Positions 1 to 58,472 of a DNA stretch of 58,472 bases are shown in pieces. The notes beneath the pieces were generated by a model. That model was not told where the DNA came from. It saw only the letters and a program-made list of their open reading frames with translations, and made no database searches. Origin of the DNA: an uncultured Fidelibacterota bacterium. Lineage in GTDB: Bacteria; Fidelibacterota; Marinisomatia; Marinisomatales; UBA1611. Within the stretch, counting starts at the first letter, position 1. Every line of letters starts with the position of its first letter. A program made the position numbers and the translations under genes. The stretch is taken from NCBI GenBank assembly GCA_913040915.1, contig CAJWHW010000010.1, positions 1 to 58,472 on the forward strand, in the 5' to 3' direction.

Positions 1-2170
<2,170 letters not shown>

Positions 2171-2247
2171 TTGAACTTCCTTTAATTGTTAATGGTTTGG
2201 TGAGAAAAAAAAATAGAATTGGGCAGAAAATTACTATTATTCATTCA

Positions 2248-3192
2248 CTAATACTGCTTTGTTTTTATACAAAATTCTCTGTAGATCCTTGCTAATTCTT
2301 GTAACATTTCAACGGAAGATTGAAAGTTATATGACATAATGTGTTCTACATTCAACCCTATAGGCACCTTTAAATCATTCGTAGAAATAAAATTAAGAGT
2401 ATCATTTAGCACTTCAATGGCTACATCTAGAGATCTTTCAGTCATTGATCCAGGTCTACCCTGTAGATATCGCTCTGTTTCAGCAGGGATTTCCACGCCT
2501 AACCATTTTAAAAAATCAATATTTTTTTGCGATGAAACTGGGGCAAAACTTAGTAAAATCCTTCTCGGAAATGTTTTTGATTCATCACATTGTTTTTGGT
2601 AAAAATCTATCATTTTTATGACCTTGGCAGAGTCATATAAGACCTGGGTAGTAAAAAACTCTGATCCATGATTTGTTTTTTTGATCAAATTCATCGATTC
2701 TTTAACCCGACTTGGAATAGCAATACCTCCACAGAATATATCACCACCATTTGAATTAAAATCACTTGAAATAGCACTTAGCATTTCCTTTACAGACGGT
2801 CCAGGGTATTTAATCGAACTAGATTCACCGCCAACAATAATCATATTTTCTATCTCAAATTCCTTATTAGTTTGTTCCATCCATTTTAATTGAATGTCAA
2901 GTGGCTCATGAACAACGACCCGATTTACAATCGCTTCAATTCCAACAATATCTTGCATCATTCGGCCAAATTCTCTTGGCTCGCCGCGTTTTTGACTGGA
3001 GACAGGTCTATCTCCTCTACTATTTTCATCATGAACTTCCGGAATATTGATGGCATCTATATGAGTTTGGGATAGCAATGAACTGATAATCTCTGCATAG
3101 GAATTCAACGTGCCGTCCTTTTCCCTTGGTGGTAGGATTTCATATGCAACTACAGGTCTTTTCGGTTTTTTTACTTTATCTCTAATTCTCAT
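2248..3192 (-). CDS. Divergent 5,10-methylenetetrahydrofolate reductase (mycobacterial-type-like MTHFR)
   Basis: YEILPP, GIAIPSR..E, K..HGSEFFTTQVLYD and ILLSF motifs of the MTHFR fold; located between metH and metK. Confidence 0.8.
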   Translation of the reverse strand: MRIRDKVKKPKRPVVAYEILPPREKDGTLNSYAEIISSLLSQTHIDAINIPEVHDENSRGDRPVSSQKRGEPREFGRMMQDIVGIEAIVNRVVVHEPLDIQLKWMEQTNKEFEIENMIIVGGESSSIKYPGPSVKEMLSAISSDFNSNGGDIFCGGIAIPSRVKESMNLIKKTNHGSEFFTTQVLYDSAKVIKMIDFYQKQCDESKTFPRRILLSFAPVSSQKNIDFLKWLGVEIPAETERYLQGRPGSMTERSLDVAIEVLNDTLNFISTNDLKVPIGLNVEHIMSYNFQSSVEMLQELARIYREFCIKTKQY

Positions 3193-3198
3193 ATATTA

Positions 3199-6100
3199 TT
3201 ATTTATTTTTTAATACGCTGAAATAACGTGATTCAGGATGGGAAAATATCCATCCGCAAACAGATGCGGTAGGCCACATAGCTCTCGTTTCTGTGAGAGT
3301 AACACCGATCATATTCTCAACATCCAACAGTTTCCAAATTTTATCTTTTTCTGTATGGTCAGGACAAGCCGGGTATCCCGGTGCCGGTCGAATGCCAATG
3401 TATTTCTCTTTTATTAATTCATCATGGGAAAACTTTTCATCCTTAGCAAAACCCCAGTATTCTTTTCGAATTTTCTCATGTAACCACTCAGCACTTGCTT
3501 CTGCAAAGCGATCTGCTATTAATTTCACCATAATAGAACTATAATCATCGTGATTAGACTCATACTTTTCTACAAGTTTTTTCAATCCATGTCCAGCAGT
3601 TACAGTGAATACTCCTAGGTGATCGCTCCCTTCAGAAGAAATGAAATCTGCTAAACAATAATTAGGCTGTTTACCTTTATTAATAAGCTGACGTGGATAA
3701 TTAAATGTTATATTATCTTCATAGAGAACGATATTTTCATTTTCTGATTTTGCCGGAAAAATGCCGAAGATCATTTTAACTGTTAAAGATTCATAATCTA
3801 TTAATTCCGAGAGTAATCTTTGAGCATCATCAAATAATTTTTGAGCTTCTGAACCTTTTTTAGCATCATTTAGAATTCCAGGATATATACCTTTTAATTC
3901 CCAAGCATGAAAAAAAGGTGTCCAATCAATATAACTAGCTAGTTCCTTAAGAGAAATATTTTTTACAGTTTTTCTACCAATTGAGTTTGGCTGATAAGGT
4001 TTATATTTAAGATTTGGTTTTCTTGAACGTGCTTCTTTTATATTTATTTTTTTAATTGTTTGTTGATTCTGATAGAATTTCTCACGTATTGAATTATAAT
4101 CATCTGTGGTTTTTTGGATAAGTAATTCTTTTTGTTCGGGTTTTAATAATTGGCCCACCACTCCCACGCATCTACTTGCATCTAGAACATGAAAAACAGA
4201 TTTTGGATATTTTTCTTCTATTTTTATAGCTGTATGTTTTTTACTAGTTGTAGCACCTCCTATTAGAAGAGGAGTTGTAAAATTTTTCCTTCTCATTTCA
4301 GATGCAACATGTACCATTTCATCCAAACTTGGAGTAATGAGACCTGATAATCCGATTAAATCCGCATTTAATTCTATGGCGGTTGATAAAATCTTATCTG
4401 CTGGGACCATAACCCCTAAGTCCACAATTTTATAGCCATTACAGCCTAGAACTACTCCAACAATATTTTTACCAATATCGTGTACATCTCCTTTAACAGT
4501 AGCTAAAACAATCGTACCATTTGTTAAATCTTCCAAACCTTTTGATTCTTTTTCCTTTTCGATAAATGGCACCAAATACGCCACAGCTTTTTTCATTACC
4601 CGAGCAGATTTCACCACTTGGGGTAAAAACATTTTTCCGGCTCCAAAAAGATCTCCTACCCTATTCATACCATCCATAAGGGGCCCTTCTATAACCTGAA
4701 TTGGTTTTTCCAACTGATCACGTGCTTCTTCAGTATCAGCTTCAATATATTTATCGATCCCTTCCACCAATGAATGAGACAACCTTTCTTTAACAGGTAA
4801 GGATCGCCAAGCAATATCTTGAATTTTCTGCTTTTTCTTTGCTCGGTAATTTTCAGCCAATTCGACTAACCTATCCGTAGAATCGATACGGCGATCAAAT
4901 AAAACATCTTCAATAGATTCTCTTAAGTCAGAATCGATATCATCATAAACAACCAACTGACCTGCATTGACTATCCCCATATCCATACCATTCTGGATTG
5001 CATGATATAAGAAACAGGAATGCATAGCTTCTCGCACAGGATTATTTCCCCGAAAAGAAAAAGACAGGTTGCTGACACCACCGCTGATGTGGACACCGGG
5101 CATTTTATCTCTAATTGTTTTTGCAGCATCTATAAATGCTTTCCCGTACTGATTATGTTCTTTAATGCCAGTTGCTACTGCAAAAATATTTGGATCAAAT
5201 ATGATATCTTCTGGTTTTAACCCAACCTTTTCAGTTAAAATATTATAAGCTCGTTCACAAATATCCACCTTACGCTTGTAGGTATCGGCCTGACCTTTTT
5301 CATCAAAGGCCATAACAATTACAGAAGCACCATATTTTTTTATTATTTTTGCATGGTGGATAAATTCGTCTTCACCTTCTTTTAATGAGATAGAGTTAAC
5401 TACTCCTTTTCCCTGTATATTTTTTAAACCTGTTTCAATCACAGTCCATTTTGAAGAATCAATCATAATGGGAACTTTGGATATTTCCGGTTCAGATGCA
5501 ATTAAACGTAAAAAATCTTCCATTGCTTGTTCTGAATCAATTAGGCCATCATCCATGTTCACATCAATTATTTGTGCCCCATTTTCTACTTGCTGCCTAG
5601 CAACGGAAAGTGCTTCTTCATATTGATTTTCTTTAATGAGTAGGCGGAATCGTTCCGATCCTGTCACATTGGTACGTTCTCCCACATTGATAAAATTAGA
5701 TTCAGGTCGAATTACTAAAGGCTCCAAGCCGCTTAATTTTGTATAGGGTTCAGTTTTCGGTATTTTTCTTGGTTTTATATCTTGGACAGAGTTTGAAAAG
5801 GCTGCAATATGATCTGGTGTTGTTCCGCAGCATCCACCAATAATATTCACTAAACCTGATTCTGCAAATTCTTGGAGAAAATTTGACATTTGATCTGGGG
5901 TCTCGTCATATTCTCCGAATTCATTGGGTAGTCCAGCGTTTGGATAAACCATTATATTAGTATCCGCAATCTTAGAAAGGGCATCTATATAGGGACGTAT
6001 TTGTTCTGCTCCGAGAGCACAATTCAAGCCTACTGCAAGAAGGTCAGCATGCCGAATTGAATTCCAAAATGCATCAACCGTTTGCCCTGATAAGAGACGT

Positions 6101-6747
6101 CCACTGGCATCAGTAATTGTTCCTGAAACAATGACTGGTATCTCTTCCCCTATTTCTTCGTATAAATTTTGAATTGCAAAAAGTGCTGCTTTACAATTCA
6201 GAGTATCAAATACAGTTTCGATCAATAATAAATGAACACCGCCATCAATTAAACCCTTAGATTGTTCAAAATAAGAATCAACTAACTCATTAAAAGTCAC
6301 ATTTCTAAAACCTGGATTTGAGACATCCGGACTCATAGAAGCTGTTTTATTTGTAGGCCCTAAAGCACCACAGACAAAACGTGGTTTTTCAGGATCCATT
6401 GCAGTGAATTCATCCGCAACTGATCGGGCAATTTTGGCTGCTGCTTTATTCATATTATAGACTAAATCTTCCATTTGATAATCAGCTTGGGAAATACGCG
6501 TTGAATTAAATGTATTGGTTTCAATCAAATCTGCACCTGCAGTTAAATAAGATTCATGTATCTCTTTTACAATATCTGGTTGCGTCAAAGATAGTAAATC
6601 ATTATTCCCCTTTAAATCACACGGATGATTTTGGAATATTTCACCACGGAAATCCTTTTCACTTAGCTCATAAGATTGCACCATAGTTCCCATGGCACCA
6701 TCAAGAGTTAGGATTTTATTTTTTAATATATTTTTTATTTTTTGCAT
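3199..6747 (-). CDS. metH: B12-dependent methionine synthase
   Basis: [37 protein letters not shown] (cobalamin binding) and [12 protein letters not shown]; full-length 1182 aa. Confidence 0.99.
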
Positions 6748-6772
6748 AAAAAAAACCGGTGCTAAGTCCGGC
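6748..6772 (-). terminator. Intrinsic terminator in the metH leader (riboswitch expression platform)
   Basis: Minus strand GCCGG-ACUUAGCA-CCGGU running into a U8 tract, directly followed by the metH AUG. Confidence 0.75.
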
Positions 6773-6786
6773 TTCTAAATTTAGAA

Positions 6787-6835
6787 CCTTTTTAGCGTTT
6801 ATTTTATGTCGCGGCAATACGGTGCAAATCACGAC
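6787..6835 (-). promoter_or_regulatory. SAM-II riboswitch aptamer
   Basis: Minus strand GUCGUGAUUUGCACCGUAUUGCCGCGACAUAAAAUAAACGCUAAAAAGG. P1 is GUCGUG/CGCGAC; the conserved UGAUUU, CCGUAUUGC, AUAAA and GCUAAAAAGG pseudoknot elements are present; it lies upstream of metH. Confidence 0.92.
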
Positions 6836-6903
6836 TTGATGAAATTATGAAAACTGTCTTAAGTATTCAAATATTTTTAAATAATACTTATAATTTGTTT
6901 TTT

Positions 6904-8532
6904 CTATGTATGATTTTTTAATGAAGGGCCTGCATTTAGGATCACATCATCACCTAAATCATATTTTTTATAATTTGATTGAAATTTCTTTACCAATTCT
7001 TTTGCTGATCTATGGTAATCATCTATATTGGCCCATGTACGAATTGGATTTAATAATTTTGAATTGACATCTCCTAATGTAATTGGAATTTGGATTCCAA
7101 AATATTTATCTATCTCAAAGTCTGATTTTTCAATTTCACCATTAAGAATATTATTGATAATCTCCCTTGTGTCAGGTAGACTGAAACGTTTAGCTCCGGA
7201 TTTCGCATTTGCACCTACCCAACCTGTATTTACTAAATAAACATCCACGGTAAATTGTTCCATTTTTTCTTTTAATAATCTGGCATATCTGAGCGGGTGC
7301 AGTGTCAAAAATGGTCCGCCAAAGCAAGGTGAAAAAGTCGCTGTAGGTTCTGTAATTCCACGTTCTGTCCCTGCCACTTTTGCAGTGTACCCACTAATAA
7401 AGTGATACATGGCCTGATCTGCTGATAACTTTGCCACAGGCGGTAAAACACCATAGGCATCACAGGTTAGAAAAATTATTTTCTGGGGATGTCCCGCCAT
7501 ACTTGGCTGACCTTTTCCATAAACAGAATTATCAATATGGTTTAATGGATAGGAAACTCTCGTATTATCAGTTTTTGAATTATCGTTGAAATCAATCTGC
7601 TTTGTTTCAGGATCATAAACGACATTTTCCAGTAGCGCACCTTCCCTAATTGCATTATAAATATCCGGCTCATCTTCAGGATTTAGATTGATTACTTTTG
7701 CATAACAACCACCTTCGAAATTAAATATACCATCATCTGACCAGCCATGCTCATCATCGCCAATCAAAGGACGACTAGGCTCGGTTGATAAGGTAGTCTT
7801 ACCTGTACCGGATAATCCGAAAAAAATCGCAGGGTTATCCCCATTTTCAAATACATTTGCGGAGCAATGCATTGACAAGACACCTTTTTGGGGAAGCATA
7901 TAGTGTAAAACAGAAAAAATTCCTTTTTTCATTTCACCACCGTATTCTGTCCCTCCGATAATTGCTAATCTTCGACCTAAATGAAATAAAATGAAAGTTT
8001 CAGAATTCATGCCTAATGCTTCATAATCATCATTTGTTACATCCGATGCATTTATAATAGTAAACCCAGGATCAAAGCCGTTTAATTCACCGTTTTTCGG
8101 ACGAATAAACATATTATGGACAAAATGTGCCTGCCAGGCTTTCTTGGCAATAAAACGTACACTAAGAGAATAATTTGGATCCGCACCTGCGTATCCATCG
8201 AAAACATAGCTTTTACTATCATCGGAAGTATTGTAAAAATTAATCACCTTATCATATAATTTATTAAAAATATCTTCAGATATTTTTCTATTGATAGGGC
8301 CCCACCATATTTTGTCTACTGAACTAGGCTCATCTACAATATATTTATCCTGCGGGGATCGACCAGTATAAATTCCTGTATCAACCATCGCTGCACCCCT
8401 TAAACCAACTACACCTTCTCCGTTATTAACAATATCGCTAACCATAGTTTTCACAGATAAATTTCTGTAAACATTCTTTAGATTATTAAAACCTAGTTTA
8501 TCTAGACCAAGATCATTTCCTGATATTTTCAT
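6904..8532 (-). CDS. pckA: Phosphoenolpyruvate carboxykinase (ATP)
   Basis: [55 protein letters not shown]. Confidence 0.98.
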
Positions 8533-8547
8533 CTATTATTGATGCCC

Positions 8548-9489
8548 TTAAGATGCATGTGGGTGGCTTTTTTTATAAATTTCTTTCATTTTTTGCGGAT
8601 TTACTTTTGTATATATCTGTGTTGTAGAAATACTGCTATGACCCATTAGTTCTTGAATGGAACGTATATCTGCATCATTGTCTAATAAATGAGTACCGAA
8701 AGTATGGCGTAAAGTATGGGGGTTAGATCCTTCTTTACCACCTAATAGACGCTTTAAATATATTTTTATTCTTTGTTGGACTGTTCTTACGGAGATTCTT
8801 TTCTCTCCTCTTGCACAAAAAAGGGGACTCTTTAAGGGGGCTGACCAACTTATTTTCCTTTTCTTCAAATAAGAATCCAAAGCTGATCTTGCTGGTTTAC
8901 CAAATGGGACAATCCGCTCTTTATTCCCTTTCCCTAGCACTTTAATAGTGTTTTTATTGGTATTTACTGAATCTATATTGAGACCTACCAATTCACTTAA
9001 TCGAATACCAGTAGCATAAAATAACTCTAAAATAGCCCTATCTCTAAGACCAATCAATCTGGTTTCATCAGGCATTTGCATAAGCGTATCAATTTTACCA
9101 GTCTGAATAAAAGTGGGAATACGTTTTTCAAATTTCGGGGTTTTTATGTGTGATGCGGGATTATACGATATCACTTCAGCCTGAACCAAATACTTAAAAA
9201 ATGATTTAATAGTTGCTATCTCTCTAGCAATAGTTCTTGGTTTAATTGGATCATTTTTTCTACCTGGCCTATTATCCTTCCTTTCATATTCACTACTAAT
9301 AAAATGCCTAATTGCTTGTTTGTCAATCTCAGCAAAATCTGAATACATTTGATATTTATAGTTATGTAAAAAAGTCATAAACTGATCTAGATCACGTTTA
9401 TATGCAGATACTGTATAGGAAGAATATCCACGCTCATATTGAAGATAGTCTAAAAATTTCAAAATGTTATTTGGACCGTTATCCGTCAT
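8548..9489 (-). CDS. xerC: Tyrosine recombinase XerC/XerD family (likely start 9489; ORF extends to 9501)
   Basis: [59 protein letters not shown]; housekeeping context. Confidence 0.85.
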
Positions 9490-10450
9490 AATATAACTCA
9501 ATTGCCATGTTTAAATTTAAAAATTCTTGTGGCAAAGGTGCTTCATAAACAACATGCTTTTTTGACTCAGGGTGTATAAACTCTATTCTAGATGCATGTA
9601 GCGCATGTCGATTAAACTTATTTAATTCTTTTTGATAAAATTTTGTGAATTCTGGAAGAAATCCACGAGTCTTTTTTAAACCACCTCCATATTTTTCATC
9701 TCCGAATATGGGAAATCCTAAATAAGCTGAATGGACTCGAATTTGATGTGTTCGTCCCGTTTTTGGAGAAAAAGAAACTTTTGATAAATGTCTGAAGCGG
9801 GATAAAACCTTAAATTGAGTAATTGCATTTTTACCATTTTTTGATATTGTGTATGATGTAGGATCATTTCCTTTTCTACCAATAGGATTATCTATTTCAC
9901 CTTCATCTTCCATTAGTGTTCCCCAAACTATGGCTGTATAATTTTTAGTAACAGACCGGGTTTGAAACTGATTTGCAATAAAAGCATGTGCTTGATTTGA
10001 TTTAGCGATTAATATTACCCCAGATGTATCACCATCTAAACGATGAACAATACCTGGTCGGAATTGACCATTTATATTGGAGAGCTTCTTAAAATAATAT
10101 AGTAAACCATTAACCAGAGTTCCCGATGAATTTCCTATCCCAGGGTGAACTATCATTTTTGCTGGTTTATTAATTACTGCGATAAATTCATCTTCATAAA
10201 GAATATCCAAATCCATGGATTCCGGCACCAAATTATCCGATTGGATTTTTGGTCCGTCAATTTGTACAAGAATAGAATCATTTATTTCCAAGGAATAACC
10301 TGTTTTTCTCATTTCCCCATTAACTAAGATAGAACCAGATTTAATCCAGGCTTGGATTTTTGAACGGGAATAATCTGGTAAGCGAGATACTAGAAATCTA
10401 TCCAACCTTAATCCAATATCTTGTTCTTGTTGAATCTTGAATGAAATCAA
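9479..10450 (-). CDS. rluD: RluA/RluD family 23S rRNA pseudouridine synthase with S4 domain
   Basis: RLDRFL..SRSKIQ S4 domain, [27 protein letters not shown]. Confidence 0.9.
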
Positions 10451-10923
10451 GTTATAGTTTCTTCAGATGAATTTTCTTTATCTAGGACAATAGAATGATA
10501 AATGAAGAGAGACATTCCAATAGTGACAGAAGAATCAGCAACATTAAAAATATACCAGTGAAAATCACCGATCATAAAATCTAGGAAATCCACAACCTTA
10601 CCATACATGATGCGATCTAATAAATTACCAAGTGCACCACTTAATATTAGTGCTAATCCATATTTGACAAGTGGATGGCCGTTACGTTCTTTCCATAGGA
10701 AACCAATAATAAATCCGGTCAATAGAATAACCATAGACAGTAAAACAAGTTTACCTCCTGGAAATGTCAATCCAAATGCCATACCTTCATTTGTAACGTA
10801 TGTTAAATGAAAAAAGTCCTGAATGACAGGTTTTGATTGGTATAGTTTAAGTGAAGATTTAATCGCCCACTTAGACCAAATATCTAGAGAGACGATGGCT
10901 ATGATTAGCCCAATTAGGCCCAT
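10447..10923 (-). CDS. lspA: Lipoprotein signal peptidase II
   Basis: NEGMAFG, GALGNLLDR, VVDFLD, FNVADS. Confidence 0.97.
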   Translation of the reverse strand: MGLIGLIIAIVSLDIWSKWAIKSSLKLYQSKPVIQDFFHLTYVTNEGMAFGLTFPGGKLVLLSMVILLTGFIIGFLWKERNGHPLVKYGLALILSGALGNLLDRIMYGKVVDFLDFMIGDFHWYIFNVADSSVTIGMSLFIYHSIVLDKENSSEETIT

Positions 10924-10929
10924 AATTTT

Positions 10930-11325
10930 TTAAGATAGATTCAGTTTTTCATTTTCTTTACATTGAACACATTTCGTTGCATTGGGAACTTCCAACATTC
11001 GTTCCTCTGGAATCAAATTTTCACAGATTTTACAAATTCCAAAAGTTCCATCATTTATCCGTTCTAATGCTTTAGTAAGGGATTTATAATAATCCGATTC
11101 ACGATTCATAAAATGGAATCCTTTTTCCCGCTCATAAGAATCCGTTCCTGCATCAGCCATGTGAACACTATAAACAGATTCTTGAGATAGACTGGCTGTA
11201 CCTCGTGTATTTGTGTCTAATGTATCCTTGATATCATCCATTTCATGGGCAACATCTGTTAATTTAGATTCTATACTTTTTCTGAATTTTTCTAGTTTTA
11301 CTTTGGAATATGATTTTATTGGCAT
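10930..11325 (-). CDS. TraR/DksA family C4 zinc-finger protein
   Basis: Coiled coil with HMADAGTD tip; ALERINDGTFGICKIC...IPEERMLEVPNATKCVQC. Confidence 0.93.
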   Translation of the reverse strand: MPIKSYSKVKLEKFRKSIESKLTDVAHEMDDIKDTLDTNTRGTASLSQESVYSVHMADAGTDSYEREKGFHFMNRESDYYKSLTKALERINDGTFGICKICENLIPEERMLEVPNATKCVQCKENEKLNLS

Positions 11326-11337
11326 GCGAATGTCCTT

Positions 11338-14300
11338 TTACATTCTTTTTAAATTTATACTATAGGTTTTATCTGTTATCTCAAAGGATCCTGAATAATC
11401 TGGATTGGAAAGTTTTTCCATAATCGTATTTGTTAATGTTTCATTCTGAAAGTATTCCTCGAATTTACCTAATGCTCTAGCAATTTGACCATCTAAATCC
11501 CAAGAAATTTTTATGCGATCTTCAACTGCAAACCCTGCATCTTTTCTCATTTTCTGAACAGTTCGTACCAAATCTCTTACTAATCCTTCTAAAATCAAAT
11601 CTTCAGTTAATTCCAATGAAATTCCAACTGTAATTCCACTATCACTGGCTGCTACAAAACCCTCTTCAGCTATTGTTTCAATAAAAATATCATCACGGTT
11701 CAATACAAATTCACCATCGTTGAAATTTATTTTATGGTATATTTGAATCTGCTTTACAAGATCACCTGCATCGCTATTATCTAATAATTGTTTAATTTCA
11801 GCCAGACCTTTTCCGTATTTCTGCCCCAAAGATCTTAGGTTTGGTTTTATATTATAGGAAATAAGTTGTCCTGCTTTTGTTAATCGTTCAATTGATTTCA
11901 CATTTAGTTCATCAAGAATTATATCTTTATTTTCTTCAACAAAAGCAGCTATGACATCACTTTCCATAGCATAAGATGCTTTTGCCAATGGCTGTCGAAT
12001 TTTTTGATTGGATTGATTTCTTGCTGACCTACCTAATTCAACTAATTTCTTTAGAGCATCCACATTACGGATTAAATCCAAATCAATAAAAATTTCATCT
12101 GGTATTGGATAATCACAAATATGTACACTTTGTTTAGAATCTTTTTCTGAATTTCTGACTAGATTTTGATAGATTGTTTCGGATACAAAGGGCAAAATTG
12201 GCGAAATTGCTTTTATGATAATTTTTAGCACATGGTAAAGTGTAGCATATGCAGCATTCTTGTCATCATCATCTTCAGACTTCCAAAAACGCCTCCGGTT
12301 TCTCCGTACATACCAGTTAGATAGTTCCTCTAAAAATATTTCGAAAGATTTCATAAAATGGTCAACCCGAAATTCATCTAAAGATACCCGCCCTGTTTTA
12401 ATCAGTAAATGTGTCTTGGCTAATATCCACTTATCTAAAATGGTCAGGCAACATTCCGAAAGCGGATGTTCTTCAGGATTAAAACCATCTACTGAAGCAT
12501 AGGTTGCATAAAAAGAATATACATTCCAAAGTGTGATTAATTTTTTACGAACTTCATCAGCAGCTTTATACCCGAATAATAAATTATGTTCTACATTTTG
12601 TAGGGCATACATCCAGCGCATGACATCCACACCCATTTTTTCAGCAGCATCATCAAACCAGATTGCATTACCCCAACTTTTATGCATATCTCGACCAGTT
12701 TCATCTTTTACCAGAGCATGCCCCAGCAAGGTTTTGAAAGGCGCTTGTCCTTCTAATTCCGCAGCCATAGCTAAAAGAGAATAAAACCAATTTCTAAATT
12801 GCCCAGGGAAACATTCAGTCACAAAATCAGCAGGGAACCACTTTTTCCAATATTGTTTGTCAGTACTATATTTTAAAGTGGAGAATGGAACTATCCCTGC
12901 ATCCAGCCACGGGTTCCCTACATCCTGGATACGCGTCCCTATTAATCCTGTTTCAGGATGTTTAATCTTCACTTTATCTATCCAAGGGCGATGAGGTGAA
13001 TGTTGTTCAAATTCTTGCCAGCCTTCTACTGCTAGCTCTTTTAATTCTTTTTTGGAACCGATAATAAAAAATGAGCCATCTTCAAAAGTCCAAATTGGTA
13101 GAGCAAGACCCCAGAACCGTTTTTTAGAAATCATCCAATCACCCATATTATCCAGCCATTCATGTTCCCGTTCTCGTCCCCAAGCTGGAATCCAGTTAAT
13201 ATCATCAACAATTTTTTTAATTTTTTCTCTCCAATCCATATTAATGTACCACTCATCTACCAAGCGAAAAACTAACTCATCTCCAGACCGCCAGCAATGT
13301 GGATATACATGGGGATAGTCCTCCATATGGACAAGAAACCCTTTTTTCTTTAAATGGTCAATAATTGCTTCAGTAGTTGATTTTTCCGTGGCTATCTTTC
13401 CTGTCAGCCATCCAAACTTATTTATAAACTTTGATTCTGCATCAAGAGGAGCAATATTTACTAAGTCAAGTTTTTTACCAATCTTATGGTCAATATCACC
13501 GCAACCGGGTGCCATATGCACTATTCCCGTTCCTTCACCTGCCACAACAATATCTTTCCCCATACTATTCTTTCCAGGGTCTACAACACGATGAAGCATA
13601 GCAGAGGTTATTCCTTTATCTTCTAGGGCTTCATTAACAAATGGATATCCACCTGGCTCATGTTGAGCTTCTAAATCATCAAATGGCCCTACATATTCCC
13701 ATCCTACTAGTTCTAATCCTTTTATAGTACCGCATTCTTTATAGCCACCACGTTCTTTAAAAATTTGGGCGATGGTTTTTAACTTAGGAACACCTTCGAT
13801 CCACTGTTTCTTTTCTTTAAACTGTTTTTCTAACCGCTTGAATTCTAAGTTATCTTGAGCAAAATAATAGACAGAACCATCTTGTGCTTGTATTTTTACA
13901 TAATCTAGATTTGTATTCACACCTACCACTACATTTGAAGTAAGGGTCCATGGTGTAGTTGTCCAAACCAATAGATATTCATTTTTACGATCCTTGATAG
14001 GGAAACGAACAAAAACAGATTTGTGAGATACAAGTTTACGTCCTTCTATAATTTCCATTTGGGAATAAGATGAACCAGATCTCCCGCTCCAGGGGACTAC
14101 ATCTGTTCCCCGATAAACTTTACCTTCTGTCCATAGTTTTTTTAAAAAGGACCAAATTGTGTAGTTATTTTCATCAGACATAGTGAAATAAGAATTATCC
14201 CAGTCCATCCAATAACCAAGACGTTTAGATTGTTCTGTCTGAATATCCGAATATTTTTTTACTCGGTCTTTACACATATTTACAAATTTTTCAATGCCAA

Positions 14301-14634
14301 TCTCTTCTACTTCACGCTTTGATTTTACGCCCAAATCCTTTTCTACTTCTACCTCGACCCATAATCCTTGACAATCAAAACCATTCTGATATCTTAATTC
14401 GTAGCCATCCATAGATTTATATCGGTTATAAATATCTTTTAACGTTCGACCCCAAGCATGATGAACTCCCATCGGATTATTTGCAGTGATTGGTCCATCG
14501 ATAAAACTCCATTTAGGTTTGCCTGCGTTCAACTCCCGCCGCTTTTCGAAAATACTATTGTGTTCCCAAAATTCAAGGACATCATGTTCGGCAGCGATGA
14601 AATCAATCTTTGTATCTATTTTTCGAATAGTCAT
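11338..14634 (-). CDS. ileS: Isoleucyl-tRNA synthetase, type 2
   Basis: DGPITANNPMGVHH, GFDCQGL, VWTTTPWTL, GTGIVHMAPG, YPHCWR, DWMISKKRFWG, LSNWYVRRNRRRFW; long IleRS2-type C-terminus. Confidence 0.97.
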   Translation of the reverse strand: MTIRKIDTKIDFIAAEHDVLEFWEHNSIFEKRRELNAGKPKWSFIDGPITANNPMGVHHAWGRTLKDIYNRYKSMDGYELRYQNGFDCQGLWVEVEVEKDLGVKSKREVEEIGIEKFVNMCKDRVKKYSDIQTEQSKRLGYWMDWDNSYFTMSDENNYTIWSFLKKLWTEGKVYRGTDVVPWSGRSGSSYSQMEIIEGRKLVSHKSVFVRFPIKDRKNEYLLVWTTTPWTLTSNVVVGVNTNLDYVKIQAQDGSVYYFAQDNLEFKRLEKQFKEKKQWIEGVPKLKTIAQIFKERGGYKECGTIKGLELVGWEYVGPFDDLEAQHEPGGYPFVNEALEDKGITSAMLHRVVDPGKNSMGKDIVVAGEGTGIVHMAPGCGDIDHKIGKKLDLVNIAPLDAESKFINKFGWLTGKIATEKSTTEAIIDHLKKKGFLVHMEDYPHVYPHCWRSGDELVFRLVDEWYINMDWREKIKKIVDDINWIPAWGREREHEWLDNMGDWMISKKRFWGLALPIWTFEDGSFFIIGSKKELKELAVEGWQEFEQHSPHRPWIDKVKIKHPETGLIGTRIQDVGNPWLDAGIVPFSTLKYSTDKQYWKKWFPADFVTECFPGQFRNWFYSLLAMAAELEGQAPFKTLLGHALVKDETGRDMHKSWGNAIWFDDAAEKMGVDVMRWMYALQNVEHNLLFGYKAADEVRKKLITLWNVYSFYATYASVDGFNPEEHPLSECCLTILDKWILAKTHLLIKTGRVSLDEFRVDHFMKSFEIFLEELSNWYVRRNRRRFWKSEDDDDKNAAYATLYHVLKIIIKAISPILPFVSETIYQNLVRNSEKDSKQSVHICDYPIPDEIFIDLDLIRNVDALKKLVELGRSARNQSNQKIRQPLAKASYAMESDVIAAFVEENKDIILDELNVKSIERLTKAGQLISYNIKPNLRSLGQKYGKGLAEIKQLLDNSDAGDLVKQIQIYHKINFNDGEFVLNRDDIFIETIAEEGFVAASDSGITVGISLELTEDLILEGLVRDLVRTVQKMRKDAGFAVEDRIKISWDLDGQIARALGKFEEYFQNETLTNTIMEKLSNPDYSGSFEITDKTYSINLKRM

Positions 14635-14743
14635 AAACTAATTTAAATAAGTAAAAATATGACCGTGAAATTATCTCAATTGTGCCCCGTTAGTCACGGA
14701 TGTTTTATAATTAAAATACTCCTCAAAGAGATAACGTTTATAA

Positions 14744-16120
14744 TTAAAACTTTAGTGTATAGAATCGTGAGTTACCCTGATTTTTTTTAACCAATACAAG
14801 TATAGCGCCCTTTGATCTAGATTGATCAGCTAATCGTTGAAAATCACTGACTGATGTTACTTTATCCGTACCAACTCTTTTAATGATGTCACCCTCACGG
14901 ATACCTTTCTCATAAGCTTCACCTGATGGATCAATCCCAGTTACAACAAGAGCTTTTTCCTGCTCTAAATCATATTTTTTAATTAATGACTCATCGATTG
15001 GTTTTAATTCAAAACCAAAGTCTTCTGAATTAAATCTGCCTCGAATGGCTAATTTCATAGGATTTTCAGGTAACTCTTGCAAAATTACAGTTAGGACTTT
15101 TGGTGAACCATTTCTAATGACTTTTACATCATTACTGGTCTCTGGCGCTGTAAGAGAAACAACATTTTTTAAATTTGCCGGTCCTATAATCTTCTTCCCA
15201 CTAAATTCAACGATCACATCTCCTTCCTGTATCCCTCCATTATCAGCAGGACTTTCGCTTAAAACGTCTGTTATCAAAGCTCCATCTAGTGTACCAGTGT
15301 TAAGTAGTTCTGCTGTTTCGTGGGTTAATTCATCTATGATTACACCTAGCCAAGATCGAGTTACAAACCCTTTATCAATAAGATCTGACATGACTCTATT
15401 TGCCATGCTGGAAGGAATTGCAAAACCCACGCCTCTATTTGATCGGCCATATCCACCTGTAGCAATGGCAGTGTTAATCCCAATTAATTCTCCTTCCATA
15501 TTTAGTAAGGCACCTCCGCTATTTCCAGGGTTAATGGCTGCATCAGTCTGAATAAAATCCTCATAGCTCTGGGGATTCATAATATTACTTCTTCCTAATG
15601 CAGAAACGATTCCTGTGGTAACAGTGTGACTTAAATTTTCAGAGAATGGACTTCCTACAGCCATTACCCATTCACCTACACGAACCTCTTCTGAATCTCC
15701 CATTTGCAGTTGTTGTAGTTCAGTAGCATTGATTTGTAAAACAGCTAAATCAGTTTTGGGATCAGTGCCTATTATTTTTGCATCAAATTCACGTTTATCA
15801 ATTAATCGAACATGAATTTCATCCATATCAGCAACAACATGATTATTTGTAAGGATATAACCTTTTTCAGCATTAATAATTACACCTGAACCAAGTGCAT
15901 TTGTTTTGAATTCCTTCTGTCTGGGTTGGTTTGGCGAATAAAAGAAAAATCCGAAATCATCGTATTGATCTAAAGAAACTATCTTATCAGTAATAATTGT
16001 TACAACAGCAGGTTTAGCTTTTTCTGCAACATCTGCAAAAGCTTTGCTGAATTGTTTTACGACAGAGTTCTGAGCAAAAATAGCCGATATAAAAAAAATA
16101 ATTTTAAATAGTCTTCTCAT
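14744..16120 (-). CDS. Do/DegP/HtrA family periplasmic serine protease with two PDZ domains
   Basis: Signal peptide; LGSGVII, LTNNHVV, DLAVL, IQTDAAINPGNSGG. Confidence 0.96.
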   Translation of the reverse strand: MRRLFKIIFFISAIFAQNSVVKQFSKAFADVAEKAKPAVVTIITDKIVSLDQYDDFGFFFYSPNQPRQKEFKTNALGSGVIINAEKGYILTNNHVVADMDEIHVRLIDKREFDAKIIGTDPKTDLAVLQINATELQQLQMGDSEEVRVGEWVMAVGSPFSENLSHTVTTGIVSALGRSNIMNPQSYEDFIQTDAAINPGNSGGALLNMEGELIGINTAIATGGYGRSNRGVGFAIPSSMANRVMSDLIDKGFVTRSWLGVIIDELTHETAELLNTGTLDGALITDVLSESPADNGGIQEGDVIVEFSGKKIIGPANLKNVVSLTAPETSNDVKVIRNGSPKVLTVILQELPENPMKLAIRGRFNSEDFGFELKPIDESLIKKYDLEQEKALVVTGIDPSGEAYEKGIREGDIIKRVGTDKVTSVSDFQRLADQSRSKGAILVLVKKNQGNSRFYTLKF

Positions 16121-16178
16121 TGTGTTTATTATATTTTTTTCTTCTATGCTTAAGTGGGCAAGGTAGTTCCAAAAAAAT

Positions 16179-16213
16179 AAAAAAGCCCTCTCATTTTATC
16201 GAAAGGGCTTTTT
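16179..16213. terminator. Rho-independent terminator downstream of the large secreted-protein gene
   Basis: AAAAAAGCCCT-ctcattttatcgaa-AGGGCTTTTT inverted repeat with A/T tracts on both sides. Confidence 0.8.
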
Positions 16214-16231
16214 AAGTGAACTAAAAAAATA

Positions 16232-19200
16232 TCACTTTAAAAATAGCATTTTCTTTGTGGATTGATATTTATCAGTTTGAATTGCGAAAAAATACATTCC
16301 GGTTGCAACTTGGCTACCATTATCACTGGTACCATCCCAGACTAGAGTATGATAACCTGGAGTCAACTCCGTATTGGATAGAGTCCGAATCTTTTGCCCC
16401 AAAATATTAAAAATAGTCAGATTAACAACACTAGCTTCCGGCAAATCAAATCTGATTTCAGTGGAAGGGTTAAATGGATTCGGAAAATTCTGGTGTAGCA
16501 CAAATTCATCGGGAATAACCTTGACTTCTGATGAAGTCGTTCTGGACACTGTTTCAATTAATTGTCCATCTACACCAGCGATCTTATTACCGCCTAATGA
16601 TATATGCGTAACATCTTGTTTGTCTCCAATGAATTCTACCGGAATTGATAAGTACGAATTATTTTTTCCATTAATGCTGCCACCTCGTAGATTTGCAGCT
16701 ATAACTTTTATTTTACCATCTTCTTTTTCAGTGAAAGAAACCATTACATTTTCCTGTAAAACCGATAGTGACGGTGACAATACCTTTACTAAATCTGGAT
16801 CATATTCTAATTCAAATTCAATACCACGAACCGGACTACTATATTCAATATCAAAACCTAATTTAGAATTATTAAAATCAGTTTTTAGATCAATATATGC
16901 CAATTCGGATGGATCAAAACCTAATGTTCTTCCCATTCCGCCAAAAATAATATCTATCATCATTATAATATCAGCAATATTTATTTCTTCATCATTATTG
17001 AGGTCACAATTACGAGTTTGGTCTTCTGACGGTATTTCCTGTTCTAGAATAAAGTCTATGGCTGATAACACATCAGAAATGTCTACATCACTATCAAAAT
17101 CAGCATCACCATAGGTAAAGGGGACTGCACAGATTGTATTGGATGCTCTAGATTCCAATTGACCATATCCTCCATCAGATGGATCTCCAGTATCCCAGAA
17201 TGCTCTTACATTATAACAATACTCTAAATAGTTCGGACTAGCATCAACAGTGGCAAAAGTATCTACTGTGGCAACTAAAAATGTTTCATCTCCATTAGAA
17301 TCAATTTCATATACTCTATATTCAAGTAATTCATTATCACGATTATCAAATATGTTAATTGGCGAAATAAAAACAGGATGTGTAGGTTCACTTGAAAAAT
17401 TTATTGGTGTTAGATTACTGGTACTAGCCATTAAGGATGCATTAATATTGGTAGAGTTGTAATCAATAGGGGGAGTATTATCAACTGAAGATAAAGTTCT
17501 TACACCTCCACCATAGGACATTACATGTACTGCCATCATATAATCACCCCCATAGCCTAAATAGTCACCATAGTTCCATTCACCATCATAAAGTGTTATC
17601 ATATTTTCAGCATAATCAACACTTGCATCAACACCAAACCCCTCTAGGTCCGTCCAACCAGTGGAATGCGAAATAAGAACATAGACCGCACCATCTAATC
17701 CTGATAAATCTGGATAGATCGTGGCCCACCCATCTTCCGCAATTGATTCTTCATCGTGCAATAGGTTACCAGGGTAACCATTATTATCATCAAATATTAA
17801 TATCCTTACTGGACCGTGTGTGGCATCTGGCCATGGCCAGAATTCATCACCTTCAGATAATATTTTTATGGATGCGCCTAAAACATCAAAACCACCACCT
17901 ACATCAAAACGCATTCCATGGGCAAATCCATCCTCATAAGTATCAAAAAAGTAGAATGCAGTAGATAGGATCCCATCATCATATTGAATTGTTAATTCTT
18001 CACCATCTCCGGGTGTACGCCACTCAAGATAAACCTGTTCATCAAGCGGTGTCCCTTCAAGGCCTGCAGGCTTTGGCATATCAGGCGAAAGCATAACATC
18101 TAATATAGTGGGTTCAGCTTGTGCCAACACTAATGTATCTATACTGACGGTTGAAAAACCAAAACGTGATAAGGTGACAGTCTGAGATCCAGTGTTTAAA
18201 TTCCAGAGGGTATAGGTACCATTTTGATCTGTTGTATCAGAAAAGTCTCCAGAAGAAACAACTACACTATCCAAGGTTGATCCATTTGGATCTGTAATAA
18301 CTCCGGTAATATCACCATATAAGAAAGTAGGTGAAGCACTAACTGTAATTATTTCACTTTCATCAGTTTCATTTTCATTAACAAAGTATACAGCACTCAC
18401 ACCAAGTTCATAGGTCACATTATTTGTAAGACCATCAACAGAATAATTTCTGAGTTGTATGATACTACTATTATGTTGAGTGCCATCAACATAGGCATTG
18501 TAACCAATTAAATCACCAGCTACAACTGTTGTATCTACTTCAAAAGTAGTAGTTCCTGTTTCACCAGTTTCAATTGTCCAATTTAAATATTCTTCTTCGT
18601 TACTAGCATTTGTTACAATTAAGCTGTTACCATTCCAACCATCACCCCATGAATCATAACCATTGACACTGTAAACGCCATGATCTAGTGATGCAGTCTC
18701 TAAGTATGGAGCTCCGCCTGAAGCAACAATTGTTCCAGATTCATCAAATATTTCCCAAGTCACTTCCGTCTGCCAAGAGCCTCCATCACACTCAATCGTG
18801 ACTGGTACGGACCTTGAGTTACGAGAGTAATCTGGATGTACGATAGATGGAGCTGGCTCTTGATGCGATTCTGTTGTTCCATATACTTCATATTTATTAA
18901 TATTTTGTAATTCTGTTTGGTTGTTTAATTTATTTAAATCTGTGATACCAGGCCGGAATGCATCAGAAGTTCTATTAGATGCTGTGGCACTAACTATCAA
19001 ATTATATTCTCCAAAAGACGTGGTACCATATCCGTCTACAATTAAAAAATAAGTACCTGAAAGTCCTGTTCCACTAATCTCAGATTGGAGACCTGTTTCA
19101 CAACCATCATCATCAAATGCAACTTGAGTTTCACAGTTAGAGCCAAAAAGAATTAAGTAAGTGTCCCAAGTATTACCGCAAAGTGAAAAATTAACATCAA

Positions 19201-19504
19201 GATTTCCATCTACAAAAAACTCATATACTACGTCTGGGCCATTTGCTGAGAAGCCATTTACGTAATCATTTTCAAAAGTGGCTGTTGATCCATTGAAGGT
19301 TTCAGTAAACCCATCAGTAATCGTTCCACCCTGAATTGGTGATGCGCATGTTTCACCTTCAGATATTTGCACTCCAGGAATTTCCCAATATAATGTAACT
19401 TCTTCATCGCCTTCAACAGCTGACAGATATGTAGGTGGATCTTGTGCAAAAAGCGAAACGCTAAATATGATAAGTAAAGAATAGTATGAAAAATTCTTAA
19501 GCAC
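16232..19504 (-). CDS. Large acidic secreted multidomain protein: PPC-like, FN3-like and carboxypeptidase-regulatory-like domains, dockerin, cohesin-like domain, FlgD/T9SS-type C-terminal domain
   Basis: GTG start with SD AGGAG; signal peptide; duplicated Ca-loops GDADFDSDVDISDV / CDLNNDEEINIADI; C-terminus LHQNFPNPFNPSTEIRFDLP...WDGTSDNGSQVATGMYF...KKMLFLK. Confidence 0.85.
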   Translation of the reverse strand: MLKNFSYYSLLIIFSVSLFAQDPPTYLSAVEGDEEVTLYWEIPGVQISEGETCASPIQGGTITDGFTETFNGSTATFENDYVNGFSANGPDVVYEFFVDGNLDVNFSLCGNTWDTYLILFGSNCETQVAFDDDGCETGLQSEISGTGLSGTYFLIVDGYGTTSFGEYNLIVSATASNRTSDAFRPGITDLNKLNNQTELQNINKYEVYGTTESHQEPAPSIVHPDYSRNSRSVPVTIECDGGSWQTEVTWEIFDESGTIVASGGAPYLETASLDHGVYSVNGYDSWGDGWNGNSLIVTNASNEEEYLNWTIETGETGTTTFEVDTTVVAGDLIGYNAYVDGTQHNSSIIQLRNYSVDGLTNNVTYELGVSAVYFVNENETDESEIITVSASPTFLYGDITGVITDPNGSTLDSVVVSSGDFSDTTDQNGTYTLWNLNTGSQTVTLSRFGFSTVSIDTLVLAQAEPTILDVMLSPDMPKPAGLEGTPLDEQVYLEWRTPGDGEELTIQYDDGILSTAFYFFDTYEDGFAHGMRFDVGGGFDVLGASIKILSEGDEFWPWPDATHGPVRILIFDDNNGYPGNLLHDEESIAEDGWATIYPDLSGLDGAVYVLISHSTGWTDLEGFGVDASVDYAENMITLYDGEWNYGDYLGYGGDYMMAVHVMSYGGGVRTLSSVDNTPPIDYNSTNINASLMASTSNLTPINFSSEPTHPVFISPINIFDNRDNELLEYRVYEIDSNGDETFLVATVDTFATVDASPNYLEYCYNVRAFWDTGDPSDGGYGQLESRASNTICAVPFTYGDADFDSDVDISDVLSAIDFILEQEIPSEDQTRNCDLNNDEEINIADIIMMIDIIFGGMGRTLGFDPSELAYIDLKTDFNNSKLGFDIEYSSPVRGIEFELEYDPDLVKVLSPSLSVLQENVMVSFTEKEDGKIKVIAANLRGGSINGKNNSYLSIPVEFIGDKQDVTHISLGGNKIAGVDGQLIETVSRTTSSEVKVIPDEFVLHQNFPNPFNPSTEIRFDLPEASVVNLTIFNILGQKIRTLSNTELTPGYHTLVWDGTSDNGSQVATGMYFFAIQTDKYQSTKKMLFLK

Positions 19505-19702
19505 AATAATGTCTCCTGATTATAATCAATTGAAATTAAGTAGTTGGTTCAATATAATCGTGAACTTTGTATATGTAAATTTAGTGACTCTCGTCTTGAA
19601 TTCAATCATTTTTATATTAAAGAACTACAAATATGGCATCAAAGCAATCATATAAATGCAATTAGTACTACAGAATTTTTTTAAACTAAATGAATTCTTT
19701 AG

Positions 19703-22681
19703 TTATAGGCTACGTTGAAAACTAAAAATCCAATTATTTTTTTCAATTCTTATAACTCCATCATCATAAATAAAAAATGGTAAATCAACTCTAAGAAAAA
19801 GATCTTTCTCAAATAATTTAGTTTTTATTCTTGTTCCCAACCCTAAATCGCCCAATACTCTTTCAAAATATTTATTGGGGTTATCAATAGGCCGCCATAT
19901 AGCTCTATTTTTATCCCAAAATATTCCTACATCACCAAATATTGTGAATTGAAAATTTATTTTATAAAATGACTGTGATATGCTTAATTCAGATGATTGA
20001 GCAATCAACGCATCAGCACCCCTTCTATTTTCACTAACAAAACCACGGATATTACCTTCTCCAGGCATATGATAATGACTAATTAATGAATCACCATCAA
20101 AGATTTCTATTCCATAGAATTGGTCCACCAAATAATTTTTTCTAAGAAGGTCACTTGAGCTATTCCCTTCAATGTTATAACCTTCCTGACCTGGCACACC
20201 ACTACTACCAGCCCAAATTTTCCCCATAATGAATCTGTTATTAAAGCTGAATTTTTTGAAAGATTGTGAAAAATATGCGGTAGTTGTCATCCGAGTAAAA
20301 TTCCAGTCTGATAAATTACCCAAACTGGAAGCTCCATTTATACTAAAGCTGAAGGAACCTATTTTTGATGACCAATCTATATATCCTACACCAAGTTTAC
20401 CATCAGAGTTGTAGCCTAATTTCTTTGCATATGTACGGTTATATTCAGGCTGAACATAAAACCCTAGAGAAAAATTATGAGTAGGTGTCCTACCATAAGC
20501 TCTGTTCCATTTTTTCTCAATTTCGCCTCCTATCTCCTTCACACCTGGTCTATTAAATGCCCAGAAGTGAAAAGTAGTTCTAGGGAAATAATGAACAGGT
20601 TCGCGCCACCCACCTATGTACCAGAATAATTCTTTTGACTCTAAGCCGTAATTTGCACGTATAGTGGTTCCTTCATATTGCCCATAATCATAATCCAGCG
20701 TAATACCGGGCGCAAGACCAATGGTTTTTTCTTGGTAATAAAAATTTGGAATCCAGCGAATTACATATTCATCTCGCGGATTATACCATAGTCCTGGCCA
20801 ATCAAAAAGAATCTTCCTTTTCATAGCAGTGGTATTATTACGATAGTCTAAGTCTACCGTTTGGACATCAGGATCAATTGTAACCTTAACGGGTTTTTTA
20901 TCCACTGTGTAAATAAATGTATCTTCATAACGCCAGAGATGATTTTCCCACCAGCGACGGTCTTTTGTACCATCTTTAAATGTAGTTTCAACCAAAAGCG
21001 GAATAAATCTTTTTCCTATACAATCAATGCCTAGCTCGATTGTCCAACTTCCATTTTTGTTCTGCGATTTATTAAACGATTTAATTCCATAATCCAAGTG
21101 ATGCGTGGTATGAAGCCAGGCATCAAAAAACCAATCTAGTTCTTGCCCTGTAAATTCTTCAACTGCTTCCACAAATCGCTCTTCATTAACATGTTTCAGT
21201 TTCCATTTATTATAATAATGCTGTAGGGCAGCATAATAAACTGAATCTCCTAAAAAGTATTTTAGCTCTGTTAACATCAATGCGGGCTTTGTATAGGCAT
21301 TCCGACCATAAGCAAAACCATTATTAAAAAGATGCGAAGGACGGCTGATATTTTCATCATGGCCACTGCGCATAAACCGTATTACTCGCCACTGATCCGA
21401 ATGTAAGTCATTTTCTAATGGCCAATATTTTTTTGGAAATTTCTCATAATCGTCATAAAGAGATAAATCAAAACCCTGATTGCCATAGCGCTCCATCAAA
21501 TAGTGAGTTGTTTGTGTTGTAGTAAATCCTTCATCTAACCATGCTTCATCTACTTCATCATTTGCGAGTATTCCATAGAAGTAGATATGACCGTACTCAT
21601 GCACAATCAACCCTTCATCATCTCTTCCGTTCATAACTAGCATAGGGTATTCCATCCCACCGGGTTTCATACGATCAGTAGTGGTGACCTGCGGGTAGGG
21701 ATATTCTCCAAATTTTTCTTCTAGCCAAGCCATGGCATTGATAGACCGTTCTAATACTACTTTGGTCCACTTATCACCTCGATCTTTATCATACAGTACA
21801 TGAACATCAATATTTTCATATTTTCCACCTTCATACAGAAAATTTCTAGATGCAACCCAAGCAAAATCATGTACGTTTTCAGCAAGGAAAGTTACATTTC
21901 TTCTTTCAGTTGAATCCGGCTCTACATATGTTGAATCAAATATATCAATCCAAATATCATAATCTAAAGATGTGTCCACTTTCACTGACTCCCACCCAGG
22001 ATCACCGTTTGTTACAATGCCTGATGCAGCAATAATGAATGTTTTAGGTAAATCAAACTTGACATTAAAATCTCCAAATTCACCATAAAATTCACCTTCG
22101 GCATGGAAAACATTTGCATGCCAGCCATCTTGATCATAGACAACCAGTTTAGGATACCATTGAGCCATATTGTACTGCCCTCTGTAGTAACCAGCCCGTT
22201 CCACCATTTCACCTATATGATGTGTCCACCTTATATCTATTCTAATGGATTCATTAGGAGCTAATTTTTGCAATAAAATTGCTTTGAGAATAGTATCATC
22301 AATGGAATATTCTTTCAGTATCGGTTTTTTCTTTTGTGCGATATTGAAATCATGTATTTCAATTTTACTGGTGAATCCATCTAATCGATCTTTAAAATAT
22401 TTTGCTCGCGAAGCACGCCCCGCATTTCCTATATATTCACGATATTTTACTGAATTTAATTGAAACGCGTTCGGGTAAAGGTGCATATAAATCCTATCTA
22501 AAGTATCAGGAGAGTTATTTGTATAGCGGATCTTAGAAAAACCTGTCAATTGCTGTGCAGAGTCAATGAGAGTGATATCCATTTCATAATCGACTTTTTG
22601 TTGCCAATATCCATCAAGCGGATCTGCAATTAATCGGGTGAACAAGATTATAGGATAAACTAAAATTAATAAATATTTCAT
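19703..22681 (-). CDS. Exported M1 family zinc aminopeptidase with C-terminal Omp85-like beta-barrel
   Basis: Signal peptide, YWQQKVDY, GGMEYP, HEYGH-x18-E (AWLDEG); the last ~355 aa are amphipathic strands with GNIRGF, FGDVG, DLGLGTR, LRVDLP and terminal WIFSFQRSL. Confidence 0.88.
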   Translation of the reverse strand: MKYLLILVYPIILFTRLIADPLDGYWQQKVDYEMDITLIDSAQQLTGFSKIRYTNNSPDTLDRIYMHLYPNAFQLNSVKYREYIGNAGRASRAKYFKDRLDGFTSKIEIHDFNIAQKKKPILKEYSIDDTILKAILLQKLAPNESIRIDIRWTHHIGEMVERAGYYRGQYNMAQWYPKLVVYDQDGWHANVFHAEGEFYGEFGDFNVKFDLPKTFIIAASGIVTNGDPGWESVKVDTSLDYDIWIDIFDSTYVEPDSTERRNVTFLAENVHDFAWVASRNFLYEGGKYENIDVHVLYDKDRGDKWTKVVLERSINAMAWLEEKFGEYPYPQVTTTDRMKPGGMEYPMLVMNGRDDEGLIVHEYGHIYFYGILANDEVDEAWLDEGFTTTQTTHYLMERYGNQGFDLSLYDDYEKFPKKYWPLENDLHSDQWRVIRFMRSGHDENISRPSHLFNNGFAYGRNAYTKPALMLTELKYFLGDSVYYAALQHYYNKWKLKHVNEERFVEAVEEFTGQELDWFFDAWLHTTHHLDYGIKSFNKSQNKNGSWTIELGIDCIGKRFIPLLVETTFKDGTKDRRWWENHLWRYEDTFIYTVDKKPVKVTIDPDVQTVDLDYRNNTTAMKRKILFDWPGLWYNPRDEYVIRWIPNFYYQEKTIGLAPGITLDYDYGQYEGTTIRANYGLESKELFWYIGGWREPVHYFPRTTFHFWAFNRPGVKEIGGEIEKKWNRAYGRTPTHNFSLGFYVQPEYNRTYAKKLGYNSDGKLGVGYIDWSSKIGSFSFSINGASSLGNLSDWNFTRMTTTAYFSQSFKKFSFNNRFIMGKIWAGSSGVPGQEGYNIEGNSSSDLLRKNYLVDQFYGIEIFDGDSLISHYHMPGEGNIRGFVSENRRGADALIAQSSELSISQSFYKINFQFTIFGDVGIFWDKNRAIWRPIDNPNKYFERVLGDLGLGTRIKTKLFEKDLFLRVDLPFFIYDDGVIRIEKNNWIFSFQRSL

Positions 22682-22717
22682 GAAATAATTTAGAGTGAAT
22701 TTCCTTAATCTATTAAT

Positions 22718-23305
22718 TTAAAGAAATGGCTGGAGATCTTTAGCAAATACACTTTCTGGTCTTGGGCCTACATATTTTTTTTGAATTAACCCCTCCCGAT
22801 CAATAATAAACGTTGTGGGTATCCCATTTATTCTCTGACCTGTTACTTGACCATATTTTGCAGTAACAAACTGAGTTTCATTCCCTTCAATATCAGTTAA
22901 TAATGTATAGTTAATACCCCATTTATCAGCAAAAGCCTGTATGTTTTCTGGTGGTCCAGAAGTCAATGTGACACCCACAATTTCAAGCCCTTCTTTATGG
23001 TATTTTTCCACTAGATTGATGAATGTAGGGATCTCTACCCGACATGGACCACACCAAGTCCCCCAAAAGTTAAGCAATACTACCTTACCTTTCATATCCG
23101 CTAAAGATACCCAATTTCCTTCCAGGTCAGCTAAAGTAAAGTTCGGGGCAAGAACCGAATTATTCTTTTTAGTTGTAGCCTTATCTAATACTCTCTCAGC
23201 AGGCTTATTTTTTATTTTTTTCCCATTTTGTTGGGCATTGCTATTGCCACAACCAATAACAAAAAATGTTAAAAAAAGAATAAAGGATAAAATTTGTTTA
23301 AACAT
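22718..23305 (-). CDS. TlpA/ResA-like thiol-disulfide oxidoreductase, lipoprotein
   Basis: Lipobox VIGC; APNFTL, LLNFWGTWCGPC, GIPTTFIID. Confidence 0.93.
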   Translation of the reverse strand: MFKQILSFILFLTFFVIGCGNSNAQQNGKKIKNKPAERVLDKATTKKNNSVLAPNFTLADLEGNWVSLADMKGKVVLLNFWGTWCGPCRVEIPTFINLVEKYHKEGLEIVGVTLTSGPPENIQAFADKWGINYTLLTDIEGNETQFVTAKYGQVTGQRINGIPTTFIIDREGLIQKKYVGPRPESVFAKDLQPFL

Positions 23306-23320
23306 ATATCTATATCAATT

Positions 23321-25258
23321 TTATTTATAGTTTCTTCTTTCATCGAATGCTTGAACACCGGTAAGTAGGAAATCCTCAAAACCTTTGGGAATGTACCCGC
23401 CAGTATCGGCCAACGTATATTCATCTTCAGGATCCAATATTACATAATAAGGTTGCGTTGCCTGCTTGTATCGTTCAAACTGCAAACGAGCATAAGTAGC
23501 ACTCAATGAATCTTTTTTATCAACGTAAAGACGAGTCAATATCATTTTATCTAATTGCTCCATAACTGGTTCTGTTGGAAAAACCCGACGCTCCATAACA
23601 CGACAGTTTGCACAGTAAACACCTGTAAAATCAATGAATAATGGTTTTGCTTCCTGTTTTGCTTTCGCAAGTGCATCTTCATAATTTTGCACGTACCATC
23701 CTTCATTTCTCGCAATATCATCTTCAGTTGGTGGGGGAGGTACCAATGCTTCAATAAATTCATCCATTAGACGGGGCATCTTTGTATAGTGATAGGTGGG
23801 CGGTGAAGCTAAGGACATTCCAATAGGGAATAAGACTATTCCAGTTAAAATAATCCCAACGAAACGACCCTTACCAATTTGGAATGGTTTTATTTTTTCT
23901 GCTGAACCAATTGTAAAAAGGCCCAATAAATAACCAATTTGCAGAATTCCAATAACAATAAATAATGCAAGGACTACATTTCGTGGTAACAGTCCAAGCT
24001 CCCATTCTAAATCAGGCACCCATAGAAATTTGATTGCAGCAGCAATTTCGATGAATCCAAAAATAATTTTCAATGTCTCCATCCAGGTGCCAGATCGCGG
24101 CAGCCTGTCCAATGCTTTTGGGAACATGGATAAGGCTATGAAAGGCGCACCAAAGACGAGACCGTAAACGCTCATTCCATAAAAACTTGTAATTAAACCG
24201 CCAGCGTTACCGCTAGCCGCTACAACTAATAATGTTCCCACTACAGGCACAGTACAACTAAAACTAGTAATTGAAAATGTAACTCCCAATAAAAGCGAAC
24301 CCAAATATGCACTTTTTGCTGATTGTCCTGCTTGATCTGTCTTATTAATCAGTTTACCAGCTACATTTACATTAATAATACCAAACATCCATAATGCAAA
24401 AAAAATGAATAAAATACCCAACCCAAGATTGATCCAGGAATTGGTAGCGATGAAATTCCCAATATTCGCGTATTTTGATTGGGCAGCAACGTCACTAACT
24501 CCCCAGGAAAGGAATCCAACCAACAGTCCAATAATAATGAAAGTTCCAGCAATACCTAAACCATAAAAAAATGCTATTGTATTCCGGCCTATGTATTTTT
24601 CTTCAGACATTTTACCAAAAAATGATATGATAATTGGAATCATGGGATAGACACAGGGCATAACCCAACTCAAAACTGCGCCACCTACAGCAAGTAAAAA
24701 CAAGCTTAAAAGGCTGCTAACATAACTGTTATTCTCATCTGAATTAGATATTATAGAGCTTGTTTCTAATATAGTATTTTTTGCTTCACCTGCGACAACT
24801 GTAATTGGAACAGTCATAGACTTTGTTGTAGGTGGATAACACATCCGATCATTACAAACCATATAGTAAAAATCAAGGTTTACATTATGTATACCTGGTT
24901 CAAGAGAAGAATTAATTTTGACAGGTACAAGAAATTTGGCACCACTAGTATGAAAATAAGAAAATGTTTCAAAACCTTTGTCCCATTCTTTTTTTGGTTC
25001 CGGCTCAATGATCCTACCCACAAGTTCAACACTTTCTCCAAAAACATTAATTTCTGTTGGTAGTGGACCTTCACTTTTTTTGTATATAGAGTAAAGATAC
25101 CATTCTTCATCCATTGAAACAGTAATAGAAATTTTTGCTACTTCACCAGCACGTATCTCTCCTTCCATCTCGGCTGTAACGGTAACTGGATTTGACTGTG
25201 CAAAAAGATTGCCGTAAAGAATTACGAGAAAAAATATCAGTCTCATTTTTATTTTCAA
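23321..25258 (-). CDS. dsbD: DsbD-type thiol:disulfide interchange protein
   Basis: N-domain VCNDRMCYPP, membrane domain PCVYPMIP and SFSCTVP, C-terminal thioredoxin FTGVYCANC. Confidence 0.9.
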   Translation of the reverse strand: MKIKMRLIFFLVILYGNLFAQSNPVTVTAEMEGEIRAGEVAKISITVSMDEEWYLYSIYKKSEGPLPTEINVFGESVELVGRIIEPEPKKEWDKGFETFSYFHTSGAKFLVPVKINSSLEPGIHNVNLDFYYMVCNDRMCYPPTTKSMTVPITVVAGEAKNTILETSSIISNSDENNSYVSSLLSLFLLAVGGAVLSWVMPCVYPMIPIIISFFGKMSEEKYIGRNTIAFFYGLGIAGTFIIIGLLVGFLSWGVSDVAAQSKYANIGNFIATNSWINLGLGILFIFFALWMFGIINVNVAGKLINKTDQAGQSAKSAYLGSLLLGVTFSITSFSCTVPVVGTLLVVAASGNAGGLITSFYGMSVYGLVFGAPFIALSMFPKALDRLPRSGTWMETLKIIFGFIEIAAAIKFLWVPDLEWELGLLPRNVVLALFIVIGILQIGYLLGLFTIGSAEKIKPFQIGKGRFVGIILTGIVLFPIGMSLASPPTYHYTKMPRLMDEFIEALVPPPPTEDDIARNEGWYVQNYEDALAKAKQEAKPLFIDFTGVYCANCRVMERRVFPTEPVMEQLDKMILTRLYVDKKDSLSATYARLQFERYKQATQPYYVILDPEDEYTLADTGGYIPKGFEDFLLTGVQAFDERRNYK

Positions 25259-25280
25259 GTGGTAAGAAGGGCTGATAGAG

Positions 25281-26192
25281 TCATTTTTCCCGGGTCTCTA
25301 GACGGACGTTCATTTCTACTCTTTGGTAAGGGTTATCTCTATCATCTCGGGGTAAATTTACAATTTGATCGATGACCTTATTGCCCTCAATCACCTGGCC
25401 AAAAACCGTATATTGTCCATCTAGGTGTGGCACATCTCCCGCACAGATAAAAAATTGGCTTCCAGCGCTGTTTGGACTGGACGATCGTGCCATAGATAAA
25501 ATACCGTGTTTATGTTTTAGATTGCTGAATTCTGCAGGAAGATCCCACGTTTTTTGGTTTTTTTCATCCCCAACACCAAAATATTTTGCTGCATGACCGC
25601 CTATTCCATAGGTTTCTTTTTTAGTGGGGTCTTTAGTATTTGGATCTCCACCCTGAATAACAAAGCCTGGAATTACTCTGTGAAAAATTGTACCATTATA
25701 ATATCCATTTTTGGCATGAAGTTTAAAACTTTCGACGTGTTTAGGTGCGGATTCATCAAAAAAGTCTACAACCATATCTCCATACTGTGTTGTAATTACT
25801 GCTAATTCCTCTGAGACCATTATATTTATTTCCTTTTTGTTATTTTTGTAATTAGGGTCACCTTCAAACCCATCAATTGAAATAGTGTAAACACCGGATT
25901 GGTTTGGCTTAAAATTCAATACTGTAGATAGTTTTGTCTGTTTATTTAGACGTATAGAGATTGCTTCACCAAATTTAAAGTCCTTATTATTGCTACCGGA
26001 TGTAACGGATAATAATAGGGGTTTCTTAATTGGTATATCACTGCTAATATCTATCTTCACTTCGACTTCTTCTCCATCAAAAATTTCAAAAGTTGTTCCA
26101 GAAACATTTGAAATTTTTAAATCATTTGTTGAAACTGTACAGCCACCAATGATTATATAAATGAATAATAGAAACTTTAAATTACTTTTCAT
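25281..26192 (-). CDS. Cyclophilin-type peptidyl-prolyl isomerase, probable lipoprotein with an N-terminal Ig-like extension
   Basis: IGGC lipobox; YYNGTIFHRVIPGFVIQGGDP, LSMAR, SAGSQFFI, HLDGQYTVFGQV. Confidence 0.93.
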   Translation of the reverse strand: MKSNLKFLLFIYIIIGGCTVSTNDLKISNVSGTTFEIFDGEEVEVKIDISSDIPIKKPLLLSVTSGSNNKDFKFGEAISIRLNKQTKLSTVLNFKPNQSGVYTISIDGFEGDPNYKNNKKEINIMVSEELAVITTQYGDMVVDFFDESAPKHVESFKLHAKNGYYNGTIFHRVIPGFVIQGGDPNTKDPTKKETYGIGGHAAKYFGVGDEKNQKTWDLPAEFSNLKHKHGILSMARSSSPNSAGSQFFICAGDVPHLDGQYTVFGQVIEGNKVIDQIVNLPRDDRDNPYQRVEMNVRLETREK

Positions 26193-26194
26193 TT

Positions 26195-26767
26195 TTAGTA
26201 ACTACTCCCTGGTTTTTGCATTGGAATCCCAGCCAATTCTTCGGGGACTTCATCTTCCCCGTAAGTGACGGCATTCATTTGTATTATTGAATATTGATTT
26301 TCATGTAACTCTATAGAACCATTGCTTCGATCTACCAACACGCCTACACCAATAATGTTCCCGCCTTGCTTTTTTACTAGTTCCATAACTTCTTTTACAG
26401 AACCGCCTGTCGTTACAACATCTTCAATAACCAATACCTTCTCATCTCTTTCAATTTTAAAGCCTCTACGTAAGGTCATTTTATCTTTTTTCCGCTCAGC
26501 AAATATAGTTCTACAACCTAATTGAGTTCCGACTTCGGTTCCCAGCACAACACCACCGATTGCAGGCGAAATAACAACTTCAGGCTGCAACGATTCAAAT
26601 TCATCTGCAATAATTATTGAAAATGCTGTTAAGTATTCAGGGTGCTGCAAAACTTTAGCACATTGAAAATAAGAATCACTATGACGACCGGATGTTAAAA
26701 CAAAATGACCCTCCAGCAATGCTTCTGTTGATTTAAATATACTGATAATTTGTTCTCGTTCAATCAT
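26195..26767 (-). CDS. pyrE: Orotate phosphoribosyltransferase
   Basis: GHFVLTSGRHS; PRPP-binding motif VLVIEDVVTTGGS. Confidence 0.96.
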   Translation of the reverse strand: MIEREQIISIFKSTEALLEGHFVLTSGRHSDSYFQCAKVLQHPEYLTAFSIIIADEFESLQPEVVISPAIGGVVLGTEVGTQLGCRTIFAERKKDKMTLRRGFKIERDEKVLVIEDVVTTGGSVKEVMELVKKQGGNIIGVGVLVDRSNGSIELHENQYSIIQMNAVTYGEDEVPEELAGIPMQKPGSSY

Positions 26768-27557
26768 AATGAAGAACTTGTCTCATACTTTCGACATAAT
26801 CTTCTGCAATATTGAAAATATCTGCTGAAGACATATTACCTGCAAAGTTGATAGATCTGGAAATATTGATTAATCCTACACCCGTTTGGTTACTGATCTT
26901 AAGACTGGTTTCCATATTACCTCCCTGAACACCTACTCCAGGAATCAGTAACGACAAATCCGGTGAGATTTTTCTAACTTTGGATAACTCTTCAGTCGCT
27001 GTGGCACCTACAACCAGACCAATGTTATCATTAATATTTAAGTCATTGGCCCAATATGCAACTTTTTCAAACAATGGAACTTGCTCTGTTATACCATTTT
27101 GAAAATCTGATGCAGATGGGTTTGAAGTACGGCACAAAATAAAAGCACCTTTTTCTGGGTATTGGATAAAAGGCTGAACACTGTCTTTTCCCATATAGGG
27201 GTTTAAAGTCACTGCATCAAACCCAAAATGGTTAAAAATACTTTCTGCATACTGGTTTGCTGTATTACCTATATCTCCTCGTTTCGCATCTGCAATTTTG
27301 ATGTGATTATTACCAATATAGGATACCGTTTCTTCCAACCAGGCGAAGCCATTTGAACCCCAACGTTCAAAGAAAGCAAAATTAGGCTTGTAAGCAATAG
27401 CAAAATTTCGAGTTGCATCAATTACCTTGAGAGTATGCGCTTTTAAATCGGAGAGTTGATCAGATCCTATGGCTTCAGGATAAATATCTAATCCGACACA
27501 TAGCCAGGATTTTCTCTCTTCTGTTAAAGATTTAAGATAAGAATTAAAGGTATCCAT
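26760..27557 (-). CDS. pyrF: Orotidine 5'-phosphate decarboxylase
   Basis: LCVGLD, AYKPNFAFFE, DAKRGDIGNT, LCRTSNP, VVGAT, LIPGVGVQGG. Confidence 0.97.
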   Translation of the reverse strand: MDTFNSYLKSLTEERKSWLCVGLDIYPEAIGSDQLSDLKAHTLKVIDATRNFAIAYKPNFAFFERWGSNGFAWLEETVSYIGNNHIKIADAKRGDIGNTANQYAESIFNHFGFDAVTLNPYMGKDSVQPFIQYPEKGAFILCRTSNPSASDFQNGITEQVPLFEKVAYWANDLNINDNIGLVVGATATEELSKVRKISPDLSLLIPGVGVQGGNMETSLKISNQTGVGLINISRSINFAGNMSSADIFNIAEDYVESMRQVLHYD

Positions 27558-27689
27558 AGCCTCGCAATTTACCCAGAGTTAATTAACACCTACAATTTGA
27601 ATTAAGCGAATATTATACAAATTTTTCAATAGTTAATTATCATCATCTTCTGATTTACAAATTTCACCTATCAATCATAAACTTCATAC

Positions 27690-28262
27690 ATGGATGGGCT
27701 AGACTTTCGACCTGAATCTGAATCTCGTAGTACGATCATTGCTTCTAGTGGACCTTTCCAAATTGAACGCATAAAAAGTATCGGAGAAAAAGATTTTCAT
27801 CCCCTAATCCATATTTCTAAATCTTTAGCGGAAGAATATGGCTCCAGAGCTATTCTAACAGTTAATACTATCCAGAAATATTTTAACCGAATAGAGTCTC
27901 TCCCCTTTATTGCCCGTTTTCAAGATAAAATTATTGGCTATATAATTGGTGTTCCTTTAGAAGTCTTGAGTCTTGAACCATGGGCACGATTGGATATGAA
28001 TTTTGGAAAACAAAATACAATATATACCTATGCATTTGTTATTCAAAGTAAATTTAAGGGGAACGGTTATGCGAAAATGCTTAAACGGGTTTATTTGAAC
28101 TGGGTAAAAAAGCAGAAAAATATAATATATATCACCGGGCATGTAAAATATGGTGTTGCATCAAATTTAGCTGGAGCAATCAAAATCATAGACAGTACTG
28201 AAAACTGGCAGGGGACTGGGAAAACATTTGAATATTACCGCAGATATTTAGAACAAGAATGA
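27690..28262 (+). CDS. Putative GNAT-fold acetyltransferase
   Basis: IIGYIIG strand and motif-A-like VIQSKFKGNGYAKML; divergent from pyrF. Confidence 0.65.
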   Translation: MDGLDFRPESESRSTIIASSGPFQIERIKSIGEKDFHPLIHISKSLAEEYGSRAILTVNTIQKYFNRIESLPFIARFQDKIIGYIIGVPLEVLSLEPWARLDMNFGKQNTIYTYAFVIQSKFKGNGYAKMLKRVYLNWVKKQKNIIYITGHVKYGVASNLAGAIKIIDSTENWQGTGKTFEYYRRYLEQE

Positions 28263-28314
28263 ATTTTTAGGACTAACCAAGAACAATCTTCAATAAATAT
28301 ATTCAAAATAGATT

Positions 28315-29877
28315 CTATTTTTTATGATTTTTTTGATCACTGTCATTAAAAAAGGGTTCTAAAGATTCTGGCGTTGGTGCAGATGTTAGCAGACTAAATA
28401 CCACTAAAGCTAAAAAAGATAATCCAGCTGCAGGATAAGTCAGTTCTTGTAAAAAGGGATGCATATTGTTGAATCCTTCCCAACCGGGTAAAAAATAGGT
28501 CCATAAAATTGTTATTGTTGAACCAGTAAGTATAGATGCAATCGCACCTTCCTTGGTAGCACGTTTCCAGAGAAACGCTGCCAGAAGAGCAGGGGTAATT
28601 GATGTACCATAAATATTATAAGCTGTAAATGCTGCATTTAGTATGGTCTTGAACTGGCTCACCAATAGAAATGCAACAATACCAAGTATTAGAACAAGGA
28701 TGCGACTCATAAATAGAACCTGCTTTTCAGTAGCATTCGGGTTTATATGCCTTAAATATACATCCCGAGTTAGATTGGTTGCTGGGATAAGTAGAAATGA
28801 ATCCGCTGTTGAAACAATGATAGCCATCATAGTGGAAACCAAAATAAGGCCCAAAATAATGGGTAAATCTGCATAGCGAGCAATAGCCGGAATAACCGAT
28901 TCACTGCCTACCTGCCTTGCTTCTAACATAGCATCGGCAGTTGGATTGGTGATTTCTATCTGAGCTACTGCAACAAGGTCAGGAATAATGCCTTTACTTG
29001 CAGCAACAGCACCGGTAAGTCCTAGCATGCCAATAACTGATTCTAAAATAATCACACCAAAAATCCAGAAAAATACTGCCTTTTTAGCCGCCCCTACATC
29101 CCTTGCGCTAAAAATTCTTTGATACATGTTTGCATCACCCATTAAAAGTAGCATGGTCGGAACGAAAAAACTGATTGCTATCATTGGCCCAGAAACATCA
29201 CCGGTTCGTTCCAGCCCCCAGTTACCAAATAGCTGCCACTTTCCTGCTGGCTGTGCAATAGAAATGATCTCGGAAATTCCACCAATTTTAAAATAAAGAA
29301 AAATAAGTGCCCCTACAGTACCAATGATCATAAGGATACCATTAACTACATCTGTATAAACTACAGAAAACATTCCTGCCAATACAGTGTAGGAAATTGC
29401 AAATACAGCTGTAATTAAGATACCTGTTTCCAAAGAGACCATACCATTTGAAACCATGGATAAAACTTTACCACCACCGCGGAATTGATAAGAAACGATC
29501 GTAGTATAGGCTATAACTGTGGTGAATGTTGCCAACATAGCAGGTATTTGACCATACCTGGCTTCGAAAATATCAGGGACTGTTACTTTACCGAAATTCC
29601 GAATCCTCCGAGTAATGAAATAAATCAAGGTAATACCCAGCCATGCACCTCCACTTGACCATAGGCATGCAAGACCGTTGCGATAACCAAGTCCAGCACC
29701 GCTGAATAATGAGCCACTCCCCATCCAGGTGGCTAATAGAGTTCCAACCAATACATACCAAGGGAGTGTCCGTCCTGCTACCATAAAATCTTCACTATCT
29801 TTTACATAATGAACCTTATAAATGCCCACAGCAACTAGTGCAAAAAGATAGATAAGGATGCCTGTTAAGTATGTCAT
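28315..29877 (-). CDS. Sodium:solute symporter (SSS) family protein
   Basis: DFMVAGRTL, ATWMGSGS, TVPDIFEARY, VVYTDVV, MYQRIFSA, AIIVSTADS; many TM helices. Confidence 0.94.
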   Translation of the reverse strand: MTYLTGILIYLFALVAVGIYKVHYVKDSEDFMVAGRTLPWYVLVGTLLATWMGSGSLFSGAGLGYRNGLACLWSSGGAWLGITLIYFITRRIRNFGKVTVPDIFEARYGQIPAMLATFTTVIAYTTIVSYQFRGGGKVLSMVSNGMVSLETGILITAVFAISYTVLAGMFSVVYTDVVNGILMIIGTVGALIFLYFKIGGISEIISIAQPAGKWQLFGNWGLERTGDVSGPMIAISFFVPTMLLLMGDANMYQRIFSARDVGAAKKAVFFWIFGVIILESVIGMLGLTGAVAASKGIIPDLVAVAQIEITNPTADAMLEARQVGSESVIPAIARYADLPIILGLILVSTMMAIIVSTADSFLLIPATNLTRDVYLRHINPNATEKQVLFMSRILVLILGIVAFLLVSQFKTILNAAFTAYNIYGTSITPALLAAFLWKRATKEGAIASILTGSTITILWTYFLPGWEGFNNMHPFLQELTYPAAGLSFLALVVFSLLTSAPTPESLEPFFNDSDQKNHKK

Positions 29878-29964
29878 AGACTTCTAAATTAGATTCGGAT
29901 TAAGATACATTTAAAGAATTAATGTCAATTAATCATTAATTTCCACGCCTTGATTCTATGAACA

Positions 29965-32118
29965 ATGAAAAAATTAATTCTAATTTTTAGCAGTTTAATT
30001 CTTTTTTGGAACTGCGATGGTAAAACCATGACTAAGATAAAAACTCACCAGAATCGTCTGGCTGAATCCCAAAGCCCCTATCTGCTCCAACATGCTTCTA
30101 ATCCTGTAGACTGGTACCCATGGGGGGATGAAGCATTCGAAAAAGCAAAAGCAGAGAATAAACCAATTTTCCTTTCTATTGGCTACTCCACATGTCATTG
30201 GTGCCACGTCATGGAACATGAATCCTTTGAAGATTCCACTGTTGCTCAATTAATGAATGAAAATTTTATAAATATTAAAGTTGATCGTGAAGAAATGCCG
30301 GAAGTAGATCATCTATATATGTCCGTTTGCCAGGCCATGACCGGACGTGGCGGTTGGCCGCTTACGGTAGTCATGACACCAAATAAGGAGCCTTTTTTTG
30401 CAGGAACTTATTTCCCCAAAGACGGCCGCGGGAAACGCCCTGGAATGCTACAATTAATACCCAGTCTTGCAAATGCCTGGAATACCAAACAAGGCGAGAT
30501 CAGCAAAACTACAGAAAAGGTCAAAAATTATCTTCAAAAGATTAATACTTCGCAGCCTGGGGATGAATGGGATGAAGAAATGATAAATAAGGCCTTAACA
30601 GAAAATTCTTCTAAATTTGATCCTGATTTTGGTGGGTTTGGAAGGGCCCCGAAATTTCCATCTCCTCACAATCTAATATTCTTATTACGTTATGGAAAGT
30701 TGTATGAAAATAAAACGGCCATTAATATGGTTGAAAAAACACTTCATCACATGCGCATGGGCGGTATGTTTGACCATATTGGTCTTGGGTTTCACCGCTA
30801 TTCCACCGATAAACGATGGCTCCTTCCCCACTTTGAGAAAATGCTCTATGACCAGGCAATGCTCTCTATGGCCTACCTTGAAGCGTTTCAACTAACAGGA
30901 AAAACTGAATATGCGGATGTAGCTGAAGAAATATTTACTTACGTTCTCCGTGATATGACAGATAAAGAAGGTGGATTTTATTCTGCTGAAGATGCAGACA
31001 GTGAAGGTGAAGAAGGGACATTCTATATCTGGACAGAAGAGCAATTCATTGAAGTTTTAGGTGAAGCAGATGGCAGGAAAATGGCAAAAATATACGGTTT
31101 TGAAGCAGTAGGGAATTTTCACGATGAAGCTACCGGCCAAACAACTGGAAAAAATATTCCCTATTACTCTGAAGAAAAGGAAGTTTTAGCTAAATCTGTT
31201 GGTATGAATTTAGGTGAATTAGATGCTTTTATTTTAGAATCACGTAAAAAGCTTTTTACTGAACGTGAAAAAAGAATTCACCCTTTGAAAGATGATAAAA
31301 TTCTCACAGACTGGAATGGATTAATGATTGCTGCGCTTTCTATGGGAGGCCGTATTTTAAATAATGATACTTATACCAAAGCTGCTGAAAAGTCAGCACA
31401 GTTTATATTAACTACATTGAAGAAAAAAAATGGACGATTAATGAAAAGGTCACGCTTGGGTAAAGCAGGGCTCTCTCCACATTTAGATGATTATGCCTTT
31501 ATGACTTGGGGTCTTCTCAATCTTTATGAAACGAATTTTAATGCTAATTATTTATCTTCTGCAGTAGATCTGACTAAAATCATGGTAGAAGATTTTTCTG
31601 ATGAAAAAGGGGGGTTTTTTATTGGTAGTAAAGATGCTGAAAAACTTTTAGTCCGTGCAAAGGATAGTTTTGATGGGGCCATTCCATCAGGAAACTCTAC
31701 TGCTGTCATGAATTTATTCAGATTAAGTAAAATTACGGGGAATATGCATTGGGCTGAAATCGCGCATAAAACACTCAAAGCCTTTACAGATCCTGCAAAA
31801 AAATCACCTACCGGATTTACCGCTATGCTCACCGGCTTTATGTTCGATATAAAAAAACCCAAGGAAGTCGTTTTTGTGGGAAATTCGAATGATCCTGAAA
31901 TTGAAAATTTGATGCAGACGCTTGGTAAAAATTATTCACCGAACAAGGTAGTTTTATTCAAAGATATATCTGATCCTGATGGGCTCATCCATGTTGCACC
32001 GTGGACAAAAAATCATGTGATGATGAATGATTTACCCACTTTTTACATTTGCGAAGATTTTTCCTGTAGACGACCCACCAACAGTATTGAGTTAGCACTA
32101 AAATATATCAATGGGTAA
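29965..32118 (+). CDS. YyaL/SSP411 (DUF255) thioredoxin-domain plus alpha/alpha-barrel protein
   Basis: [65 protein letters not shown]. Confidence 0.95.
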
Positions 32119-32305
32119 ATCATTTTCAAAACAGTTGGGTTCTACACTGGCTCACATTCAGGATCTTTTTGATACTGTTCTGCATAGATTATTTAAGTCT
32201 GGTTTAAATAACAAGAAAAGTACAGTAATCTCTAACATTAAGGATGCCGGTGACGCTTATTATGAAACGTATGCTAACATCAAAAAAGGAAAAGATAAAC
32301 CATGA
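32111..32305 (+). CDS. Small hypothetical protein (64 aa)
   Basis: Overlaps the upstream stop (ATGGGTAA) and the downstream start (ATGA), i.e. translational coupling on both sides. Confidence 0.65.
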
Positions 32306-33594
32306 AAAAATTTGCACTGCACTGGCAAATAATTATCGGACTGGCCTTAGGATTGTTGTATGGAATACTAGCTGCTAGTTCTGGCTGGGGAGCATTTACA
32401 TCAGATTGGATCGCACCGTTTGGAACAATTTTTATAAATCTATTAAAACTAATCGCAGTTCCTTTGGTTTTGGCTTCATTGATTACTGGAGTAGCTTCCT
32501 TATCTGATTTAAAAAAACTGAGCAGGATCGGTGGTAAATCAATCGGAATTTACATTGGTACAACTGCTGTTGCAGTTATTTTGGGGCTGGTATCAGTGAA
32601 TATTATCCAGCCAGGAGATAAAGTTCCACAACAAATGAAGAATAAACTCGAACAAACCTATGAAAAAGATGCCTCTGCTCGTACTGGGAAAGCACAACAA
32701 GTAAAAGACCGTGGCCCACTCCAGCCTATTGTTGATATGGTACCTAATAATTTCTTTTCTTCTGCTTCTTCAAACCGAAATATGCTTCAGGTAGTTTTTG
32801 TTGCAATTTTTGTTGGGATCGGGTTGATCCAAATTCCCAGTGAAAAGGGAAAACCAGTTTTGGATTTTTTCAAAGGGTTGAATGATGTTGTTATAAAGCT
32901 GGTAGACTTCATTATGATTTTAGCCCCATTTGGTGTATTTGCTCTCATTGCGCAAACAATTAATAAAGTTGCCGGAAATGATTTGGGGCAGGTATTAGAA
33001 TTATTAGGTGCCCTTGGTTTTTATATGTTTTCCGTTATCATCGGACTCTTTATTCATGCCGGTGTAACCTATTTAGGATTGTTAAAAATTTTTAGCAGTA
33101 TGCCGGTTTCCACATTTTTCCAAGGAATGGCCCCGGCTCAGCTATTAGCTTTTTCAACTAGTTCCAGCGGTGCAACATTGCCGGTCACAATGGAAAGATG
33201 TGAAGAAGAACTTGGAGTCTCTGAAGAAGTTTCATCTTTCGTACTGCCCCTAGGAGCAACAATTAATATGGATGGTACAGCATTGTATCAGGCTGTGGCT
33301 GCTGTTTTTATTGCCCAGGCTGTCGGTATGGATTTGGATCTTGGTGCTCAATTAACTATTATTCTTACTGCAGTTTTAGCATCCATTGGCACAGCAGCTG
33401 TGCCGGGTGCAGGAATCATAATGTTGGTTATAATTCTAGAAGCTGTGGGCGTGCCTAGTGCGGGAATTGCTTTAATTTTAGGTGTAGACCGTATTTTGGA
33501 TATGCTTAGAACAACCATCAATGTCACTGGTGATGCAACCATTGCTGTTATTATTGCGGAAACTGAAGATCAACTGTCTATTCCAATGAAATAG
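32302..33594 (+). CDS. Dicarboxylate/amino acid:cation symporter (GltP/GltT-like)
   Basis: LAFSTSSSGATLP, PLGATINMDGTALY, ASIGTAAVPG, DRILDMLRTTINVTGD. Confidence 0.96.
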   Translation: MKKFALHWQIIIGLALGLLYGILAASSGWGAFTSDWIAPFGTIFINLLKLIAVPLVLASLITGVASLSDLKKLSRIGGKSIGIYIGTTAVAVILGLVSVNIIQPGDKVPQQMKNKLEQTYEKDASARTGKAQQVKDRGPLQPIVDMVPNNFFSSASSNRNMLQVVFVAIFVGIGLIQIPSEKGKPVLDFFKGLNDVVIKLVDFIMILAPFGVFALIAQTINKVAGNDLGQVLELLGALGFYMFSVIIGLFIHAGVTYLGLLKIFSSMPVSTFFQGMAPAQLLAFSTSSSGATLPVTMERCEEELGVSEEVSSFVLPLGATINMDGTALYQAVAAVFIAQAVGMDLDLGAQLTIILTAVLASIGTAAVPGAGIIMLVIILEAVGVPSAGIALILGVDRILDMLRTTINVTGDATIAVIIAETEDQLSIPMK

Positions 33595-33647
33595 TTTTAT
33601 CCATTAAAAATCATTAATAATTTCGTTTAGATTTTTGAAAGCCTTAC

Positions 33648-33795
33648 GGGTAGATTCTGAATTTTTTGGATCTATAACTAATAATTGGGTGCTGTACTTC
33701 GATGTCAAAAAACAGGCCTTCCTTGCGCGTGCATGGTAAAGGAAGTTTGCTGTCTTCGAGAGGCTCCCTCCGTTCAATAAACAAAGAATGGTCCC
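33648..33795 (-). ncRNA. Candidate structured small RNA (~148 nt rod, 6S RNA-like)
   Basis: Locally GC-richer stretch between convergent genes. Nested complementary segments GGG/CCC, AUUCU/AGAAU, GGGAGC/GCACCC, UCGA/UCGA, AGACAG/CUGUUU, CUUCCUU/AAGGAAG; TAAATT box 7 nt upstream of the 5' GGG. Strand and class uncertain. Confidence 0.55.
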
Positions 33796-33819
33796 AAAAA
33801 ACAATTTACCCGTTTCTTT

Positions 33820-35085
33820 TTAATTTGCATTAGCTAAAATTTGATTTATCCGGGTTCTACTTCCTCTAATTTTTAATTTGACCCCACTTTCTTCATATTC
33901 TCTTTCCAATACTTCTACACCTTCCTGAGCCTGAGCAATTGATTTACCGTGATCGTAAGAGAATTTCACATCAATAGTTTGAAAACTTTCTTCCATTTTC
34001 CCTAAAATCCTTGATCGAAGTTCTGATAATCGTAAATGTTCCTGAGCCGAAATTGTTACAGATTTTGGAAATTGTCGCTGACGTTTTTCAATCATATTAT
34101 TATCTGAAATCAAATCAACTTTATTTAAAATAGGAATAATTGGAATATCCATTGCTCCCATATCCTTAAGCACATTTATAATCGTATCCACATGATCTTT
34201 AATTTGCGGAGAAGATATATCTAAGACCATTAAGATTAAATCAGCCTCTAAAACTTCTTTTAAAGTACTTTTAAAAGAAGCAACAAGATTGTGAGGTAAC
34301 TTCCGGATAAAACCAACTGTATCACTCAATAAAATTTGGTGGGAATCATCAAGATTCAACTGGCGTATCGTTGTATCCAATGTAGCAAATAATTGATTTT
34401 GAATATATACATTGGAGCCAGTTAAAGCTTTAAATAATGTTGATTTTCCTGCATTGGTATAGCCCACCAATGAAACACGGAATTCTGACTTCCTGCGGGA
34501 GCTTTGGGTTTCCCGTTCCTTTTCAATTCGTACTAATTCTTTTTTCAACTTTGTAATACGAGTTCGGATTAATCTCCTATCAATCTCAATCTGAGTTTCT
34601 CCCATTCCAGCGCGCGTTCCTATTCCTCCCATTTGACGCTCTAGATGAGTCCATTGTCTAGTTAATCGAGGGAGTAAATATTCAAAATAGGCTAAATCAA
34701 CCTGTGTCCGGGCTTCCTTTGTACGAGCACGTTTTTGAAAAATATCCAGAATAAGACCGCTACGATCCAAAACTTTTATTTTTTCCGACATTTTATGATA
34801 ATTCTTTATTTGTGCGGGACTTAATTCATTATCAAAAAATATAAGTTTCACACCCAATTCTTTTGCCTGATTTATAATTTGATCTGCTTTCCCCCTTCCT
34901 ATAAATGTCGCCGGGTTAATCTTTGATATTCTCTGCGTAATTCGTCCCTCAATTTGTGCACCTGCTGTATCTGCCAACAATTCTAACTCATCCAAATGTT
35001 CATGAATTATCTCATCCGTCATGCCCGGCTGAACCACTCCTACTAAGAGTGCTCTTTCTTGCTCCACCTGTTCTCGATTTATCAT
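33820..35085 (-). CDS. hflX: Ribosome-splitting GTPase HflX
   Basis: LDELELLADTAG, ELSPAQ, GETQIEIDRR, VGYTNAGKST, LFATLDTT, DTVGFI, NKVD. Confidence 0.97.
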   Translation of the reverse strand: MINREQVEQERALLVGVVQPGMTDEIIHEHLDELELLADTAGAQIEGRITQRISKINPATFIGRGKADQIINQAKELGVKLIFFDNELSPAQIKNYHKMSEKIKVLDRSGLILDIFQKRARTKEARTQVDLAYFEYLLPRLTRQWTHLERQMGGIGTRAGMGETQIEIDRRLIRTRITKLKKELVRIEKERETQSSRRKSEFRVSLVGYTNAGKSTLFKALTGSNVYIQNQLFATLDTTIRQLNLDDSHQILLSDTVGFIRKLPHNLVASFKSTLKEVLEADLILMVLDISSPQIKDHVDTIINVLKDMGAMDIPIIPILNKVDLISDNNMIEKRQRQFPKSVTISAQEHLRLSELRSRILGKMEESFQTIDVKFSYDHGKSIAQAQEGVEVLEREYEESGVKLKIRGSRTRINQILANAN

Positions 35086-37148
35086 TTTTCGTCCGATTTC
35101 ATTTTGAAAAGTTCAGGCCGTCCAATTATTGTTTCAGCAAGTAAAAGCATAATTGCCAATGTTAAGAAAATTTTCCATAGAGATTTACCATGTCTTGTTT
35201 CACTAAAGACTTGTGCAAAGTTTCCTTTCATTGTTAACCATTTAGTCTGATTTGATGACAAAATAGGTTCCAGTTCTTCTTCTGAAATTCGTCGTTTGAT
35301 ATATTCCAATCCGTGAAGCCGTGTTGGAAAAGAAGAAAATAATTCACCGTTTGAAAAAACGCTGTAAATACCCAATTCATCCGTGGTTGTGATCAGGATT
35401 CCTTCTTTATCATAATCAGGTGCAATCATTTCTATTTTACCAGAAGGTGAAACCACTTCCCATTTATTCCGAAGGCTACTTTCTTTAATAGAAATCCATT
35501 TAGGAGAATTTATTTGAACTGAAGAAGTGTTGATTTCGTCCGTTCCTGTTAATACCAACAAACGATACATTAAGGGAACCAGCATACCGCGAATGGCCAG
35601 ATCATTCCAACGTAAATCAAGTAAAGTTGAAAAATAAAATATTTTTCCACTTCCCTTTGAAAATTCCATTAATAGAGGATCCCCATTATTCAGGGTCCAA
35701 TGATTCTTTTGCTTCAAATTTGACTTGACGTTTAAATAAGTGAATACTTCAGGTAATTCGTTTTTCATATTTCTTACCTGCAGATCCTGAAAGATATCTG
35801 AATGGTCACCTGCAATCTCTGTAAAGAAAAATCCCTGACCAGCATTTATCATTATTTCAGGGACTGGAAAACCAATATTATTGAATAAATTAATATGGAA
35901 ATTGTTTTTATCATCATCTCCCTGGAACCAAATAACACCTCCTCCTAATTTTAGAAATTTTTCTAAATCTTCCACTCCTGATTCCGTAATACTTTTAGGG
36001 TTATGAATAATGGCAACATCTATATCATCTAGGAATAAACGATTTATGGATGGTTGTAATCTTGAATCGATTGATAAGAATTCATTATTAGGATCGATAG
36101 CACGAAGAACCATTTCAAAAATAGCTATATCATCATTATTCGATCCGATAATTCCACATCGAATTTGTTCCATTATCGGCATTGACAAATACCAGCGATT
36201 ATCTAATTCATAATCATCTTTCGGCAATTGAATTTTGCCATGGACTATACCCATCTGCGATGGGTATGCCTGGAAAAGAAATTCTTTTTCCTTACCTGGT
36301 TTAAATTCTGAAACAACCTGGCCTACTCGATGGTTATTAAATAATAATTCCAGAGGAATATTAGGTTTTGGAAGTTGACCTGAATTCTCTATTCTAGTAT
36401 TTAACTTTACTAATTGGCTAAGGGTTTTTATTCGATTAAGTGATGCTACTGACTTTATGGATAAGTTATCATACACAGTCCCTGGTTCAACCAAATAGAA
36501 TTTCCAATCTTTCAATCCCGAAACTCCTTCCAGAAATGAAGAATCAGGTTTATACATAAAATCACTGAATATAATACATTCTTTTACAGATTCTCCATTA
36601 TCATCTGATGCTAATAGTTTGTTTATTTTTCCCCAGAGCTCATCATGTATCACTGTTGTTTCAATTGAATTTATACTTTTCTCAAAATCAGGATTATGGG
36701 ATGAACCCTGAAATAAAATCTCTGGTGGACAAGTTTGAGCTAAGGTAATCCTAGTATCTTCATTAAAAATTGGGATCAGAGTTCTTGCTTCATTTTTCGA
36801 TTTTTCCAGAAATGTTTGATCACCATCTTTTACATTCATGCTGGCAGAGTTATCAATTACAATAACAAGCCTGGCATCTTGTTCTGCAGCCAGCCATCCA
36901 GATATGAATCCCTTTGTAACCGGCTTCGCCATCATAAAAATCAAACAGACAATAGCTAATACTCTTAATATCATTAAAATAATTTTCTGTAGCTTGATTT
37001 TACGAATAGAACTGGTTTTCAGCTGTTTAATAAATTGGATAGTGCTGAATTCTACTTTATTAATTCGCAAATGGCTTAAAAAATGAATAATAATTGGGAG
37101 GCTGACTGCTGCTAAAAACCAGAGAGCAGAAGGAGATAAAAAAGTCAT
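35082..37148 (-). CDS. BatA N-terminal domain / vWA domain membrane protein
   Basis: MTFLSPSALWFLAAVSLPIIIHFL..., MIDAS-like IDNSASM, IIFSDF, C-terminal TM LWKIFLTLAIMLLLAE. Confidence 0.88.
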   Translation of the reverse strand: MTFLSPSALWFLAAVSLPIIIHFLSHLRINKVEFSTIQFIKQLKTSSIRKIKLQKIILMILRVLAIVCLIFMMAKPVTKGFISGWLAAEQDARLVIVIDNSASMNVKDGDQTFLEKSKNEARTLIPIFNEDTRITLAQTCPPEILFQGSSHNPDFEKSINSIETTVIHDELWGKINKLLASDDNGESVKECIIFSDFMYKPDSSFLEGVSGLKDWKFYLVEPGTVYDNLSIKSVASLNRIKTLSQLVKLNTRIENSGQLPKPNIPLELLFNNHRVGQVVSEFKPGKEKEFLFQAYPSQMGIVHGKIQLPKDDYELDNRWYLSMPIMEQIRCGIIGSNNDDIAIFEMVLRAIDPNNEFLSIDSRLQPSINRLFLDDIDVAIIHNPKSITESGVEDLEKFLKLGGGVIWFQGDDDKNNFHINLFNNIGFPVPEIMINAGQGFFFTEIAGDHSDIFQDLQVRNMKNELPEVFTYLNVKSNLKQKNHWTLNNGDPLLMEFSKGSGKIFYFSTLLDLRWNDLAIRGMLVPLMYRLLVLTGTDEINTSSVQINSPKWISIKESSLRNKWEVVSPSGKIEMIAPDYDKEGILITTTDELGIYSVFSNGELFSSFPTRLHGLEYIKRRISEEELEPILSSNQTKWLTMKGNFAQVFSETRHGKSLWKIFLTLAIMLLLAETIIGRPELFKMKSDEK

Positions 37149-37735
37149 ATTACCATTCCATAGGTCATGATAATGCCACCAGTTAAAGGTATAGTCAGGT
37201 TGTCATTCAAAGGGATTGGAGCCAATTCAATCAACATTGCACCGATGGCACCGAGAATTATAATTTCTGCTGGTACTATTGTATTGAAGCATAACCCCGC
37301 GATACTGGATGTTATTATTCCCGCCAATGTTCCAGATAAGGATTTTTCTCTTATTAGGCCAATGGGCAGGGATTTTCCTACAATAGCAGAAAATGTATCA
37401 CCGACGGTTAAAAATAGTAATGCAGGAATTGCAATATATTTTGGAAATAAAAAAATTGTAAGGGTGGAGCCAAATAAAAGCCATGTTGCACCTGTGATGC
37501 TACCTTTGCTCTCTTTGGTTCGCATCATAAATTGAAAAAATCTCTCAAAAATAGATTTAATGAAATCCCATTCCCTGCGGAAAATTTCCAAAAGAATAGA
37601 TATTAAACTTATAGTGCCTAAAATAAAAATCATCAATTCACGGTTCTCTATAAAGAATAGATATCCTAGTGGGATAAATGAAGCAGACAAATGAAGTACT
37701 TTTCGTGAAATTTCTATTGATAGTTTGGACTTCAC
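37145..37735 (-). CDS. CTP-dependent polyprenol/phytol/diacylglycerol kinase family (SEC59/DGK1/VTE5-like)
   Basis: EISRKVLHL, GDTFSAIVGK, KSLSGT, NDNLTIP. Confidence 0.88.
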   Translation of the reverse strand: MKSKLSIEISRKVLHLSASFIPLGYLFFIENRELMIFILGTISLISILLEIFRREWDFIKSIFERFFQFMMRTKESKGSITGATWLLFGSTLTIFLFPKYIAIPALLFLTVGDTFSAIVGKSLPIGLIREKSLSGTLAGIITSSIAGLCFNTIVPAEIIILGAIGAMLIELAPIPLNDNLTIPLTGGIIMTYGMVI

Positions 37736-38487
37736 TTGTCAATCATCTGGTTGAAAATATCCTGCATATCCAATACACTGACTGTGAGGTCTATCTTTGA
37801 TGGTTTTTCTAAAACTGTTTCAGCCGGAATAGACTGATCTAATACTGTGTAAGGAATTAGATCTTCATTTTGTCGGTAAAATATTTTTCCAAGACGGAAA
37901 CCCGCTTTTTCAATATCTATAACAGCTTTTTTCTTACTCAAACCAAATAAATTAGGTACTTGGAAAAAATTTGGTGGCACCCCTAAACTAATAGTCAAGT
38001 GAAGTCCCATTCCCTTATTTAATAAATCGCCACCCTTTGGATATTGCCAAGTCACATTTCCTAGTGGTACATCTGAGTTATACTCCTCATAGACAGTATC
38101 AATCTCCAATCCCGTCTGATTAAGTACCAATTCTGCACTTCTTAAGGAACGCCCAATTAGATCAGGTATAGATACCATTTTTTCCGGATGGGCAATTTTG
38201 AGCCTAACAGTACGACCTTTTTTTACTTTTGTATTTGGAGTTGGATATTGATCTATGATTGTTCCTGCTTCGTAAGATGCAGTGTATAATGTATCTGAGA
38301 CTAGACTCTTGTAACCTTCTGAAGACAATACTTTTTCTGCCTGTAATAAAGATTTTCCCGTCACGTTGATCATATATCGACCAGCACCTTTGCGTATATA
38401 GCCTGGCATCAGTACAAAATCAAAAAGAAGGATGACAGTGAAACTCAGACTTCCAAAAATGATAAGGTAACTAGTATATTTTTTCAT
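37732..38487 (-). CDS. Membrane-anchored PASTA-repeat protein with no kinase domain
   Basis: One N-terminal TM and three PASTA-like repeats (NVTGKSL, IPDLIGRSL, VPNLFGLS; DQYP, WQYP, DQSI). Confidence 0.9.
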   Translation of the reverse strand: MKKYTSYLIIFGSLSFTVILLFDFVLMPGYIRKGAGRYMINVTGKSLLQAEKVLSSEGYKSLVSDTLYTASYEAGTIIDQYPTPNTKVKKGRTVRLKIAHPEKMVSIPDLIGRSLRSAELVLNQTGLEIDTVYEEYNSDVPLGNVTWQYPKGGDLLNKGMGLHLTISLGVPPNFFQVPNLFGLSKKKAVIDIEKAGFRLGKIFYRQNEDLIPYTVLDQSIPAETVLEKPSKIDLTVSVLDMQDIFNQMIDK

Positions 38488-39803
38488 TACAATCTTTTAA
38501 TTTTTGCTGAAAACATCCCATCAACGCCATGGACATGGGGTAAAGTTTGAAAACATCCCTTTTCATTAATCCATGCTTTTGGAAGACTAGATGGTCCCGG
38601 TATTAATTGGAAATCAGCGTTTAAATTAAGGAAGTCTTTAATTACGTTCCAATTCTCTTCAGGTTCTAAAGAACAAGTAGCATAGACCAAGATTCCACCT
38701 GAATGCAGATAATTTGCCATATGCTCTAGGATTTGAAATTGTAACTTTGCTAAGTTTTTGATATCCTGGAGTTTACGACGCCAACGTATATCAGGTTTCC
38801 GACCCAATACACCAGTACCACTGCATGGTGCATCGATTAAAATTTTATCTGATTTTGGGAACTCATCCTTTCTAGCATCTTTAAGAGACCATATGATATT
38901 TGATCGATTATGACGATTTAGATCATTTTTCCCGAAGTTGACTCTTTTATTATCAAAGTCTGTTGCCAATACTTTTCCTAAATCGCCTACTTTTTCTGCG
39001 ATATATAGCGACTTGGTTCCCGGTGCAGCACAAACATCCAGTACAGTATCACCAGGCTGTGGATCTAAAAAATCAACAACTGCACCTGCTGCAGGATCCT
39101 GAATAGAAATTTGTCCAGTTTTAAAAAGTTCTGTTGATAAGATTTTTCCGGAACCAGATTTCACCTTTAAAAAAGTATTGAAAAATTTATCAGTTTTGAT
39201 ATCTGATTCTGCTAGTTCTTTTTGGATATCAATTAGTTCTTTTTGGGAAATATCAACCCTAATATATGTATTGGGAGCTCGATCGAATGCTTTTGCCAGT
39301 TTGTCAAATTCTTTTTTTCCAAATCGATCTGTCCACTTCTCATACAGCCAATTTGGAAGTGAATACCACCTCGGGTCTTTTCTTAACTGTCTTTCCCATT
39401 CAGTTTTTCTTTCAATAGTTCTAATCAAATTTCTCAAGGCAGCATTTGTAAACCCTGATGCTTTTCGATTTAAGATTGACTTTGTCAAACTGACAGCAGA
39501 ATTAACTGCAGCATAATTTGGTATATTTTGATCATAAAGAATCTCAAAATATCCGATTCTCAGAATAGAATGCAAAGACGGGTCTAGATATTTCAACTTT
39601 TTTCCGGTTATATACTCGATGAAAAGATCCAGCCTATCTTTAAGCCGAATTATCTCACTGGTAAGGATCATTGACCTAGATTTTGAAATTAAGTCAGGTT
39701 TGAATTGAGAAAAAATTTTGTTTCTAACTATACTTAACTTCTCTTTTTTTTTTTCAAAACGATTCTGAATTTTTACAGATAAAAACCGTGCATTTGAATT
39801 CAT
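38487..39803 (-). CDS. rsmB: 16S rRNA m5C967 methyltransferase
   Basis: NusB-like N-domain; IQDPAA, VLDVCAAPGTKS, ILIDAPCSGTG, LVYATCSLEPEEN. Confidence 0.95.
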   Translation of the reverse strand: MNSNARFLSVKIQNRFEKKKEKLSIVRNKIFSQFKPDLISKSRSMILTSEIIRLKDRLDLFIEYITGKKLKYLDPSLHSILRIGYFEILYDQNIPNYAAVNSAVSLTKSILNRKASGFTNAALRNLIRTIERKTEWERQLRKDPRWYSLPNWLYEKWTDRFGKKEFDKLAKAFDRAPNTYIRVDISQKELIDIQKELAESDIKTDKFFNTFLKVKSGSGKILSTELFKTGQISIQDPAAGAVVDFLDPQPGDTVLDVCAAPGTKSLYIAEKVGDLGKVLATDFDNKRVNFGKNDLNRHNRSNIIWSLKDARKDEFPKSDKILIDAPCSGTGVLGRKPDIRWRRKLQDIKNLAKLQFQILEHMANYLHSGGILVYATCSLEPEENWNVIKDFLNLNADFQLIPGPSSLPKAWINEKGCFQTLPHVHGVDGMFSAKIKRL

Positions 39804-40729
39804 TCGCCTAGTTGATCTCCTACATAAAATCGGTTTCCTTTCATAAATTCTGAGATATTCATTCGTTTTTTACCTTCTAATTGGACCTCTGAAAATGCTA
39901 AAAGATGTTTTCCAGTACTTACTGAAATTTCGTTGTTACTAATTGTAAAAATTTTTCCTGTGTACATAATGTCATTTTCATTCACAATCTTTGTATTGAA
40001 AATACGAAGTCTTTTACCATTCCATTTAGTAAACATTCCAGGAAATGGTGTTAAACCTCGTATCCAATTGTGGATCTTTTTTGCTGGCCAAGTCCAATCA
40101 ATTATAGTCATTTCTTTCGTAATTTTTGGTGCTCTTGATGCATTACTATGATTTTGAGAAATTGGTTTTATTGACCCATCTTTAATCCCTTTTAAAGTAT
40201 CTATCATTAAAGATGCTCCTTTATTGCATAATCTTTGTCCTAATGTGAAGAAATTATCATTAAGCTCAATATTGAACTCTTTTTGAAATAGAATTGCTCC
40301 TGTATCCACTTTTTTTGAGATTTGAAAAATAGTCACACCCGTTGATTCATCCCCATTCATAAGTGCCCACTGTATCGGCCCTGGGCCCCTATATTTAGGT
40401 AGCAAAGAAGCATGAAGATTGACCGCACCAAACTTGGGAATTTTAATCAACGATTGTGGTAGGATTCGATAGGCAACTACTACAAATATATCTGGATTTA
40501 ATGAAACTAATTTTCTATAGATATTAGTTGATTTCAGTGATTCAACTTCAATCAAGTTGAGGTCATTATTCTTAGCATATTTTCCGACTGCAGTAGACTG
40601 CAACTTCCGGCCTCTCCCCATATGCTTGGGTGGATTAGACACAACACCAACTACTTCGTAATTAGATTCTTGTAGTTTTTTCAGGGTTGGAATAGCAAAT
40701 TGAGGGTTACCCATAAAAACAATTCGCAT
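39800..40729 (-). CDS. fmt: Methionyl-tRNA formyltransferase
   Basis: MRIVFMGNPQFA, NLHASLLPKYRG, VDTG, IRGLTPFPG. Confidence 0.97.
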   Translation of the reverse strand: MRIVFMGNPQFAIPTLKKLQESNYEVVGVVSNPPKHMGRGRKLQSTAVGKYAKNNDLNLIEVESLKSTNIYRKLVSLNPDIFVVVAYRILPQSLIKIPKFGAVNLHASLLPKYRGPGPIQWALMNGDESTGVTIFQISKKVDTGAILFQKEFNIELNDNFFTLGQRLCNKGASLMIDTLKGIKDGSIKPISQNHSNASRAPKITKEMTIIDWTWPAKKIHNWIRGLTPFPGMFTKWNGKRLRIFNTKIVNENDIMYTGKIFTISNNEISVSTGKHLLAFSEVQLEGKKRMNISEFMKGNRFYVGDQLGE

Positions 40730-40762
40730 TAAATAGCTCCTGAATCAGTCTGTTTAAAAAAA

Positions 40763-41314
40763 TTAAAGCACAAACCCCTTTTGAATTGAACGATTTTTTT
40801 GGCGTATTTTTGATTTTTTTTCTAATTCTTTTAATTCATTTTGGTACTGAATCCGTTCGACTTCACCAACACGATCAATAATAAAAACACCATTTAAATG
40901 GTCCATTTCATGTTGAATAGCTCGCGATAATAACCCTCCAAATTCATCTTCATGCCATTTTTGATCTGGAGTTTGATATTTCAGGATTACTTTTTCGGGT
41001 CTCAAAACATCCAAGGCAATTCCAGGCATAGATAAACAACCTTCTTGAAATATGCCATCTTCTCCAACTTTTTTAACAATATCTCCATTAATAAAAACAT
41101 GAGGTACTTCCGCTTCCTCTGTATGAGTTACATCGATAATAAATAAATTCATATCAAACCCAATCTGGTTAGCCGCTAAACCAATTCCGTCGGCTTCATA
41201 CATGGAATCAAACATATCCTCTAAAATGGTTTCCAATCTAGAAAAATCCTGAAATGGTTTACATTTTTTTCGGAGAATTGGATCTCCGTAATGAACAATT
41301 TCCATCATAGCCAT
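40763..41314 (-). CDS. def: Peptide deformylase
   Basis: GIGLAANQ, EGCLS, QHEMDHLNG. Confidence 0.98.
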   Translation of the reverse strand: MAMMEIVHYGDPILRKKCKPFQDFSRLETILEDMFDSMYEADGIGLAANQIGFDMNLFIIDVTHTEEAEVPHVFINGDIVKKVGEDGIFQEGCLSMPGIALDVLRPEKVILKYQTPDQKWHEDEFGGLLSRAIQHEMDHLNGVFIIDRVGEVERIQYQNELKELEKKSKIRQKNRSIQKGFVL

Positions 41315-41643
41315 TAGGCCTGTTCTAACTCCCCATCTTTTACTTTATCAGCTAAACCTACAATGGCAGTTTTATTGATTGTCATATTCGTATTATTATC
41401 AATTTTAATGACCGCCAAACGGCCTTTTTCTTTAAATCCTTGCACTGTTCCATATATACCGCCCATAGTGATGATTTTGTTACCCTTTTTTAATCCTTCC
41501 CGCATAATTTCTTTTTCTTTTTGTCGTTTTGTCTGAGGCCGAATCATTAAAAAATAAATAATGAACATAATCAGGATGAAAGGTAGAAATGCGGCTAAAC
41601 CACCGCCCTGTCCTGGTTGCGCTGCTGCATATAAATAATTCAT
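41314..41643 (-). CDS. yajC: Preprotein translocase subunit YajC
   Basis: IYFLMIRPQTKRQK, LKKGNKIITMGGIYG. Confidence 0.97.
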   Translation of the reverse strand: MNYLYAAAQPGQGGGLAAFLPFILIMFIIYFLMIRPQTKRQKEKEIMREGLKKGNKIITMGGIYGTVQGFKEKGRLAVIKIDNNTNMTINKTAIVGLADKVKDGELEQA

Positions 41644-41813
41644 TTTTTCCCTTTAATAATTAGTGTAGAAATTACCTTTTCTACTAATAGAACCCAATCC
41701 CTTCCATAAATTCTTTAAATATTTAATAATCCAGTTTTAGTATTAATATAAGGCTATGGGAAAGATCAAACTGCCTATTTGGGATAAAACCTAAAGGTTT
41801 GGCATCTTTCTAT

Positions 41814-42680
41814 TCATTTTAATGGTATTCTGAATTTATCTTTTGTTGCCGATTTGTTTCCAATCAATACAATTCCAATATCTCTGAGATCAATAGAAGT
41901 AGAAACTCGCTCGTCGTTTTCTATTTGAGTCCATGCCTTTCTCATACCTGAAGACCAGGAGATATCATCAAAGATAATGACTGCTTCATTTGAAAGATTT
42001 GGGAGTGATTTAATAAAGTAATTTATAACTGCATTGTGGTCATGATGCCCATCATTGAAAAAGAAATCAATAGGCTTTGAAGTCTCTAGTACATTAGATA
42101 ATGTTTTATGAAATGGGCCAGTAACAACTGATGCTTCTTTAAGTTTCATCACTTCAAGCGTTTCTTGCGCAATTTTTGCAACTTCAGGAGAGCCTTCAAG
42201 TGTAACTAAGTTACCTTTACCATTAATCTTGAGTGCAGCAGCTTGATAAGATGCAGAAATGCCAACACATGAACCGAGTTCCACACAAGAAACTGGTTTT
42301 AACTTTCGAACTAATTTAAAAAGAAAAGTTGCCCAAAAAGATTGTTTACTAGCTCTACAAATATCAGAAATCTTCAGAGATGATTCAATGCCATTTTCCA
42401 TCTCTTCTTTTGTCCTATTTAATCTAGATTTTCCTGCTCCATAATCAATTACAGAAATCTTTTTTTCAGTACTAAGGAGTAATAATCGCCGTTTCTCAAC
42501 TAAATTTATAAATTCTAATTCTTTAGGAGATAAGGAATTAGAGAGTGTCTCAGATAGCGCATTTCCTATCGCTCTTATTTTTTCAGAATTGTGTAATGAG
42601 AGCTGTTGTATTGATGATTTAGCTTTATACCTAAGAAATTTCTGAATAGGCGCTTTAAAATAATTTTTGATGATCAACAT
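41814..42680 (-). CDS. Class I SAM-dependent (O-)methyltransferase, Methyltransf_24-like
   Basis: VELGSCVGISA, TLEGS, FFFNDGHHD, IIFDDISWS. Confidence 0.9.
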   Translation of the reverse strand: MLIIKNYFKAPIQKFLRYKAKSSIQQLSLHNSEKIRAIGNALSETLSNSLSPKELEFINLVEKRRLLLLSTEKKISVIDYGAGKSRLNRTKEEMENGIESSLKISDICRASKQSFWATFLFKLVRKLKPVSCVELGSCVGISASYQAAALKINGKGNLVTLEGSPEVAKIAQETLEVMKLKEASVVTGPFHKTLSNVLETSKPIDFFFNDGHHDHNAVINYFIKSLPNLSNEAVIIFDDISWSSGMRKAWTQIENDERVSTSIDLRDIGIVLIGNKSATKDKFRIPLK

Positions 42681-42750
42681 TCCATCTTTTTATTCATTTT
42701 AGCATCAATAAAGTTAAAGATTAAAAACTAATATTAATTTTCTAAAATAT

Positions 42751-43920
42751 CTATTTCAAAAGGGTTACATCTATAACTGTACCCTTCCCTTGTGATGATT
42801 CAATTACTTGAATTGTACCAGTATGTATATCTTCTATTATTCTGGAAGAAAGTGAGAGTCCCAAACCCCATCCAGTTTGTTTTGTACTAAATCCAGGTCG
42901 AAAGATATTTTTCCAATCTTTTTTGGGAATTCCCTTCCCATTATCTTGAATTCGTATTACTACAGCATCACTTTTCTCACGGAGAGAAATTTCCACTTTA
43001 CCATCTTTCCTATCAATAGCATCTATCCCATTTCGTATTAAGTTTTCAATTGACCAAGTAAGTAAAGATCCATTTGCAATAATTTTAATCCCCATCTGGA
43101 TATCATTGATTAATTCTACTTTTTTACCAAGCGAAGGCAAACGCTTTTTTAAATAATTCAAAACACGCTCCAATCTTTCTGAAAGATCAAATTCCTCCAT
43201 TTCTGTCTGTGAACCCATTTTGCTAAAACGACGACCAATCTGTTCTAGGCGTTGAAGATCGGCTTCAATTTCAGGTATCAAATCTTCTGTTTTTTCCGGG
43301 TGATCTTTAAGCCAATCTACCCAACCTAGAAGAGCAGATACTGGTGTTCCTAATTGGTGGGCAGTTTCACGGGCCATACCAACCCAAATATGCCGCTTTT
43401 CATTGTTTCGAATAAAAGTAAAACCTGTAAATCCGAGAAATATAAAAAGTCCAATTGCAATAATTTCAATATAGCTCCACCACTGAAGCTTTTGCACAAT
43501 TGATGAATCACCATAATGAAGAAATCCAAATGTAATTTCACCCACATTTTCATCTTTATAAGTAAGGGGTATTGGCTCATTTAATTTATCCATCGCAGCC
43601 ATGAATTTTTGTCTGTCTTTTGGAGTCTTTAGATTATCGGAGAGATTTTTCCACATCTGTATGTTGTGATTGCTGTCGGTTTGTATCAGAGGAAACTTTA
43701 CCTTTTTGATGATATGATCGAAAACAAAATCCAGATTGGCATCATTATCATCCTGAACAGTGTTAGCAATTATTTCTGCATAAAGCCTAACTATTTCACG
43801 ATTATCATTTCGTAATTCATTTACTAAAATTTGAGTATAGGAAAGTAGACCAATAACAAGGATAATTCCCAAGATGAATAAACCAGCTTTGATGTTGCCC
43901 GTATGTTTATAAAGATTCAT
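42751..43920 (-). CDS. Membrane sensor histidine kinase (likely start 43920; the ORF-track extension to 44019 overlaps the YfhO gene)
   Basis: Two TM helices, H-box ARETAHQLGTP, ENLIRNGIDA, DNGKG, FSTK..GWGLGLS. Confidence 0.93.
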   Translation of the reverse strand: MNLYKHTGNIKAGLFILGIILVIGLLSYTQILVNELRNDNREIVRLYAEIIANTVQDDNDANLDFVFDHIIKKVKFPLIQTDSNHNIQMWKNLSDNLKTPKDRQKFMAAMDKLNEPIPLTYKDENVGEITFGFLHYGDSSIVQKLQWWSYIEIIAIGLFIFLGFTGFTFIRNNEKRHIWVGMARETAHQLGTPVSALLGWVDWLKDHPEKTEDLIPEIEADLQRLEQIGRRFSKMGSQTEMEEFDLSERLERVLNYLKKRLPSLGKKVELINDIQMGIKIIANGSLLTWSIENLIRNGIDAIDRKDGKVEISLREKSDAVVIRIQDNGKGIPKKDWKNIFRPGFSTKQTGWGLGLSLSSRIIEDIHTGTIQVIESSQGKGTVIDVTLLK

Positions 43921-43928
43921 TATAACAT

Positions 43929-46229
43929 CTATTTTTTCCGTTCTTTCCAAAACAGTAATCCAAATAATAACAGCACAGTCAAAAATGATATGCGGGATAA
44001 TCGGCGCGTATTTTCCCATTTTTTACTATTATACTCAAATAATACATCAGAGTCTCCTGATGGAACAAAAATTGAACGGAGAACATGATTAGTTTGATAA
44101 ATAGTTGTCTCATTTCCATTGATAAAAGCACGCCATCCAGGCTTATAGTAAATTTCTGAAAGGACAAGTAAGCCTCCTGTTTCAGTCTCGCACTTTAAAC
44201 TGATTCTATTCTCTTCTTTAGATACTACATGAACTTTACCTACAACATTTTCAGAAACTTCAGCACCATTGTAATTCAAAACAATGGCAGATTGAGAAGG
44301 TTTAAAACTTTTAAGTAATGTTTCCATTAAAGATTCTCTTTGAGTAGATACCACTTTAATATTTCCAACTAACCATGCTTTAGGAAGAACATTATTATTT
44401 TTGTATATACCAGGGATATTTTCAATAGATTCAAAATTAGGATTATTGATCTTTTTCCGTGTTATTACATATTTCACATTCAGCATATCCAAAATATGTG
44501 TACGACTGAAACCTTTAGCATCCATCAGATCCTGATAATTACGAAGTTTGACAGGGCGATAACCACCAATACTTTCAATATTCCAATAACCGTACACATT
44601 TGAATTCAACGCATCTGCTGGAAATATCCTATAATGATCATAATCCTTTTTGAGATAGTCTATTACAGTATTTTCCTGAAACAAACGATCTATATTTTTT
44701 GCTGGTTTTAGATGAAGAAATTCGTTGTTGATGATCCACAAATCAAATATTGTAAGTCCGATCAATAAATACCCAAAGATTTGTTTATTAAACTTCTTAC
44801 GAATGTATCCCCAAATAAGCCCCAAGGATGAAAGACTCACAACAAATGCCAATATAAGTCCTTTTTGGAATAATTCGATTCTGGCTATTTTCAATTGTGC
44901 AATGATAGAAGGATTATATCTCCCATCCTTTAAAGTAGTAAAATTAAATATTGAATCCCCAAGTATTAAAAATAAAATAGATAATATTCCAACTCCTCCT
45001 GCTATATATATTGCTTTTTTAAAAGTATACTTTTTTTCTGCATTTATTATGAAAGTTTCAAAACCCTTAGCTGCTAAAATAGGAAATGTAATCGCTAGCA
45101 GAGCGTATATCATAGAAGGGACTCGAAATTTTGAAAAAAATGGAAAATATTCAAAAAAAGGTTTAAACAAAATTGGAAAAAAGGAACCAAAACCTGTTAA
45201 CAGTATTAAGATTGTAGTGCTCCAATAAAATAATTCTTCTTTATCAGGTTTTTTGAGTAAAGCACCTAATAATGCAAAAATAACTACTACAAGTCCTAAA
45301 TAATGAGTGGATTGAGTAAACGGCATAAAGCCCCAATAGGCACCATGTTTTAAATCCTGAGAATTTTGTAATCCATAATGGTATGGGAACAGAAAAGAAA
45401 TCGTTTCCTTTGGATGAAATGACCATTGAGTAGCATAATTCCAATCCGTACCAGATTCGGTTTGCCCTGTTTGATCTAAAACGGATTTAGCACCACGGTT
45501 CGAATGTTTTTGAAACTCATAAATATCCATATATGGATCAGAAACCATCAATAATGCAAGAAACAGTCCTACTAAGATACCACTTATCTGCCTACCACTC
45601 TCCTTTAATGAAAATAATTTTTCTTTGGCTGAATAGCCCAAGGTCCAAATCCAGTAGAAACCAATAACCATCCATGTGTAATAAACTATTTGTGGATGAT
45701 TTAACCATAGCTGTAATGCTGTTACTAAAGATAAAAATAAGATATGTTTTAAGGATGGTCTTTCAATCACCTGAAAAGAGCTCATTAGTACCCAGGGAAT
45801 AATAGCTATTGCGTATAGCTTTTTAAAATGTCCAGCATTTATTAAACCAAATGAATAAGGTGTTAAACAGAAAATAATACCAGCAAAAACTGCTGCTATA
45901 GTTGAAATTTTTGATCTTTTTAAAAAGAAAAACATCCCAAGTCCACCTATTGTCAAATAAAACCATATCATCAATCCACGATTGAAAAAGAAAAATTTTA
46001 ATATAGATTTGGTGGGGTCTCCAGGCGTATATACGTAACCACCATAAGACGGCATACCTGAAAAAAGATTTGGAAACCACTGAGGAAATTCAGTGACTGT
46101 TTCAACCCAATTAGCAATAGGTTTATGAGCAATTAAATCATTTGATTCTGGCAGTTCATTAAATAATATTAACCTGTGTAGAAATAAAAAACAAATGGTT
46201 GGAATTAAATACCATAATTTATTTTTCAT
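43929..46229 (-). CDS. YfhO family polytopic membrane protein (GT-C fold glycosyltransferase-like)
   Basis: PQWFPNLFSGMPSY, NHPQIVYY, YATQWSF, FSKFRVP, SIGGY, LVLSEIYYKPGWRAFING..TNHVLR. Confidence 0.88.
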   Translation of the reverse strand: MKNKLWYLIPTICFLFLHRLILFNELPESNDLIAHKPIANWVETVTEFPQWFPNLFSGMPSYGGYVYTPGDPTKSILKFFFFNRGLMIWFYLTIGGLGMFFFLKRSKISTIAAVFAGIIFCLTPYSFGLINAGHFKKLYAIAIIPWVLMSSFQVIERPSLKHILFLSLVTALQLWLNHPQIVYYTWMVIGFYWIWTLGYSAKEKLFSLKESGRQISGILVGLFLALLMVSDPYMDIYEFQKHSNRGAKSVLDQTGQTESGTDWNYATQWSFHPKETISFLFPYHYGLQNSQDLKHGAYWGFMPFTQSTHYLGLVVVIFALLGALLKKPDKEELFYWSTTILILLTGFGSFFPILFKPFFEYFPFFSKFRVPSMIYALLAITFPILAAKGFETFIINAEKKYTFKKAIYIAGGVGILSILFLILGDSIFNFTTLKDGRYNPSIIAQLKIARIELFQKGLILAFVVSLSSLGLIWGYIRKKFNKQIFGYLLIGLTIFDLWIINNEFLHLKPAKNIDRLFQENTVIDYLKKDYDHYRIFPADALNSNVYGYWNIESIGGYRPVKLRNYQDLMDAKGFSRTHILDMLNVKYVITRKKINNPNFESIENIPGIYKNNNVLPKAWLVGNIKVVSTQRESLMETLLKSFKPSQSAIVLNYNGAEVSENVVGKVHVVSKEENRISLKCETETGGLLVLSEIYYKPGWRAFINGNETTIYQTNHVLRSIFVPSGDSDVLFEYNSKKWENTRRLSRISFLTVLLLFGLLFWKERKK

Positions 46230-46782
46230 ATTTTACTCCGTTTACACCTCCAAATTTTTTATTTGATTCTAATTTTTTATAATGCAACTCATTTCTTGAT
46301 TTAATTTTAGATGCTTTTGCAGCACCATAGATAGACATGGAAGGAATATGTCCCACTATTGTGGATCCTGCACCAATTATTGCGCCATCACCAATAGTAG
46401 ATCCAGGTAATATGGTTACATTTATTCCAACCCATACATTATTACCAATGGTTACTTTTTTATAATTAAATGTATCATCATAAGGCAGGTATTTGCCTTC
46501 ATAATTATGGCTATGGGTGTATATCGTTACATTTCTTGCAAAATGAGTATTATCACCTATAACAAGTCCACCTTCTGCTCGAAAAAATGCATTTTCTCCA
46601 ATATGAACATTTTCACCGATCTCTAATTCATCCAGGCCTGTGAGTTTTATAACACCATTAATTTTTACATTTTTACCAACTTTTTTTGCTTGGTTTAAAT
46701 ATCTGTGTCTAAGATAATGATTTAAAAAATATATTTTTGTAAACCCTATGTAGTAAATTAAAAATCCAACAATTTTTTTCAT
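46219..46782 (-). CDS. Hexapeptide-repeat sugar O-acyltransferase
   Basis: LbH repeats IGENVHIG, IGNNVWVGINVTILPGSTIGDGAIIGAGS. Confidence 0.92.
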   Translation of the reverse strand: MKKIVGFLIYYIGFTKIYFLNHYLRHRYLNQAKKVGKNVKINGVIKLTGLDELEIGENVHIGENAFFRAEGGLVIGDNTHFARNVTIYTHSHNYEGKYLPYDDTFNYKKVTIGNNVWVGINVTILPGSTIGDGAIIGAGSTIVGHIPSMSIYGAAKASKIKSRNELHYKKLESNKKFGGVNGVKYEK

Positions 46783-48038
46783 ATTTTTTCCCTTAACAAT
46801 ATAAAAGATGAATAAATGTATGTTATGTAAAATAAAGAGGCGACAATAGTTAAAACCGTGATTTGCTGGATAGGCGTTTCACTCCAGGTTACCATGGCAG
46901 TATACCGAAGTATAATTGAAATAATTATTAAAATTAATCCGATTTCTTGTCGGTTAATAATTGAAAAAGTAGTACTAACAGGTAAATTAATAAATTGAAA
47001 ATAAATCCATGGCATCATAATTTGCATAAATATACCGGTCATTTCCCATTGATTTCCTAGTAATAGTTTTGTTAAAATGGGTGCAAAAGGAATAATAACT
47101 AATACAGGAAGAAGTCCAATTTTTGCAATTTTAGAAACTGTATTTTTAAAAATAGTTTTTAGTTTTTCTTTACTCCCAGAAAATGCATCAGATGCCTCCT
47201 TATAATAAACTCTGCCAACAGACCTACTTATTAATTGCATAGGAGTCGTTAATATCCTATTTGCCATCATATAAAACCCAATAACCTCTGCATTAAAATA
47301 GGTTGATAATATAAAAACTGGTAATTGCATCGAAAATGTGTTTAAAAGTGCCATTGGCATATTTACAATTGGGAACTTTTTAAATTTATTAAGTAGTTTG
47401 ATTATCAGATTCAAATCAAAATTTTGAAATTGAATGTCTGATTTAAAGATCATAAAAGTAGATACTATCAGATTTCCTAAAATAAAACTAAATAAAAGTT
47501 TTTCAAAACCGCTGGTAATTATACCAAATGCTATGGCTGTTAATTGAATTAATAAAACTTGTACAAACCTAAACTTTGCCATTTTTCCAAAAGCTTTTTT
47601 CCGCATAAATACATAATTCAACAATTCATAAAGCCCTAAGGAAAATACTCCGGGACAAATCCAGTATATGTAATTGTTTAAATGGTTGGCATTAAAAAAG
47701 GATAATGTGATTTCGCCAAAAACTTTTACAACAAAAAATAAAATGATCGAAAAAATTATTAAAATCGAAACGGATGCAAAAAATAAATTATCAGATTCTT
47801 TTTTATTTTGGGTCAATGTTAATGTCATTTCGTATTTTAAACAAGAAATGACCCCCAAAATAGTTATCATTGAAAAAAGTAATTGAAAATAGCCAAATTC
47901 TTCAACAGAATAAATTCTACACAAAATTGGAATTGCTAAAAAATTAATTACATTTGCAATTGCAGAACCTGAAATTAGTTTTAATACATTTCTATTAAAT
48001 TCACTTTTAAAAAATAATTTTTTAATCGATTTTTTCAT
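46779..48038 (-). CDS. Wzx-type oligosaccharide flippase
   Basis: NVLKLISGSAIAN, RIYSVEEFG, LKYE, IGFYMMANRIL..P; multiple TM segments. Confidence 0.9.
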   Translation of the reverse strand: MKKSIKKLFFKSEFNRNVLKLISGSAIANVINFLAIPILCRIYSVEEFGYFQLLFSMITILGVISCLKYEMTLTLTQNKKESDNLFFASVSILIIFSIILFFVVKVFGEITLSFFNANHLNNYIYWICPGVFSLGLYELLNYVFMRKKAFGKMAKFRFVQVLLIQLTAIAFGIITSGFEKLLFSFILGNLIVSTFMIFKSDIQFQNFDLNLIIKLLNKFKKFPIVNMPMALLNTFSMQLPVFILSTYFNAEVIGFYMMANRILTTPMQLISRSVGRVYYKEASDAFSGSKEKLKTIFKNTVSKIAKIGLLPVLVIIPFAPILTKLLLGNQWEMTGIFMQIMMPWIYFQFINLPVSTTFSIINRQEIGLILIIISIILRYTAMVTWSETPIQQITVLTIVASLFYITYIYSSFILLREKI

Positions 48039-48921
48039 TTGGCCAGAAACCGTACACCTTTCCCAGTGGTGTCCATTTTTCTAATAATTCTATTTCATAT
48101 TTTGGCCAAGTATGCCATTCCCCAATTTGACCTTTCTTTTGAAAATTAACTGGTTTTTTTAAAATCTTTTTAGTTAATCTTTGACTTAATACCGGGCAGT
48201 TTAGAAATTCACAAATGGTTTGAAAAATACTTGGGTCTGTAAACAAATCATTGGAACGTATTGTTAAAACTCTTTGATTATTTAATCGATTTTTTTTCTG
48301 TTCAATAAATGAATTCGTCTCATTCCATAGCCAAGAAATTTTTTCTATTTGAGACATTTTAGACCATTTTTTAATCATCTTACTCTCTTTCCTTGGAATG
48401 ATTCTACCAAAATCGGTTTCGGCACCCTCATAATAATTTCTTCTTAGACCACTTCTAACAAAACCTCCAGGATGCCTAACAATATGTATAAACTTAGACT
48501 TTGGAAAAATATCAGCTATAGCATCCATAAAAAAGGTTACTCGATTATTTGTTTCTATATACATTTTATCATTTAGAAATGCAGTACGAAGTAATTCAAA
48601 TCGAGCGTTTAAAAATGACATCTTCAGTGACTCAAGATGACCATCACCTATCTCATAAGCTAATTTTGAACCGAGGAACATTCTAGGAGATGGTTCATGG
48701 TAAACAGCACCAGCTTTGACTTTCCTAAATAATTTAACTAATAGCTCGCTACCGCTTCTACCGGTTGATACAAAAAAAACTGGACACATCTCATCAAACA
48801 TTAAAGACGGTAATTCGGAAAAATTTGATATATCTCTTTTTATCTTATAACGTTTATTTTTGATATAAGCTTTTACATCTCTCAATGAGAGGTCTGAAAA
48901 TTCTTTATTTTTTTTCCGCAT
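48022..48921 (-). CDS. PAPS-dependent sulfotransferase family protein
   Basis: 5'-PSB-like FVSTGRSGS, HEP, and 3'-PB-like FIHIVRHPGGFVRS. Confidence 0.85.
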   Translation of the reverse strand: MRKKNKEFSDLSLRDVKAYIKNKRYKIKRDISNFSELPSLMFDEMCPVFFVSTGRSGSELLVKLFRKVKAGAVYHEPSPRMFLGSKLAYEIGDGHLESLKMSFLNARFELLRTAFLNDKMYIETNNRVTFFMDAIADIFPKSKFIHIVRHPGGFVRSGLRRNYYEGAETDFGRIIPRKESKMIKKWSKMSQIEKISWLWNETNSFIEQKKNRLNNQRVLTIRSNDLFTDPSIFQTICEFLNCPVLSQRLTKKILKKPVNFQKKGQIGEWHTWPKYEIELLEKWTPLGKVYGFWPNEKID

Positions 48922-50149
48922 GAATTTGGTTAAGTCTATTTGCTAATTCTTTAGATAAAATTTCTCTACTATATTTTTTGTAATTTTTTGGTTCAAGATT
49001 GTAGTCAGCTGTTAAAATTTTCTCAAAACCTTTTTTTTCATTATAATTAAAACAAAATCCTGAATTTGTATTTTTAATTATCTTTTCTGAATCACCTCCC
49101 TCTGGACCAATCAAAATTATTTTAGAGCCTGATCTGATATATTCAAATATTTTTGCATTAATTAAACCCATATTTTTTTTTGCATTATTGATAATCAATA
49201 ACAAAAAATGAGATTTACACATTTTTTCTATTGCTATATCATGAGGTAAATATTTTTTTATATTTATGAAATAATTGTAACCTTTTATATTAATCTCATT
49301 AGCTATGTCAGGATGTACACTTCCAATTAAATCAATATGATATATTTTTCCCATTTCATTTAATTTATGAACTGCATCAAAAAAATAAGTAGGATTTTGT
49401 TTTTGACTTAGAGTACCTATATGACTTATAACTATTTTATCTTTATCTTTTTCTACGGTCTTTTTAAAATCATCTTCATCATAGCCGTTGAAAATCACAG
49501 CATAATCATCCACAAAATTATCGCCCATTGTTTTATGAGCTGTCGTAATTAGATCTGCAGTTTTTATTACTTTTTTTTCAAGATATTTATCCAACTTATC
49601 CGTTATTAGTAGCCTATTATTTTCATAATAATGATAATCTGTCCAAGGATCTCTGAAATCTGCAACAAATGGAATTCCAGATCTATTGGACAAAGACATC
49701 CCTATCAAATGGGTAGTAAATGGTGGAGCTGTTGAAAATATAACTTTAATATTTCGTTTATATATTATTTGAGATCCTACTTTTATAGCATTTGGATACC
49801 AACCCACTCTTCCATCTGGTATAATTAAGTTTAATCTGATCCACCTAGATAATTTTGAAATGTACCCTTCTCCTTTTGACTTTGTTAACTGATGAGATGG
49901 AGTGTGCTTTTTTTTCGATAAAAAATTAACTATCTTGTGAAATGAATAGGATTTAGAAAAATATATATTACTATTCTTCAAAGTTGAATTTAAAGAAGAG
50001 TCTTTTAGTGGAAAATCCCCATCTTTTACAGTTAATACTATAGGATTCCACCCATATTTTGGTAAATACTTACAGAATTTTAGGACCCTCTGAACTCCTG
50101 GACCACCACTTGGTGGCCAATAATATGAGATAATTAATACATTTTTCAT
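48905..50149 (-). CDS. Glycosyltransferase family 4
   Basis: MKNVLIISYYWPPSGGPGVQR, IPDGRVGW, ADFRDPW, NGYDE, KIFEY. Confidence 0.93.
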   Translation of the reverse strand: MKNVLIISYYWPPSGGPGVQRVLKFCKYLPKYGWNPIVLTVKDGDFPLKDSSLNSTLKNSNIYFSKSYSFHKIVNFLSKKKHTPSHQLTKSKGEGYISKLSRWIRLNLIIPDGRVGWYPNAIKVGSQIIYKRNIKVIFSTAPPFTTHLIGMSLSNRSGIPFVADFRDPWTDYHYYENNRLLITDKLDKYLEKKVIKTADLITTAHKTMGDNFVDDYAVIFNGYDEDDFKKTVEKDKDKIVISHIGTLSQKQNPTYFFDAVHKLNEMGKIYHIDLIGSVHPDIANEINIKGYNYFINIKKYLPHDIAIEKMCKSHFLLLIINNAKKNMGLINAKIFEYIRSGSKIILIGPEGGDSEKIIKNTNSGFCFNYNEKKGFEKILTADYNLEPKNYKKYSREILSKELANRLNQIHAEKK

Positions 50150-51180
50150 TTCTTATAGTAATTTTTTGTAAAGCCAGTCCATTTATCACGTTTCATTATA
50201 TTACGGTTTAAATAATTTAAAATAAACCCGATACCATACCCAAAGATTTGAGCTGGAATTATAAGGAAGAGGAACAGAAAAACTTTTAAATCCTTTTTAT
50301 TTTTTGCTCCGAAGATTGCTAATAGTACCAGTGGCATTAAAAAGAAAAGAGTTAATTTGAGTAATGGAAATTGGTAGTAAATAGTACCAATTATGATGCT
50401 AAATACCAATAAAGTAGCCAATGAAGGTAAAAAGTGGATTGGCTCTAACATTTTGGAATCAATTTTCCCCAAATTGACCCTAGCAACACCCCAATTAAAT
50501 ACTTGTTTAAAAAATTGTTTTATTGAACTTCTTCTTCGATGATAAACTACTGCATCAATTAAAAATTTGATTCGTGCATTGGAATTCCGTATCCGGTTAC
50601 TGAATTCAATATCCTGTCCATGTCTCAATTCTCCAAATCCACCTATATTTTCATATATTTCCCTCTTAATACCCATATTATGGGTCCTAGGGAAAAAATT
50701 AGCCATCATTTTTTCACTATGACCTCGCATACCACCAGTTGTAAAAAAAGATGTCATTGAGAAATCAATTGCTTTTTGCAGTGATGTAAAATCATCTTTT
50801 GCTCGATCAGGGCCACCACAGGCATCAAAGGAATCTTGCTGAAATTCACGATAAATTGTTTTTACCCAGTCCGGATGTGCTTCACAATCTGAATCAATAA
50901 ATAGGATTAATTTTCCATCAGCATATTCAAGACCATGATTTCTGGCAGCGCCCGGACCCTGGTTTCCCTGAGTAATATATTTGATATGAAATGGTGATTC
51001 CTTCTGCCAATTCTCTATTAATTCTTTGGTATTATCAGTTGAACCATCATCTGATATAATAAATTCAAATAAACTAAATTCTACAGTCTGTTGACTCAAT
51101 GAGTTATAAAGATGCTCTAGTTCATCAGCTCGATTAAAAGAAGGAGTAATAATACTGATTATCGGGTCTGATCCGGACAT
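50146..51180 (-). CDS. Glycosyltransferase family 2 with C-terminal TM helices
   Basis: SIITPSFNR, DDGSTD, GPGAARN, FIDSD, GQDIE. Confidence 0.93.
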   Translation of the reverse strand: MSGSDPIISIITPSFNRADELEHLYNSLSQQTVEFSLFEFIISDDGSTDNTKELIENWQKESPFHIKYITQGNQGPGAARNHGLEYADGKLILFIDSDCEAHPDWVKTIYREFQQDSFDACGGPDRAKDDFTSLQKAIDFSMTSFFTTGGMRGHSEKMMANFFPRTHNMGIKREIYENIGGFGELRHGQDIEFSNRIRNSNARIKFLIDAVVYHRRRSSIKQFFKQVFNWGVARVNLGKIDSKMLEPIHFLPSLATLLVFSIIIGTIYYQFPLLKLTLFFLMPLVLLAIFGAKNKKDLKVFLFLFLIIPAQIFGYGIGFILNYLNRNIMKRDKWTGFTKNYYKK

Positions 51181-51182
51181 AA

Positions 51183-52112
51183 TTAATCTTTAGAAATAAA
51201 ACGCCTAACTCGATCTTCTCTTTCCTGTTGTGAGACAGCAATCATTTCACCGATTAAACCAATGGAAAAAAACCAAAGGCCTAGTATAAAGGACATTGAT
51301 CCAAAAGTAATTAAAGCAAAATGTTTCTGAAAAGTAGAATTCAGCACAAATTTCTTATATAGTGCCAAAGATTCTGCCCCTAATCCAATTAAAATAAAAA
51401 TCAATCCAAATAGCCCAAACAAGTGCAGGGGACGCTGGGTATACTTATTCAAAAAAAGAATTGTTATGAGGTCGAAGAAACCATGAACCATACGTGAACC
51501 GCCATACTTTGTTTCTCCATATTTTCGTGCACGATGGTTTACAACTATTTCTGTTACCCTAAACTTTTGTTGTCCAGCCAATGCAGGAATATATCTGTGC
51601 CTCCCACCGTAAACATCAATACTCTTTACCACAGCTTTTTTATAGCCCTTCAAACCACAATTAAAGTCATGTATCTTGACACCAGTCATAAATCGGGTTA
51701 CAAAATTAAAAATTTTAGATGGAAAACGTTTATTCAATGGATCTAATCGGGTCTTTTTCCAACCAGAAACTAGATCCCATCCTTCTTCTAACTTAGTAAT
51801 TAAGTTTAGTATCTCTGCTGGATCGTCCTGTAAATCAGCGTCCATAGTAATGATGTAATCACCAGCTGCTAACTTAAAGCCTTCAGCAAGTGCGGCAGCC
51901 TTTCCATAATTTCGATAAAACTGAATAAGTTTAAAATTTTGATTCGATTCACAATGATTTGTAATCCATTCTGTTGAACCATCAGATGAACCATCATCTA
52001 CAAAGATTACTTCCCAGGTATTATAAGATGCCAAACTAGAGTTCAATTCTAGAACTAAATCAGGCAAGGATTCTTTTTCATTAAAAACAGGAATAATTAC
52101 GGAAACATTCAT
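51183..52112 (-). CDS. GT2 polyprenol-phosphate sugar transferase (DPM1/ArnC/GtrB-like)
   Basis: IPVFNE, VDDGSSD, RNYGKAAAL, TMDADLQDDP, HDFNCGLK, two C-terminal TM helices. Confidence 0.92.
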   Translation of the reverse strand: MNVSVIIPVFNEKESLPDLVLELNSSLASYNTWEVIFVDDGSSDGSTEWITNHCESNQNFKLIQFYRNYGKAAALAEGFKLAAGDYIITMDADLQDDPAEILNLITKLEEGWDLVSGWKKTRLDPLNKRFPSKIFNFVTRFMTGVKIHDFNCGLKGYKKAVVKSIDVYGGRHRYIPALAGQQKFRVTEIVVNHRARKYGETKYGGSRMVHGFFDLITILFLNKYTQRPLHLFGLFGLIFILIGLGAESLALYKKFVLNSTFQKHFALITFGSMSFILGLWFFSIGLIGEMIAVSQQEREDRVRRFISKD

Positions 52113-52113
52113 A

Positions 52114-52722
52114 TTAGCTGTGTTGAAAATTCCATAATTTATTCATATCAATATGAGATTGATCTCGAATCCGTTTCTTAATTTTGATTGTAACTGTTTG
52201 GTTTGAATTTCCATCATGAAATTTTACTTTAACCAGTTCGTGATTCTCAGTTTCTAAATGACCATAATCAAATTCAAGTACAATATTCACTGAATCGGAT
52301 CTATCAACATAATTTAATTTTTCGAGATAATCAGGTTGAATACCCCACAAAAATTTAGTGATATCATTTGGCTCTACAATCTGTAAAAATGGAAAAAATT
52401 CAAGGATCTTATCATATGTATATTGCTTATTTTCAATTAGATTTCTGGCAGAAACACTATGAGGGGTAATCCACATGAGTACAACTTTCCTCCCTAAGGG
52501 ATCTTTAAACTGGAAAAAGGAGCTATCTCTTTGAGACATATACAAAAAAGACATTGATCCACTAATTGGACCATACAAATCAATTTTACCCCTTCCACTG
52601 CATGAAACATATTTATCGAAAAGATTTGGATAATTTTTTGATTGAAGTGCTGGTGCTATTTCAGTAACAGGTCCACCGCATCCTATAAGGTAAATCACGA
52701 AAATAAAAATGGTTCGTACCAT
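52114..52722 (-). CDS. Hypothetical lipoprotein, possibly LolB/DUF4292-like fold
   Basis: Lipobox LIGC; beta-rich segment FQFKDPLGRKVVLMWI; follows a TPR gene as in TPR-lolB and TPR-DUF4292 pairs. Confidence 0.5.
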   Translation of the reverse strand: MVRTIFIFVIYLIGCGGPVTEIAPALQSKNYPNLFDKYVSCSGRGKIDLYGPISGSMSFLYMSQRDSSFFQFKDPLGRKVVLMWITPHSVSARNLIENKQYTYDKILEFFPFLQIVEPNDITKFLWGIQPDYLEKLNYVDRSDSVNIVLEFDYGHLETENHELVKVKFHDGNSNQTVTIKIKKRIRDQSHIDMNKLWNFQHS

Positions 52723-54222
52723 TCAATCCTGTTTTTCAACCTGCTGTACTTTTGGAATAGTTTTAGCAGACATTGCCCTTAGCACTTCATTCATATGCTC
52801 CTGGATTGTTGAATTCTCCTGATCAAGATTAAGAGATTCTCTAATATACTTTATAGCTTCATCAAAATGATCCATTTTGAAATAAATCCATCCAATTGTA
52901 TCAAGGTACGGTGCCGAGTTTGGTGATAAACGAATTGCATTTTTTGCAAGTTCCAAAGCAAACTCAATATCTTCTTCCCGCTCTACTAAACTGTAAGCAT
53001 AATTATTAAATGCTTGAGCATCTGTACTGTCTGTGGCTATTAATTCCATATAGAGCCTATCTGAAAGTTCCCATTTCCCAATGGAGTCATAAATGAGGGC
53101 CAAATTATGTTTTGTATTTCTGGATTCCGGAAAAAGGTTCAATGCCTTAGAGAGATAAATTTCTGCATTTTGGTAATCTTTCAACTGATAATATGCTGTT
53201 CCTATCAAATATTGAATAGTAAAATCTTGGGGGAATCGATCCACATGAGGACTTAAAGCCAAAATAGCATCTCCTGGGTTTTTTCCTGTTAGAGCCATGA
53301 GAGCATTGTTAATAAACCCTCTAGGGTCATCTGGATACCTGTCAACAAATTTTTGATTATATAAAATAGCATTCTGGTGGTCATTATTATCCATTAAAAG
53401 AGCCACAAGCCTGTGCAAAATATCTGCATTAATGCTATCCAATTCTAAAGCTTCATACATTATGTTTAATGCCATATCCAATTTTCCTAGCTCTTCATAG
53501 AGAGCACTTTTTTGAATTAACAACTCTAAAGTAGTTCCATTTACCTTTTCAATTCTTTTTACGAATTCAAGTGTAATTTCATATTTTTGACTGAATAACG
53601 TTAGATCTCGCATTGTTTCAAGAAACTTCAAATTATCTGGATCATCTTCCAATAATAGCTCACAAACCTCTTCGGCTCGATCAAAACTATTAGTCGTTAA
53701 GGCAATCTGGAGTGCTTGTTCTAAAGCATTTACAGCCATAGAATTAATCTGATAGCTTTGGATGTAAAAATCTATTGCGTCATCCCAATTCTTTTGTAAT
53801 TGCGCAAGATCTGCCAACATAAATATATAGTCTATATTATCAGGGTATAATTCATGCAGTTCTTTAAAGATTGTTTGGGCATCTAAAATCTTCTTTTGAG
53901 CAATATAAAGTTGTCCCAACATTTCCCTTGCTTCAATTTCCTGAGGATCAAGTTCAAGCGCAATTTTCAAGTGATCTTCTGATCTTTTTCCTTTCCCAAG
54001 ACGACGATATGCATCAGCAATGGATACATGGATCGTTGGAGCATTTGGGTCTAGTTCAATCGCATCTTGAAATTCTAAGACAGCTAAGGCATAATTCCCT
54101 TGATTCATTAAAAATTCACCCTGCATGAAATGATGAAGGGCCTTTTCTTTCGCCTGGGCAGCATCTACCCTTAACAACATAAAAGTACATAGAGTTAATG
54201 TTATTAAATTTTTAGTCTTCAT
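52723..54222 (-). CDS. Exported tetratricopeptide-repeat protein
   Basis: Signal peptide, repeated A..LDP/P helical units, C-terminal NNYAYSL...YLDTIGWIYFK. Confidence 0.92.
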   Translation of the reverse strand: MKTKNLITLTLCTFMLLRVDAAQAKEKALHHFMQGEFLMNQGNYALAVLEFQDAIELDPNAPTIHVSIADAYRRLGKGKRSEDHLKIALELDPQEIEAREMLGQLYIAQKKILDAQTIFKELHELYPDNIDYIFMLADLAQLQKNWDDAIDFYIQSYQINSMAVNALEQALQIALTTNSFDRAEEVCELLLEDDPDNLKFLETMRDLTLFSQKYEITLEFVKRIEKVNGTTLELLIQKSALYEELGKLDMALNIMYEALELDSINADILHRLVALLMDNNDHQNAILYNQKFVDRYPDDPRGFINNALMALTGKNPGDAILALSPHVDRFPQDFTIQYLIGTAYYQLKDYQNAEIYLSKALNLFPESRNTKHNLALIYDSIGKWELSDRLYMELIATDSTDAQAFNNYAYSLVEREEDIEFALELAKNAIRLSPNSAPYLDTIGWIYFKMDHFDEAIKYIRESLNLDQENSTIQEHMNEVLRAMSAKTIPKVQQVEKQD

Positions 54223-55939
54223 TTTCAGCTTGGTTCAATGAATATAATGATATCCCATTTCCACCATTTTGTTTTGTTTTATACATGGTCTGATCAGCAA
54301 GGTCAATTAATTCTTTCATATTTTCTGAATGCGTTGGATACATTGCCATACCACAAGAAATGGTCATTTGTACATCTTGGCCATTCATTGAGAATGGATA
54401 ATCAGCAATATTATCAACAATCCTCTGTCCAACAACCATTCCCATTTCAGGCGTGGTATTAATTAAAATAATTGCAAATTCTTCACCACCATAACGGGCA
54501 ACTGAATCTACTGTACGCACATTTTCAGTTAGGATATTTGCGGTTCTTTGAATCACATAATCTCCGTATGGATGACCTAACGTATCATTAATTCGCTTAA
54601 ATTTATCCAAGTCAAAGATCATAAAGGCCATATGATGTTGAAACCGTTTTGCCCTTTCTATCTCTTCTGCAAACCTCTCTTTAAATGTCTGGTGGTTTAA
54701 CAAACCAGAAAGCCCATCATGTGTTGCATTCTGGTATATTTTTTCATATTCAACTACCCAGTGCAATGCAGAACCCAATACTTGACCAATCAATTTACAG
54801 GTTTGTTGATCTGATTCTGCAAAAGGTATATTTGTCAATCGTTCTAATATTAAAGAGCCACGATTTTCACCTTGAATAATAATTGGAACTCCCATTACAG
54901 AATAAAATTCTGTTTCACTTTCATCATTACTAAAGCGAGATAGATTTGTATATTTCTCTTTCCAGTTTTGTGTCAGGATCATTTCACCACTTACCGCTGG
55001 TAACCCATGTAGACTGCCATTTGTTGGGAATTCAGCTCCAACTAAATAAGCATCTTTTATACCATCAACTACTTTTATCGTAGAGTTAATACCAACTTCA
55101 TTTTTTAAAGAAATTGTTAATCGGGAATATTGGAAAAATGTACGAATTAAATTTTTAAAATGGTTCATGATCTGTGATTCGTCAGATTTGAAATTCAAAT
55201 CAGAAACCATCTCTAAAATGCGAGACTTATTTTCATCTTTTAAAATGTTTTTTTCTAGAGATTCCAGACTTTCTATACCAAAGGAAATAAAATCCCCTAA
55301 AGTTTCTAAAACAGCTTTATTATTATCCGTTATTTCAGAGAAATGTTCAATTCGAGTAATAACAAACCCTGCAACTGAATCATTTAGAGTGATTGAACTC
55401 CCAATAACACACTCACTTCCCCGCCACGGCTTGGATTCAAAAATTTGATTCCAAGATTCTACAGTATCTTTCTGATAAACTATCTTATTTTTTTGAAGAA
55501 TGGATTTAACCACTTGATTGGAAATGGGAATCGAATTAGAAAAATCATCTGAATTGGCACGCTGCAAAGTAAATTCCTGAGCTCCTGGGTCAATCATAAA
55601 AATTGCAGAATCAAATTTTGGATTAGTAGCTCTAGTCGTAGATAAGACTAATGATTGCAAATTATCATAAAGTTCTGACGTTGACATACTTTTCGAATAA
55701 TATGAATCTTCCACTCTAGAACCTGATTCTAATTCTTCCGAAACAGATTCTTGATTTGATAATGAGCCCAAAACCTGATTGTACATCATTAGAACTATTA
55801 TAATCCCAATTAACAAAATATATTTTAGAATATTAGATAGCTCTGAAAGTGATTCGGGGAGAAATACGAAAATAAAGAGTAACAAGCAAAATGCTGTTAA
55901 CATCCTTGTAAATGGAGTCAGATTATTCATTGAAGTCAA
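54212..55939 (-). CDS. Membrane-anchored GAF-GAF-GGDEF diguanylate cyclase (start may be 55930)
   Basis: Two N-terminal TM helices, GAF-like segments, DGLSGLLN, DLDKFKRINDTLGH, RxxD I-site (RTVD), RYGGEEF. Confidence 0.93.
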   Translation of the reverse strand: MTSMNNLTPFTRMLTAFCLLLFIFVFLPESLSELSNILKYILLIGIIIVLMMYNQVLGSLSNQESVSEELESGSRVEDSYYSKSMSTSELYDNLQSLVLSTTRATNPKFDSAIFMIDPGAQEFTLQRANSDDFSNSIPISNQVVKSILQKNKIVYQKDTVESWNQIFESKPWRGSECVIGSSITLNDSVAGFVITRIEHFSEITDNNKAVLETLGDFISFGIESLESLEKNILKDENKSRILEMVSDLNFKSDESQIMNHFKNLIRTFFQYSRLTISLKNEVGINSTIKVVDGIKDAYLVGAEFPTNGSLHGLPAVSGEMILTQNWKEKYTNLSRFSNDESETEFYSVMGVPIIIQGENRGSLILERLTNIPFAESDQQTCKLIGQVLGSALHWVVEYEKIYQNATHDGLSGLLNHQTFKERFAEEIERAKRFQHHMAFMIFDLDKFKRINDTLGHPYGDYVIQRTANILTENVRTVDSVARYGGEEFAIILINTTPEMGMVVGQRIVDNIADYPFSMNGQDVQMTISCGMAMYPTHSENMKELIDLADQTMYKTKQNGGNGISLYSLNQAENED

Positions 55940-56014
55940 AATACAAAAATCCCCGTCAATAAAGTTAGCAAGTTTAGACGGGGATTAAAACCTGTTTGGT
56001 GATTCAATCAAAAA

Positions 56015-56557
56015 TCAATCATTCACAAATTGAATTTTCTTTGAAAAATCTTTCTGGGATTTCTTTTTATTTTTATTAAGAGTTGAATCTTCTTCAACTT
56101 CAGCTAAATCCAGAGTCGGTTTAGTTATATTGATATTTTCTAAACTGGGATTTGATAATGGTGATATTTTATCTTCTGTATAAAGTTTTGATTGAATAGG
56201 TACAGCTTGGTAAGGTGAAAAAAGCTGAGCGGAAATAAAAAGAAAGGCTATAACCAATCCAGTCATTAAGGAAGCATGCATGGGTTTAAACCCTAAAATA
56301 GTATATTGGAAAGGGCCAGAAGGACTTAATTCCCCAGAACCTATTCGAATTTTTTCTAATAGTTTCTCATTAAAATCAGATGCAGCAGATACTTTAGGAA
56401 TAGCTCTCATTTGAGCCATATTTTCTTTAACTGATTCTATTTGTTCCTTACAATCCGGATTTACTTCCAGATAAGCTTCAAACTCTTTCCTTTTTTTGAT
56501 GGAAAGTTGATTTTCAATATATTCAGAGATTAAATCTTCAAATTGATAGCGATTCAT
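56015..56557 (-). CDS. Probable transmembrane anti-sigma factor
   Basis: Directly downstream of the ECF sigma gene; ASD-like N-terminus LISEYIENQL...FEAYLEVNPDC; single TM. Confidence 0.78.
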   Translation of the reverse strand: MNRYQFEDLISEYIENQLSIKKRKEFEAYLEVNPDCKEQIESVKENMAQMRAIPKVSAASDFNEKLLEKIRIGSGELSPSGPFQYTILGFKPMHASLMTGLVIAFLFISAQLFSPYQAVPIQSKLYTEDKISPLSNPSLENINITKPTLDLAEVEEDSTLNKNKKKSQKDFSKKIQFVND

Positions 56558-56576
56558 CGATAGGTTTTACTCCTGT

Positions 56577-57164
56577 TTATCTTAAGTATTTCAGATCAGC
56601 CTGCAATTGCAAACGAGCCCTATTAATTCTTGATTTTACTGTCCCCAACGGAACACCAATAATACTACTGATATCATCATAAGAAAGTTCCTGAATATCA
56701 CGTAATATGATTACTGTCCTAAAATGCTCAGGCAATTCCTGTATGGCTTTTTGAATCCGTTTTTCAGCGAATTCGTTCTGTAATTCCTGTCCGGTTTCAG
56801 GTTGGATTGCCGGTAAATCATAGTCTTTTTCTTCCCTCGTCATTTGACTCAATAGAGTAGTTTTCCGCCTTTTCCGTTTTCTGAGTTCTGTGTTAGCTAA
56901 ATTTCGTGCTATCGTGTAAATCCAAGTTGAAAATTTTGCTATTTCCCGGTAATAATGTTTCTTCTGGTATAATTTTAACATTGTGTCCTGCACTACATCT
57001 TCTGACTGTTCAAAATCTCCTAAAAACTGATATACAAAATTAATCAACCTGTCTCGATAACGATTCACAAGTTCAATGTATGCTCTTTCATCGCCAGACT
57101 GGAAACGACTGATTAATTGTTCATCGGTATAAACAAAGGGTGAATTTTGTTTATCCAATGACAT
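56577..57164 (-). CDS. ECF (sigma-70 group 4, RpoE-like) sigma factor; likely start 57164
   Basis: DEQLI, AYIELVNRY, EDVVQD, FSTWIYTIARN, LSYDDIS...GTVKSRINRAR. Confidence 0.96.
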   Translation of the reverse strand: MSLDKQNSPFVYTDEQLISRFQSGDERAYIELVNRYRDRLINFVYQFLGDFEQSEDVVQDTMLKLYQKKHYYREIAKFSTWIYTIARNLANTELRKRKRRKTTLLSQMTREEKDYDLPAIQPETGQELQNEFAEKRIQKAIQELPEHFRTVIILRDIQELSYDDISSIIGVPLGTVKSRINRARLQLQADLKYLR

Positions 57165-58125
57165 GTCCGATAAATTGGATAAGTTCTGTCTCATCTGAAC
57201 TAATAGTTGTTTTTTTCCTTTTATCAATTTGCCCTAATTGGTTTAAAGCGAATTCCAATTTTTTTCGAGAAAATCCTTTTGAAAATTGTGGAATCTTCTT
57301 TTTTACTGATGGCGGTATAGGCATATAACTTCTTGAATCAGTGAAAGTTCCATTTTTCATTTTTACATATAACATCTCCTGAAACATGGCAGTTAGAGGA
57401 TAAATCAATGAAATCATAGAATCATTGGATGTAATGATAGTTTTTCCCAAAGATAGGGTTCTTTCATAATCCTTTTCTCCGAATGCTAATAAAAATTCCC
57501 AGCGTTGATATTCTCTTTTCCATCCTGAAAATTTTTCAATGTCATTTAGCGTAATATCATCTCTATCTCCAACCCAAAGACATATTTTATCAATTTCATT
57601 CTGTAGATGCATTAATGAATCTCCAGCCATTTCTACTGTGATATTTATGATAGTAGGATGAACTGATTTCTGTCTTTCTTTAAAAAAATAGTTTGCCCAT
57701 TTTTTTAATTTTGAAGAAAAAGGTGTTTGAACATCTATTGGGTCAAGTAATTTTTCTATTTGAGTTAAAAAAGCTGCTTTTTTCGTCCAATCATCGTTCG
57801 TTAAAACCAGAATATTGTTTTCATTGGGGAATTTGCAATATTCTAATAAATCATCATTCACTTTTCCTTTTAATTGTTGCGGGTTTTTTAAAATAAATAA
57901 TGTTTTTGTTGCAAAAAGATCAGTTATAGTTAACCGATCAATGATTTCCTTACCTTTTATCTCATCAGGAACTAAAAAGTATTTATTTTCTGGCTGATCA
58001 TTAAAAAAGTATCTGGAAATTTTATCGATAAAAAAAGATTGAAGAAATTGATCACCGCCTTTTAAAAAGTAAATAGGTTTTAATAAACCAGATTTTAGAT
58101 CATTGATTGCGTCTTTAACTTTCAT
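57151..58125 (-). CDS. holA: DNA polymerase III delta subunit
   Basis: LKPIYFLKGGDQFL, DLFATK, LQNEIDKI, IDKRKK; typical length. Confidence 0.85.
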   Translation of the reverse strand: MKVKDAINDLKSGLLKPIYFLKGGDQFLQSFFIDKISRYFFNDQPENKYFLVPDEIKGKEIIDRLTITDLFATKTLFILKNPQQLKGKVNDDLLEYCKFPNENNILVLTNDDWTKKAAFLTQIEKLLDPIDVQTPFSSKLKKWANYFFKERQKSVHPTIINITVEMAGDSLMHLQNEIDKICLWVGDRDDITLNDIEKFSGWKREYQRWEFLLAFGEKDYERTLSLGKTIITSNDSMISLIYPLTAMFQEMLYVKMKNGTFTDSRSYMPIPPSVKKKIPQFSKGFSRKKLEFALNQLGQIDKRKKTTISSDETELIQFIGHVIG

Positions 58126-58472
58126 TTTGTGTTTCTAAGCTCACAATATAGACTGCAAGAAAAGCAAGGATAAAACTGCTAAGCCTTTCTGTAACTAGTC
58201 CCCTTAGTACAGGAATATTTGCCCAAATAATGGTCGTAAGGAACCCAACTAATAACCCAGCGATAACACCTTTTCTTGTTGTTTTCTCCCACCAAAGTGT
58301 CAAAACCAAGGCTGGGCCAAAGGCAGAACCCAAACCACTCCAGGCATAACTAACAACTCCAAAGATTGTTTTCCCAGTATATTGTGAGAATATTGCAATA
58401 CCGTAAGCAATGAGTCCTAAAATAACAGTGAAGATTCTACTGTTCGTTACTGCTGTTATTTTTTTTTCTTTT
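58115..58472 (-). CDS. Sodium/proline (SSS) symporter, C-terminal part; N-terminus lies beyond the window
   Basis: Frame open to the window edge: ...SRIFTVILGLIAYGIA...VVSYAWSGLGSAFGPALVLTLWW..TRKGVIAG. Confidence 0.88.
   Translation of the reverse strand, partial: KEKKITAVTNSRIFTVILGLIAYGIAIFSQYTGKTIFGVVSYAWSGLGSAFGPALVLTLWWEKTTRKGVIAGLLVGFLTTIIWANIPVLRGLVTERLSSFILAFLAVYIVSLETQNES

Follow-up and report, generated by a model that had tools for sequence, protein, structure and literature searches.

The interval between pckA (8532-6904) and metH (6747-3199), on the minus strand of this contig, raises two questions: does it encode a riboswitch that senses S-adenosylmethionine (SAM), and if so, does that riboswitch act on transcription or on translation? 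The window, by which we mean the whole stretch of 58,472 nt that was analysed, belongs to an assembly of 1.86 Mb (85% complete, 34.8% G+C) from the order Marinimicrobia/SAR406. The nearest named MetH loci are found in Marinimicrobia/Neomarinimicrobiota MAGs at 71-64% identity, and the leader is alike in five of them. Two of the named loci have leaders identical to the letter with those of genomes assigned to the family and order of the window, which places the host in Marinimicrobia (SAR406). The genes on either side of the interval are the following.

8532-6904, minus strand: pckA, the gene upstream of the leader
3199-6747, minus strand: metH, cobalamin-dependent methionine synthase, 1182 aa (NF007024, 1989 bits; TIGR02082, 1734 bits)
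2248-3192, minus strand: MTHFR-like gene, 314 aa, 6 nt 3' of metH (PF02219, 29.5 bits, cut-off 24)
995-2170, minus strand: metK, SAM synthetase, 391 aa, TTG start (TIGR01034, 546 bits)
3-986, minus strand: ahcY, S-adenosylhomocysteine hydrolase, 8 nt 3' of metK and running off the window (TIGR00936, 413 bits, partial)

The start codon of metH is secure: alignment to the MetH profile begins at residue 2, and alignment to relatives at residue 1. The MTHFR-like gene also matches, weakly, the MTHFR half of NF006396. Inspection of the 77-nt gap 5' of metK revealed no hairpin, and 32 of the 35 ORFs of at least 200 aa in the whole window lie on the minus strand. We infer that metH, the MTHFR-like gene, metK and ahcY are cotranscribed as a four-gene operon. 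From the pckA stop codon at 6904 to the promoter of the riboswitch (6904-6871, minus strand) there is neither a hairpin nor a U run, so that transcription of pckA may also continue into the riboswitch and end at its putative terminator.

The predicted SAM-II aptamer and its promoter

The leader contains five elements, listed here in the order in which they are transcribed or, for the promoter, precede the transcript.

6865-6870, minus strand: -35 box, TTGAAT (TTGAnn-N16-18-TAnnnT in the upstream regions of relatives)
6842-6847, minus strand: -10 box, TAATTT, 17 nt after the -35 box (sequence; spacing to P1 in relatives)
6786-6835, minus strand: SAM-II aptamer, H-type pseudoknot (RF00521, 36.7 bits over 6845-6771; pairing in 48 relatives)
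6761-6796, minus strand: predicted antiterminator (minimum free energy (MFE) fold of the leader; -10.1 kcal/mol alone; covariation in relatives; 0 of 100 loop shuffles)
6748-6776, minus strand: intrinsic-terminator-like hairpin, AGAAGCCGG, loop ACUUAGCA, CCGGUUUUU and U8 (-10.5 kcal/mol; MFE once the tail is blocked)

The aptamer can be traced base by base on the minus strand. P1 is formed by GUCGUG (6835-6830) and CGCGAC (6813-6808), and its loop reads AUUUG-CA-CC-GUA-UUGC, with ACC-GUA-UUGC at 6823-6814. An A-rich linker leads from P1 to the 3' tail GCUAAAAAGGU (6796-6786), which comprises GCUAA (6796-6792), AAA and GG (6788-6787). The tail returns to the P1 loop to build the pseudoknot, with ACC (6823-6821) pairing with GGU (6788-6786) in P2a and UUGC (6817-6814) pairing with GC(U)AA (6796-6792) in P2b. 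The core, consisting of the U-rich L1, UUGC and GCUAAA, aligns to the Rfam consensus.

The original prediction had called this a near-textbook SAM-II aptamer and had named a search with Rfam SAM_alpha (RF00521) as the check. That search returned a match at 6845-6771 (minus strand) of 36.7 bits against a gathering score of 36, a real match that lies barely above the threshold (E-values of 1.1e-4 in the search of the window and 8.6e-7 in that of the genome). The SAM-II identity therefore stands, whereas "near-textbook" overstates a score just above the cut-off. RF00521 is the sole Rfam family above its cut-off in the window, and this is the sole RF00521 match in the assembly. On the leader, SAM-V (18.2 bits, cut-off 41) and SAM-II long-loop (20.5 bits) both fall far under their cut-offs, as do all remaining Rfam families that give a match at E <= 10 within 6600-7000.

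Related leaders preserve the same fold. In an alignment of 48 leaders, from which the divergent non-metH copies L130 and L135 were left out, the aptamer structure is 95.5% paired, compared with at most 49.7% when the structure is slid along the sequences. The motifs UUGC, GCUAAA and GAUUUG are invariant or at least 90% conserved. P1 is paired in 96.2% of cells, with compensatory changes on both sides at two of its six pairs, and P2a is paired in 88.2% (AU 19, GU 10, GC 6). P2b is 100% paired, a figure that is uninformative because its sequence is invariant. These results support the assignment of the leader RNA as a SAM-II riboswitch that is predicted from its sequence to bind SAM.

The promoter lies immediately upstream of the aptamer. 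A CATAAT/TAATTTC box had been proposed to place the transcription start just before P1, and it coincides with the -10 element of a conserved promoter that ends 6 nt before P1, giving a predicted start at ∼6836-6834, at the foot of P1. The pattern TTGAnn-N16-18-TAnnnT is present in 24 of 49 upstream regions, whereas 200 shuffles averaged 1.66 and never exceeded 7, and in 19 of these 24 matches the -10 box ends 5-7 nt before the first G of P1. A Bacteroidetes-type promoter (TAnnTTTG) was considered as well and was dropped, on a judgement by eye, in favor of the conserved TTGAnn/TAnnnT pair.

Two alternative folds downstream of the aptamer

The aptamer is followed by the segment UUCUA-AAUU-UAGAA, a GC hairpin with a U tract and, directly after it, the AUG; the earlier description of this arrangement is accurate to the base in the minus-strand sequence. 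In the terminator stem, GCCGG (6772-6768) pairs with CCGGU (6759-6755) across the loop at 6767-6760. The U8 tract (6755-6748) adjoins the metH AUG (6747-6745), and there is no purine-rich box 5' of the AUG. In the alternative fold, which would serve as the antiterminator, GCUAA of the tail (6796-6792) pairs with UUAGC (6765-6761) and GG (6788-6787) pairs with CC (6771-6770), enclosing an inner hairpin of UUCUA (6786-6782) and UAGAA (6777-6773) with an AAUU loop; G6772 is bulged.

Folding calculations place the two structures close to one another. The MFE structure of the 91-nt leader (-19.6 kcal/mol, with no pseudoknot term) consists of P1 plus the long hairpin GCUAA/UUAGC, GG/CC, UUCUA/UAGAA, the same alternative hairpin that had been proposed to exclude both the pseudoknot and the terminator. 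This antiterminator fold is already the MFE structure for a transcript that ends at the terminator loop (-18.0 kcal/mol). The terminator, with nine pairs extending into the U tract, and the antiterminator are nearly iso-energetic (-10.5 and -10.1 kcal/mol), and in the ligand-free ensemble they are populated at ∼0.35 and ∼0.64, respectively. When the tail and its P2 partner are barred from pairing, as a mimic of the SAM-bound state, the terminator becomes the MFE structure. Shuffling the 8-nt loop alone raises the probability of the terminator from 0.35 to a mean of 0.98, and it exceeds the native value in all 100 shuffles. It is therefore the sequence of the loop that makes the hairpin switchable.

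Other measures of the window copy are less distinctive. The z-score of the leader is -1.44, and 16 of 200 shuffled sequences fold equally well, which is weak evidence when taken alone. The bare tail/loop duplex has an energy of -4.7 kcal/mol, near the mean for shuffled targets (-4.43), and ranks 26th among 50 leaders. With a tail/loop helix of just 5 bp and with C.A and A.C oppositions at positions that covary elsewhere, the window copy is among the weaker leaders.

A consensus terminator scanner found no sites in 6400-7200, in our opinion because the stem of the leader hairpin extends into the U run. Over the whole window the scanner's counts are near shuffle expectation (13 vs 11.9, 22 vs 14.0 and 9 vs 8.5), and the pattern scanner is not informative for the leader hairpin. 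A canonical intrinsic terminator with a 14-pair stem and a T-rich tail is present at 16213-16180 (minus strand), just 3' of a 1090-aa ORF ending at 16232, and thus the genome does use intrinsic terminator signals.

Taken as a whole, sequence comparison makes it highly probable that this SAM-II riboswitch is a SAM-OFF transcriptional switch that works through a terminator placed before metH. Transcription would start at ∼6835, right at P1. With SAM bound, the tail would be locked in the P2 pseudoknot with the P1 loop, leaving the downstream sequence free to fold into the AGAAGCCGG/CCGGUUUUU hairpin with its U tract, and RNA polymerase would terminate at ∼6750-6747, before metH. When SAM is scarce, the free tail would pair with the 5' arm and loop of the terminator (CC...UUAGC) as they emerge; no terminator would form, and polymerase would read through into metH and probably into the MTHFR-like gene, metK and ahcY. 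Both SAM binding and actual termination in this leader are inferred. In four marine metatranscriptome runs, at most 0.07 of the sampled words were present. Exact metatranscriptome contigs over 5800-7800 are short ones inside pckA (7071-7242) and metH (6155-6318), with none over the leader and no readable ends or strands; a 157-nt contig from a relative touches 6716-6758 and then diverges.

Conservation in relatives and alternative readings

Among 61 genomes covering the levels between genus and order, 54 have a match to RF00521 at E <= 0.01 and 32 have one above the cut-off; each of the 35 genomes of this sample that are at least 90% complete has a match. An even sample of the phylum yielded a match in 35 of 151 genomes, mostly from the same order. 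Within the order, one family with ∼1-Mb genomes (f12; 95-99% complete) has a match in only one of seven genomes, and nearly all other families have one.

We examined 60 RF00521 matches. Leaving out L027 and L136 (N) and L126, L130b and L132 (no five-T run) gave 55 leaders, and leaving out a further two, L012 (U run misplaced by the parser, terminator visible) and L139 (a 22-bit match with no aptamer features), gave 53. A hairpin followed by a run of at least five U is thus found in 53 of the 55 parsed leaders, with hairpin energies from -5.1 to -17.3 kcal/mol, and 50 of the 53 are distinct. The intrinsic-terminator-like hairpin that had been noticed after the aptamer in the window is therefore a recurrent feature. 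The ORF downstream matches the N-terminus of MetH in 48 of 52 cases, and one of the four exceptions is MetK-like. Because the loop-only shuffle gave 0 of 100 and the same layout is conserved in relatives, the aptamer-terminator layout is solid beyond chance.

Two individual loci show other arrangements of these elements. In L111 (G037:C36:12428-12505, minus strand) the same aptamer and terminator precede an ORF with a MetK-like N-terminus, the motif being recognized by eye. L130 (G058:C5:245898-246079) has two SAM-II-type aptamers in tandem, both under the cut-offs. The first, which scores 27.9 bits on RF00521 and has its own terminator, is found again at a distance of 9 kb (L131). The second reaches 34.7 bits on SAM-II long-loop, and after it come a hairpin lacking a U run, an AAGGAG box and an ORF of 130 aa.

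The position of the hairpin relative to the start codon bears on the second of our questions. Of 49 leaders, 23 have the U run directly against the start codon (0 nt) and 16 have it 3 nt away; in 42 the distance does not exceed 5 nt, and the linker between aptamer and hairpin varies from 0 to 17 nt. In the window copy the extended terminator stem leaves only three unpaired U before the AUG. The absence of a Shine-Dalgarno (SD) sequence before metH had been remarked on, and it is indeed absent, but this is not a special feature of the gene: an SD-like match, even a 4-mer, precedes only 11 of the 35 ORFs of at least 200 aa in the window. A test for the dual-attenuation platform had no SD to locate, and found the U run 0-5 nt from the start codon in the 42 leaders already mentioned.

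These observations could be read to mean that the hairpin is mainly translational, with the SAM-bound fold lying against the AUG and barring the 30S subunit, and with termination minor or incidental. The close and repeated spacing, alongside a linker that varies freely, fits this reading, as do the few free U before the AUG and the SD-poor genome, in which ribosomes probably require an open leader to initiate; the recognized platform classes, moreover, include one of "dual transcription and translation attenuation" (PMC2258182). A hairpin acting on translation only, however, needs no U tract, yet 5-9 U after a GC-rich stem, the signature of an intrinsic terminator, are kept in 53 of the 55 parsed leaders, and at least one canonical terminator shaped like it lies at the end of a different gene of the window (16213-16180). 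We regard a mainly translational hairpin as improbable. Because the stem sits against the AUG, a translational contribution besides termination is plausible.

A more specific possibility, which we advance tentatively and consider somewhat doubtful, is that the SD-poor Marinimicrobia have joined the terminator to the start codon, and that one element of ∼29 nt would do three jobs: terminate transcription when SAM is bound, bury the ribosome site in transcripts that escape, and open a landing pad without SAM. In the absence of SAM, the antiterminator would free CCGG-U8 as an open, U-rich (S1-type) landing pad that replaces the SD box. If this is true, the 0- or 3-nt spacing (39 of 49 leaders, 16 families) would be selected for function; it would not be mere genome compaction, because the linker between aptamer and hairpin drifts.

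Returning to the SAM-OFF transcriptional switch, its central element is the competition between tail and terminator, and we compared this pairing among relatives. Each tail was paired with a target consisting of the terminator loop and the 4 nt that flank it on either side, in the 5' arm and in the 3' arm. Cognate duplexes average -7.47 kcal/mol and permuted ones -6.14 ± 0.23, with none of 10,000 permutations as low; this figure and the shuffle figures below overstate the support, because the relatives are kin and not independent. In the 48 aligned leaders the antiterminator helix is 77.7% paired, and the whole structure is 87.0% paired, compared with at most 52.3% when slid. The antiterminator alignment has 27 cells changed on both sides, compared with 7.8 ± 3.8 in shuffles (0 of 500). 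The pair 44-86, just outside the invariant GCUAA/UUAGC core, occurs as CG 13, UA 13, UG 5 and AU 4, with mismatches in 12 of 47, and the next pair as GC 28, GU 5 and AU 3, with 10 mismatches; in total, the antiterminator covaries at three positions flanking the invariant core. The original prediction had staked itself on conservation of the GCUAA/UUAGC complementarity in relatives, and this pairing is both kept and accompanied by covariation.

Folding of the individual leaders gave a mixed picture. The native probability of the terminator is below the loop-shuffle mean in 32 of 50 leaders, and in 22 of the 50 no more than five of 100 shuffles are as low. The native loop fails to lower this probability in 18 of the 50; four leaders among the 50 carry no information, since the tracked pair does not form in them. 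RNAalifold applied to the 48 leaders recovered P1 only, and neither the terminator nor the antiterminator. We relied on per-sequence folds and on counts for named structures because the terminator columns are out of register between two hairpin architectures.

These data also address whether the terminator might be constitutive or leaky and uncoupled from the aptamer, as has been proposed for Sinorhizobium meliloti metA, with the GCUAA/UUAGC match incidental. For metA a riboswitch-driven antiterminator could not be predicted (PMC9373788), and an uncoupled terminator would be consistent with the 5-bp complementarity of the window copy, with its near-chance duplex energy and with the failure of RNAalifold to recover the helix. 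It is difficult to reconcile with covariation on either side of the invariant core, with cognate pairings that are better than permuted ones in 10,000 of 10,000 permutations and with the loop-only shuffle in the window copy, and we consider it very unlikely.

SAH riboswitches (RF01057) activate the metH, MTHFR, metK and ahcY-type gene set in beta- and gamma-proteobacteria and control the same recycling genes (ahcY, metH, metF) as the leader described here; they differ from it in fold and ligand, and their logic is ON. An aptamer that senses SAH or another SAM-related compound would suit an operon containing metH, an MTHFR-like gene, metK and ahcY, but it is hardly credible here, given that the sequence matches SAM-II, that RF01057 has no match in the genome at E <= 0.01 (a search in which the control also matched nowhere), that the UUGC/GCUAAA/GAUUUG core is invariant or nearly so in relatives, and that a terminator which forms when the ligand binds switches the genes OFF, a logic that fits SAM as ligand but not SAH.

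Relation to known riboswitches

The proposed SAM-OFF switch resembles SAM-II elements that are already in print. The original prediction held that SAM-II usually sequesters the SD, and this background, with the rarity that it implies for a terminator platform, proved mistaken. Terminators after SAM-II were described in 2005 and read as an OFF switch by Corbino et al., who also listed occurrences beyond the alpha-proteobacteria, including the Bacteroides group (PMC1273637). Barrick and Breaker (2007) found SAM-II to be the only aptamer most often tied to regulatory terminators, which are its commonest platform (PMC2258182). The metA motif of Corbino et al. (RF00521, PMC1273637) shares with our leader P1 and the H-type pseudoknot, the conserved core, a promoter a few nucleotides upstream of P1, OFF logic, a putative intrinsic terminator that separates P2 from the ORF, and methionine/SAM genes downstream. 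It differs in that the host here is Marinimicrobia (SAR406) and not Proteobacteria or Bacteroides, the score is barely above the cut-off and the U tract is fused to the AUG; metH is unmentioned in the text of that paper, figures aside.

Other known systems differ in gene, spacing or mode of control. For S. meliloti metZ, Scheuer et al. (2022) predicted a terminator-type SAM-II riboswitch, in which a Rho-independent terminator would form in the expression platform once SAM binds, and the short riboswitch RNA, RZ, is more abundant under high SAM (PMC9373788); metZ, however, is an alphaproteobacterial and different gene, with a normal spacer and SD after the terminator. The Sargasso Sea metX SAM-II, which serves as the structural model system (cited in PMC9373788), has the same aptamer fold and also uses the 3' pseudoknot strand as the switching element, but there the strand carries the SD and control is translational, whereas in our leader, which lacks an SD, the strand's rival is a terminator. 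Barrick and Breaker apply the term "dual transcription and translation attenuation" to terminators that abut the ORF, so near to it that the ribosome-binding region lies in or against the 3' side, as in our leader; what defines this class is that the SD lies within the 3' arm, whereas here there is no SD and only a U tract between stem and AUG (PMC2258182). SAM-V is a marine, AT-rich relative with the same pseudoknot fold, whose tandem pair is said to act both transcriptionally and translationally; the leader RNA here, at 18.2 bits against the SAM-V cut-off of 41, stands alone. Our search of titles and abstracts found no paper pairing Marinimicrobia or SAR406 with a riboswitch, supplements and figures aside. 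What is new here is modest: the phylum, the metH-MTHFR-metK-ahcY operon and the fusion of the U tract to the start codon.

A SAM-I riboswitch (RF00162, 73.8 bits, cut-off 44.4) is present in this genome as well, at G000:C2:56785-56899 (minus strand), equivalent to L146:4286-4400 (minus strand), on a contig of 107 kb with a G+C content of 34.4%, similar to that of the window. Of the 61 genomes of the order, 11 have a SAM-I match; in every one of these it is accompanied by an RF00521 match at E <= 0.01, which is above the cut-off in six. The text of the 2007 survey reported no single species in which SAM-I occurs together with SAM-II (PMC2258182), and a literature search found no later statement on their co-occurrence in one species. 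In relatives, SAM-I precedes metY and SAM-II precedes metH, an arrangement that suggests a division of labour. In the genome studied here, the ORF at L146:4146-3967 (minus strand), ∼139 nt after the SAM-I aptamer, has only 59 codons, and its match is to the N-terminus of metY-like ORFs of 432-437 aa found after SAM-I in L140, L141, L142 and L144; from its sequence, it looks like a truncated metY-like remnant. A fused aspartokinase/homoserine dehydrogenase (794 aa) and asd lie downstream of it.

Because this riboswitch class, its OFF logic and its terminator platform have all been published, the metH leader adds little to riboswitch biology as such. Its ∼50 natural variants of one terminator/antiterminator design do provide a ready mutational series for SAM-II-driven termination, which is thinly tested experimentally, and the direct junction of U tract and AUG, in a genome poor in SD sequences, bears on how such mRNAs recruit ribosomes. 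For the organism, the leader would mark the main SAM-responsive control point in an abundant, uncultured deep-ocean lineage, in which all of the methyl cycle (metH, the MTHFR-like gene, metK and ahcY) seems to be under a single sensor.

Follow-up and report, generated by a model that had tools for sequence, protein, structure and literature searches.

The window, that is, the whole analysed stretch of 58,472 nucleotides from an uncultured Fidelibacterota bacterium, contains an open reading frame at 19703..22681 on the minus strand (stop codon included), which starts with ATG, is uninterrupted and translates into a protein of 992 aa. All features of this protein described below likewise lie on the minus strand. 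The order along the chain is a signal peptide, an M1 peptidase module comprising domains I-III without domain IV, a 21-residue linker and a POTRA-less 16-strand barrel. Since a 992-codon open frame has at least 107 full-length homologues, mostly of about 1,000 aa, it is not a chance ORF. The first-pass annotation, made from the letters alone, had read the locus as one M1-Omp85 fusion, and every motif that it named was found in the translation where it had been placed. The hydrophobic N-terminus (residues 1-19, 22625..22681), modelled as a helix over residues 2-18 and free of a lipobox cysteine, is a putative Sec-type signal peptide; just after it stands a YWQQ motif conserved across the fusion family. 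A scan for promoters and terminators gave counts not above those in shuffled sequences (58 vs. 56.7 and 10 vs. 8.1). In one small metatranscriptome among four RNA runs, two 151-nt contigs matched 21310-21460 and 21488-21638 with full identity, which is not proof of transcription, and the remaining runs gave short matches outside the gene at 90-99% identity or spurious ones.

The peptidase module begins with the N-terminal beta domain (domain I, residues 29-226, 22004..22597), delimited from the AF2 secondary structure and the Foldseek alignment to ERAP, IRAP, APN and F3. It is followed by the thermolysin-like catalytic domain (residues 241-523, 21113..21961), in which the Pfam profile Peptidase_M1 (PF01433) matched residues 355-522 with 51.1 bits (cut-off 27.7; E 1.7e-13) and which contains the GGMEYP motif (residues 341-346, 21644-21661), the zinc motif HEYGH-x18-E (residues 361-384, 21530-21601) and the catalytic Tyr463. 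The zinc ligands H361, H365 and E384, together with E362, E344 and Y463, were invariant among 40 relatives, and HExxH-x18-E was present in 247 of the 250 relatives of 900-1,100 aa. Tyr463 aligns with the tyrosine of the Y-x-K-G motif in the solved alanine aminopeptidase 7v9o. With the Pfam score, the zinc motif and Tyr463 in place, the earlier description of this part as an intact M1 zinc peptidase holds. The canonical exopeptidase motif of M1 enzymes is GxMEN; here it is GGMEY, with Gly, Met and Glu344 invariant and Tyr at the canonical Asn position (G[GA]ME[YFNH] in 236/250 relatives), and, the motif being GGMEY rather than GxMEN, strict aminopeptidase activity is an assumption. On the level of fold, the full-length AF2 model aligned with ERAP, IRAP, APN and F3 over approximately 625-650 columns (Foldseek, E about 5e-21), and the PDB chains matched in a profile search were all M1 peptidases (best E 0.0021); none was an Omp85 chain.

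The module closes with the all-beta domain III, which has six strands (531-602) and is not a POTRA domain, and with a DPD..D.D..NN tail (both within residues 531-616, 20834..21091; assigned by AF2 and conservation), of which D603, P604, D610, D612, R614, N615 and N616 were invariant in the 40 relatives. An unrelated M1 paralogue of this genome has a similar tail at the end of its M1 module. No helical domain IV was seen in the AF2 model, in which the chain enters the barrel directly after domain III; as modelled, this is a truncated form of M1, still compatible with membership of the family.

According to the predicted structures, the C-terminal half is an Omp85-type barrel (residues 638-992, 19706..20770) with the same 16 strands in both AF2 models (one of them with pLDDT 82.3 and pTM 0.78). 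The barrel had been expected to start at about residue 637, and its first strand was modelled at 638; structure prediction of the C-terminus, suggested at that time as a check, pointed to this barrel and not to a soluble or other fold. All of the best 50 VIA-align matches listed for the predicted model were Sam50, BamA or TamA (Z 17.9-20.1, rmsd 4.0-6.0 over 267-315 residues). In a Foldseek-independent search of 48,161 representatives, ranks 1-18 were all occupied by Omp85/TpsB proteins (Z 15.8-19.3), the best other barrel scoring Z 14.1. Loop 6, between strands 11 and 12 (residues 825-888, 20018..20209, from the AF2 secondary structure), carries GNIRGF (residues 876-881, 20039-20056), with IRGF at 878-881 and R879 invariant. 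On strand 13 (908-924) lies FGDVG (residues 915-919, 19925..19939), the (F/G)xDxG motif of Omp85 barrels, with F915, D917 and G919 invariant. Further along the translation, GDLGLGTR ends at residue 951, LRVDLP spans 963-968 and the terminal WIFSFQRSL 984-992. The loop-6 and FGDVG signatures of Omp85 that the first-pass annotation had recognized are at their expected positions and align with those of BamA. In detail, hhalign against the five Omp85 paralogues of the genome gave a moderate match (probability 46.6%, E 2e-4), pairing NIRGF with PLRGY and FGDVG with FSEMG of the genome's BamA, which supports the motif alignment but does not prove it.

The Omp85 profile PF01103, another suggested check, gave a divided answer: neither the whole window protein nor its C-terminal half matched at E<=10, nor did the protein in the genome-wide PF01103 scan, whereas 5 of the 8 relatives scanned (51-65% identity) reached 24.4-27.4 bits against a cut-off of 24, among them relatives of 63-65% identity. 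A precomputed PF01103 match is recorded for 10 of 107 relatives, and 6 of 44 distant family members scored above the cut-off. The POTRA profiles PF07244, PF08479 and PF08478 found no match in the window protein, while the same library detected POTRA in four other Omp85 proteins of the genome (one of them just below the cut-off); the earlier statement that no POTRA domain is evident was therefore upheld with a working positive control. Residues 524-748 are devoid of helix in the AF2 model. The same genome also encodes a second fusion, metallopeptidase-propeller-Omp85, with no detectable relation to the present one (hhalign probability 0.3%).

At E<=1e-20, relatives of about 1,000 aa fell into at least 1,260 clusters, and among the matches listed, 120/120 had 967-1,055 aa and carried PF01433. 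Judged by the source names of database entries, on which the taxonomic range of the family rests, they come from Marinimicrobia/Fidelibacterota, KSB1, Gemmatimonadota, Calditrichota and others. A survey across phyla had been proposed from the sequence, and it revealed an architecture widespread in several of them. The zinc and loop-6 motifs were both kept in 242 of the 250 full-length relatives (900-1,100 aa). Within the phylum, the gene was found in 100 of 301 genomes, including 23 of the 25 belonging to the window's family, mostly in a single copy, its open frames measuring about 975-1,040 aa. It is vanishingly improbable that the fusion arose from two separate genes through an assembly join or a frameshift, given that the same ~1,000-aa architecture recurs in 107 close clusters and 47 genome loci, that 100 genomes of the phylum carry the gene and that the stretch is present in marine metagenome runs of 8 studies. 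Moreover, 605 of 607 matched metagenome-contig stretches encode a relative, some of the 80 kept matching the M1 part alone. A profile of the barrel alone retrieved 243 representatives; among the 44 longer matches, 31 had PF01433 and 13 were without a Pfam match. When a stand-alone barrel was sought among 18 N-termini (those 13 and 5 other short matches), no clear bare barrel was found, and at least 8 of these 18 candidates were rejected as fragments starting inside recognizable M1 or tail sequence. The architecture, the motifs, the fold in predicted structures and the distribution are established by the analysis.

The co-oriented neighbours of the gene encode a cyclophilin, DsbD, a TlpA-like AhpC/TSA-redoxin, a dockerin protein with a T9SS tail, and DegP. 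One good terminator-like hairpin follows the dockerin gene (16213-16180). Marinimicrobia loci keep the run cyclophilin-DsbD-TlpA-gene-(T9SS protein)-DegP, with TlpA in 34/47, DegP in 33/47 and IleRS in 25/47 loci, many of which are short, and the housekeeping genes pyrE, pyrF and ileS travel with it. TlpA, DsbD, cyclophilin and DegP found a match in none of the 48 loci of relatives with GC >= 0.60; the recurrent neighbours there are cupin, DinB, ferredoxin, TetR and ATP-synthase genes, and of 16 recurrent flanking ORFs, the 6 with a Pfam match include none related to the envelope. The neighbourhood is lineage-specific synteny, not a conserved operon. Deriving a function from the gene neighbours was rejected, the run being lineage-limited and accompanied by unrelated housekeeping genes. 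The identities assigned to the neighbours in the first-pass annotation stood, but the functional context drawn from them did not, as pyrE, pyrF and ileS are kept too and the run is missing from 0.60-GC-and-above loci (0/48).

The linker (residues 617-637, 20771..20833) contains, in the AF2 model, a pre-barrel strand (621-626) and a WPG..YNPRD motif, and it forms part of the predicted interface between peptidase and barrel, with contacts at 617-618, 620, 628 and 631-637 in the two-chain prediction. The tail motif and the PRD motif (residue 635) were spaced by 16-21 residues, with a median of 18, in the 130 relatives in which both motifs were found. Prediction of residues 26-616 against 617-992 as two chains, both taken from a single protein and supplied with one common alignment, yielded ipSAE values of 0.70, 0.68 and 0.65, while the best of 3 controls reached 0.00; the partner pLDDT was 78, and at least 75% of contacts were common to the runs. 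For the mark of this docking score, the benchmark is that 116 of 157 solved complexes attained it, as did 2 of 215 mismatched pairs; these counts apply only roughly here, where an own alignment was used. Moreover, predictors by default set an N-terminal domain beside the N-terminus of strand 1, and the translocated state is not representable. The barrel-side contacts fall at 617-637, 666-669, 694-701 and 728-731, i.e., in the pre-strand-1 segment and the turns after strands 2, 4 and 6 (T1-T3). These sites are periplasmic, given that loop 6, located behind strand 11, faces the outside of the cell in solved Omp85 proteins (per the consulted portion of PMC12611786). In the Marinimicrobia alignment, the conservation of the barrel-side contacts was 0.81 vs. 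0.59 in the rest of the barrel, a difference reached by 0 of 10,000 permutations, and the peptidase-side contacts were not enriched (0.73 vs. 0.77, p 0.80). The broad multi-phylum alignment showed no interface enrichment, with 0.36 vs. 0.36 on the barrel side (p 0.47) and 0.33 vs. 0.47 on the peptidase side.

We lean toward an enzyme facing the periplasm because of the predicted docking on T1-T3, the short, length-conserved linker and the lack of POTRA. An outer-membrane-anchored aminopeptidase of this orientation is, on the models, slightly more likely than not and is favoured over display on the surface in the manner of type V secretion. The first-pass annotation had proposed both topologies; the periplasm-facing one gained from the docking (ipSAE 0.68 vs. 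0.00), the linker and the missing POTRA, and surface display became the less favoured. After Sec export, the barrel would insert into the outer membrane, and the peptidase would stay in the periplasm, docked on its own barrel at turns T1-T3 and at the segment before strand 1. As to the substrate, we infer that oligopeptides or unfolded polypeptides would lose their N-terminal residues there, on the inner side of the outer membrane. The resulting amino acids and short peptides may then be handed to inner-membrane transporters of what would be a peptide-scavenging marine heterotroph. A plain membrane anchor would need neither an Omp85 barrel nor a kept loop-6 motif, which counts against this reading.

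That the barrel instead passes the M1 module across the outer membrane, making it a surface ectoenzyme which trims external peptides in the way of PlpD/FplA or AaaA, appears unlikely. In its favour, the order of an N-terminal enzyme and a C-terminal 16-strand Omp85 barrel is that of type Vd, and PlpD and FplA, in the consulted part of PMC6555100 the sole fusions of an enzyme to Omp85 for which there are experimental data, bring their enzyme out of the cell, exposed or released. An aminopeptidase passenger is known in type Va from AaaA (PMC3426542; PMC6555100), the kept loop-6 and strand-13 motifs are expected if the barrel is more than an anchor, and Heinz and Lithgow, in the sections of PMC4104836 used here, leave both topologies open for the enzyme-Omp85 group. 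However, every type Vd protein described in those excerpts of PMC6555100 has a POTRA domain, and the fusion has none. Merely 21 residues separate the end of the conserved M1 module from strand 1, with the spacing from tail to PRD tightly kept (16-21), and the confidently predicted interface involves periplasmic turns T1-T3 that are conserved within the clade. Besides, a T9SS route for surface proteins is encoded in the genome, and a neighbouring gene carries a Por_Secre_tail.

Still less likely is envelope quality control in cis, in which a periplasmic peptidase under the Omp85 barrel would degrade stalled or misfolded outer-membrane or secreted proteins as a covalent counterpart of BepA-BamA. 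The predicted docking of the M1 module beneath its own barrel is consistent with it, as is the loss of domain IV, the usual lid restricting M1 enzymes to short peptides. The position of the Marinimicrobia gene between TlpA/DsbD/cyclophilin and DegP (TlpA-like in 34/47 and DegP in 33/47 loci) would fit as well, but these envelope-factor neighbours are lineage-specific (0/48 high-GC loci), with the unrelated ileS, pyrE and pyrF equally conserved alongside in Marinimicrobia. Furthermore, M1 enzymes are exopeptidases, the motif that binds the N-terminus has retained its Glu, and there is no POTRA for receiving client proteins. A bolder extension of the docked arrangement, in which the barrel replaces domain IV as the active-site lid and passes polypeptide through its lumen or lateral seam directly to the docked peptidase, would make the protein a one-chain outer-membrane 'conduit plus trimmer'; we regard it as improbable. 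If true, it would mean peptide import with cutting on emergence, or a BepA-like checkpoint that eats clients from the N-terminus at the Omp85 seam.

Enzyme-Omp85 fusions are already known as a kind, and the M1 architecture is apparently undescribed: the literature searched (titles and abstract starts) held no description of an M1-Omp85 fusion, in line with the first-pass annotation, which likewise knew of no characterized version. Omp85 barrels serve as insertases (BamA, TamA, Sam50) and as polypeptide transporters (TpsB). One type of enzyme, the lipase of type Vd, is known on them with experimental data, according to the consulted part of PMC6555100. A large multi-phylum family whose barrel, after loss of POTRA, is joined to an intact M1 aminopeptidase would be a further use of the superfamily, and it poses a clean question of topology, namely whether a POTRA-less Omp85 barrel exports its N-terminal domain or holds it underneath. 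Marinimicrobia (SAR406) are abundant in the dark ocean, and part of the cell-associated aminopeptidase activity that is measured in seawater might come from such an enzyme bound to the outer membrane. Databases name some of these proteins 'M1 family metallopeptidase' and others 'BamA/TamA family outer membrane protein', and neither name covers the whole protein. The second, unrelated metallopeptidase-propeller-Omp85 fusion is a hint that the FCB group and neighbouring phyla may possess a general, unrecognized class of Omp85-tethered MA-clan peptidases.

Compared to soluble M1 enzymes (PepN/APN, ERAP1/2, IRAP, tricorn factor F3, LTA4H), the fusion has domains I-III, HExxH-x18-E and the catalytic Tyr in common, and differs in the membrane barrel that takes the place of helical domain IV and in GGMEY instead of GxMEN. 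The barrel of AaaA from P. aeruginosa is of the 12-strand autotransporter type. This type Va protein is likewise a barrel-anchored outer-membrane aminopeptidase, serving nitrogen acquisition from peptides (PMC6555100 and PMC3426542, each in the part consulted), but its enzyme belongs to another peptidase family and is surface-exposed. Among Omp85 proteins, the 'Metallo' and 'noNterm' subfamilies of Heinz and Lithgow (2014) are also POTRA-less, being bare or fitted with a non-POTRA enzyme domain, as given in the sections of PMC4104836 used. The 'Metallo' domain is PF00149 there, whereas the present protein has M1 and no PF00149 match, and its family is far larger and extends over several phyla; PF01433 is absent from the text and the 4 supplementary files of PMC4104836. 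The type Vd proteins PlpD (Pseudomonas aeruginosa) and FplA (Fusobacterium nucleatum) share the N-terminal enzyme and the C-terminal 16-strand Omp85 barrel. They have a single POTRA between passenger and barrel, and all passengers described in the excerpts of PMC6555100 are patatin-like lipases, exposed or released; the fusion here is without POTRA and carries an M1 zinc peptidase predicted to stay on the periplasmic face. In that respect it resembles the BAM-BepA assembly of E. coli, in which a zinc metallopeptidase sits beneath an Omp85 barrel on the periplasmic side (as described in the consulted part of PMC13478230). BepA, however, is a protein of its own, an M48 endopeptidase that has TPR repeats and whose binding to BAM is reversible, whereas here an M1 module of exopeptidase type is covalently joined to a POTRA-less barrel.

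The gene at 19703–22681 (minus strand) is a single open reading frame of 992 codons. Its translation places GGMEYP at residues 341–346, HEYGH with Glu384 following 18 residues on, GNIRGF at residues 876–881 (nt 20039–20056) and FGDVG at residues 915–919, as well as GDLGLGTR, LRVDLP and the terminal WIFSFQRSL. Each motif listed by the first-pass annotation is where it was said to be, and its reading of the sequence was therefore correct. The whole-protein Pfam scan returned Peptidase_M1 (PF01433; E 1.7e-13, 51.1 bits against a cut-off of 27.7) and no other family. In the full-length AlphaFold2 model, an N-terminal beta domain (residues 29–226), a catalytic domain (241–523) and a six-strand all-beta domain (531–602) are followed by a low-confidence stretch (607–619) and a short strand (621–626), after which the barrel begins. 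Foldseek aligned about 625–650 columns of this model to ERAP1/2, IRAP, puromycin-sensitive aminopeptidase, APN and tricorn factor F3 (E about 5e-21), and the aligned part corresponds, as modelled, to M1 domains I–III. The helical domain IV of these enzymes has no counterpart in the model or the Foldseek alignments; the barrel comes after domain III.

Residues H361, E362, H365, E384, E344 and Y463 are invariant in 40 relatives, and in alignment Y463 is paired with the Y-x-K-G tyrosine of a solved aminopeptidase. The canonical M1 exopeptidase motif is GxMEN; here it reads GGMEY, with its Glu retained. Overall, the M1 module of the N-terminal half is truncated but otherwise intact, and the PF01433 match and the invariant residues uphold the zinc peptidase proposed earlier. 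The strongly conserved DPD..D.D..NN at residues 603–616 looks like the end of this module rather than a barrel-specific element; a similar motif closes another, unrelated M1 protein encoded by this genome. This paralogue (contig C38, locus L057, 1111–3624, minus strand; open frame 1,238 aa) has an N-terminal multi-pass membrane region resembling an ABC-2 permease, and its M1 tail, DP....D.D..DN, resembles the pre-barrel tail of the 992-aa protein.

By the structural models, the C-terminal half forms a barrel of Omp85 type. AlphaFold2, run on residues 600–992 with a 40-row alignment, gave a pLDDT of 82.3 and a pTM of 0.78, and the full-length model (76.5 and 0.55, respectively) has the same strand pattern. 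The sixteen strands expected by the first-pass annotation are present, the first at 638–649 and the last at 976–988; IRGF is carried by a 64-residue loop (825–888) between strands 11 and 12, and strand 13 bears FGDVG. Foldseek listed 50 PDB matches, every one a chain of BamA or TamA (E 1e-8 to 8e-7, TM about 0.41–0.50), and the 50 entries shown by VIA-align were all Sam50, BamA or TamA (Z 17.9–20.1, rmsd 4.0–6.0 over 267–315 residues). In a Foldseek-independent search of 48,161 representatives, ranks 1–18 were exclusively Omp85/TpsB proteins (Z 15.8–19.3), including Sam50, TamA, BamA, FhaC, CdiB and Toc75, and the best barrel from outside this group was the porin OccD2 (Z 14.1). Since FhaC (Z 18.5) is level with BamA and TamA, the fold alone cannot separate the Omp85 from the TpsB branch. 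An hhalign-type profile comparison with the five canonical Omp85 paralogues of the genome gave a moderate match (probability 46.6%, E 2e-4), pairing NIRGF with PLRGY of BamA, FGDVG with FSEMG, and GLGTR with GAGIR. Look-alikes of the barrel part in the ESM Atlas carry the name 'Bacterial surface antigen (D15)', with a score of 0.97.

The anticipated Omp85 family match (PF01103) was not obtained for the protein, whether scanned whole or as its C-terminal 365 residues alone at E ≤ 10. A query with residues 620–992 retrieved 107 proteins, mostly of about 1,000 aa and all with PF01433, of which 10 have a precomputed PF01103 match. When eight of the 107 were scanned, five reached 24.4–27.4 bits (cut-off 24) and three had no match; the barrels of these five are 51–65% identical to the barrel studied here. 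The protein has no POTRA domain, as had been suspected: Pfam POTRA models found none in it, including in the C-terminal 365 residues alone at E ≤ 10, and the full-length model has no helix from residue 524 to 748. The same models do pick up POTRA domains in four other Omp85 proteins of the genome, in one case with a score slightly below the cut-off.

Besides two peptidase fusions, the 1.86-Mb genome encodes five other Omp85 proteins: a BamA with five POTRA domains in an 810-aa frame, a TamA-like protein of 595 aa, a pair of single-POTRA proteins of ~440 aa each, and one of 460 aa in which Pfam detected no POTRA. The second, unrelated metallopeptidase–Omp85 fusion (981 aa; contig C33, locus L138, 794–3739, plus strand) has a HEFAH motif near its N-terminus, where Peptidase_MA_2 scores 31.9 bits, just below the cut-off of 32.4. 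A TolB-like/PD40 propeller comes next, and PF01103 matches the C-terminus at 27 bits. Its barrel showed no specific relation to that of the M1 fusion (hhalign probability 0.3%).

The side of the outer membrane on which the peptidase lies was approached by a two-chain prediction, in which the M1 module (26–616) and the linker plus barrel (617–992) were both cut from the 40-row alignment. The ipSAE values were 0.70, 0.68 and 0.65, the best of three controls gave 0.00, the partner pLDDT was 78, and the runs agreed in at least 75% of their contacts. In the tool's calibration, 116 of 157 solved complexes attained this ipSAE mark, as did 2 of 215 mismatched pairs; the figures apply only roughly here, because a custom alignment was used. 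Confident barrel-side contacts (617–618, 620, 628, 631–637, 666–669, 694, 696–697, 700–701 and 728–731) map to the segment before strand 1 and to the turns that follow strands 2, 4 and 6; those of the peptidase lie at 86–90, 416–441, 453–457, 530–536, 555, 598–601 and 606–616. Within this interface, residues 427–438 and 611–614 are predicted to touch R636, Y666, G667 and H697. Loop 6 of BamA is extracellular and dips into the lumen in the solved proteins covered by the available text of PMC12611786. With loop 6 placed outside after strand 11, the turns after even-numbered strands are periplasmic, so the peptidase is predicted to dock beneath its barrel, on the side of the strand-1 seam. This docking is a prediction read from residue contacts, and the tools used cannot depict a translocated state.

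Conservation gives mixed support to this interface. In the Marinimicrobia alignment, the barrel side scored 0.81 vs 0.59 for the rest of the barrel (0 of 10,000 permutations as high), and the first three periplasmic turns (T1–T3) scored 0.74–0.80 vs 0.29–0.33 for T5 and T6 and 0.15–0.47 for loops L1, L2 and L7. The peptidase-side contacts were not enriched there (0.73 vs 0.77, p 0.80), and neither side was in a multi-phylum alignment (barrel 0.36 vs 0.36, p 0.47; peptidase 0.33 vs 0.47). In the 130 relatives with both motifs recognised, 16–21 residues (median 18) separate the M1 tail from the PRD motif that immediately precedes strand 1, a conserved spacing that fits a fixed docking better than the tether of a translocated passenger.

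A scan of genome collections found 47 loci of the fusion family, and those with a named taxon are almost all Marinimicrobia/Neomarinimicrobiota, the exceptions being one labelled FCB group and one Winogradskyella. The latter contig agrees almost completely with a Marinimicrobia contig in gene order and match coordinates, and its IleRS is 69% identical to that of the window; it probably reflects mis-binning and not an occurrence of the family in Flavobacteriia. Within the phylum, the barrel (E ≤ 1e-10) was found in 100 of 301 sampled genomes and in 71 of the 180 high-quality ones, with 23/25 in the window's own family, 39/42 in another, and none (0/26 to 0/33) in several further families, one with genomes of ~1 Mb. 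The fusion is mostly single-copy, in open frames of about 975–1,040 aa. A few matches are interrupted (one TGA in G271, two pieces in G047 and G261, two TGA and four TAA in the weak G252 match) and are possibly pseudogenes or assembly breaks.

A barrel-only profile matched 243 proteins among 1.84 billion representatives at E ≤ 0.001. Of the 44 longer ones scanned, 31 had PF01433, 6 had PF01103 above the cut-off and 13 had no Pfam family. Inspection of the N-termini of 18 shorter ones revealed no clear stand-alone barrel, at least 8 being fragments that begin within recognisable M1 or tail sequence. A full-length profile built from 34 divergent members, with 8,000 candidates scored, recovered at least 1,260 clusters at E ≤ 1e-20; the 120 listed are of 967–1,055 aa, all with PF01433. 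Judged by sequence source names, the listed clusters include members from KSB1, Gemmatimonadota, Calditrichaeota, Deferribacteres, Zhuqueibacterota, Fidelibacterota and Marinimicrobia. Among 250 family proteins of 900–1,100 aa, 247 have HExxH-x18-E, 245 the loop-6 motif and 242 both. On these counts the fusion is old and widespread, with both halves under selection. The stretch with the gene was recovered in marine metagenome runs of 8 studies; its RNA trace, a pair of short contigs from a single small library, does not establish transcription.

The neighbours named by the first-pass annotation are all present. The fusion gene is preceded by a cyclophilin-type PPIase (25281–26192, minus strand), which has an N-terminal extension of ~130 residues with a lipoprotein-like signal (Cys in IIGGC), by DsbD and by a TlpA-like AhpC/TSA-redoxin lipoprotein. 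BAM and T9SS complexes of Bacteroidota include surface or periplasmic PPIase subunits, as described in the available text of PMC12611786. A 1,090-aa protein (16232–19504, minus strand) with CarboxypepD_reg, dockerin type I and a C-terminal T9SS sorting domain (Por_Secre_tail/FlgD_ig) follows, then DegP, with a strong terminator-like hairpin (16213–16180) 3' of the dockerin gene. The dockerin protein adjoins the fusion in closer Marinimicrobia and is absent in more distant ones, where DegP is directly next. In Marinimicrobia this arrangement is well preserved: of the 47 loci, many too short to judge, TlpA-like genes occur in 34, DegP in 33 and IleRS in 25, and three long loci have none of the neighbours. 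pyrE, pyrF and ileS are conserved there as well, which indicates general synteny. For the wider family, 80 metagenome loci were compared: a TlpA-like neighbour occurs in only 15, all of low GC (0.33–0.44), and no match to TlpA, DsbD, cyclophilin or DegP was obtained in any of the 48 with a GC of at least 0.60. Cupin, DinB, ferredoxin, TetR and ATP-synthase b/delta genes recur in the latter, and all Pfam matches (6 of 16 representative neighbour ORFs) are of this kind. Given the high-GC loci and the synteny, the co-oriented run does not hold up as a functional context, and neighbours were given no weight in assigning function.

The first-pass annotation had left surface and periplasm open. The predicted docking, the short fixed linker and the missing POTRA favour the periplasm, and we lean towards a periplasm-facing aminopeptidase anchored in the outer membrane. 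After Sec export the barrel would insert into the outer membrane, and the M1 module would fold in the periplasm against turns T1–T3, where it may trim N-terminal residues off peptides entering through the outer membrane; lacking the domain IV lid, its active site may be open to longer chains. Type-V-like surface display of the module would have precedents by analogy in PlpD/FplA and the aminopeptidase autotransporter AaaA (available text of PMC6555100), but seems rather unlikely for a protein without POTRA, whose linker is short and fixed in length and whose peptidase is predicted to contact periplasmic turns.

Less probable still is a BepA-like role in quality control, exerted in cis. The BAM–BepA structure, in the part of PMC13478230 available, has a zinc peptidase poised under the BamA barrel, an arrangement analogous to the one predicted here, but the neighbourhood argument for such a role breaks down outside Marinimicrobia. 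That the fusion is an assembly artefact has a negligible probability, being ruled out by the family and genome counts.

Fusions of enzymes to Omp85 barrels are as such already known. The 'Metallo' Omp85 group of Heinz and Lithgow (2014), which also describes 'noNterm' barrels, has PF00149 as its domain in the available text, and PF01433 is absent from that text and from four of its supplementary files (PMC4104836). No description of an M1–Omp85 fusion was found by title or abstract start in the literature searched, which covers few subscription journals; the first-pass annotation had likewise named no characterised example. M1–Omp85 proteins are already in databases under automatic names, those of Gemmatimonadota as 'BamA/TamA family outer membrane protein'. 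Compared with type Vd proteins, which combine a lipase with one POTRA, the fusion described here joins an M1 peptidase to its barrel without any POTRA.
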